The notes under the pieces are model-generated. The model was given only the letters and a program-made list of their open reading frames with translations, was not told the DNA's origin and did not search any database. This document shows, piece after piece, positions 1 through 64,000 of a stretch of DNA of 64,000 nucleotides. This stretch comes from Ramazzottius varieornatus (Eukaryota; Animalia; Tardigrada). A program made the translations under genes and the position numbers. The stretch is from positions 225,337 through 289,336 of the forward strand of contig BDGG01000010.1 of NCBI GenBank assembly GCA_001949185.1, read 5' to 3'. The number at the start of each line of letters is the position of its first letter. Positions within the stretch are counted from its first letter, which is position 1.

Positions 1-1128
1 AGGCGGAGTTTGATCTTCAGGGCAAAGTCGCTGTTGGTGTCGTTGTGGGTGTGGTTCTTGTTGGGGTCCGTGTTGCCGTTAGCCAAGACTAGTGTACCAT
101 TCTCCGCCGTGGTGAAATGCAGGTGGATGGGCTCGTTGGAGTTCCAGTCGTGAGACATGGTGGCGTAGTTTTCGGCGCTCGTTGAAGTCGATCCACCCGG
201 ATACCCAACATGGACCACGTAGTGGCCGCCTCGCTGGGACCTGCGCCAGCTGGAGAAATCCAGCTGTTTACCATCGGGAGGAGGCTTCTCCCAGTTGTAG
301 GGCGTTTTCGTCTTTTCCATCGACAGCAATGTGTACATGTAGTCTAGGTTGAAATCGTTGCACTTGTTGCCTGCTCCGCAGGTACAGAAGTATCCTGTCA
401 GCGCTTTGTCGAGGAACCCGCATTTGTTGTAGACGTATCCACCACACGAACGAGTTAGATTACCTGAAAGCCGACCACGGTGGATTTACAGAAAACCAGT
501 CGGATATTCTGCTTTACTACGGACATCTTGTTACCTGTAGTTCTGTTGAGCATAACGCCACAAGATAGCGCCAGGCCTTGGTGACTGGTTGAGCAGTCAA
601 AGACTATCTCATTCTCGACGTCATTACGGCACGACCAGGCGTAATTCTCCTGGTTACAGACGTAACACGGATTGGGTGGCAGTTTAGGAGAAGCTTTGTC
701 AACTACTGCTGGTCCCTGCTGGCGGTGAACCAAAAACTTTCCTGGAGAACACCATAAGTTAGACTGAGTGAGACGGCTGCGGGTTCTGAGTCGATTCAGA
801 GTGTTTACTGAGAGGGCGACAGACGATCTGCTGGTGATCGTTTCATCAAGTGGTGCAGTTTTCCTTGTCATTGTATGGACACGTACGCCACTTGGGAAGC
901 GATCTTGAAATCCGACAGGATTTCTTTTTCACGTAGCGCACGCTTTCGGTATTATTGGCTGGAAAGGTGCGCCACTTTGTAAAACGCTCTTGTCGAGCGT
1001 GTTTGCCGGCCTCCTCCTGCAGACTTACCAGCAGAGTGATGAGCCGTCTGAGGATATTGAAAGCGTTCAGACCACGCATCGCACAACGTGGCCAGCGACA
1101 CTGCGATCAGCACGAGGGTGTTTGTCAT
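1..1128 (-). CDS. Ly6/uPAR (three-finger)-like secreted or surface protein with a long C-terminal extension; runs off the window start
   Basis: Spliced reading: signal peptide MTNTLVLIAVSLATLCDA, then PCYVCNQ...CRND...DCST...SCG|NLTRSCGG..NKCG...YFCTCGAGNKCN (CYxC start, C..CN end typical of LU domains); frame stays open to position 1. Confidence 0.65.
810..1013. repeat. Intronic palindromic repeat (CAAGTGGCGCAC family), two-stem form
   Basis: In an intron of the LU gene; ends CTCTTGTCGAGCGTGTTTGCCGG. Confidence 0.75.
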
Positions 1129-1807
1129 TCTGCCACCGAATGTCCGGTGTGATGTAGCCATACTTTGGACAGGCAAACTTGTTGGCTCGTCAGATCTGCA
1201 TGGAGCTGGTCAATAACTTTAGATACTACAAGGCCCAAGTATGTAGCAAGCCGACAAATGTTTCAAGCAGGAAGTATTTCAGCAAAGAAGAAGGGAAGGC
1301 CGCGAGAAAGCCGGCAGCTTAACCTTGACTTCACGCAAAGTACTCGTTGAAAACCTTAGTTCGACGATTCAGAAAGCAAATGTACATCTGGTCGGTTGTA
1401 GGTTTGCCTTTGAAACTCAACCTGTTGCCTAGAGCCTCTGACACACTATGGAATTCGATCTCACCACAAACATGACATATCCAAAACGGAGGGGAGAATC
1501 CAAACCAGATCGGGTATTCGTAAGTCGGCAACGAGGAATCATCGATGAGAAACGCCATCACACTTTTTTATATTTTAGCATTTCTATTTCTGCTACGGAG
1601 GTACCAAACCAGATACCGTACGTATGAGTATATCTGGGTTTTCCTAGGAATACACGAGACAATGAAAACAGATGAAAATTCACATTGCACGGGGTAGTTC
1701 GTGGGTTGTTCAGTCCCCGGTTCGAATTTATAGAAGGTAATTTGCATTGCGGAGAAAATCGAACACGTCTTTAGGCAAGCTTTCACTGCGTGGTTTCGTT
1801 GGGGCCT

Positions 1808-2381
1808 CTAGCCCGCCTGGATGACGGATTTGGCTCGTGCGTCAATCATGGAAGCCAAGCTCCAGCTGTTGCACAAACTTCCCGAACAGGCGCAGTAGTA
1901 GTCCGTGTCGCTGTAGCGAGTGCAAGCAGCATTTGGATCCGCTCCACAACTTCGCAGCAGAACATCTGAAAAACACAGGCAAAATATACCGCACTCTTAG
2001 CTTATCGAACATCATTGGGACAGCTGGAGTTTTGGGGAACAACTCATTTGGCAGAAACGCATTACCTTTGCCATTTCTGCGGGTCAGATAAGCTCCACAA
2101 GCCGACACCTTTTCCTCCGCACAGTCAAACACCTTATCGCTGGTCGCAACCGCGGCACAGTCCGGGAAGTTTGCTTGACCACAGGTGTAGCAGGGCACTT
2201 TAGCCGGAGCTAAGAAGAATTCCAACTGTCAGGCTTCCAGATACCGAGATATCGATCACCAAGTCCGTGAGTCGGACCGTGACCCGGCAGTGATGTTCTT
2301 ACCTGCACAAACTTGGCTTATGACGGCTGACACCACGATCACAAACATACCAGCTCCAGACAGGCTGGTCAAGTCCTTCAT
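1808..2381 (-). CDS. Ly6/uPAR (three-finger)-like small secreted protein, tandem paralog
   Basis: Three exons join in frame: MKDLTSLSGAGMFVIVVSAVISQVCA|APAKVPCYTCGQ...DCA...DCAE..SACG..|DVLLRSCGADPNAACT...YYCACSGSLCNSW...QAG*; Cys spacing and intron position match the neighbouring gene. Confidence 0.7.
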
Positions 2382-2809
2382 ATTTCTTGGCTTTTCATAC
2401 ACACCACAAGTCAATGTTCGTGTTCAAGCGAATGAGTATTACAGCTGATAGTGAGTACTCATCTAAGCGCGCTTTCCAACGGCGGTTGACGTGCCTTTTC
2501 AAAACGCCCAAAAATCTCAAGGCCGATTCTTCCGAAGTATACCTTCCTCGTCAAACAGTTCGTTGCCTGGAAAGTGCGACAAGGCCGGCACTAAACGGAT
2601 TAGGTATTTATCCACCCAAGGAAATTCCAACAAGTATATTTCAGAGCCCAACCTGTGCGAGCGAAAAAGCTGAAAGGAATTTTCGAAAACTGAACAAGCC
2701 AGTGAAAGACTATTCACGAATAAAAAACGGACGATGTATCATCAGAAGCAAATTCTGCTTTCAAATTTGGACATTTCTTACCAAAAAGCTGCGGAAACCA
2801 GTTCAAAAT

Positions 2810-5558
<2,749 letters not shown>

Positions 5559-5727
5559 TGCTTGGGGAAGAAAACTCGGAGTTTCGCAGTCTGGTTAGTG
5601 ACCTCCTTGACTATCCATGGGCACGACGGCCCATCGTCTTCTTCCCGCAAACTCGATGGCTTTCCTGAAATGTGTATACACGAGCTGTTCTTCGGTAGAA
5701 GAAGGTAGGAGGTTAAGGTTAGGGAAC

Positions 5728-6175
5728 TAATGATGAGCATTACATTTTACATTACATTACATTTTACATTACAGGTATTCTTTTACACGACATTACAACC
5801 ACGGGGAAGTTGTAACGTAATTGTAAAATGTAACTACAACTTTTACCTGCCAGAATCTGCGGTATTTTTGGGTATTTTGCCGCCAGAAATCTAAGATTCG
5901 GCTGACTTACGCGGAAAAATGTCAGAAACCTCCTGAGTATTTTGCAACCGTATTGTTATCTTTGTCTGGAAGACAATTACTAAGATCTATATTCTATGCA
6001 AACATAGACATAGCTGGTTCGTCGTTTTCGTCGGCGAATCGTCGCTCCTTGTCACTTTAAGACGTTACAAACCGCTCGGTCTGTAAAATGTAAAATAGTG
6101 TGAAATGTAATTACACTCTTACAATTACACTATTTTACGTTACACGGACCATCTGCGGTGTAAGGCTCATCATTA
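5728..6175. mobile_element. MITE with TIR TAATGATGAGCATTAC and subterminal TTACA/TGTAA repeats
   Basis: 16-bp TIR with 1 mismatch; near-identical second copy at ~15065-15421; no TSD seen. Confidence 0.8.
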
Positions 6176-6363
6176 ATGGTGTCAAACCAGCTGATCGGCC
6201 AAGCAATTCTGTGTTCAGTCAAATTTTCAATTCAAGAGCCTGCGTCGCTGCAGCGATTGGGATCGTAACTTCCGAATCCCGCAATATCATCCGAGATTTT
6301 TCTTCTGACTAGGTCTACAGCTCAAGCTGTAGAGGAAACTCTCTTCTATCTTCCTGCGATATC

Positions 6364-6411
6364 GATTTCAACATCTGGATCTAACGGTTGGTTAAATCCA
6401 GATGTTAAATC
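6364..6411. repeat. Short palindrome in the TMEM184C/KDM4 divergent intergenic region
   Basis: AACATCTGGAT...ATCCAGATGTT stem; a second 9-bp stem (TCTACAGCT-CA-AGCTGTAGA) lies at ~6314-6333. Confidence 0.6.
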
Positions 6412-6851
6412 CCCTCGTTATGACTGTACGCCCTCGCAATGTGGCGCCCCTACATTACACATGGCATGGACACTTATGACATGGCCATTGTGACATCACT
6501 AACATATCAACTTTAACGAAAAATTCAGAAGTTAGAACTTCCGATGGAAAAGGATCGCGATTTGAAACTTGCATTTGTTTTCTGATTCCAAAGGATCTCA
6601 TCGTGTTACTCCTGAAAATTCAGGTGCAAGACAGCTGGAAGACGGGATGGTAGGGCAAGAACAATAGCGCAACGTCGCCTGTCTACTTCCTGTACGTCTT
6701 TACGAACCACGCAATAGTCCGGATGACATGAGCTGATTCTGCCTTCTCGACCCTGTTTCGGTTGGGATTCGCCACTAATATTTTACTGTAGGTGTCCGGC
6801 TCCGTATTTTTTTGGATTGCTCTGAGGCAAGAACGTCGGAAGCTTCGAGAA

Positions 6852-9800
6852 ATGGCGAGAAACGGTGCGCCTTCATCAGCTGCTACATCGACCCCGTTGG
6901 ACTTCGAGCCTTACAATGATCCCAAGAATCCGAAGATCCTCACCTTTTACCCCACGATGGTACAGTTCAAGGATTTTGAGAAATACATACTGTACATGGA
7001 AACCCGAAATGCTCATCTGGGAGGAATTGCAAAGGTAAACAGGAATACCACTATTCGAACCATATTCACCAAACAATGTCTTGTTTATCGTCGTTTGATT
7101 GATTGAATGCACTATTCACACGAGCATTCGAAATTCTTAAATGTTAGAGGCGTGGTTGTTTCTCATCTGACATCACCGTAGTCCGGTTAGAGAAGGCAGT
7201 TTGGCCAGCTGGTTCAGTGACGTCATACTCTGAGCACCGCGCTGCTCACTATCAGGTGGTTACGCGAGACCGTCGTCTAACCGGAAGTGACTATAACTTG
7301 GCGTTTCATCCGGCTCTTTCTTACCTTTCCAGATTGTTCCTCCGAAGGAATGGAAACCGAGGAAGAGTGGCTCATACACCGACGTGGATGACATCGTAAT
7401 CTCGGGACCCATTCAGCAAGACGTCAGGCAGACGTCGAACCGAGGTGCTTACGATGTCCGGAACCAAGAAGTAGAGTCGATGACGGTTCGCGAACTTCGG
7501 CGTCACGCACTGGACAAGAATCTCGTCTACTCGTTCGCCGAAGAAATGGACGAGATTGAACGGAACTTCTGGAAGCAGCTGTCAATCAACCCACCGATCT
7601 ACGGGGCGGACTCTTCCGGGACCCTTTTCGACGAAGACTGCACGGTGAGACTGTTTACATTCTCAAACCATTCGGCTCTAAGATGTCTGTTGCTTCAGGT
7701 GTGGAATATCGCTAAGCTCGACTCAAAGTTGAACGCAATCGGCATGGCCGTTCCAGGTGTTAACACGCCATACCTGTACTTTGGCATGTGGAGAGCCTTC
7801 TTTGGTTGGCATACCGAAGATCTGGATCTGTATAGTATCAACTACATCCACGATGGCGCAGCCAAGTTCTGGTACGCAGTTGCACCGAAAGATGGAAGGC
7901 GGTTTGAACGACTAGCAGCTTGTAAGTGAACAATTTTGGCAAAGGAATGGTCGTCCTTTTGAATTACATACGTCCATCATTATTTCCAGCTCTGTTTCCG
8001 GCCAACTACAAACAGTGCAATTCGTTTCTGCGGCACAAATCGACACTCATCTCTCACAGTGTCATCAGGAGTAGCGGCATTCCCTTCGATAGAGTAACTC
8101 TAACGAGACTAGTTCCCATCAAACAAGACGTGGGTTAATGAACTGAACCAGATCGGTTTCCCAAGTGGCGCACATAGTCAGTAAACCGTAAAGAAAACGT
8201 GCGCCAGTGGAGATAACGACCTGGTTCGAATGATCTGCCCGCGTCTCAAATTGGGAATCTCTCGGTAAATCTATGTTCGTTCTCACAGATTATGCAGCAT
8301 GAGGGGGAAATCATCATTACTTTCCCCTACGCATACCACGCTGGTTTCAACTGTGGCCTGAACGTAGCCGAGTCCACCAACTTCGCCACAGAGCGATGGA
8401 TCGAGTATGGTAAATATGCCGCTCACTGCAAATGCGAACCGGACAACGTCAAGGTACGTGCACCAAAATTATTTGATGCTTCTTCTTGTTGGGTTGTACT
8501 TAATCTTCAGCTGCCGAGTGGCTTATTACTTTCAGATCGATATGAGCATTTTTGTCGAGAAATACCAGCCGGATCTTCTAGCGTCGTGGCTTGATGGCAC
8601 GTTGCGCGGCTCGCATCCCGAAGACGAACGAACCACCACCAAGCGACCACCTACCAGTGGTCCCTGGTCTGATCTCAAGTAAACTACCATGGGACCTATT
8701 CAGCAGTCTGTGCTCGTTAGCGACAGTTTCTCACCCGAGAAAAATATGGGAGCTCGGCAAACAAACTGCAGGATTGTTTTCGCAAGTGGCGCATTTTCTC
8801 AATATTACTGGCCCCAAGTGTGCCCCACTTGGAGAACCGATCTTGTCGAGTTTGTCCAAGTGGCGCAACGCAAGCTTTTGGCCAATACTGTAGTACTGAA
8901 ACTGTGCGCCACTTGGGAAAACGATCTGATTGCTTGTTTACCGAGATCCGATATCTCGTCATCGTCCGAAAAGCACATGTGTTCCAGTTATCTTTTGTCT
9001 GCAGGAAATCTGCGGCACTCGCCTTGACGGCTGGCCGGATGGGCATCATGAAGACCTCGCCGACCAAGACGCGGTCGACAAGTCCGAAAAAGAAGACCGC
9101 TGTCAGTCCAGACCACGGGCCGAGCACAGTCAGGCCGATGAAACGCGCTAGTTCGGATCTGTCAGAGCCTGACTCGAACAGACAAAAGTCTTCCAAGAAG
9201 AAACCCTCCAGTAGCGGCAAGCGCTCGTGTGGCGGACTGAAGAAGGACCTCGTGCCGTGTCCCACATCATACAAGCCTCTCCTTCCTGGTACTCCCATCA
9301 TGACTGTAGGACCGAAAGTCTTCAAGAAGGAACCGATAGATTCTTCTTCGAGCTCGGTAAAATCAGTGAAAGCTGTATTATTTCTACTCATACTTCAAAA
9401 TACGAAGCATACCTAAGTCGAAGTTCAGATGGGCACCTCCTTAAAATTACGTTTTCTGTTGCAGACGATATCCTCGTCGATGTTCCCAGTAAAGACAGCC
9501 GATCGCCTTTCAAATCTTCTTCGTCAACGCTTTGGCAGCTCGTCTTCAGCGTCCTCCACCACTTCTTCTCCAACTCCCTACAGGCAGCCTACTTCACCAT
9601 TCGAGCATGTCTCTTCCCCCTCTTTTCTCGAGTCGCCGTCTTCCTCCTCCGGCTTTTGCATGAGCATCTCTGAACGTGTCAGCCTCGGCCTCTCAAGAAG
9701 AAGATCTCCGGTCAAAGCCGAATCCCGGAACAGTGTCGAGGCCGTGCCCAAAGCCAAGGCCGAGCCCATTGTCGAGGCCGTGCCGCAGCACAAGAAGAAC

Positions 9801-10109
9801 CGCTCTGTCGGGGTCGTGCCGAGGCAGCTGGTGTCCGTGCCCATTTCGCTGCTTTGTGATGAAGGCCCAGTTGACTTATCCATGCCGCGCTCCATGTCAC
9901 CTCCTCTGTCAAGATCCCGTCATTCAAGTCCGCCACCCATCTTCTCCAACGACTGGTTCCAGATGTACCACAATATTCGGCGGCAGGCGGGAAGTGCTTC
10001 GACTTCCTCGTCCTCTGGTTCGCCTCCAAGTACAGACCCACGCCGGTACTCTCACAAAGGCAAGAAGGAAAGACCCCACGGGGCGATAAACGGCGTCCAT
10101 ATAATTTAA
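6852..10109 (+). CDS. KDM4: KDM4/JMJD2-family histone lysine demethylase (JmjN+JmjC, no PHD/Tudor seen)
   Basis: Jmj[14 protein letters not shown]...AHLGGIAK; PPIYGAD; [31 protein letters not shown]; FLRHK; [28 protein letters not shown]; CKC; low-complexity Ser-rich tail; exon phases join. Confidence 0.93.
8129..8245. repeat. Intronic palindromic repeat
   Basis: KDM4 intron; CCAAGTGGCGCAC...GTGCGCCAGTGG. Confidence 0.75.
8750..8949. repeat. Intronic palindromic repeat, two-stem form
   Basis: KDM4 intron; GAGCTCGGCAAACAAACT followed by two inner stems. Confidence 0.85.
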
Positions 10110-10404
10110 TTGAGGAGTATTTTTTCGTCTGTAAATGGTTCATCGTGAGCCTTCTTGGCATTGTTTTCTCTCTGGTTTCACTGATATTTTACCCAGGTTC
10201 ACTTTGTGATTAATCAGGCGAGCTGTCTTTATGGTGTTATGGTCTGTATTCTGCGCTTTTATTCATTTTATCTACCCCTATTCAGCTCTGGTCTTCGTTT
10301 GCAAGTGTGATTGGTTCATATCTCGCTTACCTCTTTTAGGCTTCGTGGCTTTTTTACTCACTCTTTCGTGAGCTCGAAATACAGTATGGCTCCAGGCAGT
10401 GGCG

Positions 10405-10585
10405 NNNNNNNNNNNNNNNNNNNNNNNNNNNNNNNNNNNNNNNNNNNNNNNNNNNNNNNNNNNNNNNNNNNNNNNNNNNNNNNNNNNNNNNNNNNNNNNN
10501 NNNNNNNNNNNNNNNNNNNNNNNNNNNNNNNNNNNNNNNNNNNNNNNNNNNNNNNNNNNNNNNNNNNNNNNNNNNNNNNNNNNNN
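10405..10585. other. Assembly gap (N run)
   Basis: Run of n characters. Confidence 0.99.
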
Positions 10586-11377
10586 TGCCTCCAGGTGTCC
10601 TCGAACGGAGGTGGTAAGTCATCGTTGGCGATCAGGGAAGAAGACTGATGGGTCAGCCATGGAATCGTGGCCCGTGCTGATGGCGCACCAAACCAGGAAG
10701 TGCGACAGGCTGTGATCCATCTCGTGTGAGTATTCCTTCATACATGACAGTCAGAGCAACACTCAGTCGTGCAATCTTGCACAGAAGACATGAAAGAGCG
10801 GTTCGAACAACGCATCACAGAGCTTTCAGACGGTTTCTGAGAAGCGTCGCGCGAATCGCAAAATATTATAATCACGTCGAGGTGCAATTCGTCCTGCCGC
10901 AACAGTACGAGTAACTTACCGGAGGAGGCCTTCCTCAGAATGACATCCAAGTACTCGCAGTTCCGTACGGCAGTACAAGCATTGCGAACGTACATTCACC
11001 GTGAGGTTGAACAGCATAACTTCGACGTAGTTTCCTGGATTTTACTAACTTTAACACGAACAAAGCCAGGAACAACAGCAGCAGGTACAAGGTTTTGGAA
11101 CGCGAGAACTGAAACGAATGATCCCAAAAGCGGAAAGCCAGATCAAATTTCAGAAAAGTACGAAAAAAACTTCAGACCCACAACAGAAAGGAAGACAACA
11201 AGAAACACTGGTCAGCAGGACATCTCTGCCAAGGGTGGCGCGTTCATAATCATTGGTCCAGCCATCCAAAGTATCGTTGACCTGAAAGAACTAAATAATA
11301 TTATGTCACCGAAAAAGACTGTTCAGTTTTTACAGTAGCAGAATAAGAGAGTATACACTGTACTTACCAAGATTCAT

Positions 11378-12805
11378 TCAAGTTCGAGACGTGGTGGTGG
11401 TAGTGGTGGTGGTTGTGGTCTTCTTGACGATGGTCGGTTGAGTCAGGGGAACCTGCTCGGCAATTACTCCTTTGGCCAGCTTCTTGTTACGACGACGCTC
11501 GCACAGGTAGATTACACTGCACAGGATCAGAACTTCCACCACGAATCCAAGGAAAGGCCAGAAGGCGTCCCACTTCCCTGCCGAAGAAAACGATGGTTGC
11601 TGACTGCTGAGAAGTTAGCAAGTGTTTCACCCAGATCGTCATCTCAAGTGACGCACGCTTTCGTTGTTATTGGCTGAGGGCGTGCGCCACTTGGGAAAAC
11701 AATCTGAGTGAAGTCATTTGCCGACGTCGCATTCCAACCCGATATTTTCCCTCAACAATCTTTCAGGAACTTACCGCAGACTACGAGCTCGACCACAGCG
11801 CTTTGGTTGCGATTGGCTTCGTTGAAGGCTGTGCACCAGTACTGTCCCGCATCTGATTCCTTGAGTCCCTTGATCTGCAGACTGGAGTCACGCGGGCCAC
11901 CCTTCGTGTAGTTTGACTCGATCTTTGTCCAGCGAGAGGAGTCAATCTTGTCGTTCGTGTTGTTCTTGTGCAAAAGGCCGGATGTACTGAGAGCTGCCTC
12001 AGTATAGTTAACGTTGTCGATCGTTCGGGACCAAATCACACGATCATCGTAGGCCTTCGTGATGTTGCAAGTCAGCCTCGCGTCGTCACCGAGCATCACC
12101 ACCTTTCGTTTATCCTTCAAAGACACCTCCACCGGAGCTAAAAAGATGAAAAATATATATGGAAGGCCGGTAAACAATCAGGATGATCGATATCTTCCAT
12201 GGCGCAGTTGTCTTTGTTACTAGTTGCGCCACATGATATAGTGATCATTCCGCGATTGTTGCCGGCTTCCCGCATAAGCTTCGGTCAACAGACCTCGGAG
12301 AAGCAGGTTACACCCCGGCGACACTTACGGTACTGGAGAGTGATGCTCGCGGACACATTCAGTATCTGGCCGGTGCTGCTGAAGTGGAAGATCGTGCACT
12401 GGTAAATGCCTTCATCGGCCAGCGTAATATTGGGCACGTCCAGCTGGAACTCCTCCGCGGCCTTCAGGGTTGGTTTGAAGAGGAATGGATCGGGAGTCAA
12501 CAGAAATCCTCCGGAAAGGAACCGACTCCACTGAGCACTTGTGACGTTCGCGAAAGCCTCGACGTATAGGCACTTCAGCGTTACGTTGTCTCCTCCTGAC
12601 ACGCTCATGATCGTCCCTCCAGCTAAATCCATAAGTGATGTCCCGTTGTAAGCCTTAACGACCACCGTCGGAACATTATCGACCGCTAAAACACAGGAAC
12701 ACAATAGGGACGAGTCAGTTGACAGAGAGGAAGCACAACGTTACCTGCGGAGACAGCCGCCACCATCGTCAGCAGAAGAAGCGTTACCAGCGCGGCACCC
12801 TTCAT
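11378..12805 (-). CDS. BSG: Basigin/neuroplastin-like two-Ig-domain type I membrane protein
   Basis: Signal peptide MKGAALVTLLLLTMVAAVSA; two Ig domains (DEGIYQC, DAGQYWC); TM WDAFWPFLGFVVEVLILCSVIYLCERRR with the intramembrane Glu diagnostic of basigin. Confidence 0.88.
11608..11725. repeat. Intronic palindromic repeat
   Basis: Basigin intron. Confidence 0.75.
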
Positions 12806-13585
12806 CGTTTTGAAGGACGGAGTCGTCTCAGCACGGCCTTTCCACTTCCGAAGCCCAAACCTACAAACAAACGGGAAACACACCGGCACAGGAAACGGGG
12901 TGAAAGGGAAGACGTGGAGTAGGAAGAACGACGGCTGGAGGAGAGGAAGAAACTGCCTTGCGCAACGGGAAAAATTGCGACAGTCCGCTGCTTCTCCGTC
13001 TCGCCGAAAATACGTCACCGTACGTACTGGATAAAACACAGTTACTTTTGATTTTGAGTTGTTTTGATACATACGACTGGTTACTGAGGTTACTTTAGGA
13101 TGGCCTACCAAACCATTCAATGGACAGCCGGTGCTCAGCAAATTATGTACGACTGTACGAGGGCGAAGCGGTACATTGGGTACAAGTTTCAGTGGTACGG
13201 CACCCTTGATGACCTATGATGACACGGGCGTAACAAGGCAGCCTCGTTAGTCCGCTTCGCTTTGCCTGGTGGGCGGAAGTCCAGTGCAGATTCGAGCAGA
13301 AACTGGCGTCAAAAAATTTTCCGTCGAACTTCCCGTCGAAGCTAACGTGTCGGAGCTCTGCTCTGTTTACATAGCACAACCACGAACAGAACCAGAGAGT
13401 CTTGCTGGCTCTCTGTCACATGTGTTCGTCTTGTTCTCACGTCATTCACAGGTTTCAACGATGGAGAGCCACCAAGACAAAGTATGGTACAAGATATCAG
13501 AGTAATTGGAAGAACGGAAACACCAGAAAGAATCTTCGGAGCATCGGCTATAAGTGCCACCGATAGCTCTCCAGTCGGTCAGCAT

Positions 13586-15716
13586 TCAGACGTAATTGCA
13601 GTCCTGCGTGAGAGCCTCCAACAGTCGTTCGGTCAGTGGCTTCAGCTTCAAGACTTTCGGATAATCCCTGCTTAGGACAAACAGTGTGTCGAGGCCGAGT
13701 GCAGAAAGCTCCGGTTCGTGACTACAAAATAACAAAACTTGCCATAACCATTAGTAACTCGAAAACTACTACCAGAAATGAAGGTAACATCTCCTTACGT
13801 CCGAATAATGTCCCGGACAGCAGATGGGAACTCCTGCAAAAACCCTAGACGCTCCTTGGCCCAGTAATAGTCGAGAGTCGAACGCAGAACTCGTCGTTCC
13901 TTGTCCGTCATTGGTTTTATGTATTTCCGCCCCAGTCGTGATAGCTCCGCCGACAATGCTTCAGCTTCGTCTTCCACATACCAGTATCGGGCGCCTACGT
14001 ACGCAAATCCTGGCTGGCAATATCCTCTGTCCATATGGCCGATATTGACAGGTTCCATCTCAGTTATATGGATGATCAGCAGACTTTTGATTAGCATGTC
14101 CGGCAGTGACCGAAACCAGTCGACACCCGTAAGCCAGCAGTTGCTCAAAACAAGGCGAAGTGGTCGGCTAGGCCAATTAGTATCCAAAAATCTTGACGGA
14201 GTATGCATGTAAAGCACGTCCCAAGCCGACAGCTGCACATTGGTCCACATGTAAAACGCCGGTGGATTGTCCGAGTTGATCACGCTCTGCTTTATTCTCT
14301 CAACCAACCACTACTCTCCTCCATACCAACAGTTGTAAGTCCCTCCAAATCCTGCCAATAAGAAAATGTGTGTTGCAGCTTCCATAGCTTTGGCCATCAC
14401 TACTTATTGACCTTTGCCGTTGGTGCCGGGCAGTAAACTTTCGTGTCACCGAGTATAGCCTAATGACGCAGTACGAGATTTGAATTGATGGCCCTCTAGA
14501 GTTTTGATCACGAACAATGGTGCATTCCGGACGTCAGATCCAACTACAGTCAAGACAAGGAGTTTTAAGGAACGCAGGTCTGGTGGCAGGTTTCCCGAGC
14601 ACAATACACAGCATGCGATAGAGAAAACATCCATTTGTCCGGTGATGTCGATTGATCATGGAAAACCATGATCCGTTCGGGAGGTAGACTTTTCAACGTG
14701 CAGTAGCACATTGATTGAAAATGAGTTGATCGGACGGAAAACAAGGAAGTACCTGTACCTCGCGAGCTCCGACATTCTGGACACAACAAGAATATCAGAC
14801 AATGCACTCTTACTGTCGATGGAATGAAAGATAATTACTGCTAGATTTTCCGTATTGCTGACCAGGCGCCAAAACTTGACAAACTTAGCGTTCAAAAATA
14901 ATCAGTCCATGATCAAAATCTGAAATGATATACTCAGACGGAACATTTCGAGGCAAACGATACAGCCACTGCCAGCCAAAGAGCATAGAATAGGCCTAAT
15001 CAGATCATCAGAGACTTTCTGACAGAGAGCCTAATCCATGCTCTCTGATACAGCCAGTTTGATTAAATGTAAAATGTAATTACAACTTTTACCTGCCAGA
15101 ATCTGCGGTATTTTTGGGTATTTTGCCGCCAGAAATCTAAGATTCGGCTGACTTACGCGGAAAAATGTCAGAAACCTCCTGAGTATTTTGCAACCGTATT
15201 GTTATCTTTGTCTGGAAGACAATTACTAAGATCTATATTCTATGCAAACATAGACATAGCTGGTTCGTCGTTTTCGTCGCTCCTTGTCACTTTTAGGTGT
15301 TACAAACCGCTCGGTCTGTAAAAGGTAAACTAGTGTAAAATGTAATTACACTCTTACAATTACACTATTTTACATTACACTTTACATTACACGGACCATC
15401 TGCGTGTAATGCTCATCATTAAGGGTACCTACAGGCCTAATGTACAAGGTGGGTAGCACAGAATAACGTTTCTAGTACTCAACTTACCAATCATCAATAT
15501 CCCACGGCTCCGCTGTACGCCTTTCTGGGCGGCGAACCATTCGTCGATGTTTCTCGCGAAGCTTTCGTCGATGCTCAGGACACCCACAGGGTCCTCATGA
15601 GCCTGCCAAAGCGTTTTTCGCGGTAGTGTGGCTAAACTAATGCTGAGGTGGTTGGTTTTGAACGCCTTGGTCAACACCAGTCGCCAGTTCTGCGAGACTC
15701 TGCAAGCGAACAGCAA
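13586..15716 (-). pseudogene. 5'-truncated, possibly F-box-like gene of unknown family (paralog at ~54.65-57.5 kb)
   Basis: Exon begins RVSQNWRLVL (like an F-box end); later exons give ORF 13795-14307 and last exon DYPKVLKLKPL...NYV*; no 5' exons found; apparent frameshift near 14895; MITE in an intron. Confidence 0.5.
15065..15421. mobile_element. Truncated copy of the TAATGATGAGCATTAC MITE
   Basis: Near-identical to ~5822-6175; right TIR GTAATGCTCATCATTA intact, left end missing. Confidence 0.8.
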
Positions 15717-16029
15717 GTTACAGCAGAGGTTTGGCTGCAGTAAAATAAAGGTAGCAGTCTTGTCCGGAAACGGATGGCTTCATGCCAGTTCGTGAAAAAT
15801 TTCGTATAATTGAAAATCGTTATACTGTAGGTCAAATATGACTCACCGCCGAAAGTCCAGGTTATCAAAGGGGGTGGTTCGACAACAAACTCACTGAGCA
15901 AATGTGTCGAAACATTCAACATCGTAAAGATTTTCAACTTTGAACATTTTGGGCATTGTTATAAATCTTTTACGTTCTTTGGCTTAACATATGCATCAAT
16001 CATACAGTATACAAAATGCACCCCTACTC

Positions 16030-17140
16030 GTAAGCACGTAGTCTTGCCTATTCGTCTCCGTCTCTTTCTTCATCTCGCTGATGTCTCGTTCAACTTTGTT
16101 GACGGGTGAAAGAAGCTTCTTGTACTGCATGAAGTAGACGACCAAGATGGTCAAGGTAAAGTTGCTGATCCAGCGACCGGGAGTGGGGTTGGTGAGATCG
16201 GCTACAGCGGCCCATCGTTTGACGGTAACGACTAATGCTCGGAGTCTTTCGTCGATCTGACCGAGTGTAAAAAGGTAATCCGACATCACCAGTCCCGACC
16301 TGAAAGCAGAAACAAGACACAACATAGAAAAACGCTGTATTGGGAAGGATAGACGAGTAATCTATACAAGGTCGGAACAGACTAACTCAAAATTATTTTA
16401 CGAGCCGGCAAACAAAAGCGACCAGGGCGCTTTCCGAAGTGGCGCACATATGTGATAACACTGGCTAGAAGCGTGTGCCACCTGGGAAAAGTGGCGCACG
16501 TTTCCAGCCGATATCACTGATGACACGCGCTACTTGGGAAATGATCTGCACACTTTTGTTTCGGAGTCCTGCTTACCAAAGCCGTTCACGGACGAACCGA
16601 AGAGATACATTCGGCTCCAAGGGAAGATTCCGCTGACAGCGTCCTCAATTTGCGTCGAAATAAAATACCGTAACCGAATTACCGTCTCGGTTATGTGAGA
16701 ATACTTCCAGAAAAGCTCGATCTGTTCGGAAACCTGAAATAAATTTAAATAAGCCCACGTTTGCGGGCAAAATAACGTGACTTGAACACCCCAAGATCTT
16801 ATTGTTTTCCAGATTCCCCAACGTATGACGTCACTGCAGCCGCTGCACATTTTCGCTTTGAGCGCCGACTTGCGACACATCCATAACCAAACGCGCGAGT
16901 TAAATGAAATGTGAAGAAACCTACGTTGTCGGTCTCTTTATGTCGTTGGTTGACGAGATCCCTCAGCGATACTTTTTCGTTCTGGACTTTGAGTCCTCCC
17001 TTTAGTATACCCTTCCTCTTCAATGCTCTCAGTGCTGAACCATTCAGAAGTCTTGTTCTAACAGGAACGATGTCGTCGCGCTTGAGATGCGTGCTAGCGT
17101 TCAGAAGCGAAGTGACGCTGCTCTTATCGTCCTTTTCATG
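16030..17140 (-). pseudogene. MTPAP: Internally deleted fragment of mitochondrial poly(A) polymerase
   Basis: VPVRTRLL; VSEQIELF...RLRYFISTQIEDAVSGIFP...FGSSVNGFGK, broken before the DxD motif by a palindromic repeat; resumes IDERLRALVVTVKRWAAVADLTNPTPGRWISNFTLT; no start or PAP-associated domain. Confidence 0.8.
16402..16570. repeat. Palindromic repeat at the MTPAP deletion breakpoint
   Basis: Two-stem form abutting the truncated exon. Confidence 0.75.
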
Positions 17141-17163
17141 ATGAACGTGATGGCAAGTCGCAC

Positions 17164-17446
17164 CATCCAGATGGCTAGGTCCCCGTGCTTGGACACTTGA
17201 AGGGCTCTCGTATGGTCAGATCTATATGACCACCTCGGATCATGGCGAAAGAGTCGTCGCTGCTAAAGCAGCTGGCTCCTGAGACGATAGTAATCATTTG
17301 TATACTTACGTTGATCCGGTGGGGATCTTTCGGGATTCTTTCGTGGGGACCCCACGAGTTTCCGAGACCCAGTACACCGTACTGACTATGGAATCTCACG
17401 GTCATATCTTCGGAATGTTTGGAAACCGGCATTGAAAAACTGGTGC
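17164..17446 (-). pseudogene. OXCT1: Isolated degenerate exon of succinyl-CoA:3-oxoacid CoA transferase
   Basis: GASCFSSDDSFAMIRGGHIDLTI, then frameshifted GALQVSKHGDLAIWM; the catalytic SENG motif has decayed to SQYG. Confidence 0.8.
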
Positions 17447-17476
17447 CTGAATAACCGCGACATATTACAAAATTGG

Positions 17477-17595
17477 GAGATCGGCCAACAAACCCCACTA
17501 GATCGTTTACCCAAGTGGCGCACGTTCTCAGTCTTTTTGGCTGGAAAGCGTCCGCCAGTTGAAAAAGGCTCTTGTCGAGCTTGTTTCTCTAGGTC
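17477..17595. repeat. Palindromic repeat in intron sequence co-duplicated with the OXCT1 exon
   Basis: CCAAGTGGCGCAC core with outer arms. Confidence 0.7.
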
Positions 17596-18024
17596 CCATC
17601 TACTTAAGAGTACTTTTTCTCGCTCAAAAGACCGGCTATTTTTGAAAGATGTAACTTGCGGAAAACGTCGACACCCACCCAGCTTTGCGTAGATGCTGTC
17701 TTTAATTCTTTCACGCCCGGCGAATTATCCTCTCGCGCGCGGGTAATTTCGTTCAAATGCTAACTGGCGCTGGCTTCCCGTTCTCTTTTCAGCGTTGTCT
17801 TCTCAATACACTTCTCGTATCTTTGGCACCGGAAACATGCATCGATCGAGGGTTCAACTGCTTAAATAAGATCCAAATAGATCGGAAAATCGCATGAAAA
17901 TCGAGTGAACGGTGAAATTACCCAGTCTCAACGATCACTTAAACTTCGACAATCCCAGTCTTCCGCCTTGGAGCAAGATGGATTAAAATTTCTGGCTGTC
18001 TTCGTGAACACAACTTTGCCCTGT

Positions 18025-18923
18025 TTATCGGCTTTCCATACCGAAGTCACCCGTGATGGCTCCTTCCATGATGTATTCCCATAGAACATTCTCGAGTCTT
18101 TCTCCGGAGGTGGTGGAGCTGACATGGCGGGAGGATGCAGCGCGACTGCTTCTCCGTCGCAAAGAGGGCAAGTGGGCTGGCCCTGTGACCACGGACGGTT
18201 CACGCACCTTGGGCACATACGTTCGCGCTGGCTTCTGACTCTCTTCGGCTTGGCTGCAACGAGGAAAAAAAACAGATTACACACTTCAAAATCAATAATT
18301 AATCGAAAACTATCATGATCGGAACAAGGAAGTCAAATCATTAATAACTCGATCGAAATACCAATCAATCGACGCTATCACAAGCAAAGGGGGAAATAGA
18401 ATTAGGTCGTACTTACGGTTGGACGAAGAAGCTGTGCGCGTCAGGGCCGCGATTGCAGTAGTTGGGAGTGCCGTTGCTGGGAGTGCCATAGCTTCCGTAG
18501 TTGCCGCCGGTATAGTTGGACGATCTGCTGTAATTCGTGGTGGGATAGGTCCGAGTCTCCTGGCGATAGTAGACGTCACGGTCCCCACCTCGGCTGGTTC
18601 CATCGCGGTTGTAGTTGCTGTCGCACGAGCGAGAGTAGCGGGTGTCACCTGCAACCAGATAGAAAGAAACCGTTAGCAACTGTCCCACACCGCTTGCCAT
18701 AACCAAAGTCGGAAGGCTCGCCACAGGGAAACTCAAATCAAACAGAGCAACCGAAAGGGAAGCTTACCTCGGTTGTAGTCATCGCTGGTGGTGTCAAGTC
18801 AACCGGAAGTAACAACAGGAAGAAAGATACTCACGGGGTTGCCATTTCCGTTTCCACCCAGACCGAACCACGATCGCCATCCTCCTTGCTTGTCATCGTG
18901 CGAGCATCATCGAAAAACGGCAT
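18025..18923 (-). CDS. Orphan low-complexity (R/G/Y/S/T-rich) protein, 4 exons including a 17-nt micro-exon
   Basis: MPFFDDARTMTSKE...ATP|DDYNR|GDTRYSRS...FFVQP|QAEE...MESR*; all GT-AG phases join; TATAAAA ~45 bp upstream. Confidence 0.55.
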
Positions 18924-19452
18924 GAAAAGCTACGCCGTAAGAATGAAGACCGAGCTGCCCACGTTTTTATACGTTTTCCAGATAGAAAGAATGTGGGTGT
19001 AAATACTGGACGCTGGCCAGCTCCTCATTGGAGGACGCGTTCAGGGTTCACACCCATATATTTTGGCCGTATTGTACGAGTTGTGTACGATGACGTCTGT
19101 TGTCTGTGCGAAAACCACAGCGGACTTGCCTCTGGCCAACTGTGAGAATATTGTCCACACCGAGAGAAGACGCGGAAGATCCCGACCTGCGGTCGCAGTA
19201 TGACAGGCTCTTGCGGCTCTCCACTACAGCTGTCGCGCGCTGCCATCAGTCGGAGCTCGCAACGATCAAACTATCGTTATAATAATCATGAGATCTTTTA
19301 TGTCGGCCAGCACAGCCTGCTGCCTGCATGCACGGGGATGAAGCGTGTTAAAACGTCACGTTCAAAACCTCAAATCCCAAACCCAGCTCATAAAGCTTTT
19401 GCCTATACGTAACCGTAACGTTGCCTGTGCAGAGAAGTACGGAGCACACAGG

Positions 19453-22345
19453 TCACTGGCCAACAAGAAGTCCTTGACCATGGCGAGTTGCTTCCAGCGA
19501 AGCATTCTCATCTTTCACGGCTTTCAAATCCCGCAGTACGTTTTGCAGCTTCTCCTCCACCTTTCTGTTCATCAGAGAAGCTGCCTACAAAAGAAAAATC
19601 GCCAGTTTGTCAGTCAGATAATCGAGAAGAAATCATTCCAAATGCGACGTTTTCTTACCTCATCTTCCAAGTCTTTACTTTCCCGCACCAGTACCCCAGT
19701 ACTCTCCACGGTCCTTATTAAGCCCGCACACTTCTCATGGAAAATCGCCACACACTTGTAGGCTTTCCGAGCAAGCTCGTCGCTCTTGGCGTCGCGGAAC
19801 ATGAGCTCCTCGATCTCAGTGAAGGCTCGCTCGAGTCTTCCCGACAGGGTGTTGATTTCCTTCTGGATCACTCTCGTATCCCTTATGATTTTATCGATAT
19901 CTACCTTTTGTTTCTTGATACTGGCAACTATTTCTAGGATTCGTTTCGTGTATGAAGCTCGCGTCGGAAGACTGCCCAGATTGTCGAGTTCTCTTTTAAG
20001 GACATCCAGATACTCTTCCCTTTCGTTCAACTCGCCGTGGAAAGAGGAAATGCGCTGCTTCGTTTCCCGAATCTCTTCCTGTAGCTTCTCTGTCCTGTTC
20101 TGCAATACCGCCAACATGATCTGTACTCCCCAATTATTCCAACAAAATACTCTGAATTCAAGATGACGGCAAATAACTTCCCACAGATCGTAATCCCAGG
20201 TGGCGCACATTTTATACTGATGACAATGACAGTACGCGCCGCTTTAGAAAGTGATCTGGGTGCACTCGTTTGCCGCCTACCCAATCCATCGAATATTCCA
20301 TAACCATTTATTTTTATCTTTGGTATATTCGTCAAGTTATCTTACTTGCTGCAACACGCTCTGATCTTGTAGCGACTTGAACCCATGAAGTAATGAAGCC
20401 TTCTTGCTGTCCCACTGCTCGTGCAGGTTTGCTAACATAGCTCGAAGGTCTCCGATCTCGCCAGTGACCGAAGCAAAAGTGAGGCGACTTCCATCGGAAG
20501 ACGCGCCGGCGATGGCTTCCTTCACGCTCAAGGTCCGCTCGAAGTCTGTCAAGAACTCTTGGCCTTCCCTTACAGACTTCTCAGCCTACCAAACGAAATA
20601 TCCGTCGGTCACAATCATATCAGATAATAGTGGGGTTCAAGTCCTCAGTACCAACGACAGATGCTTCGAGGATACAATAATAAATCAAAAATTTCTTTTT
20701 ACAGTATTTCTTTCAAGTTAAAATCGGAGTAGATATGAATTTACCTTTTGGAGTGCAGCGGACGCGGAAGCTTTCTCGGCCATCAGCACCGCAAATTTTC
20801 CCGTCAGTTCCTCAAGCTGAGCGTTCAGCTCTTTGATCTGCTCTCCCTTCGTCATCTGAAAAACAAAAGGCGAAATCAACAGCCAGTTCAGTTTTCCAAT
20901 AAACTGAGTTGCAGAATGCACGATCCATAGGTGGCAGGTACTGTAATATTCGCGGCGTCCGCGCCTCACCTCATCGTACAAGTGAAGTACAGCCCCAGTC
21001 CAGTTTCACGGATTGCGCAACCCCCTACGGGGTGCATTGTTACGTACGGGTACGTACTGCGCGGATACAGCGAATATTGACAGTACTGTATCTCCCCGTC
21101 CCCGGCTTTACCTGCGCTTTCTCGTTGCCTTTCGCGGCTTTATCGACGGTCGCCTCACTGCGTCTTCGAGCTGGGACAGAAGGCTTGTTTCTCGGGGGCG
21201 GCAACGGCTTTGATTTTGCTGGCTGCTTCTCGGCGTCTTTCGCAACCCGTCCAATGTTCCACTTGAATCTTTCCAGGTCTTCGTTGCCACCATTCCAACT
21301 GGCTAATTTGAGCGCGTTATATTCTATCACGGATGAGCCCAGCTCGCTGGAAGTTGAGCATTGTGCAGGAAGAATGGGAACGAACTGAGCCTGTTGTAGA
21401 GTCAAAGGCACCGAGAGCTTTTGTGAACGGAAGACTGAAGCTCGAGGATCCACCTGCAGAACACAGAAAACTCTTCCTCAAGTTGCCCTGGATCATGATG
21501 TTATAAAAGACATAGAGGGTAGAATAATCACGGTGCTGGAATGTCGGAAAGCTCTGAACTGAAGTAGAGAAAGAGGCAGCCATGGTCTCTCCATTTCTTC
21601 CCGAAGACGATTCCGCACTTCCGCGGCGAGCGAACTTCCATGAGCTGTCAAGGACGAGATACGTTCTCTAATGAAAAGCTCACGCAAATACATTTATTTG
21701 TTTGTTTTTATCAGATTATTTCCGCGATAGATTCAATTTGATAAGCTTCGGTCTACCTGGAGCCTCTACCGAAGGGACATCTTCCTTGGGAAGCTTGTCC
21801 ACTAAGAACATGAGCAGCTTCCTTGTTTCTCCTTCCCCTCCGTACAGGAAAGCTTCATAGCCCAGTTCGCTGGAGAAACCAGCGTTCTGAAACAAGAACA
21901 CAACTTGGGAGCTCGGCAAAAAAACTCACCAACATTGTTTTGTCAAGTAGCGCACGTCTTCGTTGTAATTTACTGACAGCGTGCGCCACTTGGTGAAACG
22001 ATCTTGTCAAGTTGGTTAGCAGAGCTCTCCGTACAGTTTCCTACCTTGCAGGCCTCAGCAAGGGTAGCTGCTTGACGGTACTTCGTGGCCATCGCTGAGG
22101 ATAAACGCACAGGAATACCAGCGTTGGCTTCGGGATCGATGTTGCGCAGACATTTAGCAACAGCCTCCACCAACATTTCCGTGGAGAGCGACCGGACGGA
22201 CGTGATGTCTTCTGGAATGTCACTACGGGGAGCAATACGAGCAAGAACCCATGAAATATTCTCGCAGTATGAGACGCTCGACGTGTATTTACCAGTTTAG
22301 CTGCTGTCGTAGAATTCCGAGGAGAATATCATCCACTTCTGCCAT
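19453..22345 (-). CDS. CCDC22: Coiled-coil domain-containing protein 22 (CCC/Commander complex)
   Basis: MAEVDDILL; VEAVAKCLRNI; ELGYEAFLYGGEGETRKLLMFLVDKLP; RASYTKRILEIVASIKKQKVDIDKIIRDTRVIQKEINTLSGRLERAF...LARKAYK. Confidence 0.93.
20165..20280. repeat. Intronic palindromic repeat
   Basis: CCDC22 intron; degenerate. Confidence 0.7.
21910..22028. repeat. Intronic palindromic repeat
   Basis: CCDC22 intron; GAGCTCGGCAAA...AGAGCTC. Confidence 0.8.
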
Positions 22346-22787
22346 TCTTCAGCAGGTGCTAAGTTCCAGGCTTGCTGTCTGAGCCTGTCTCCCGGTTGTC
22401 CTGACAGGAAAAGTCGTACTTTGAAGGCCAACGATGAATGCCACCTCAACGAGCCATCATGCTTCCTTCATGGAATCTGGACAATGGAGCGGTCACGCAT
22501 CCATTGCAAGCTCAAGAAATCTCTGTGAGAACGAAAAATGAAAAGTGGAACAAACCGACAACTGAATCAAGTGCTCTAATTCAGTCAAATCAGCTGACTC
22601 CAGAATCTAACTTAGATTGCAATCGAAGAAAGCCCGCTTTAAGCCTGCGGCCTGCCATAACCGACATGTTGGTATTTTTTCTGGTCATGAGTCCCGCGTT
22701 TGTCGTTCTTCACTTGGCTTCTTTTGCGATTTCTATTCCTTCAATCTTCGCCCTCAAGACAGCTCTTCATGTTCTTCTTGGCTCGAG

Positions 22788-23635
<848 letters not shown>

Positions 23636-24029
23636 GAGTTTTGCACAATCACAAGACTCGGAAATGTGAAGCGTTACGTAACGTGTCACAAATAGACGAG
23701 CACGCTTTATGCCGGTGTAGCCGCAAGAAGGTTCGTTGGGCGGCGGAAAAGGCATTCTCGAAAAGGTCAGCTGAATCGGCGAGCTTTAGTACCATTGCGG
23801 ACATACATCCTGCTTCTGGGAATTCTGAATGACGATGTCTGGTTGGCGCTTGCCCACCTTGTCGAACCGTTTAACGCTGTCAAGACTGAATGTCCTGTTT
23901 CAGAGCCGGCCGAGAACACTGCCGCCGCTCAGGTCGATAGAAAATTAGGTGAAAAGATGGCCGATTATGGTACCGAGCATCATGACACACTGGTATCTCG
24001 CTACCGCGATACGTTTGGCGGAGAAAAAG

Positions 24030-24368
24030 GTAGCCTCCACTCGTACTTACGGTGGAGATATGTCAGGAAGCTCTGAACGGGAGTAACAAAAATGCAGCTA
24101 AGATCTCTCCATTTCTTCGCGAGGACGATTTCGCACTCTATCGGCGAACGGACTTCCATGAGCTGCCAAAAAATAAAATACTTTCGCTCATGATACGCTT
24201 GCGCGAATCCACAAAATCGAATATCTTTCATCAGGATATTTTCGCGGTGGAGGTGATAGGCCTCCGTTGGCTTAGATTTACCTGGAGCTTCGATAGAGGG
24301 GGCGTCTTCCTTGACAAGTTTGTCCACTAAAAACCTCAGCAATTGCCGTGTCTCTCCTTCGCCTACGT
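24030..24368 (-). pseudogene. CCDC22: Duplicated fragment of CCDC22 (two partial exons plus intron)
   Basis: GEGETRQLLRFLVDKLVKEDAPSIEAPG mirrors 21757-21845; similarity continues through the intron and next exon. Confidence 0.8.
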
Positions 24369-24427
24369 AGAGAAAATCTTCGCAGCCTAGTTCCCCGGAA
24401 AGAAGCTTCTTCCAAGAGAGAGCTCTT

Positions 24428-24720
24428 GGAAGAAGTTCTGGAGCATGTCAAGAAGGACATTTGGGATAGCTGGAAGCATTCGGCAGTGCAGCTCTTGACG
24501 CGGGCCTTGTTAGTCTCCGGCCGAGGTAAGACGCAGGCTACTCGTAAAGTGAGTGGCTCTTCGAAGGGAATGTGCTCAACCGGTGAAACAGTTCTTGGCC
24601 GTCATTTCTTTCTTTTACGTTCAGCAGACTTGATTTTTATCTGCAACTGCCCTGCCGAGTTTTTGTCGGGGGAAATTTCTGTTGCGTCACCAAAGCATGG
24701 GTAAATTTATCGTTCGGTTA
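24428..24720 (+). pseudogene. NAA25: Duplicated last exon and 3' UTR of NAA25
   Basis: EEVLEHVKKDIWDSWKHSAVQLLT versus EEVLKHVKKDICDSWKHSAVQLLT at ~57890-57960 (-); UTR motif CCAAAGCATGG.TAAATTT is shared. Confidence 0.8.
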
Positions 24721-24980
24721 CATTTTTATGGAAGTAAACAGCAAAATCTCGGACAGAAGTTTAGCAGATGCCCGTATGAAAAAGCTAAGAACCGAAAGTA
24801 AATCTTCAGACAAATTCCAAAACTTTAAAGATAAATTCGATCTCGGGAAAAGAAGCAGCAGTTGTCGTCTAGTATGCATAAGCGAATGTAATGTAGGACA
24901 TCTAATGTAGCAAAAATCGAGGAAATCTAAAAGCTTTGCAAAACCGTCCAGGAAACTCTTTCGGGTAACTTTAAACTGTA

Positions 24981-25297
24981 CGAGGGAAAGGTTGTAAAGT
25001 TAGCCGCCCCATACCGGGTTTGTAAAGTTAGCCGTCTAAGTTCGCCTGTTCTCTACTACTCAATCCCAAACTTTCAAGGATAGATCGAAAGATAAAATAA
25101 TGAGCTGTCGAATGGTAATAGGCACAGTCAACACGAGAAGTCAGAGAATCCAAGAGATCCGCAATAAAAAGAACGTTGAAATCTCATGTTAAACAGCCAA
25201 GACTGACAATCAAATAGTCAATCAAGCAATAGGCGCCACAGCCGTGGCTAACTTTACAAACCCGTATGGGGTGGCTAAGTTTACAACCTTTACCTCG
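24981..25297. mobile_element. Tc1/mariner-type MITE
   Basis: ~55-bp TIR CGAGG(G/T)AAAGGTTGTAAA.TTAGCC.CCCCATAC.GGTTTGTAAAGTTAGCC with TA on both sides. Confidence 0.85.
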
Positions 25298-25459
25298 TAC
25301 CATCCAGACCCACAGATTGTCATGAGAAAGAAAACATAAGATCCGCTTTGTACTTTGGCAAGACTCTACTCTAAATATCACATATCTCTGTCAGGAACTG
25401 TCGTGTAATGAACTGTATAAGACCGTTGAGCCTACTAGGAAAATTCTTCGTGAGCTTTT

Positions 25460-27920
25460 TCAGTTGCTGGATCGCTTCTCTGGCTTCAGGATGGACTTGA
25501 GCTTCCCCGCCTTCGGCTCGCTCTCTTCGACAGCGGCGTACTCTTCCGAAGGAATCACGTCCAGCTTGGGACGCGGGAACGGTCGGTTATCATCGCGGGC
25601 GATTTCGAACACTCTGGCCGACTTCGGATCGTGTTTCTTGGCAATCTCGTGAACGTACTCGACCGGAAATGGGTCCGGATGACACTTGCACTGGAAAATG
25701 GAATCGATTCTAGAAGTCGATGTGACAAGAGCAGGAACATTACAGAGAAAGGAAATTCAGCAAAGAAACTCGATACGATAGCATTCCCAGGTGGCGCACA
25801 TTTTCCAGTCGGTAACACCGCAACTGCGCGTCACTTGGAAGAACAATCTTGCCGAATTTGGTTCTCTTCAAGTGGCGCATGTTCCCGAAGATGCTGGCTG
25901 AAAGCGTGCACCATTTGGAAGAACGACCTTATAGCGTTTGTCTGCCAAGGTCCCAAGAACTTCACCTTCTTGGCTGCCAAGCCGAACGGAATCCAGTCCT
26001 TCGTGGTGACGTTTCGTGCTTCGGCCAGGTTGTGGCCGCTGTTGAAGCCCCAATGGTAGGCATAGGGAAACGTGATAACCAGGTCGCCAGGACGCTGATG
26101 TGTCTGCAAAGGCAAGCAAGATTAATGAAATGTAACCAAAGAAACCGGACAAGGTAAGTGACATAGATGCATGAATTACAGTGAAAACAGGTATTCCTCG
26201 AGCCAACAGAAGGTCAGGATGGATCAACGTGGACTTCTCGCGAAGAAAGGCCGGACACTGCGGGAAGTCGTCACCCTTCGGGATCAGTTCTGTAACCAGA
26301 AAGAAAGGCCAGTTAGAGGTATACAACGACTTAATAGTACGAGAGCTCGGCAAACAAACTCGGTCAGATTGTTGTCGTAAGTGGCGGACGTTCTTGGCCG
26401 TGTTGGCTGAAGTGTTCGCCACTTGGGCAAACTCGACCAGATCGATCTCTCAAGTGGCGCACACTCTCATTTGTTTTGTCCGGAAACGTGCACCATTTGG
26501 AAAACTTATCTTGGCGAGTTCGTGGAGATAGCTCCACATGACATTACGTTCTACAAAAGTTTGATGGGAGAAAGCAAACTTCGACATACGTCTGGCGACA
26601 GCTTCAAAGGCCTCGCTAGCGTAACATGGTACACCGAACCAGACTTTGGGATCACCGTCGTGGAGATAGTTGGCGGAGTAGCAGTCACCGTCCTCAGTGT
26701 GACAGGCGAAGGTCGAACCGTAGCTACCGATGTACAGGTAAGGCAACTTGACACCATCGAGCGTCTTGACACCGTCCATGGAAACATAACCGCACTCTTG
26801 CGCGATCGTCTCTTCGTCCAAGTCTTTCGTCAGGCAGGGAAAATCTTTCGAGGAAAAGTTCCAACACTACAAAGAAAGAAAGAAAGATGCACTTCCGCGA
26901 TCGATTCGAAACTTGACGTACGGACTTTCCTTCTCAGCAAGCAGAAAAATTCAGCCGTCTTTCACAAACCTGCATACAAGGACCCACAGCTCTACCTCGA
27001 AGCGGAAGTAGGCATGTGCGTGCAAACGCAGACCCGAACAGACGCAGCGAGACGTCGATAAACCACTCGCCTGCACGCACCCGCACGCATACGTAAAACA
27101 CGGCAGGACGTACGCGACAGCTGTATGCAGGTGCTCCAAAAGTCGTAAAGGTAACTGAGTTTGATTGTGCGGTCATTGGGCGATGGTGAATCTTTGATGT
27201 CTTACCTCGAGATCTGTACGCATCGCGGACCCACTGAAGTCTGCTCCGTACATGGTACTTTCTTGGATTACGCGAGTCTTGAAATACTTCTCACGAACTT
27301 TCGATTCTCTCCTTCGTTTTTGCTCCGGAGTTTCTTTCTCCAGAGCCTTTTCATCCATCTCACGCTCTTTCAGGACCCCAACCAGGTTCTTGAACTTAGG
27401 AGTCTTCCTCAGCGTAGCTTCCAGCTCGTTATCCTTCCTCAGCGTTTCTGCTTGGTACTGCTGTAACGTCAGCTGCCTTGCCATTCCTCTTTCGATGCTG
27501 AATGACTGCTGAGTCTTGTCGTGCGGAACGAAGTGCTGCACGAGGATGGGCAGAGCGCTCTCCAGCGAGGCTCTCAGCTTCTTCTGTGACTCGTCGTCCT
27601 GCGGCACCCATTCAAGAGGTGTCTGAATCTGCGAAAAATCGACAGTGTGCTAAACGCTGAAGTTTCCGACACACTCAACGAATTGATACCTTTATGACCC
27701 CAAACTTTCGGCCAGCTTTCTGGATCTCCTCAGATGTCAAATACTTGATCTCGTCTTTGAACTCGTCGTACGTGGGTTTAAAGAGGGGTATTTCGCGAAG
27801 AGGAAGTGCTCCGCCGGGGATGAACGAACCAGGCGTCGCAGGCCAGGAGTAAGGACGCTTGATGCCTTTGCCATCGCTCTTGATCAGCGGAGGGTAGGGA
27901 GAAGACCCTTTGCTCGACAT
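25460..27920 (-). CDS. Divergent KDM4-like JmjN/JmjC demethylase
   Basis: [19 protein letters not shown]; TMYGAD; [37 protein letters not shown]; CPAFLREK; [22 protein letters not shown]; CKC; Fe-binding H-x-E...H retained. Confidence 0.85.
25755..25950. repeat. Intronic palindromic repeat, two-stem form
   Basis: Intron of the divergent KDM4-like gene. Confidence 0.75.
26343..26535. repeat. Intronic palindromic repeat, two-stem form
   Basis: Intron of the divergent KDM4-like gene. Confidence 0.8.
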
Positions 27921-28772
27921 GGCACGAGTCCGAACTCGAAGAAACCAACGGCAGCTCTGCAAAGATAAGGAAACAAGTATCAAAGTGACAACACTGACAA
28001 TGAGACAGGGTGACGAAATGCGCTGGCCAGCTTACTTCTCATCCCACCGTTCCACGGGCGGTTCTTCGTGTCATCTACGGTGCGTCAAAATCACATTCTT
28101 TCCTGAATGTGCAAGGTAGAGTTTTGAATTACGCCAGAGCGAAAGAAGGAGAGGGCTCAAATGAAGGAAGAAAACTTCGCTGGTGTCGGCCTGACTACAG
28201 AGCGTTCACCTGTCAGTCCGGCACTCCTCAGCGTTCACAGAAAAGGCATCACTTCTCGCGAACATATCCAGATGCGGTGTGGGAATCCGTGGAAGCGACC
28301 AAGAACGAGAAATCGAGCGTGGAAGAAGTTGGAAGTCCAGAAAGAATGAAAATGATGTCACTATTGTAACGTACAAAGTGTTGTACTGTTGTTTTATTTT
28401 TTTTCGGGACTGATGAAAAAGCCAAGGGTTCGCCCAAACTAGGCCCCGGCTTCGGGATACGTCCGAAGTGACGGGCCAGACCCCGGCCAGTGCCGTCCGT
28501 CATGGCTCCACCCAGGCTAAGCGGTGAACCCCGAAATTCCAGGGCATTTCGAGGTCGCGAATTAAAGTAAGCAGAAACTTGTCAATCAAAAGTGCAAATC
28601 AATCGTTGACGATCGATCGTAAGTATTTCTCTCGGTTTTCGTCAGATGACGGTTTTTCTTTCCATGTCAGCTTCTGTTTATGGACTAAACGCTACAACTA
28701 CTGCTTTTAGGCAAGGAGCTACATCTGGGACGGGAAGGATCAGGTGCACGAGGTGCGGCCGAAGTCCCTAGG

Positions 28773-31378
28773 ATGTCTTCGTTTCGGATAACCCTGCTTA
28801 GCTTGGAGAAAGGTATCCTCTTCTCCAAATCTCTCTCGCCTAAGTCCCTTGACTTCAGCTACACTCCGCTACGGAACCTCTGCCAGGATGCAGCCTTCAG
28901 AAGTATCTTCTCGAAGCCGGTAGATGGTAAGTTAAGAAGTCACAAGCGTCTGTGGCAATACTTGTAACGGAAATGTCCTGCGACGAATCATCCATTTCCG
29001 GTTGCGTTCCAACTAACCGTTTGTACCTCCTTCTTTCTGTCTGTCTTTCTAGGTTGGGTGAAGCGGATAGGTTGTCGCCACTATGCTGCAGCGGAGAAGC
29101 AAGTCTTCAAGCGGGACAAGCCACATTGCAACGTCGGAACGATCGGCCATGTCGACCACGGCAAGACCACTTTGACGGCTGCTATAACCAAAGGTTGAAC
29201 TTATCATTCGGAGGATGTGTGTCACTTTAGACCATTCGTCTCCTCGCCGATCATGAGTTGATGATGGTCTTTTTGATTGTAGTTCTGGCCGAGGAAAACA
29301 AGGCTGTCTTCGCCAAGTACGAAGATATTGACAATGCACCGGAGGAACGCGCTCGTGGTATCACCATCAACGCCGCGCACATCGAATATCAAACTGCCAA
29401 ACGCCATTACGGCCATACAGATTGTCCTGGCCATGCCGATTACATCAAGGTAACATTCTCATGTCTCTTTTTCTCAAGGTTCTTGGTACGATTGTGGCTG
29501 ATGATTTCGCAGAATATGATCACGGGAACGGCGCAGATGGACGGAGCAATTCTCGTAAAAAAACCCGCAAAATTATTTTGCTGTTGTTTTGTACGAAGTG
29601 AAATGGCTGTCGTGTAGGTTGTGGCAGCTACAGACGGTGTGATGCCCCAGACACGTGAACACATGATCTTAGCCAAGCAGATTGGTGTGGAGAAGATTGT
29701 GGTCTTCATCAACAAAGTGGACGTGGCTGACAAAGAGATGGTCGAGCTCGTCGAGATGGAAATTCGCGAGCTGATGAACGACCTGGGCTACAAGGGTGAC
29801 GAGGCTCCCATCATCCACGGTTCAGCTCTCCATGCTCTGCAAGGTACCGAGCCAGCCTTGGGCAAAGACGCCATCAAAAAGCTGCTGGACGCCGTCGACG
29901 ACTACGTTCCCATTCCCCAACGAGCACTCGACAAACCCTTCCTCCTACCCATCGAACACGTCCACTCCATTCCAGGTCAGACAAAACGGATCCTTTTTTC
30001 ACCCTTTGATAGTTTAACAATAGTTTAATTTTTGTGTACGGATTTTTATCATCTCGAAGCTCAGCAAACAAGTTCGAACAGATCGTTTTTAGAAGTGACG
30101 CGCGCCACTGTGAGCTATTACCACTGTAAGCGTGCGCCACTTGGAAAAGCGATGTTGTCGAGTTTGATTGTTTTCCCATGTGGCGCATGCTTGCGGCCAA
30201 CAAGACGAAATGGTGCGCCACTTGGAGAAGTCTTGCCTAGCTTGATTTATTTCCACTGTCTTGGGATTCATGCTCTTTCTTTTTCAGGACGTGGAACCGT
30301 AGTGACAGGTCTGCTAGAGCGTGGCGTGGTGAAGAAAGGCGACGCATGCGAGATTATAGGGTACAACAAGGTAGTAAAGACCACGGTGACGGGCGTAGAG
30401 ATGTTCCGGCAGATTCTGGAACGTGCGGAAGCAGGTGATCAGTTGGGCGCGCTAGTCCGAGGTATCAAACGAGACGACGTTCGACGTGGTATGGCTCTCA
30501 TCAAACCTGGTAAGCACTCCTTCAGAGACTGCTCTCTCCGTCGCTCCCCACCTCACGCTTTCGTTCTATGTTCACAGGCTCTCTCACACAGCATGATAAT
30601 CTTGAAGCCCAGGTTGGTGAAACCCTTTCTTCCTTCTCAGTACTCTTGCCTGATGCTTCTTGATAATTTCTTCTCTTAGGTTTATATCCTGACAAAAGAG
30701 GAAGGTGGTCGAAACAAGCCTATTCTCCAGCATTTCCGCCCGCAGATGTTCTGTAGGACGTGGGACTGTGCGGCGGAAATCCACCTCCTCCCGGGAAAAG
30801 ACATGTTCATGCCTGGAGAGAACGGCTTGTAAGTTCCCCAGCTTTGTGCGGAGACAAAATTGGACGAATTCAGCCAATCGTTTTCCTCAAGTTGCGCAAA
30901 CTCTCATCCACTCATGACGAAAATGTGCGCCACTTGGGAGAACTCGACAAGATTTTTTCCCCAAGTGGCGCACACTTTCGACCAGTAACAATAAAAACGT
31001 GCGCACTTTGAATGAACAATCTGAGTGAAGCCATCTGCGGACGCTGAAAATTTGCTAATGTTGGATTTCTTTCATCTCGGATTTCGTTGATTAATTTTTT
31101 AGCAATTATTTTCTCGTTTCAGGTTCAAAGTTCAGCTGAACAAGCAGATGGCGCTGGAAGTTGGTCAGCGTTTCACCTTCCGGGACGGGCAGCATACCAT
31201 CAGTACTGGTGTCATCACCAAGCTCCTACCTAACCTGACGGATGAAGAGAAGGAAGTGATGACGTTGAACAAAGAAAAGAAAATCAAGTTTATGGAAGCC
31301 AAAGCTGCCAAAGTCGCAGCGAAGGCTGCTCCTGCAGCTGGCAAAGCACCGGCCAAAGCAGTAGGCAAGGCTGCATAA
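28773..31378 (+). CDS. TUFM: Mitochondrial elongation factor Tu
   Basis: Transit-peptide-like N-terminus; [56 protein letters not shown]. Confidence 0.96.
30058..30250. repeat. Intronic palindromic repeat, two-stem form
   Basis: TUFM intron. Confidence 0.8.
30840..31045. repeat. Intronic palindromic repeat, two-stem form
   Basis: TUFM intron. Confidence 0.75.
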
Positions 31379-32180
31379 AAAGACCGTTTCCTCCTTTTCT
31401 GCTGTACAATATTAATTAGACCGTTTTTGTCTGTTTGGCCTCAGCGTTCACTATGGATTGATAATCTTTGACTTCCTTCGTCTCTGTTGCGAATGTAAAA
31501 ATGACGAAGTGTCCGAGAACCAAGTATGAAACTGTCGCTTCGGCTGATCGACTCGTTGTGAGGTGGACGAAACGAGGATTGCTTCCGGTGAATACGTATA
31601 TTTCAGCGAGCTTTGGTTGAATCTTCCTTGTTTTACAGAAAAGGGGGATCAGTGGGTCTGTGTCATCGTCGTAACTTGGCGCCGACACTGATTTCATTAC
31701 GATCATCGCAAACGGCACATCCTTTCCCCGTTTTAGAACCAAGAAGGATCAGACGCAAACATGCGTCGAGATGGAGAATATAAGGCTTTCTTGAAATTCA
31801 CTACGTCTGTTTTTCCGTAAAATTAATCGGTTCTTACCAAAGAACCAGACTTTTCCTGAACAGCGAAAGAATCTGGGCACTCGACAAACATAAACTCCAT
31901 TGTTCTGATGTGGAGGAAAAAGTGATCGTCACGTCTGCAGATTTTCAAAATGTGTAGAATGGTTCGTGACTGTCGGCTTTCAAGGCGGCGACGCCAGACT
32001 GGCTTTTCTTTCCGCACAGCTCGGTTGATTTTCTGCTCCGTCCTCAAGGTTATGGGTGTCGTAACGAAGGAACCGGTGTACTTCCGGGTTATCCAAACTC
32101 TCGAAGAACTTCACTTTCGGCGGCGGAAAGAAAGCTCCCCTCTTCGGTTCTCCCTGTGTTCTACTACCGACTGCTTCGAA

Positions 32181-34098
32181 ATGCTGCTAGCTTACGACAA
32201 CGATGTCATCCGTATTCCAAGACATCTCCGACGGACCTTCCAGAACGAACTCCGGCCCAATAGGGCATCCGGAAAGGCAACAGGCTCTCAGATGAAACCG
32301 GAAACTGCGGCCAGCGTTGCGGCAAATCCTACTCCTGATGATCCGCTAATCAACGACCCAGCCGTTAATTCGCCTCCGGTATCACCAGGTTCGGGTGCAA
32401 TATCTAACCATAATAACCTGAGAATTCGCGCATTACGTCATCGACTAACATGACAAAGTCCGCCAATTCAGCCATGTACTGTGACGCCGAGCGCTAAGTA
32501 CTACATACAGTGTGGCAACTGGTGTAACTACTGTTTTCGCAGCAAGGGCTCGACTCTAGCCCTTCCTTCGACGCTTTCTCTACCAACCTCGACGCCTCTG
32601 GAAAGGGTTCCCTAGCCTATAGTGACCAACAGGATGGGACCCCTCGCTTTACACCGGAAATGGTGGACGATACGGTCGTCGTACCGCCTTATTCCCTGGA
32701 GGACCTTCGTTCACTCAGTTCTCGACTGAACGCCGACGATACTTCCCTCGGGCTAGAAAACTGTCACGCCTTCAATCGTCATTTTTACAACGACCAGAGG
32801 AACTTCCTGGATGTAACTTCGGGAAAGAGAGTGTACGTTCCGCAGAAGCAACTCTTCAAAGAGAACGCACTAGCGAGCGATCCTCTACAGAAGAACCCAC
32901 TGGCTAGTGTGGCCAAGTCCCTACTTCCGGTTGAGCCTCAACCTAGAATCAACGATGGGGTGCCAATTTCTCATCAAGCTTCCTTCATCCCCTTCCCGGA
33001 AACCATTTTGGAAGATGGCGGAAACAGACTGCGGTGGGGAGAGACCTCTTGCTGGGACTTTGCCTTGAAGAAACCATCGTCGACCCATTCGACTCTTTCT
33101 GCGGTTCCCAGTCTGATTCCTTTGCAGTTAATCAGCCAGAATCAGTTGCAGAGTCAGATGCAACTTCCGAGTCCCTCGCAGAAGCTCAGCCAAACTCAGA
33201 TGCCAAGTCAGTCGAACCTTGCTAGCCAAGCTCATCTCCTTCCAAATCCCTCGCAGTTACCCAGTCACACTACAGTACATAAAACAAAAGAACCGGACTT
33301 CAAATGGATAACGCATGGAGAGTTCAGTATCGAAGCTGCAATAAATAAGCTGAAAGACTTCTTTCAACACGTGAGGAAAAGCAGTGACAGCTCGAGAATT
33401 AACAAGTTAAACTAAGTTGTTTTCTCACGTGGCGCACGTTCGCAGTGTTTTTAGCCACAAGGGTGCACCCTTGGAACACGATCTTGTCAGAGTGATTGTT
33501 GAACCAAGTGGCGCAGAATTTGGCCATTGTTGGCTAGAAGCGTGCGCCACTCGGAAAAGCGATCTTCTCGAGTTCGTTTGCCCAGCTCCGCATTAGCACA
33601 GTTTCTCTCCGTGTAGATCCGCGTGTCTGGGAACTGTTTTCATCTGATCCGGTAATTTCAGAGATGGCAGCACGGTTCGGAATGGCGAGTTCATATCGAG
33701 CTCCTGACCAAGAAGATCAAACCCGGAAACGTGACGGCGTACGTCTTTGAGACCTGCTGGAGCGTCCCAACCAGGAAGAAACCTGTTCCTGATGGTGTGG
33801 CTTCCGTCTTCTTCATCATGGACGTTTGCGCCTCGAAGAAGCCGGTCAGTACTCTTCTTTCCTTCGGTTCGCCCACCTACAGTTACAGGATATTACTCAG
33901 ACGTTAACGCTTCCTGTCAACCTGCAGGAAGCGCCAGTGATTGTATCATGCCACTTCGAAAACAGCCCGATGATTTTCGATCCGCTCAAAATCAAGTTCG
34001 GCTCGGATGTCCTGATCGACATCATGGAACGGAAACGCGTCTTGGCTGACCGACTAATTTACTCAGGCGATTCAATGACTTCTTTTCCTGAAATCTAG
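32181..34098 (+). CDS. AKAP14: AKAP14/AKAP28-domain protein with a long N-terminal extension
   Basis: C-terminal FKWITHGEFSIE...|RWQHGSEW...YVFETCWSVPTRKKPVPDGVASVFFIMDVCASKKP|EAPVIVSCHFE...KF resembles AKAP14 (IKWMTHGEFTVE...WSISTA..P...[20 protein letters not shown]). Confidence 0.72.
33390..33590. repeat. Intronic palindromic repeat, two-stem form
   Basis: AKAP14-like gene intron. Confidence 0.8.
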
Positions 34099-34218
34099 AA
34101 GAAGGAGAACTGAGACAGAAAGGATAATTGGTAATAAATCTCTGTAAAACAAGAAAGCTGAGCAGAAACACCAGAAGTAAATTTTCCCCAAATTCGACAC
34201 AAAATATTGTGGAAGAAT

Positions 34219-35846
34219 TTATCGCTTACGGTTGTAAGAGTCTATCAAAGAAAGCGCACCAGCTAACGGCGTGATTCGCCCTTGCTGGACATCCTTTTCC
34301 ACCTCATGCCGTAGCCTCACTATTTCCGGATCGGCATGGAAGGCACTGCGAAGATGCTCATCCACCATCCTCCACATTCTCAGCGAGTTCTGCTGAGCTC
34401 TTCGCTTCGTAAATTCATCGCTGCTAAGGGAAGCGTCCCGAAACTTCAGCATTGTCAGCCAGGATTCTCTCACTCCCTCTCCCTTAACCGAAGATATTCT
34501 CTGAACCTAACAAGGAAGCAGTGAGATGAAGATGAGATTGGTTAAACGAGAACGTAAACCGGAGCTCGACCAACAAACTCGACAGGACTGTTTTCCCAAG
34601 TGGCTCATGGTTTCATTGCTAATGGCAGTAAGTGTGCGTCACTTCGAAAGCAATCTTGTCGAGTTCCCAAGTGACGCACCATTTCACTATTATTGGCTGG
34701 CAGCGTGCGCCACTTGGATAAGCGATGTTGTCGATTTCGATTGCTCAGGTCCCTTTTACCTTGGAGGTCCACGAAGAACTCTCAGGCGTCATGAACTTCA
34801 GAGCACTGATATACTCAGCTTGCGTCCTTCTGGCAGCTGCTATCAAATCGCCATCAGCTTTATTGACCAGGACCAAGTGACTGAGTTCCATGATACCTCG
34901 CTTCACAGCCTGCAACTCGTCTCCACCACTCGGTGGTATCACCAGCACAAACATGTCTACCATGTCTGCCACCACGTACTCGTTCTGTCCAGAACCTGGT
35001 GACAATGCATCCACAAGGTAATTAAGAAGTCACGAGCAAAGAGAATAGATGAAGGCTTACCAACTGTTTCGACGAAGACGATATCGAAGCCGGCTGCTTC
35101 CAACAGTAGAATCGCTTCGGAAGTCGTTCTGGTAACTCCACCGAGAATTCCGCTGGTTGGCGAAGGTCGGATGAAGGCTCGAGGGTTTTTGGAAAGGTTC
35201 GGCATTCGGGTCTTGTCGCCGAGTAAGGAACCTGAAACAAGCGGGGATTTTAGTACGGTTTCGACGGATCAACGGTTTCAATTTCCCGTTACTATCTTTA
35301 GTGAAAGGAAGCTGGACCTCCAGTTATCCGCGAAGAAGGATCTACAGTCAAGCAGCCAACCTTATGTCCATTCTCCGTCACATGCGAGCCGATGGAGTCC
35401 AGGAAGGTGGATTTTCCTGCACCAGGAGGCCCCGAGATTCCTGTAAGATAAAAAGAACAGAGGTAAGTATCGAGTACGAGTACTATACAACGACACAAGC
35501 ACGAGTAACGCGTACTGACATACAAGCCTCGTAATGCTTGATTGAAATTGTTGATTGGCCAATAGCAGGTCACCAACAATCAAGTGAACAGCAGATTACC
35601 GATTCGGAAGGATAAAGCAGCTTTCCCATGTTGCGCGATGCGTTCCTTCTCCAAGCTGAGAACGGCAGCCAGAAGCTGCTGAGCTGCTCGTTGTTTAGTG
35701 AGGTTGGAAGTTTCAATCAAAGTGATGGCTTCCGCTAAACACGCTCTGTCTGCGCGAAGCAATCCCGCCAGCAATCGCTCCACCAGTCCATCATCTACTT
35801 TGGTCCCAAGATGCGCAGCGACGTTGCCGAACCGTCTAGCGAGCAT
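34219..35846 (-). CDS. MMAA: Methylmalonic aciduria type A GTPase (MeaB/ArgK family)
   Basis: [13 protein letters not shown]; [13 protein letters not shown]; [19 protein letters not shown]; [14 protein letters not shown]; VETVG; [14 protein letters not shown]; VNKADGDL. Confidence 0.95.
34562..34745. repeat. Intronic palindromic repeat, two-stem form
   Basis: MMAA intron. Confidence 0.8.
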
Positions 35847-36011
35847 TCTCTGGAGTGTGTTTCGTCGGCCAGGGGTCAAATGATGTCGCCGCCGAATCTG
35901 CAAACGCCAAACGATAAGAGACGCTCAAGCTCGTTTCGTCTGCTGGTGAGTACTCAGTACTTCAGTAGAACTTGAACTTTTCGACGTCGCGGACTCGTGA
36001 TGTTGTATTTT

Positions 36012-37472
36012 GAATTTTTCAGGTCGAGCGAAGCGATGTCCTTTTAAGCCTGTCGAGATTTCAATGGACGATCAGATTCTTCGAGCTTCACATATCGCAA
36101 ACTCTGTACTGAAAACAAATACGTAACTTGATCCGAGTAGCAAAAGTTTTTACTCGCAAGTGCAACGTAACGCAGTAGAAATGTGTGGTCTATAGCGCTG
36201 GCAAAAGTACGATAAAGTTCGATACCATACTTTTCGATACAATATCGGCGGATATTTTATCGCGGTCTTATATATTCATTCGATATCGATATTTCGATAC
36301 GATATTTTTCCGTTACCGTATTTCCGATATATCGTATCATATCGCAGCGATATATCGATCTTTCTGGAATTTTAGTTTTTTGGAATTCCACTGGTTCAAG
36401 CCCAAAAACTCATAAAGCCGATTTCCACATGAACTATTAGTAAGATCGAAAGCGTCGGATGCAGCAAAGACATGATTATACCAAGACTTCAAACACATGG
36501 AAATCTGGACAGAATTAGTACCAGAACCGAATGGGTGGACTGTGCTCGGTTACACCATGGCCAAAATCGAGTTTTGGAATCAACCATGGTCTTCCGTAAA
36601 CGAGATATCACTGGCGAGTTTGCCATTCAGCGAAATACCGATACATCGAAAATATAACGATATGGCGCGATACGATATCGCCGAATATTTTATTGCATTA
36701 TTCAATACGAGTTTCATATCGATATTTTCGATACGATATCTGCCGCATATCTTATCGCAAAGATTCGATATATTTCGACACGATATCGGTATACCGTATC
36801 GTTGCCAGCACTAGTGGACTGGCCATAATCTTTTGCCTCTTTTGCTCGGCCTTCCCAGTAGTCAGAATCACTTCTGTATTCTCTCCGGAAATGGATGCAC
36901 GTCACTCAATTCAAAATCAATCCAATCAATTCAGAGAGTTCAAATTTTGCTTGGTTCAGTTATGAAATCAGGTGTTCACATTTTGCGAGTTTTAGTTGTC
37001 TTCTGTTTATTCTGAATTTTATCTGTTAGAGTTTCGTGGCTTACCGTGTTAACCATTCTGTCTCAGCTGTCGTGTGATGTTAGTTTTCTCTGTGAGCTGT
37101 CTCTTACTGTAGTTTGAGTCCATAAAACGGCTAATAAAGCTGTCCGTAAATACGTCAAGATCTGACGCCATGCTGGCTTTCTGTAACAACTACGCTAACA
37201 CTCTAGTGAACCAGATATTAGTGACGTACATCCATTTCCGGAGAGAATACAGTAGATAGTTAGTTTACTAGCTAGTGGTTCTGACCACTGGGAAGGCCGA
37301 GCAGAAGCAAAGAGGAACAAGTTTTGCGAGTAAAAACTTTTGCTACTCGGATCAAGTTGCGCACTTGTTTTCAGTACAGAGGTTGCGATCTGTGAAAGCT
37401 CGAACAATCCGATCGTCCATTTAAATCTCGACAAACTTAAAAGGACCTGGCTTCGCTCGGCCTGATAAATTT
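36012..37472. repeat. Degenerate inverted duplication (arms ~36012-36160 plus ~36830-36906 versus ~37220-37472)
   Basis: AACTTGATCCGAGTAGCAAAAGTTTTTACTCGCAA and CTGTATTCTCTCCGGAAATGGATG are each present in both orientations; the left arm is split by a MITE. Confidence 0.8.
36193..36813. mobile_element. hAT-type MITE with TIR TAG(C/T)GCTGGCAA and CGATA/TATCG subterminal repeats
   Basis: 12-bp TIR; 8-bp flanks GTGGTCTA/GTGGACTG (6/8); dense CGATA(T) arrays at both ends. Confidence 0.8.
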
Positions 37473-38003
37473 TATTCGATTTTCGGCTTTCTACCGAGTT
37501 TCTCGGATATGAGAAGATTCCTACGCTTTTCGATCAGGTATGAAAACATGATCTTCTTCGTTTCACTGCGGTGAACCGTTCGTTTCTGATGACGAACAGC
37601 AGGAGGAATCAGTTTCAATTGATTTCTGAGGTTTTATCGCATAGTAACCAACTGGGCGCTGTGGGCAGCCATTCCCTGTTGAAAGTGCCACGCGACCAAT
37701 CAAAAGCGCTGTTTTTGAGTTCACGCAGCCAACGAGGTGACGGGCCATGTTCGTCCATATGGTTGGCCATTTTCGCGCTGCTGCTATAGTGAAGAGGAGA
37801 AAAAAAATTTTGATCCTTCAAACTGCCGGCCTTGAGGAAGATTCTGTCGGTATCCTCTAGGCAACACAAGAACATTCCGTCGGAACTGAGTTCATTCCAT
37901 TTGTGACCGGGAACTGCAACTGACGTAAGTACATCCGTAGACGTTGCTCTTAGGATTTTTCCTGACTCTCTGACTGGATTGTGTGGGCTTTTTCTGCAGA
38001 AGA

Positions 38004-38339
<336 letters not shown>

Positions 38340-38821
38340 AGTAGATGAGCCAAACGGATGCTGCTTGTTTTACATCGTCTGATTGATTGATTGATATGAT
38401 TTCGTTACGATCTTTTCGCGATTTTTATGCCGTTTCAGTTGCCGTCTCTCATAAAATGTACCAAGAAGCAAAGCAAATCGTATTTCGTGCTACCTGATCA
38501 GTAATGCCTTCTTTTCCGCGAAGGTTTTTATCTGTTTGGCTCTCGTAGTCCTATTTGCAAGTATTTCTTCGTTTGAACTTTGAAGCTAACTTAAATGAAC
38601 CGTTACTTGAGCATGTAAGACGATCCAAGAATAGCTTGCCGTTGGTTCCCAGCCGTTGTTTTAGAAGCTTGGCTGGTTGCGTAATTTTACGAGTAGGTTT
38701 TGGACTCTAGCTTTCTTCCGGGCGATCGTGGTTGATTTGAGGGAAGACCAGGAAAGCTTTCGAGTCTCGACTCCGGAGCTTCGACGACAGAGCTCAACAT
38801 CCGTCTGGCTGAGCTAGCACA

Positions 38822-38865
38822 TGACGTCATTTGGCAGCCTCATTTGGCAGCCTCCGCTGACGTCA
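38822..38865. promoter_or_regulatory. Two perfect CRE palindromes flanking a 13-bp direct repeat
   Basis: TGACGTCA at 38822-38829 and 38858-38865 with CATTTGGCAGCCT twice between them; TATAAAA at ~39110 upstream of the Gly-rich gene. Confidence 0.55.
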
Positions 38866-39365
38866 TCCTTAACTTCGTGCACCAAATGCACGCTGGTGCC
38901 AAGTCGCTCGACCACGTACGACTACATCATCCGGCTAGTTTCAATGCGACTCTCGAGTCTCGGCTGTCTGGCGTGGACCTGCCTAACATGACGTAGCGCA
39001 CGTGTGTATCGTACGCCTGCTGGCCAACGTCCAGGCACGAAAAGAGCAATAAAAGGAAGAGGCTGGCCTTGCAGCTTCCGTGGGGAATTACCTACCGAGT
39101 TTCGAAAGATATAAAAGGCGCTACTGATAAAGCAGACTTCGTCAGTCTGTCACTTTCCTCAGCAGCGCCCCTCTCACTTTCAATTTTATTCGTTTTATTC
39201 CCCTGTCAAGGATTTTGCTTCCTGATTTCCTCATCTCTAATATCTGAAGTTTCGTCCACCCTACATCAGCAAGGTGGGTACTTCCTTCTACCTTTTCTCT
39301 TTCGTTCCCTTGCTTCCAGGTGCTGATTAGTGTCTAGGAATCGTGCCTTATTCTGTACTTGCAGA

Positions 39366-39823
39366 ATGTCTTCGTGGGCTCTCTTTCTCCTTTCCGTCCT
39401 GCTCATCGGAGTGGCCCTCGTTCCGGACAGCGAAGCCTGGCGTGGTGGGGGCCGGGGCCGTGGAGGTTGGGGACGTGGATATGGAGGCTGGGGCGGCTAT
39501 GGTGGATGGGGAGGTTACGGTGGATGGGGAGGATACGGAGGATGGGGGGGATACGGAGGATGGGGGTACGCTGGCTTTATTTGCGGGTTCTGTTTCTGGG
39601 TTCTGTTTCTTGGTCCCCTGGCTTAAAGTCCCTTCCTGGTCGACTGGAGGGGCCTCGGTCGACTGTGATAGGATGGGACGCTGGAGTTTCCGGGTTCTCT
39701 CTTCCACCTCCTGGAACTTCCTGCTTTAATCTCATGGGTGCTTTTCTTTTTTCCAGAGGTCCAGGCCTTTACGGCGGATATGGTCTCTATGGTCCTGGCT
39801 ACGGTGGCTTCTGGAGGAAGTAG
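39366..39823 (+). CDS. Secreted Gly/Tyr/Trp-rich peptide (NLP-29/caenacin-like YGGWG repeats)
   Basis: MSSWALFLLSVLLIGVALVPDSEA|WRGGGRGRGGWGRG(YGGWGG)x4YGGWG|GPGLYGGYGLYGPGYGGFWRK*; one coding intron. Confidence 0.85.
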
Positions 39824-40569
39824 GTTGTTTTGACCCCCATCTTGTTGAGCTGTGCTCGGATGGTCATCTCGTTTTCTAGTCTTGTTCCTCCTCTGTGATA
39901 GATCTGACTTTTTTATCTAATTTTATTACGAGGTACTTTTGTACAGTCGAAACCGTTTTTATCCTTGTGGAAGATGCCTTCTTTTGCACTCGTTTTGTGA
40001 GTTTTCCTTGATGAAATTGCACGAGGTTATCCTAGTGTCCGAGTTCGCTGTAAGGTAGCGCATGGAGGTTCAAGAGACTCGAAGTCTGGTTTCGAAGAGG
40101 TATTAGGAAGAGCAAGACGGGGTACTGACTTTGATTTTGCCCTAAAGAATCAACGGAAGTCTGTCGGGGATGTGCCAGACTGTAACGTGATGGTTTGACG
40201 TTACAACGTTTCCACAGTTATTCAGTCATCTTGCAGTTTCGACGGTTCTCTGCTTTGACGTCATGAGGCAGTTTACAGTACAGCGCAAACTGGCGCCTGA
40301 AACTTATCCGTTTGCAAATACAGACTCCTCGCCACAAGTGGAGACTTCCGCTTTTCTTTTTATTCGCCCCACAGTCGAGACTCGAGGAAACAGAAATTCT
40401 GAGTCAGCTTTCGAGCTTCAGACTTTGGCTGCGATTCAAAGGTATCACATCCTTGTGGTAAATCTCTGGACAGAAATCCCGCAAAAGAGCGAAATATTCC
40501 CACACAAAAGAATCGTCTGAAACGATGAACAATTCAGAAATGCAGTGTCAGATACCTCTCAGTGAAATA

Positions 40570-41970
<1,401 letters not shown>

Positions 41971-43254
41971 CTTGAGCCAAGAAGAACATGAAGGGCTGTC
42001 TTGGAGTCGGAAGTCTTGCAAGTTGCAAGTCGAGACGAAAGAGGCGAAGATTTGAGGAAAAGTATTATAGAAATTGCAAAAGAAGGCAAGTGCAGCGGTG
42101 GACGGGTGATATATTCAGTGGATTATCCAAAACACGGAACGGCTTCGCAACCTCAAGCGCAGTCCAACTTTGGAACGGCGCTCAGTCGATTGATAGTTTT
42201 CATATGAAAAATACAGTTCCGAATGTCGTTCGAACACCAGGTCTCTTGTTCATTAGAGGTAGAATTCGCGCACTGATGATAAGTTTGCCCGTTGATATTG
42301 CGAGAGCTCCGCCCAAGAGGCTGGCCTTCCAGCGGAGCTTTAGAATGAATAATAGACCACTTGAGTCATCGTAGAAAGCTGTTCAGGCATTCTAAAGCCC
42401 TTAGATTGAGGCAAACTATAGCAAGCCTCAGCTTATGGCGGAAGATCAGAGAGAAATTTCTTGACACCGAAAGTGGTATCTACCATTGGTCATCTGCTAT
42501 ACGTACTGGCATAGCACATTATTATACCCTGTTGAATGCTGATCGTGCAGTGCCGTCAAGTGGTACTATCAGCAGGGTTATCAGTTCCATATTAATCAAT
42601 ACGCCAACATCTGCGAATGATAAGTACAGAATCGATTGATCGAATCCGAAATCACCACTCATGACTCATCAAAAACTTGGAAAAACTCGTTAAAACAATT
42701 AGAAAATTCAGAAAAGATCGGGGAGTCATCCTGAGTAAAGGATCGTGCTGTCTGGAGCTCGAGCTTCCTCTGATGAGTTCGCGATTCAGAGACCCTTGCG
42801 TAGTAGGCTGAATAAATCATCCGTCCACCGCTTAGAGCACGCAATCTGGCTCAGGGGCGCGTGGAGGTCCCGCGGATGGGTAAGGCCGATCAGCCTGTGA
42901 GGCTGGGAAAACCATGGTTTTGAGCCTCGAGGCTGACGAAAACTGTGAAGGAGCTTCACGAGGCTGAAAAAAACGAAAAAGCAGTATGGTACGCAAAAAG
43001 AATAATTCTATATGGAGCGTCATATAAAAGTACCTTGGTTTCTATTTGTCAATTTCACAGGTGGTGGTTACGCAGTTTCACGGTAAACTGAGCCTAATGA
43101 AGAGTTAGATCATCATAGAAACGTAGGAAAGTATAAAACATTAAGAGATAAGACAGAAAAATAGGTAAGACTGGAAACTAACAAAAGAAAGAAGAAAGAA
43201 GGAGACAGCAGAAGGAAAAGAAAAAGCAGGAGGGTCTCTGGCCCGCTGGACGCC

Positions 43255-43609
43255 TTACTTGTGGTTTTTAGCCACATTTCGGAGCTCCTCCATGCGAAGG
43301 ATGTCCATATCGGACGCGTCCGAGCAGTGGGACTTGCGTCGCTCCCGCCCAGACTTGCCACGACGGACACCGAACAACCAAACGAGTCCGCCCAAACCGA
43401 AAACCAACAAGGCCCCGATCACAATCAGGGCAATCTGACCTGGCGTGAGTCCTCCGGGATCCTGTTGGGATGGGGTGGTGGCAGGAACCTCGGGGATAGG
43501 TGGTGGCAGGAACCTCGGGGATAGGGGATAGGTGTGCTGTTGGTCGGCAGAGTGGTGGACGACCCGCTCGTGGTCATTGCGACCGTCGTCGTGGTGGCCA
43601 GGTCGACAA
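43255..43609 (-). pseudogene. Orphan terminal exon of a type I membrane protein (Thr-rich stalk, TM, tail)
   Basis: Acceptor, then VDLATTTTVAMTTSG... and, in a shifted frame, PGGLTPGQIALIVIGALLVFGLGGLVWLFGVRRGKSGRERRK...HK*; 7-nt and 25-nt tandem duplications (32 nt) break the frame. Confidence 0.6.
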
Positions 43610-43759
43610 CTAAAAACAAATCGTTTAAGTTGTCGCGGTGTCAGGCATTATGATAACAAGCGGCGAAATACTTTCATTGCATACTTTAACGCATGCAATG
43701 AAGGTACTTCGCCGCGTATTTGTAAGGGAAAACTATGTGACACCCATCCAACTTCTTGG

Positions 43760-45800
43760 GTACTTTTGCTGCATCCAGCGAACCCAAGTACAAGCCCGCC
43801 CAGGCCAACTTGCTACCACACATAAAGTTGAAGTGTTCTCGACCCGATCATCGTCCAGCTTCCAACCTAGTTTTCCTTGATTCAACATACTGTTTGCCAT
43901 CTCACCAAAAATTACTCGCTGGATAATCTGTCGGAATCGACATAGTACTAAAAAAAGGAGCGAGGCGAAGAATGCATCAACATTGACAGTTATTGCAACC
44001 GTTTTTGAAAATTATTTTTTCGGTTTCTTACAGACCTCCTGCGGTTTTGTTGTCGAGAAAAATTAGAAATAGGTCTGAGCTACAGAAAAGTGTGTCGAAA
44101 ACATGAATCCGTCGTTCGGAACCGGAGCTACAAATTCTCCCGCAAAACGGTTTTTCCGGCAAAGTGGCGGAGTTCCCTAGTTTCAATTCATTTGCCGAGT
44201 TAGTTCGATGTCCCTATGGCCGTTCCTGATTTTTACTGACAACTCAGATACTCAAAGGTGTACTGTCCTCAGACTGGGGATCGTAGCTCGCACCGAGAAT
44301 TCTGGAAAACTGTATTTCAGTAGCAGCGACATGTCGTACCCACCTTCGGTCGTATCAGACAGAATTTCAAAGCTATTTCTTAGTGTAAGCACAGGAGTTC
44401 TGTGCTAATCGAAACAGCTTGAAAAGTTTTCTGGACATCATGAACGAGTGCGCGGAAAAGATGCACTCTGAATTTTTTAACGCGAAAAGTCCAGGTGGTA
44501 GCAAGTTGGCCCGGGCAGGATATATTTTGGCGTTGTTAGCCTGGTAGGTCCCAGGCAGCATAATACCGACAACTGATGGGACTATTAATCAGTGCGCGTG
44601 CCGGAAAGTCTGTAGAGTTCTATCCAGACGTGAGTATCGCATATATCCCCGTACTCGGGATCTATCTTTCAGAAATGAAGGACCCACAAAACACAGGTCA
44701 GATTCCCGAGTACTGGGATATATGCCGAACTCACGGTTGGACAGAAGTCCACAGATTTTTGGCACGCGCATCGTTCAGCAATCCCATCGGTCGTCAAAAA
44801 ATATTTTGCTGCATCCAGCATCTAGCTCGGTCATCCATGCTGTAAAAGGCAAAACTCACTGGATGCAGCAAAATACTGACGACTGATGGGACTGTCCATC
44901 TAGGTGACTGCCGAGAAACTATTGGAGTTACCTCAAGACAAGGAGTTGGCAGACGTTGAAAAAACTACAGATATCTAGTCTGGAAAACCGAACTGGTACA
45001 AGTTCTCAACCATCCAGACTCGAGATCCGTAGCTATTCCAACGTCTGCCACCTTCGTATCTTGAAGTAACTACAAGAAGATTTTGGCAATCACACAGGTG
45101 TTCAGTCCCGTCGGAGATGGATAGTCAGCCAATTCCTCATAAATTCTGACGGGACAGCCCGAAGGAGTGAACATCACAATTTATGCTGAATATGACTGAA
45201 TATCCATCTCCGATTGGCCTGACCATCTATGAAGTTACCGAGAAACTACTCCGGCTGCGAGAAGACACACGGATGGCGGGTTTTTCAAAAGTTATAGATG
45301 AGTTCAGCACCATTCACGCCACGAACTATCCGGTGAACTGTGCGCATCTGCCAATCCGTCCATAACTTCTTGAAGTCCCGCCATCCGTGTATCTTCCCGC
45401 AGCCAGAGTACTTTCTCGATAACTGTATAGATGGTCAGGCCCAGCGGAGGTGGATATTCGGCCACATTCAGTGCGATTGTGCTGATCACTCCATCGAGCT
45501 GCAAAGAGATCTGCTCGTACTGAATGTGGCCAATTATCCATCGGCGCCTGGACTGACGACCATCAGGACCACCGCAAAACATTGAAAGCAGAATACTTGA
45601 CATATCTATACATCTCTAACGAGAGTGTATAGATCTGGCAAGTATTCTGGGTAAGAGATACAGAGATAAGTACTTGAAGAGCACCTACCTTGCTGAAAGT
45701 ATCCTTTGGGTCGAAGGATGGGAGGCATAGTGCCGCTGCTGTTTCCTACGAAGAAACGAACATCTTTCCAGCAAGGTAGGTGCTTTTCAAGTACTTATGT
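43760..45800. repeat. Array of long inverted repeats/hairpins inside the hAT element
   Basis: Hairpins at ~44575-44788, ~44885-45111, ~45184-45470, ~45591-45647 and ~45667-45798, plus long-range pairing of ~43795-43819 with ~44495-44520. Confidence 0.85.
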
Positions 45801-46553
45801 ATTCGTCCTTACCTTTGGATGGAAGTTTCGGCGGAAGACAAGTCGGAGCCGGCGATCTGCAGTAGGGACGGCGCACCGAAATATGCAAATTCAAAATGTA
45901 ATTTCTGAAAACAACAACAAACCAAACCGCGGGTGTCTACTGGACTTCCGCTTCGCATTATTGTTGCGAACTACTGGTTTTGTTTCCCGCTTTTCCGCGA
46001 CCACTGTGCACGTACTTCACTTAATTATGGGTCGGGACAAAATTATGGGCCACGCGTTTTTGAGCAAGCTAGAAGGCTGATTGTTTTGGGTCTCACCTAG
46101 GACCTTACAGCTCCATAAGCTATGTGACTAAACTTCAGTGGAGTCAAGCATTGCACTGATTTCCGACATAAACAGGTTCCCATTAATTGCGTCCATGCCC
46201 GTGATTAGACAAAGTACGTGTACAGACTCACTGGTTCTTCATTGATGGTGCATTTGATTCTCGTTAGCTCTCGGGAGTGGTTGGCGGCATATCCCTATGG
46301 TAGTTTGCACTTAACGCAGAGTCTTAGCCATCAAGTAAAACTGTTTAAGCTAAGATTCGCGTACGATGGTCTGGAAGGTACCCCCGTAAGCTCTTATCTG
46401 CGTCTGCAATGCATCGATCTCATACTGGACTGCACAATAGTGTTGTTTATTGGTTTTATTACGGAGATGAAAGTAGTAATGAAGATAATTCAACAACAGA
46501 TCGAACTAAACAAGAGCATCCATCGTGAGAAGTATTAAGCATCAAAAGTCTAA

Positions 46554-47443
46554 TTAAACGATGTTATTGTTTAGCAAGCCAAGAGGCTCCGACTCCATCG
46601 GAATGTTGTTCCGGCCAACGTTGGGAACTTCTCGTGCACTGCGGCGTCGTCGTTTGATGAGGAAAACCGTAACCAGGAAAAGGACAACAAGAATGGCCGA
46701 TGCACCTCCAGCAGCCAAGTAGGAACTCTCGCTGATAGCGGTGTCAACGCCTAAAATGAATTAGTAACGCAGATGTGTCAAAGAACGATGAGTCGTGCTA
46801 GTTTCTCACTTTTAATCGAAAGTTCCTTGATGGCGCGTCGCGGATCTTTTATAACGCCAAGGTTTGGACCATAGGTGACTGCAACCACGTACCAATGCCA
46901 GCTGTTGCCAATGCTGTCGGTGTTCAGAACGTAGTACCTGTAGAGAATAACATAAGCTTAGAGACGCTAGAGATAAAAACGTAGAACTTTGGATGACCTA
47001 GTTCCTCCGGTCTCTCGTAACAGCAGTGAATGCATTGGAAACATGTGATCAACGAAATGCTGCGTCCTTCCAACATTGACCAAGTTTTGAATAGCATAGG
47101 ACATATTGATGTTCATCCGGTTGGCCGCAAGCCGGATGACCTCTGTGCTAGACAACCAGCGGGTACTGCGAGCCCCAAGTCCCATAAAGCTTCGCCCGTT
47201 AATAACCACACTTCGCGTACTGACACCAGCGATCTCATCGTCAGAAACTTCCGCAAAAGGCAGTTCGGCATTGTGTAGCAAGGCTACAGCCCCCGCGGCT
47301 ATGAAGCCGCAAGCCGCTCCGTCCAACTGACCAGTGCGTATGGAATCCTGCACTGTAACCCCTGAAGCTCTCAGCCAGTCACGTAGCTGACCAGGAACTG
47401 GATCATTTCCCCAAAAGTCAATGATTCTGGCTGTATGCGTTAG
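46554..47443 (-). CDS. Putative cysteine-protease (Ulp1/C48-like) domain plus TM anchor, 3' of the transposase
   Basis: RIIDFWG...TGQLDGAACGFIA...RWLSSTEVI...|YYVLNTDSIGNSWHWYVVAV...|...SAILVVLFLVTVFLIKRRRR...NNIV*; exons 46810-46937 and 46554-46750 join in phase. Confidence 0.5.
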
Positions 47444-50400
47444 CTAAGGTAACTGGGCATCACCAAAGTTGGGAAAAAAAGGGAGTGTCGATGCAAGTTC
47501 CTGAATGTCGGCTTGGGGAACAGGTTCTTCACCCACCTCCAAGGGGAGCTCATCTGCAGTTATTGGGTCGTCCCCATCTTCTGCGTTATCAAGCTGAGCA
47601 CCGCTAGCGCCTGTTTGTTGCTCGTTGTCTAGCTCATCCAGAAATCTCTCACACTGTTGCTGCAGTTCTTTCCATTCTGGGTTCTGATCCATGGTTTCTT
47701 TGATGACAGTTTTTTTGACGAACCCGAAAGCCCGTTTGTCGTCAACAAAAATCTCACGTTTACACGGCCGGACGTAACTGCCTGAAATCCGACGATAAGG
47801 ATGATCGTCAAAGTATCGTCTCACTACCTCTGCTGGATCGATAACCCGGTTCTTGTGAAAAGCAATCAAAGCGAGTGCGTTCAGCCTGTCTTGTAACATG
47901 ACTGTCCGAAGCCTCGTTTTGATTCTCTTCAAACCGGAAAATGATCGCTCGTTGCTTGCTGTTGTAACTGGTACCACTGCAAAAATATCCAAGAGAACGC
48001 GAATGTTGGGATACAATCTACGCGGGCAGTTTTTCAGGGCCTCGCTAACGGTGTGCGGTAGGCGACCGATATGATGACTGATTAACCCATCTTGTGAGTT
48101 CCGAGGGGAAGTCTTCCGGACTGGAAAGGTCTGTGCGGTACATGTCGATCACGGGAGAGAACGAAGCAGCACCGGTAATATCCTGCCTGTTTTTTAGAAG
48201 CAAACTGGGAATGAGGAAAGCCATCTGGGAGAGAACTCCAGAACGTTTGCTAAACCTGACGGCAAGTTGGTTCATCATGTGGGTCAAGATCGGACGAGCG
48301 ACACGGTTACACATTGTATCGTAGGTGTCGTTGATGTTGCCTGTCTCGTTGCTTGGTCGGATGTTGTACTTTTGCAGTAGCCCAGTAGCTTTCGTCCAGG
48401 CTTTATGGTATACCGAATCTACAACAAGGGAGAAAACAGTTAAATAATTTCTTAGCACTTAGTCCTATAACCTTTTTTGAATGCAGTAGGAATAGTTACT
48501 GGGATATCGAGACCAGTAAGCAAATATTCAAAGACTAATTGTCAATCGGATTCGCCTAAATATACCTTCTTGTTCGAGTGTGGTGTTCCACGCTGATAAT
48601 GTTTGTTGGATTGTACCAATTTGGCGCATAGCCATAACATACTCATATGAGTCCCTTGTCTGAAGTGCGTCGCTGGCTGTCCTGGTGAGACCGAGGAACT
48701 CTTCCGCAATCTGAAGAAAACGCATGCAGTGAGTCATGCATATCGCCGTGAAATACCTACCGCTGCAGTGAGAACGGCTTCAAAGTCAAGCAAGCGGTTT
48801 AGAAGCAAGCGCGCGTCTTCCCTCGTACCTTCCTCCTGAAAAATGCTGCTCGGACCGGCGATCGACCCTAACGCTTGGACAATAGCATGATATAGCTCGA
48901 GGAAGGTCTCCGTGCTGGACGACAGTTCGGACCATCTGGTCGTACATGGAGTACTGACAGCATTCTTTTTCTGATTTAGTTTCTCAGCTTTCTCTCGCAA
49001 GACTGCTCCACGTTTCGCACTGCTGAAAAAGTTGCTCCACGTTTCGCACTGCTCCCAAATCCTTTAGTAACTTGACGTGCCGACCAAACTGTCCTGGCTG
49101 TTTCCTTTAGCGCTAGATTCAGCGAATGAGACCAGCAGTGAACGTACACCGCAAGAGGTTGCAGTTGCGAGATACGACCGTTTACACCAATATGGTGGCC
49201 GAAAAAATTTGGCCCCGCGTCATACCCCTGGCCACGAAGCCGCCGAATATCCAAGCCCAACGCCTTCAAACGGTCCATGATTACCCTGGTCAACTCTTCG
49301 CCTGTAACCACACAAAAGCGTCGTTGAGAAAGCACTGAAGAAGTTTACCGAAATTTGGAATGTTTGCACTGCAGTGGCACCTGTTGTTGGAAGACTTGCG
49401 TCGATGAACTCGAGGAACTCTTCGCGTATCTCCCCATCTTCCATTGTGTACCGTAGGATCAGAGAAAGCTGGTCCAGACCTCCTTCATCCGTAGTTGTGT
49501 CTAGTAGAAGAGAGTAGAATGGACTGGCGTGGACTTCCTTCACGATCTGTTCCTGGATCATGATTCGAATAATGTTCAACAGATCATCCTGCGGACCGTC
49601 AGTGACGTATAAAGAGTTTGCAGGACTCTGTTCGAGGTGTTCGCGTAGACCTGCAGTAACGCGGTTCATCGATATAAGTAACTGGGATCGACCAACTACG
49701 AGCTATCCTACAATAACACTGACCTGCATCCCCCGCGTCCTTCATCATGCACAGCAATGCGTTAAGTACACCGAACCTAAAATCGGTAAGCTGGTAGAAG
49801 TCCTCCACAGGTACAGGTGCATGGTTATCCTCGTGACCGCGCAGTGGAAGACCTAGTCTGACCGCTGTTATAATTGCTTTGACAATACTGGTTACGCCTT
49901 TTACGATACGCTGCCTAATTCGGAGCCCATTTCCCGTTCCTTGCGCGGCAACCGCCACATCGACAGGAAGTGTCCTGGCGTCCGGTTGTCTGTAAGTAAC
50001 ATATCGTGTTGTTGGGAAGGCGCCGATTATATGCAAGGGAGAAGCATATGGTTAAGCCGCTGTTATCAGCCAGATTCATTTTTCTCCAAAACTCATCGCT
50101 CTTACCTGAAATACTCTTCAATATGGATTACAGCATCGGTATGGTAGGAGGCTTCCTTGTGAGCTTTAATTTTAATTAGTGGGTTTTTAAAGTCTTCTAG
50201 TGGCCGGTGGACCATATACTGACGGCTGCTGTTCTGTCTCTGCCTGCCAAATCCGATGCTATAGTACTTGCAAAACACTCCGTTCTTCTTTCTGGACCAG
50301 ACTAGCCATGGGTTACTGGTTAGCCATTCTCTCTGAAAAATTCTCCGCTGGCGCCCATTGCCCGTGCTGGGAAATGTGAAGCTTGTGGGTGGTACCCATG

Positions 50401-51105
50401 GACTCTCGATTTTTTGCCGAATAACGGACCCTGGAATCGAAGCCAGTGGTACGGTTATCCATTCCCCAATGTCGGCTTCGGAAGGGCTCTCGGGCGCTGC
50501 CGACGTTGTGGTGGTCACGGTTGGGGGCCGGTCACTTTCATCCATAACGTCACAAGAGGGATTCCTGTTAGTTAGCTGCGGTGGAAAGTGCACGGGCAAC
50601 AGCGGGCACGAGTTTTCCAAAGTATTCATTTCAACATCGTTGCAAGTGGTGGAAAAGCCTAACAAGAATCCGCATATTGAGTAATGAGAACATGTGTGAT
50701 GCTTTAAATACCCTGTACGGTCATTGTGCGCATCTCCGTACCGGTGGTTGCTTCCGTTGTTGAAGAAGATGGCAGACCTTGAGGGGTAGATTCGTCCTCC
50801 AGGGTTTTTGATGTCGAAGACTCTGTTGTCTGGATGGAAAACTGCGACATTTTTTGTTGGATGGTTCGGCGTTTGGTGGGAGGACCAACAGGCAGGGCTT
50901 GACCGTCGCGCTTCGCCGACGAGACGGATGGAAGAGCCATGTCGTAGCAGGACTCCGGCAAGGGTTGCCTATTCAGCCATGACCGTGCCTCGTTCAGTGG
51001 GGCCTCGGCAGAATACGCAATGTTAGGAGAGCCTGGTGTTGGCACCCCATACTCAAACATGGCTTCGGAACCCTTGTCAAAGCGTGACATGGAAGAGTCG
51101 TACAT
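47444..51105 (-). pseudogene. hAT transposase (TTF-type Zn finger, DUF4371-like, DDE core, hATC dimerisation; ZMYM1/THAP12-like), frameshifted
   Basis: FQREWLTSNPWLVWS...GVFCKY; LPLRGH; YSLLLDTTTD..LDQL; RGQGYDAG; HCWSHSLNL; TTRW; YPNIRVLLDIFAVVPVTTASNERSFSGLKRIKTRLR..M.QDRLNALAL; frame disruptions at ~48080 and ~49004-49053 (21-bp duplication). Confidence 0.9.
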
Positions 51106-51188
51106 CTTCCACGTTACCTTGAAATGAACGCAGGCACCAATAATCCTTCGAGTCTTTAGTGCATCTGATCCAACTTAGTTTATTTTAC

Positions 51189-51815
51189 TTACCTCGCCGA
51201 AGGTGAATCCATCAGTGGCATTCTCGCATGGTCCACAAAAAAAGGAACAAACTCGACGAGCTTTTCGTTTTGCAGGTCTGCTTCAGCGTCAAATGGGCGG
51301 TGTACAGTGCGATCACCCACAGGAACAAACTTAACTCCTTTATACAGAGCCACAGTTCCCATAAAGTTTCGGGAAGGTAGAAGCTCTCGACAAGAGCCCA
51401 CACTGTAGTTGAGCCCACCAGGACATTGCAAAATATCAGTCTTGTCGTATATACCGTGAAGTAGAAACGCATCTTGGTCATACGGGACCTGACTTGTTAG
51501 ACCGTCTCCGGATGACAAAGGCAGAACGATCCTGGACTTGAGTGACTGACGATCCCAAATAACAATGTGGTAAGAGTCGAGATTATGGTGGATGGATCCT
51601 GACAACTCCCGCTTGGTCCGTCCATCGCATACCTGCTCTATCTCCACGTATCCTCCTATTGCATAAACTTTGCCGGAGTGAACAACTGCACTATTGCAAT
51701 TTATTTCTGCAATCCGGTACGTACAGCATTGTCCGTGAAAAACACTATCAAAAATTACAACAAAGAGGAAAAACCGGCACATGTTTAGGTAGCTAATGTA
51801 CTTTGACAGAACCAC
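51189..51815 (-). CDS. Unknown cargo ORF in the hAT element (hydrophobic N-terminus, GKVYAIGG, RTKR)
   Basis: 208-aa open frame ending at a strong AG|GTAAGT donor. Confidence 0.45.
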   Translation of the reverse strand: MVLSKYISYLNMCRFFLFVVIFDSVFHGQCCTYRIAEINCNSAVVHSGKVYAIGGYVEIEQVCDGRTKRELSGSIHHNLDSYHIVIWDRQSLKSRIVLPLSSGDGLTSQVPYDQDAFLLHGIYDKTDILQCPGGLNYSVGSCRELLPSRNFMGTVALYKGVKFVPVGDRTVHRPFDAEADLQNEKLVEFVPFFVDHARMPLMDSPSAR

Positions 51816-52321
51816 GCCACAGAATACTGCAAAATATTCTGTCCTCCCTTTATGTATACCAGAAGCTCATTTGATACGCACATAATTAACAACCGTAATA
51901 AGTTATGAATCCGTGAGGCACAGTTTAATCGCACTGAAGCATCCGGTCCTTCTTTTAATTTCGCCCGTCGGAGATTTGTAATCGACGAATTATTCTTAAT
52001 CGTGAGCATTTTGCGAATTTTAAAAGTCCCAGGTTCGTTATACATGTCAAACTGTCGAACTGGAGGTTGTCGACGTGACTAATAACGCTAACTTTCGATC
52101 TAAAGCATAGTAATGATAGTCATTTGTTCAGATTATGATTTTTTTGCCCATATTTCATCCAGATACTCCACACTTGAGCAACGCCGCATTTTCCGCGCAT
52201 TATTTGCAGACTTCACTGCGTGCCTGTCTTAACATCTCAGCGAAGTTTTTTGTATAGTTATCCTTCACGAGATTAAAGTTAACAGTCCACTTCATACTGT
52301 ACACGCGCGTGGCCTAAATGT

Positions 52322-52445
52322 GAGCATGGACAAAACTGTGGGCCACGGAACGAAGACGGCACGGGCCAGCCGGGGTTGACCAATCCATTAAATCAATCGG
52401 AGCAGCGCCGCTTTCACTCCGTGGCCCACAGTTGTGCTCATGCCC
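52322..52445. mobile_element. Small palindromic MITE (TIR G(A/G)GCATG..CA.AACTGTGGGCCACGGA); related degenerate copy at ~46029-46200
   Basis: AACTGTGGGCCACGGA and TCCGTGGCCCACAGTT form an inverted pair; no TSD seen. Confidence 0.55.
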
Positions 52446-52649
52446 AGAAGTAGGCGTGTGTACTGGTAGTTACGTTCAAAAACCGGTCAGAATGGCTAAC
52501 AGGTAAAAAAAAATTTTCGGCCAGCCAGAGGCTGCTACCTTTGCTTCCATTTTCCCAGCTATTTTCCCAGCCTGTCGAGGCTGAGAATTTGGACTTTGGG
52601 ACAGGCTGAGTCTCGTCAGCCTTATGGGTCAACGCGCCCCTGATCTGGC

Positions 52650-53076
52650 TAGAGCCCTGCAGCAGTAGCTGAAACCAGTGCTGCTTCTGCACTGCATCGG
52701 GTTTCCAGAAACTGCAACTGCACTGCATCTGCAATTTTCTGCTGTTTTCCAAACTGCAACTGTACCGCACTGCACTGCATTTAAAAATTCAGAGTTTCTG
52801 CCGGTCAGCGGAAATACATGTCAAACACATCGTAAACGTCATTGTTCTACGGAGATTTAACCCAAAAACGGTAGAATCCAGCCAGAAAATGCAGAAAAAG
52901 CTGATTTTGCTATTGTTTTAAGGCAACAAAAGTATACTGCGACGAACGGTGCTCCTTTTTTCAAAGCTGCAACAGCACTGCACCTACACTTTCTCACCAT
53001 TTCGGCGACTGCAACTGCACTGCATTGCAGGAAAATGCAGCGCAGTGCAGAACGTACCGCATGTTGCAGGGCTCTA
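52650..53076. mobile_element. hAT-type MITE with TIR TAGAGCCCTGCA and CTGCA/TGCAG subterminal repeats
   Basis: 12-bp perfect TIR; TSD AATCTGGC at 53077-53084 and, displaced by the later large insertion, at 42843-42850. Confidence 0.88.
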
Positions 53077-53221
53077 AATCTGGCCGCATGCGCTGCACTG
53101 TACCGAAGCTGTGCTGCGCTGCAGCACAGCTGTAGTACGGAATCGACGGAATTTGTGCAGCACAGCACAGTATGCAGCAGGAAGCCGAAGACTGCCGCGC
53201 AGATCACGTACTGACACTTAA

Positions 53222-53977
53222 TGCCCCATTCGTGCTTACGCGTCGGCGACAGAAGTCAAAGGCGAGAGGTTTGCAATCAAGTAATGCGGCTGTTAAAGGT
53301 TCGGAAATTTTTGATGCAGGCATGATGTTATAACTTTTTCGCTAAGATTTTACTCTCTGCACCTTTCCGTGAAACTGCGTGTCGTTCTTACTTCAATGCG
53401 GCAGAAACGGAATTTCAGGTCAGGTCATGCCATATGGTGTGGTGTCATGTCATAAACCACAACCAGTTGGAAGTGGCCGACTGTTTTTGCTCTTACAACA
53501 TTCCTTTCATGCCTTTTTTCTTTCGTCTGAGCGTTCTGATCCTCAAATTCAAGTTCGATAATGTTGACCAAGGCTCAAATCCTTCGCATTGGAATGAAGT
53601 ACTGGATGTATAGACGTTGGAAACTTCTGAGACTGGCCAAGGCATATACCTCGATAGATTCTATGCAAGAGATCCTGGGTGAGTACAGAAGGGGTTGTAT
53701 AACCGGAAGATAGAAAACACGCCAAAGTGAAAATCCGCCAGAAAAACATTTTCCACAGGCTGCTCAACCCGATTCCCGTAGGTTGCGAAATACGGCACTA
53801 AACGGAAACGTTAAGGCGAAAAACCGAGCGGAAAAAGCAAATCAATGGACCTTTCGTATTCAAGAACTTTTGTTGCAGTCGCAGAACTTTTGCCGCTGGA
53901 AGTGCGAACGATGACTTCACCAAAAAACCGTTTTCACGGCCGTCTTCTGTCGCCAACGCGAGAGCACGAATGGGGCA
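53222..53977. mobile_element. PIF/Harbinger (Tourist-like) non-autonomous element
   Basis: ~34-bp TIR TGCCCCATTCGTGCT..CGCGT.GGCGACAGAAG with a TAA 3-bp TSD on both sides. Confidence 0.85.
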
Positions 53978-54102
53978 TAACACATACTGGAGTTTTTGAA
54001 AATTCGAACTTCAAGCATCTCAGCTTTGCCTTACTTTAGCGCAGATTTTTCCAGCTTGACCACCGATTTCGCTGACAAAACTGTACTAGCTAGTGGTTCC
54101 GA

Positions 54103-54611
54103 TAAGAATATAAATTCCAGGCCGAATACCCTTGGAATGGAAAATAGGAAAGGAATTCCTAATATTCCTATATTCCTATTTTCTTCTTCAGAAGGTCCTC
54201 GCAAGCGTCTGGAATTCCAAAGTCCCATTTGCCAGTTTAGTTCTTTTACATACCCATTTGAAACAGTGAACATGACCTGAAGTCATCAACAAATATGGTT
54301 TTGCGACTTACGCACAGTTGAATGCGCCGCATACTCTAGTGCGACAGATCGAAAATGCTTTTGGTCGTTCAGTTGAACGACCAATTAGCCTCGGTGGTAC
54401 GCATGTGTGAGCCAGCATCGGGTTCAGTTTTTCGACAAGATCTGCTGGATCTTCGACTGTTGACCTCGTGGAATTCCTCAATTTTCTCCGATTTCCGCTA
54501 GTTTTCCAAATAGGAATTCCACCGTTCCCATCGGCTACCCCTTGGAACGGAGCAGGATTCCAGGAATGGAACGGAGTTTGGAAAGGATGGAATTAGGAAT
54601 TTACAACCTTA
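54103..54611. mobile_element. hAT-type MITE with TIR TAAGGTTGTAAATTCC and GGAAT/ATTCC subterminal repeats
   Basis: 8-bp TSD GGTTCCGA/GGTTCTGA (7/8); left TIR degenerate; a matching empty site is seen at ~37277. Confidence 0.78.
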
Positions 54612-54649
54612 GGTTCTGACCACTGGGAAGGCCGAGCTAGTTATCCAGC

Positions 54650-57480
54650 AAGCCGTTCTTTGTGGTCTGCATCACACAGTAACTACAGCGGCTGCTTACA
54701 CTCGTATCAAATCATCCACAATTTCCGGAAAATCATGGAGACCCTGCGTGTTCAAGTGGTAATAATTTCAAGCGCCTGTCAGCCAGCAGTCCTTCAGGAT
54801 AATGCGGCAAGCAGGGGGCAGCGGCTTCTCGGTAGGCCTGATCCTTGACGGGATGTGGAGATTCAGCAATTCTCACGCCGACAGCCGGATGTTGGACCAC
54901 AGTAAAAATCGCGGTGAACTCCCAGTTGCAGAGCTGTGTTCCTTGATGGCTTCCACCAGCATATCGCGTACGTCGCTTGGTCCGACGAACGTTTCACCAT
55001 TCCCTGCCAACAAACAAGTCTTTTTATCAGTGCACAAATGGGTATCTCCATATGAGAATGCGTCCGAATAGTTTCAGATCAAATTGTTCAGGAGATCGTG
55101 CCGAAGTTTCTGCACCCTCAGGCTAAACTCAAATGCGACTTTTACCTACACTAAACAAACTCTAGGGGACTCAAATCCGGAGTCAGATTCAACTTCCAAC
55201 CACAGGTCAGAGAGTTACAAAGGAAGAGATGAGAGCGCCGAAGCCCTATATATGCGCTCCACGGATCAGTACGCACAACGCTATGCGCTCTGATGTTTAA
55301 TCGGTCAATCAGATGCAGAAACTGATACGAGTATGTGTACCGGAAGTGATCGCTGGTGCACGTCTCCAGCTAAAGCATGTTGCAAGTTGGAAAGACTCGC
55401 CCTTAGAACCCTTGCATTTTTCCGAGTTGTAACTCTATATTTTTCGGCCAATCGTTCCGGTCTGATTACTGTACTGGATAGCATGACGATCATGATCAGC
55501 GAAATTTTTTCTGTACTCGTACCGAATATTAATACTCCCCGACGCCGTTGAGCGCTTGCTTGAGCGTTGAACCATCCTTTGATTGTTTCGGGGAAGTCAT
55601 CGTAGTAGCTGTAAAAAACATTGCTGGTGACCTTCAATCAGTGATTGCGCCGTTGGATTTTTGTCAAGCTGACGGCGAGATGGTTGGAATCAAACACTCT
55701 GCTCAACACGAGTTGCCAGTTTTGCGAGACTCTGTAACAACACAAATGCTACATAGCAATGGAAAACGGCGGACCATGCTGTTGTGCCATTATGTTAATA
55801 CACTGTATACATAACGTTATAGTTTGTCACATACCGTCGATAATGATAGCGTAGTACGCGCAGTACTCGTCAAGGTCCGCCATTCTTAGCCAGTTATAAT
55901 GTCTGCGGTCACTGTTTTATCGATACGGAACACTAAAAGCACAGTGGGTGCCACAGCTCGACCATCGTGGCGAGAGCAAGCAAAGCCACTCAAGCAGGGT
56001 GAGTGCCATCGGCCTTCGGAACAATGATGCGATACATCATTCCTCTGGCCGGGAGCTTTATTGCAAGACCGGCCAGGCAGACATGCATCACGGCACAGTC
56101 TCCTGCAAGGGAGACTGAACTGGGCCTGCATTCGATGTTGGTCGTGGCTGTCTTGCACGAGAGCATAGATTTATAACAGTGTGGTCCTGCTTCGTTCTGG
56201 CAACCTTTGGTGCTGACAAGACCAACTAGATAACTAGGCAATCTAGGCGGTCTTGATTCTGGCACGGTAATACATGTTAGCCACGACCCTCTAGTTAATA
56301 TATATATCGTGGTTTTCGTATGCGTTTGAACAAAGCCGCGGGACTTTGAAGATTTATCCCCAATCCACTCATTCGACTGTATGGTTTTACTGTACGTACA
56401 TCAGTCAGATCGGCGCGTAGAGCTGCCTGTTGGCAAATTCCCAATCGGTGTACGGTAGCGCACCATCCATCAAACATCATTTTTTGGTCAACACCGGACT
56501 ATGTGGGCAACGAGTTTACGGCCTGTGTTCCCTTGAAGATTTCTTCAAACGTACCTCCCGGAAAAATCACCGATGCGTCCCAGCCCGGTCCGTCTCTTGG
56601 TCGTTTGGGTCGCACGATCACCAGCTATGTATTCCAGCAATGATAGCTTCACATCGTTTTTCTTTGGAAGATAACTCTACGCCCTGTCTTTTAACGGGTC
56701 TTCATCACCCTACTTCAAGTGCAGCTCAATGTTTCCAAAACTGGCAGGTCTTCTAAATGGCGCATCGTTTAGAGGCTGCTCTGATTTGTCCGAGTCACCG
56801 TATATATGCAACCACGGTCAGTAAAGTCTCGTCCCTCGCCCGAAGTTCGCTACGATGCCAACTCTCCTCGGCACCGGCGCTCTCTTCGCGGGCTACCGTC
56901 AGCTTGCAAGACAGACGGTTGATGGGGTGGAAAAGGGGACTGCGCAGATCGAGCTCACCTTCGAGACCAAAGAAAATTACTTGTCCTGCTCCTGCAGTCG
57001 TACGAGAAAATATTCCTTCTAACACTAAACTGTATTCTCGTACAATGTCATGCTCTTCGTTTCTTTCCTTTTTCTCTTTAGTTTTACGTGTACCAATTCT
57101 TGCCCCTTCGAGCTTTGTCACCGCACTCGGGGTTGGTTGAACGACCTGTACCTTCCGCATTGGTCACGCCAACCGGTCCTGTCGACCTACATGTATGCCT
57201 TCGGAGTGCGAAGCAGTCATCCCAGATTTGAAATGTTACCTCGGGGAGTTCTTCAAACCACGACTGAGACCCGGAGTCCGTCCTACTGATTCAAACAGCG
57301 CACTCGTAAGGACGATATTAGCCCATCGTAAAGCCAGCTCATCGTTGACGTTTCTTGTTCGGTTCTTTGTAGGTTAGTCAGGCAGCTTGATGGAGTCGTT
57401 CTGCTCTTTGGTACGGTGTTTAGCTTAGCGGCGTACTTGGGGCGCAAAACCTGACTCGATTACAACGTGCATCATCATCG
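54650..57480 (-). pseudogene. Decayed paralog of the 13.6-15.7 kb F-box-like gene
   Basis: RVSQNWQLVLSRVFDSNHLAVSL...IKGWFNAQ...RGVLIFG and FLLWSNIRLSA*ELLNLHIPSR...IILKDCWLTG align with RVSQNWRLVLTKAFKTNHLSISL...IDEWFAAQ...RGILMIG and FYMWTNVQLSAWDVLYMHTPSR...LVLSNCWLTG; several stops; 5' limit uncertain. Confidence 0.65.
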
Positions 57481-57788
57481 CTTCCATTCACCCACGTATT
57501 GGAATATCCTCTTCCCAAAGAAAATTCCGGGATGAGTTCACAGTCCGCCGATAACTAGAAAGATAAGCGGAAAACTCAGGGACCAGCTTAACTGTATTTC
57601 TTTCGAACATAACAAACTACAACGTGTCTCCGCAGTCAACTGACAAATACTGAACCGAGCGGCAAATTTAACCATGCTTTGGCAACGCGACAGCTCCGCT
57701 TGGTACAAAAACAGTAAGGTTGTTGTAAAGCCAAAGAGAAGTCAAGACCATTCAGCATAAAAGAAATAAATCAATTCCAGAAACTTCT

Positions 57789-60700
57789 TCACCGGTTATT
57801 CGCATTCTTCTTCGAAGAGCTACTCAGTTTAGCTTGTGTCTCACTTCGGCTAGTGTCTAACAAGGCCAGCGATTCGTTGGTCAGCGTCAAGAGCTGCACT
57901 GCCGAATGCTTCCAGCTATCACAAATGTCCTTCTTGACATGCTTCAGAACTTCTTCCATCGGCTACAAAATAATACAAAAACGATCAAATTAATATCCGA
58001 ATATTTCGAATTAATTTCTGAAATTATTACCGTTGAGTATTCATCGTGGCAAAGAGGAAACTCTCCAGCATTCACTTCCACACCGGCCATGTCGAGGTAG
58101 TCTGTTGAAGAAAGCGGCGCGATGACTTCTTCCAGGTTGGCTGCGAGAGTCTTTAAAGGCTGCGAGACGTGTTCGACGAAGGTGCTAAAGTCTTCCAGCC
58201 ATTCTTCGAGAGACTTCCGAAACTCTGTCACTTCCGGTGGGATTTTGCCTTTCTTGTCTCTGCGTTCCTGGTTGTGAAGGTGGAGAGTAAAGAAGGAAGT
58301 CTTCAGCGTCTGTATTATCCACAGCGAACACCGCACAACCTGGGAAAGTAAACAAGAAACAAATGAACCGATCTTCTACATAGCAAGCCGGAAGTGAACG
58401 GTTCTTACTTGCAACAGTAACGAAACGCTAAGTAACAGATCCCGATAACGCCAGCAGACTGTCTTCTCATCATCGGTCTTGAACACCTCAAAGATGTCAT
58501 CCACCATTTCTGCAAAAAGAGGACGCACATGATCAAAATGAGCGCAGTACAGCACAAAGAATCACAAGCCTTTCTAATCTTCGTACAGCACTGTATGGTG
58601 TATCGGTTGTCTTTCTACGTTTCGTTCATAAGATAAGTCTCGGAGTTTCGCTTACGCTGTAACTTCATCGGGATTTCCACACTGTGAAAAGCGTTGGCCA
58701 GACTCCTACTCGAACTCGCTGGGCTTTCCCCGTTGTGAAGAGTACTCAGCACTTCCGGCGGAAGTTCACTGGATTCTTCAGCAGTCTTGGCCGAACGCTC
58801 GGGATTCTCCACCGGAAACGTCGCTATAAAAGAACAAAACACGTCCACAACGCTACCCACAGTACTCTCGGTAAGGTTGTGGGACCTCGGCAATCGCCAA
58901 ACTCAAAAAACTTACGCGTAGCGTGGGAAGCTTGGACGGCAGTCGATATCACACGATCCACAAGGCAAACCAACTGACCCATCCGAAAGCACAAGGCATG
59001 ACAGCCCAACTTGAGAAACACAGGCAAGGAATGAGGATGCGACTGACTAGTCAAATGAGCTAAGGCTTCCTGCAAAATGTACGGAACAAAATCAAAAAAA
59101 ACTCGGGAAAATCCTTTTCCAAGTGGCGCACCCTCTCAGCCAGTGACAGCCGCGACACTGAAAACGTGCGCCACTTGCGAAAAAGTTTGTTAAGTTGCCG
59201 AGCTTCCATACTACTTATTCTCAAAATTTCAGGCTGTAGATTCCAAGCAAAGATTCCAAAAATGCTAAATTCAACACCATGTTGACTGCTTTAGCTTACA
59301 GAAGAGAGAACATCAAAATTGGTTTTCAAAAGTTTTTGAAGAAGTGAAACTCACCGTTACTTCCGGTAGGGCCGTCTTGGCCGCTTTGCACACTTCAAAG
59401 AAGGCATCACTCGTTCTCATTACACTATTCGGTCCTTCCAGTGCGATCTCCAGCTGCGAGACTGGCACATGGTCCCTCAGCGCTTCCTTCAACGGTACAT
59501 GTTCTCGCGCAAAGGGGTTGTAGCGCGAATACATGGCGGCCATGGTCAGCGCATCACAGTACAGCGTCATCTGCCATCGACGGACATGCAGCCAGGTCGA
59601 CTCTTGTCTACCCGACCGCTTGTTCCGTTCTTCCTCCGTTCTTTCATAGGCCACGTCCCAAGAAGGTAGGACGTTATAGTCGGAAGGCTCTTTGCAGTCG
59701 GCAAAGTCGGTCTGGTCTATGGAAAGAGCGGCGGAACCGAAGTAGCGCTCCAGATCGAGCAACCACCACCGACATTCCACGTCACTGTAAAGCAAAAAAC
59801 ACCATGAATACCTACAGTTCCTCCGCCAAATCTCCTCAGTCATAAAAAAATCAGAGAAAATTCCTACACTAACACATACATAAAACTGATTAGAACCTTG
59901 GCAAACAAACTCGACAAGATCGCATTTCCTAGCAACGCAGGCTTCCAGCTACTGACACTACAGATGCGCCACTCGAGAAAACAGTCCTGTCGAGTTTGAT
60001 TGCCGAGCCGTCTAACCTCCCATTTCATTGCAAATTACTTCAAAAAATATTCCACGGAAATTTGAGACATTTGTTTGAAGGTGGTATCATGCTTACTTGA
60101 CAGGTCGCCGTAAGGGCAGGACCCACAGCCTCCCATACGCGGCCTTCATGTAGGACGACGAGTACTTGAGGTCTTTCTTCATGAGCTCCAGCTCGACGAC
60201 GTTGAAAAAGTCTTCGCGCGAGATGCTTTGTTGCTGGAACTCGAAGGTCTCGAAGATGCAGTTGGTGAAGAAGCGCACCATGTCGTCAGCTAAGTCCAAT
60301 GCGGCATCACCGGCGCCACATACCATCAACGGACCCAGTAGCAGGTACGACAGATGGTTGAGCTGTAGAGCCTTGATGTCCAGCTGCCTGAAATGCTCGT
60401 ACGCCACATTCACCGCGCCTAAAAAGTGCGAAAATAGACTGAAGGTGATCCTTCCTCCACCACACACCAAAAAGACTTGCTGTTTGTCTTCTCTAAGTTA
60501 TACGAACATTAAAAGATCTTTCTTACCGCTGCGGAGGTACAGGTGGATGAGGAGCAGGCGGAAAGTCGGATTGCACAAGTGTCTTGGCTTGGCCAGCAGA
60601 CATTCGCACAAGGAGATGGCTTGCAAAAGGTGCCTCCAATCTTCTACAAACAGGCTACCGCTCACATCACCGCCATGAAGTTTTCCTTCCTAATGTAAAA

Positions 60701-63155
60701 GACTCACTTACGGTCTTTTTTGAAGAGGTCAAACTGTTGGTAGACCGCCAGTGTGGCGTATGCGTCGCCCAAGCGAACCATGTCCCCCGCCTGGCCTCTA
60801 CTCAATTCATCAGCCTCGAAGCTATAAGCCCGAAGAGCGAGAAGGTCTTTGACGTCGGGGACCGGTATGAGGTTGCGATCGGATGGAGCGAGGTCGTGCC
60901 GAAGTGCCCAGGAGAGAATGAGGGCGCTTTGGTGCTTGATGACGGCCGAGACGGAAGTGAGGACTTGGGACTTGTCATCAAGGCTGATGGACGCCGTCGA
61001 ACTGGTTAGCGCCACTCTGTTGAGCAACTGAAAGAACGTTCGTTGGCAGCCTGGGATTCGTGAGCTCGGCAAACAAACTAAACCAGATCATTTTCCCAAC
61101 TGGCGCTCGCGTCAGCCATCATCACTGAAAAAGTGCGCCACTTGGGGAAGTGCCGTGGTCGAGTTTATTTGCCGAGCTCCCATTCTCCGACAAAGGAAAA
61201 AGTACGAAAACAGATGCTTGATTACCTTGATACTATAGCCGGGAGGGATTACTAAAAGAAAAGACTTGATATCCAAGTAGAAACTGGGTTTGTCACCAGC
61301 GTTCCCGAAGTACTCGAGCAATGCATCTGTCAGTCCATCCCGCGCACTTTCCGTCACTTTCGCTGTAAAAAAACAAACCTGTCTATATCACGTGTACCGT
61401 AAAAAACTCTGTTTCAAAAGAAGAAAAGTTCATGAACGTACCAGCAAAGTCCGCGGGGAACTTTGCGTCGAATGTATGCAGCATCAGCCTCTTGTAGAAA
61501 TGCAAAGAAGCGATGGTCCACATGCGCTGTGAGTACATCTTGGAAACGACACCTAAACTTTCCACAACTTTCGTCATGTGTTCTCTGATGTTCAGAGAGT
61601 CGCTAGAAGTGTGCGAAGAGATGCAGGTGAAGAAGTGCTGGACTTTGATGTCCACCAGCAGCTCCAGCATCTCACCAACCAAGCACCCATTCTCGGCCAT
61701 CATCAACAGAATCTTCTCTGCTTCATCTAAACGACTACCTTCAACAAGTTTTTTCACCACGAATCGCCTGAGAATCTCGACGTAGTGATCGTCCCAGAAG
61801 ACTGTGAATAAAAAGCAAAGCTCGAGAAATGTATTACAGGTATTAGGACATCGACGAACGACTGGCACATAATCATTTTATCAAGTGCCGCGCATTTCCA
61901 GCCAAAAGCACTGACAACGTGCGCCACCTCGGATAACGACCGTGCTCAATTCATCTGCCGACGTCTTAATTTACAAAAAGCTGGAACGAAACTAACCGCC
62001 TCCTCGTTCTTGACCGTTCATGGAATCCAGACTCTTGAGCAACGCCAAACATGTGTCCAGTTCTTGGTTAGTTTCAGTGAGCAGCCATATTTTCAGAGCA
62101 GCTTGGTTGGGGTGGTTCGTGACGTTCGGGAAACGTTTGTCCAAGGTTCGATAAGCTAAGCCTAACGTAACGTTCCTCTTGCTGGCTTCCATTCCGTCCA
62201 AGGCCTGTAAAAAGAAATCTTTCCGGAACAGCATATACCTACTTATAGTCCACGACCTTACTTGAAGGATAAGGCTCGTGATGGCCATTTGGTAGTGAAT
62301 ATTCGGATTATTCTGGTCTAGTCGAGCGAGGCTCATCGCGATCTTCTGCATTTCTTTGGGCTGGTGATGCCGGAAATAGCAAGTCAAAATCAGCTCCATG
62401 GCATCGCCGTTTCCTTTACAGGCGATCAGCGCCTTTTGCAGGAAATGATGTATCCGGAAAACTGCAAGAACAAATTTAATGTGAATTCTTTTGTAAGGAA
62501 TGGACTTTCACAGTGGAAATGATGTCCAGCCATGGCGTCTCTACGGTTCGGCTCAAGAAACTCAGTTGTCCAACTGATTTGGCACATCATATGGTAAAGA
62601 TAATTACGTGACGTACTAAAATTCAAACAACCAGTGGCGTGACCGAATGGGAAATCGCGGCACTGATTGGCCAACCAACTAAGGTAACATTCTTGCCAAG
62701 CATTTTCATTTGATTTCACTCACAGTCGGCTGTTTGATGTTGGTAGAGGTGGACAACCACAAGAATCGTTAGCTCGTCTATCTCCGCATTTTCAGGTATG
62801 CTATCGATGATGTTTTCGCAGGTACGGAGAGTTCGTGGATTGCCAGGATCATGTCGGACGAGCGCCAGCGCTTTGCAGGCCAGGAACGGTGGAGCAGCAC
62901 CAAACTTCTTGATCAGCTTATCCGTCTCCTGCATTGCTCGCTTCGGCTCAGGTTCCAGCAAATCTGCAAGGGAAAGCTATAATGCTAAAATTGAGAGGTC
63001 AGAGAATAAATTTGACGGAATTTACCCAGAACATTCTTTAGCCGGCGTCCACTGATACCCGCTTTTGGCCAAGCATCGCGAATGCTGTTCCATGACTGAT
63101 TCTCTCGTCTGGATCCCAATCCCGCCACCGGATACAGTTTCTTTTGATGGCTCAT
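57789..63155 (-). CDS. NAA25: NatB auxiliary subunit (MDM20), divergent
   Basis: GRRLKNVL|DLLE...KRAMQETDKLIKK...LACKALALVR; CYFR..QPKEMQKIAMSL...MAITSLILQ; LLEYFGNAGDKPSFYLDIKSFL; FRQLDIKALQLNHLSYLL. Confidence 0.78.
59085..59205. repeat. Intronic palindromic repeat
   Basis: NAA25 intron. Confidence 0.75.
59898..60010. repeat. Intronic palindromic repeat
   Basis: NAA25 intron; GGCAAACAAACTCGACAAGATC...CTGTCGAGTTTGATTGCC. Confidence 0.8.
61062..61179. repeat. Intronic palindromic repeat
   Basis: NAA25 intron; GAGCTCGGCAAA...TTTGCCGAGCTC. Confidence 0.85.
61850..61962. repeat. Intronic palindromic repeat
   Basis: NAA25 intron; degenerate. Confidence 0.7.
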
Positions 63156-64000
63156 CCTAGACGGTGAGCTATAGTTTCAGAGACAACAAGAACGAGATAT
63201 TTCAATGAGACATTCTGAAAGCAGAAAACACCAAACAGCAAATGAATTTTTCCGAACAGCTGTCCGATTGCATAACTGATAGCTGGCCGTACGGTACAGT
63301 TTTCACTCAATGAACTGCTGACTCACCACTCACAGCTGAACTGAAGGTCGTTCGTACAGCTTCGCGGTTAGATGAACGCGTGTTCAAGTCCCATAACAAC
63401 AATTATAGGGACTTGGACTTTGTTTTTGGGCAAACGACGAACCCTTGCTTGTCCACTCATCTTTTTGAAGTTTGGTTTTCTTTAGATCGTGTGGAACTTT
63501 GTTTCATGAGACTGGAGTTTATGGGAAGCCTCATTCGAACCATGCTCCTCCGAAATGACCCAGTACAGCGTGCGACTGAGAATCGAACCGGAATCGAACA
63601 GGAAGGAAATTCAGGCACTTCACTATTGCCACTCCCATTTGATAGGTGGTTACTATCGGTTCGAACTTCGAAGCCAGCAGCAGGGCAATCTTTCACTACG
63701 AGGTAAACGACATAACTCGGCCGTACCCGTTTTTGGGACATAATTCGGCCGGTGTTGCGGTATAAGGTGGCAGCACGTGGCACTTTACTGTATGCCGAAT
63801 ACCGCACCCATGACCGTACCACACTTCGGTTTCGCGGTAACGCTGTTTTGCGGTACCGCACTGGCTATCGAGCAAAGCTTCTTCCCCCACGACAACTACT
63901 TTTCCGGAAAGCGATCACAACATCAGAAAATACTCTTTTATAAAATTGGCAGTGCGGTATTGCATCAGACCACGGTCACCAAACGGAAATTCGTCAGAGA

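What the first reader, a model, noticed from the sequence alone, without database searches (positions are those of the whole stretch)
46554..47446. Transposase-linked, apparently circularly permuted Ulp1-like protease with a membrane anchor
Seen: in frame after the hATC domain and an acidic linker come RIIDFWG, then QLDGAACGF, then WLSSTEVI, then VLNTDSIGNSWHWYVV, then a TM helix and KRRRR. One TAG at 47444-47446 intervenes; it could be a nonsense mutation, be removed by an intron, or be read through (TAG-CTA context). Established: C48/Ulp1 proteases run WLxxxxI...HW...D...Qxxx(x)xCG, and Ulp1 domains are known passengers of Mutator, CACTA and Ginger elements. Inference: here the blocks are rotated (D, Q-C, WL, HW), giving a permuted SUMO/ubiquitin-like protease on a hAT. 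It might counter SUMO-dependent silencing or release the transposase from a membrane tether.
Basis: partly seen in the sequence, partly recalled or inferred. Interest (0 to 1): 0.85.

Follow-up and report, generated by a model that had tools for sequence, protein, structure and literature searches.

The report
hAT transposase with membrane-anchored protease tail
A jumping gene (hAT transposon) in the tardigrade Ramazzottius varieornatus ends its transposase with a previously unclassified cysteine-protease-like domain, closest in shape to OTU ubiquitin-removing enzymes, followed by a membrane anchor; this particular copy is broken, and the 'rotated Ulp1' idea is possible but not shown.

Summary
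On the minus strand the hAT dimerisation domain and acidic linker, a TAG, and three GT..AG-bounded exons carry the quoted motifs, a TM helix and KRRRR. They lie inside a 9.8-kb hAT element with an 11-bp TIR and an 8-bp TSD.

The TAG is a nonsense change private to this copy: two sister copies read CAG. This copy also has a 5-bp frameshift before the hATC domain.

The module is conserved: four copies here, a 27%-identical paralogue, and nine clusters among 1.8 billion proteins. Metagenomic relatives carry hATC, linker, domain and, in two lineages, the TM plus basic tail. One member follows a PIF1 helicase.

Asp, Cys and His-Trp are invariant or nearly so. No Pfam family matches.

An alignment to C48 in the permuted register forms, but at P = 0.036.

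Verdict: a new, divergent papain-fold (OTU-like) isopeptidase module on a hAT transposase, with a membrane anchor. 'Permuted Ulp1' remains a minority rival. An earlier first-reader note (s1-789837) reports the same reading on another piece of this genome.

The parts
42852..52642 (-). Whole hAT element (9,791 bp) that carries the gene. The 8-bp target-site duplication ATCTGGCT lies at 42844-42851 and 52643-52650.
   Evidence: Copy boundaries from the own-genome DNA search; ends read directly; agrees with note s1-789731.
42852..42862 (+). Left terminal inverted repeat, CAGGGGCGCGT.
52632..52642 (-). Right terminal inverted repeat, CAGGGGCGCGT on the minus strand.
48045..51189 (-). Upstream transposase exons (DUF4371-type hAT), interrupted by spliced introns. 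A 5-bp deletion near 48076 relative to the C1 copy shifts the frame before the hATC domain in this copy.
   Evidence: Seven GT..AG joints on the minus strand: 48418>48566, 48710>48761, 49300>49380, 49647>49721, 49989>50106, 50657>50741, 51113>51189. DUF4371 E 2.3e-8 in the annotated protein P0014. The deletion is seen in the copy alignment.
47447..48016 (-). hAT C-terminal dimerisation domain followed by the acidic linker, which contains the conserved TLPxFPxP-like motif.
   Evidence: PF05699 E 1.6e-6; translation; linker motif conserved across relatives.
47444..47446 (-). In-frame TAG, a nonsense change private to this copy. Copies C1 and C19 read CAG at this position.
   Evidence: Alignment of copies. 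Contigs identical to the window cover it unspliced. Contigs from other copies read G at 47446.
46998..47443 (-). Peptidase-like domain, first exon. Candidate residues: Asp codon 47417-47419 (RIIDFWG), Gln 47327-47329, Cys 47309-47311 (ACG), Trp 47156-47158 (WLSSTEV).
   Evidence: Modelled at pLDDT about 90 in the proxy P0003.
46938..46997 (-). Intron 1 (60 nt, GT..AG).
   Evidence: Sequence. Acceptor used in run X1's contig ending at 46937. Spliced this way in the database proteins P0003 and P0014.
46810..46937 (-). Peptidase-like domain, second exon. His codon at 46895-46897 and the following Trp at 46892-46894 (NSWHWYVV).
46751..46809 (-). Intron 2 (59 nt, GTGAG..AG).
   Evidence: Joint 46749>46809 (cut +1) in contigs of runs X6 and X8.
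46554..46750 (-). Last exon. TM helix at about 46656-46712, KRRRR at 46641-46655, a 29-residue tail, and stop TAA at 46554-46556.
   Evidence: Translation; hydropathy 2.62 over 19 residues. An equivalent TM plus basic stretch occurs in P0002 and in L015 7724-7936.

Best explanation
Window 46554-47446 (minus strand) is the C-terminal accessory module of the transposase gene of a 9.8-kb hAT DNA transposon of Ramazzottius varieornatus.

In intact relatives one polypeptide runs: DUF4371-type hAT transposase, hATC dimerisation domain, acidic linker, a ~175-residue papain-fold cysteine peptidase-like domain, then a single TM helix followed by a basic cluster and a short tail.

The peptidase-like domain has the ordinary papain/OTU order. 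A Cys sits at the start of a helix and a His-Trp at the start of the last strand. An invariant Asp lies on the first strand, 36 residues before the Cys, and a Gln lies 5-6 residues before it.

I read it as a very divergent OTU-like isopeptidase (a deubiquitinase or ubiquitin-like-protein protease). It is the same kind of accessory domain that Ginger1 transposases, Mutator elements and Helitrons carry. It would act on ubiquitin-type marks on the transposase or on host factors, while the TM helix ties the protein to a membrane.

Shown here: the gene anatomy, the fusion, the conservation, the fold class and the transcription.

Inferred: catalytic competence, the substrate, the role of Asp92, and the membrane topology and target membrane.

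The window copy itself is a pseudogene (a 5-bp frameshift before hATC plus the TAG). The sister copies are also damaged, and the copies diverge neutrally.
For: Anatomy and element ends.

Fusion: CAG in sister copies and a 299-aa open frame in C19. P0006/P0010 hold hATC, linker and domain in one ORF, on 4 metagenome contigs. P0002 holds the hATC end, domain, TM and RRRKNK in one ORF. A TM exon lies after the P0010 ORF.

Transcription: 8 GT..AG joints, and one 2,013-nt contig that spans the TM exon through to an upstream transposase exon.

Conservation of Asp, Cys, His-Trp and Gln.

Precedent: C-terminal OTU or Ulp1 domains on Ginger1 transposases, Ulp1 in Mutator, OTU in Helitrons (PMC2836005). 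Helitron-encoded VTD DUBs are active on ubiquitin and NEDD8 probes (PMC9741609). A family member follows a PIF1 helicase gene.
Against: No sequence-level link to OTU. Pfam PF02338 misses all members and all loci, and hhalign against a tardigrade OTU gives P = 0.65.

OTUs usually place the acidic residue after the His or right before the Cys. Here the only invariant Asp is 36 residues upstream.

Protein-language-model neighbours of the paralogue are C48 clusters, not OTU.

No activity, substrate or localisation data exist. The ubiquitin co-folding gave no verdict.

All four copies in this genome are defective, and dN/dS among them is about 1. Function can therefore only be argued from the older conservation between lineages.
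Confidence: 0.6

Rival explanations
1. The domain descends from a C48 (Ulp1/SENP) protease by circular permutation, cut open at the hairpin between the His strand and the Asp strand. The order therefore becomes Asp, Gln-Cys, WL helix, His-Trp.
For: Motif-level fit (C48 motifs recalled from the Ulp1 and SENP literature, not tested here): [IV]DF[WY]G resembles YxDSL; Gln 6 residues before Cys-Gly-[FY] resembles Q.N..DCG[VI][FY]; RWLxxxE[VI] resembles WLNDxxI; LNT....HW resembles PIN...HW.

The order of predicted secondary-structure elements is strand(Asp)-helix-strand-Gln/Cys-helix ... helix(WL)-strand-helix-strand-strand(HisTrp). From my recollection of Ulp1, this equals the Ulp1 order rotated.

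The domain ends about 10 residues after the His. A third triad residue therefore cannot follow it, and the invariant Asp sits at the end of the first strand.

hhalign of the family against a doubled alignment of two tardigrade C48 proteins gives one alignment in the permuted register. In it Gln/Cys, WL and HisTrp co-align, score 20.7 against 17.5 undoubled, P = 0.036.

The nearest named clusters of the paralogue in the ESM Atlas are all Peptidase_C48 (0.84-0.91; 182 shared features).

C48 is classed as a papain fold with a permuted helix, and a permuted relative of Lot-type OTUs (LupA) exists (PMC10318531).
Against: No C48, adenain or other CE-clan chain is among the top 50 of 48,161 chains for either model.

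P = 0.036 is not significant, and the Asp motif did not co-align. The C-terminal half alone finds nothing in tardigrade C48 proteins.

The Pfam C48 model gives no partial hits.

The Atlas neighbours of the window's own subfamily are C39, C58 and IpaJ-type peptidases at weak scores, not C48.

WLSSTEVIRLA aligns equally well to the OTU helix WGSQVELRALA.

This reading needs an extra evolutionary event that the OTU reading does not.
Confidence: 0.2
2. A rival on function, compatible with either fold reading. The domain is a self-processing protease. The transposase is made as a membrane-tethered precursor, and the protease cuts in the linker, in cis or in trans, to release it for nuclear entry.
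For: The protease sits exactly between the transposase and the TM anchor in three lineages.

A conserved TLPxFPxP-like motif lies about 20 residues upstream of the domain in nearly all members, including the helicase-linked one.

A DNA transposase tied to a membrane needs some way to reach chromatin (inference).
Against: No Gly-Gly or other recognisable cleavage site is conserved in the linker.

The linker motif is modelled at high confidence as packed on the domain rather than as a free substrate loop (pLDDT 83-92 for residues 60-80).

The L005-type paralogue and the helicase-linked members show no TM segment in the sequence available.

The invariant His-Trp points to a Ub/UBL tail as substrate (inference from DUB literature).
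Confidence: 0.12
3. The domain is not a peptidase. It is a generic alpha/beta (flavodoxin/CheY-like or thioredoxin/DsbA-like) module with a conserved Cys used for something else, for example redox chemistry or metal or ligand binding.
For: Foldseek's best rows for both models are DsbA-type oxidoreductases (E 0.005-0.04).

Against: There is no CxxC. A single Cys is conserved together with His-Trp and Asp.

The only matches that cover the whole domain are papain-fold DUBs.
Confidence: 0.06
4. The protease and TM exons are a separate captured host gene, a passenger, that is not really part of the transposase protein.
For: The TAG in this copy. The public annotation needs an ad hoc intron to join them (P0014). 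A transcript from outside the element splices into the domain's second exon. Note s1-789856 reads another copy as sharing an exon with a membrane protein gene.
Against: The TAG is private to this copy. Uninterrupted ORFs across hATC, linker, domain and TM exist in other organisms. A second, 27%-identical hAT family in the same genome has the same acidic linker plus domain in frame. No free-standing cellular homologue was found among 1.8 billion representatives.
Confidence: 0.04

Closest known systems
OTU-family deubiquitinases, especially Legionella Lot-type OTUs (Lem27/Lpg2529, PDB 7BU0, MEROPS C119)
   Different: No detectable sequence or profile similarity. There is an extra N-terminal strand-helix unit that carries an invariant Asp. 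The motif is Cys-Gly rather than Gly-Asn-Cys-[LF]. The context is eukaryotic transposons.
Ginger1 transposases with a C-terminal OTU or Ulp1 domain; Ulp1 domains of Mutator-like elements; OTU and VTD deubiquitinase domains of Helitrons/Helentrons (PMC2836005, PMC9741609)
   Same: A Ub/UBL-protease-type thiol peptidase encoded by, and often fused to the C-terminus of, the transposition protein of a eukaryotic DNA transposon. One member of the present family is linked to a PIF1 helicase.
   Different: The host element is a hAT. The full-text search of the library held here found only one paper naming both 'hAT transposase' and Ulp1, which I did not open. The peptidase matches neither the OTU nor the C48 Pfam model. 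It lacks the Asp-x-His motif that defines VTDs. A TM anchor plus basic tail follows the peptidase.
Ulp1/SENP (MEROPS C48, Pfam PF02902)
   Same: His-Trp, a Gln 5-6 residues before Cys-Gly-aromatic, a W-L helix, and an Asp at the end of a strand. Language-model neighbours of the paralogue are C48 clusters.
   Different: The sequence order is Asp, Gln-Cys, then His, not His, Asp, Gln-Cys. There is no profile hit and no structural hit in the top 50.
A20-type OTUs (recalled from the literature, not tested here)
   Same: The acidic triad residue lies about 33 residues N-terminal of the catalytic Cys rather than after the His. This resembles the Asp-to-Cys spacing of 36 here.
   Different: No A20, Cezanne or TRABID structure appeared in the lists. 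This is a lead only.

Membership tests
Peptidase C48 (Ulp1/SENP), Pfam PF02902 | Significant match to the family profile | tested here: not met
   No PF02902 hit for the exons, the paralogue or 10 relatives at E <= 10. The six-frame scan of the genome with PF02902 at E <= 10 finds 4 other loci and none of these.
Peptidase C48 (Ulp1/SENP), Pfam PF02902 | Catalytic residues in the order His, Asp, Gln, Cys | tested here: not met
   The order is Asp92, Gln122, Cys128, His246 in all members. It would be met only after a circular permutation, which is not demonstrated (P = 0.036).
Peptidase C48 (Ulp1/SENP), Pfam PF02902 | CE-clan fold recognisable against solved Ulp1, SENP or adenain structures | tested here: inconclusive
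   None appears in the top 50 of two exhaustive VIA-align searches. The aligner is sequential, however, and could show at most half of a permuted relative.
Peptidase C48 (Ulp1/SENP), Pfam PF02902 | Hallmark residues: His-Trp, Gln before Cys-Gly, Trp of the WL helix | tested here: met
   H246-W247 in 13 of 14 sequences, Gln at -5/-6 in 13 of 14, Cys-Gly in 13 of 14, W179 in 12 of 14. These residues are not unique to C48.
OTU deubiquitinases, Pfam PF02338 / MEROPS C85, C119 | Significant match to the family profile | tested here: not met
   No PF02338 hit. The genome scan at E <= 10 finds 8 other loci. hhalign against a tardigrade OTU gives P = 0.65.
OTU deubiquitinases, Pfam PF02338 / MEROPS C85, C119 | Papain fold with Cys at a helix start near the N-terminus and His on a C-terminal strand; similarity to solved OTUs | tested here: met
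OTU deubiquitinases, Pfam PF02338 / MEROPS C85, C119 | Cleaves ubiquitin (or UBL) isopeptide bonds | not testable with these tools
   Co-folding with tardigrade ubiquitin gave no verdict. This is not evidence either way.
VTD / herpesviral tegument DUBs (MEROPS C76) | Invariant Asp-x-His motif (PMC9741609) | tested here: not met
hAT superfamily DNA transposon | 8-bp target-site duplication and short terminal inverted repeats | tested here: met
   TSD ATCTGGCT on both sides and an 11-bp perfect TIR, CAGGGGCGCGT. The copy boundaries coincide with these ends.
hAT superfamily DNA transposon | Transposase with the hAT C-terminal dimerisation domain | tested here: met
   PF05699 at E 1.6e-6 in window 47447-48016. 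DUF4371 at E 2.3e-8 in P0014.
Tail-anchored membrane protein | A single hydrophobic helix close to the C-terminus and no N-terminal signal peptide | tested here: inconclusive
   The 19-mer has mean hydropathy 2.62, lies 34 residues from the C-terminus and is followed by KRRRR. The same layout occurs in P0002 and L015. The N-terminus was not analysed for a signal peptide, and no topology predictor is on hand.

The most novel reading that the evidence does not exclude
A protease-gated, membrane-parked transposase. The whole hAT transposase is held on a membrane by its C-terminal anchor. The anchor's strongly basic flank would suit an organelle or nuclear-envelope tail anchor. The papain-fold domain between transposase and anchor, possibly a re-permuted C48, cuts the protein free in cis or in trans. 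Transposition would then be licensed by a proteolytic step, as membrane-tethered transcription factors are.
Probability: 0.1. Interest if true: 0.85.

Novelty: new variant of a known kind. Interest (0 to 1): 0.55.

Why it matters
Transposon-encoded ubiquitin/SUMO-type proteases are known on Mutator, CACTA, Ginger and Helitron elements. What they do for the element is still unknown, and only the Helitron VTD class has been shown to be active.

This family adds three things:
- a hAT host element;
- a peptidase so divergent that no profile library recognises it, with only nine clusters in 1.8 billion proteins, although it models confidently;
- a conserved membrane anchor on a DNA transposase, which is hard to reconcile with a nuclear enzyme and points to regulated localisation or release.

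It also offers a clean test case for whether OTU-like and Ulp-like folds interconvert by permutation in nature. For annotation, the tardigrade gene model RvY_14182 splices out a conserved catalytic-candidate motif in order to avoid a private stop codon.

Tried and rejected
- Pfam scans of the exons, the paralogue and 12 relatives found nothing for the domain.
- phmmer and hmmsearch against PDB sequences found nothing.
- A scan of IMG/VR for relatives found none.
- Two attempts to harvest a deep C48 alignment from tardigrade C48 genes returned only 3 and 4 close relatives. The profile-profile tests therefore rest on shallow profiles.
- The ESM Atlas gave conflicting leads: C48 for the paralogue, and C39, C58, IpaJ and GGGtGRT at weak scores for the window's subfamily.
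- Complex prediction of the domain with tardigrade ubiquitin gave no verdict (score 0.00, controls not run). I do not count this for or against binding.
- The annotated intron that skips the TAG (P0014, P0016) is rejected. Contigs identical to the window run through it unspliced. It removes the invariant Asp motif, and it is predicted only in the two copies that carry a defect there.
- Stop-codon read-through is rejected as unnecessary, because sister copies have CAG.
Full report
**What is in the sequence**

The gene reads on the minus strand. From 48016 one frame gives the hAT dimerisation domain (PF05699, E 1.6e-6) and an acidic linker. TAG follows at 47446-47444, then RIIDFWG, QLDGAACGF and WLSSTEVI.

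A 60-nt GT..AG intron (46997-46938) leads to YYVLNTDSIGNSWHWYVV. A 59-nt GTGAG..AG intron (46809-46751) leads to a last exon. That exon holds a 19-residue hydrophobic helix (mean hydropathy 2.62), KRRRR, a 29-residue tail and the stop at 46556-46554.

All of this lies inside a 9,791-bp hAT element, 42852-52642. The element has a perfect 11-bp TIR (CAGGGGCGCGT) and an 8-bp target duplication (ATCTGGCT). This agrees with note s1-789731.

The genome is Ramazzottius varieornatus. Exact-match look-ups return its GenBank proteins.

**The stop codon and the state of the copies**

The genome holds four copies of the module.
- At the TAG, copies C1 and C19 read CAG. The stop is therefore a private nonsense change, not a recoding signal or an intron.
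- The window copy also lacks 5 bp near 48076 relative to C1, which shifts the frame before hATC.
- C1 has a 1-bp deletion in the linker, a TGA in the domain and a mutated intron-1 donor.
- C19 and C7 are internal-deletion derivatives that lost the transposase but kept the module.
- Among copies, dN/dS is about 1 and equals the non-coding divergence. This is the usual neutral decay of inserted copies.

The public model RvY_14182 (P0014) avoids the TAG with an intron that deletes the invariant Asp motif. Contigs identical to the window run straight through that stretch.

**Transcription**

Contigs of four runs were laid on 46300-52200. Two runs carry eight joints with GT..AG on the minus strand, so they derive from RNA.

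One 2,013-nt contig covers 46588-46749, 46809-48418 and 48566-48710. It therefore links the TM exon, the domain, the linker, hATC and an upstream transposase exon. That contig reads G at 47446 (CAG) and is about 2% different from the window, so it comes from another copy or strain. It retains intron 1.

**A conserved, transposon-bound family**

A 27%-identical intronless paralogue lies on the same scaffold (L005 1300-1893). It has the same motif order in a single ORF, preceded in frame by its own acidic linker and, further up, by hAT transposase remnants.

A search of 1.84 billion representative proteins found nine clusters, the others from metagenomes.
- P0006/P0010 is a 612-aa uninterrupted ORF on four contigs. 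It holds hATC, an acidic linker and the domain. A TM plus basic exon follows it in L015.
- P0002 carries the hATC end, the domain, a TM helix and RRRKNK in one ORF.
- P0015 follows a PIF1 helicase gene.

Conservation across the family:
- Asp92, Trp106, Gly111, Val114, Gly129 and Ala132 are invariant.
- Cys128 and His246-Trp247 are present in 13 of 14 sequences.
- A Gln sits 5-6 residues before the Cys in 13 of 14.
- A TLPxFPxP-like motif recurs in the linker.

**What fold it is**

No Pfam, PDB-sequence or viral match exists.

The annotated C19 protein P0003 served as proxy. AlphaFold2 with the 14-sequence alignment gave pLDDT about 90 for residues 60-258. A second model, of the paralogue, gave pTM 0.81.

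- Both alignments span the whole domain.

Next come Lpg2529, OTUD2, OTUD3, OTUB1, Wolbachia and nairovirus OTUs, the M48 and VTD tegument-type DUBs, staphopains, C39 peptidases and UfSP.

In both models the His is 8 residues from the aligned end, as the catalytic His304 of Lem27 is (PMC7669269).

**Permuted Ulp1 or OTU-like?**

- The Gln-to-Cys spacing, Cys-Gly-aromatic, Asp at a strand end, the WL helix and His-Trp all resemble C48.
- The predicted order of secondary-structure elements equals the Ulp1 order rotated (my recollection of Ulp1; inference).
- The language-model neighbours of the paralogue are C48 clusters.

But the evidence against it is heavier.
- The Pfam C48 model gives nothing.
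- The family's C-terminal half finds nothing in tardigrade C48 proteins.
- The permuted-register alignment to a doubled C48 alignment reaches only P = 0.036.
- The window subfamily's Atlas neighbours are other papain-like families.
- The WL..E helix aligns as well to the OTU WG..E helix.

C48 is itself classed as a papain fold with a permuted helix, and a permuted relative of Lot OTUs (LupA) is known (PMC10318531). A re-permuted C48 and a divergent OTU would therefore look alike in a sequential aligner.

I give about 0.5 to an OTU-like lineage, 0.2 to a permuted C48, and the rest to another papain-like origin or to no peptidase at all. The re-ordered peptide has no reference, so it was not sent to any tool.

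**How it probably works**

Shown: a Cys at a helix start, a His-aromatic pair on the last strand, and an invariant Asp, in a fold shared with Ub/UBL proteases. The domain is fused after a transposase and before a membrane anchor.

Inferred: a thiol isopeptidase acting on ubiquitin-type modifications of the transposase or of host factors. This has been proposed for the OTU and Ulp1 domains of Ginger1, Mutator and Helitron elements (PMC2836005) and shown for Helitron VTDs (PMC9741609).

The anchor with its basic flank suggests a tail-anchored protein. Cis-release of the transposase is an attractive but untested alternative.

Co-folding with tardigrade ubiquitin gave no verdict.

**Verdict**

This is a new variant of a known kind of transposon accessory domain. 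It is notable for its divergence and for its membrane anchor.

An earlier first-reader note (s1-789837) made the same reading on another piece of this genome.

Noticed in passing
window 54699-54729 joined to 46937: A contig of run X1, identical to the window, joins an exon that ends at 54700 (donor GTAAGC, outside the element) to the acceptor of the domain's second exon at 46937. It then runs on unspliced to 46414. This is a chimeric transcript that skips 7.7 kb, including most of the transposon.
   Followed up: partly
window about 48039-48076: The window copy lacks 5 bp present in copy C1 (GGAGG on the minus strand), which puts hATC out of frame with the upstream transposase exon. The RNA-type contigs of runs X6 and X8 carry the extra 5 letters but lack 5 letters at 48039. 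They match none of the four assembled copies exactly.
   Followed up: partly
window 47353-47550 (annotated intron of RvY_14182 = P0014; also in RvY_01267 = P0016): The public gene models remove the stretch that holds the private TAG (or, in C1, the 1-bp deletion). With it goes the invariant RIIDFWG motif. No contig supports this intron.
   Followed up: yes
L005 1300-1893 (G000:C10:85276-85866) and G000:C13:1294843-1295325: A second, 27%-identical hAT-linked family with the same domain. It is intronless, has its own acidic linker in frame, and shows no hATC and no TM exon in the copies seen. The C13 copy has an internal TGA.
   Followed up: partly
G000:C7:682370-689655 and G000:C19:462979-469274: Internal-deletion derivatives of the element. 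Their breakpoints correspond to window 47388/49923 and 47756/50309. Both lost the transposase core but kept the protease and TM end and both termini.
   Followed up: partly
L037 341-4133: On a metagenome contig a member of the family (P0015) sits directly after, and overlaps, a PIF1 helicase ORF, behind a proline-rich linker. The domain is therefore shared between hAT and helicase-bearing (Helitron-like?) elements.
   Followed up: partly
linker, window about 47447-47500; P0003 residues 60-85: A TLPxFPxP-like motif about 20 residues before the domain is conserved in nearly all members and is modelled at pLDDT 83-92. Its role (part of the fold, docking site or cleavage site) is unknown.
   Followed up: no
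L022 1153-2052 (G000:C2): A canonical-order C48 gene of the tardigrade (P0017; Hypsibius homologue P0018) carries a Cys-rich C-terminal extension. It has very few relatives in the 5.8-billion-protein collection.
   Followed up: no
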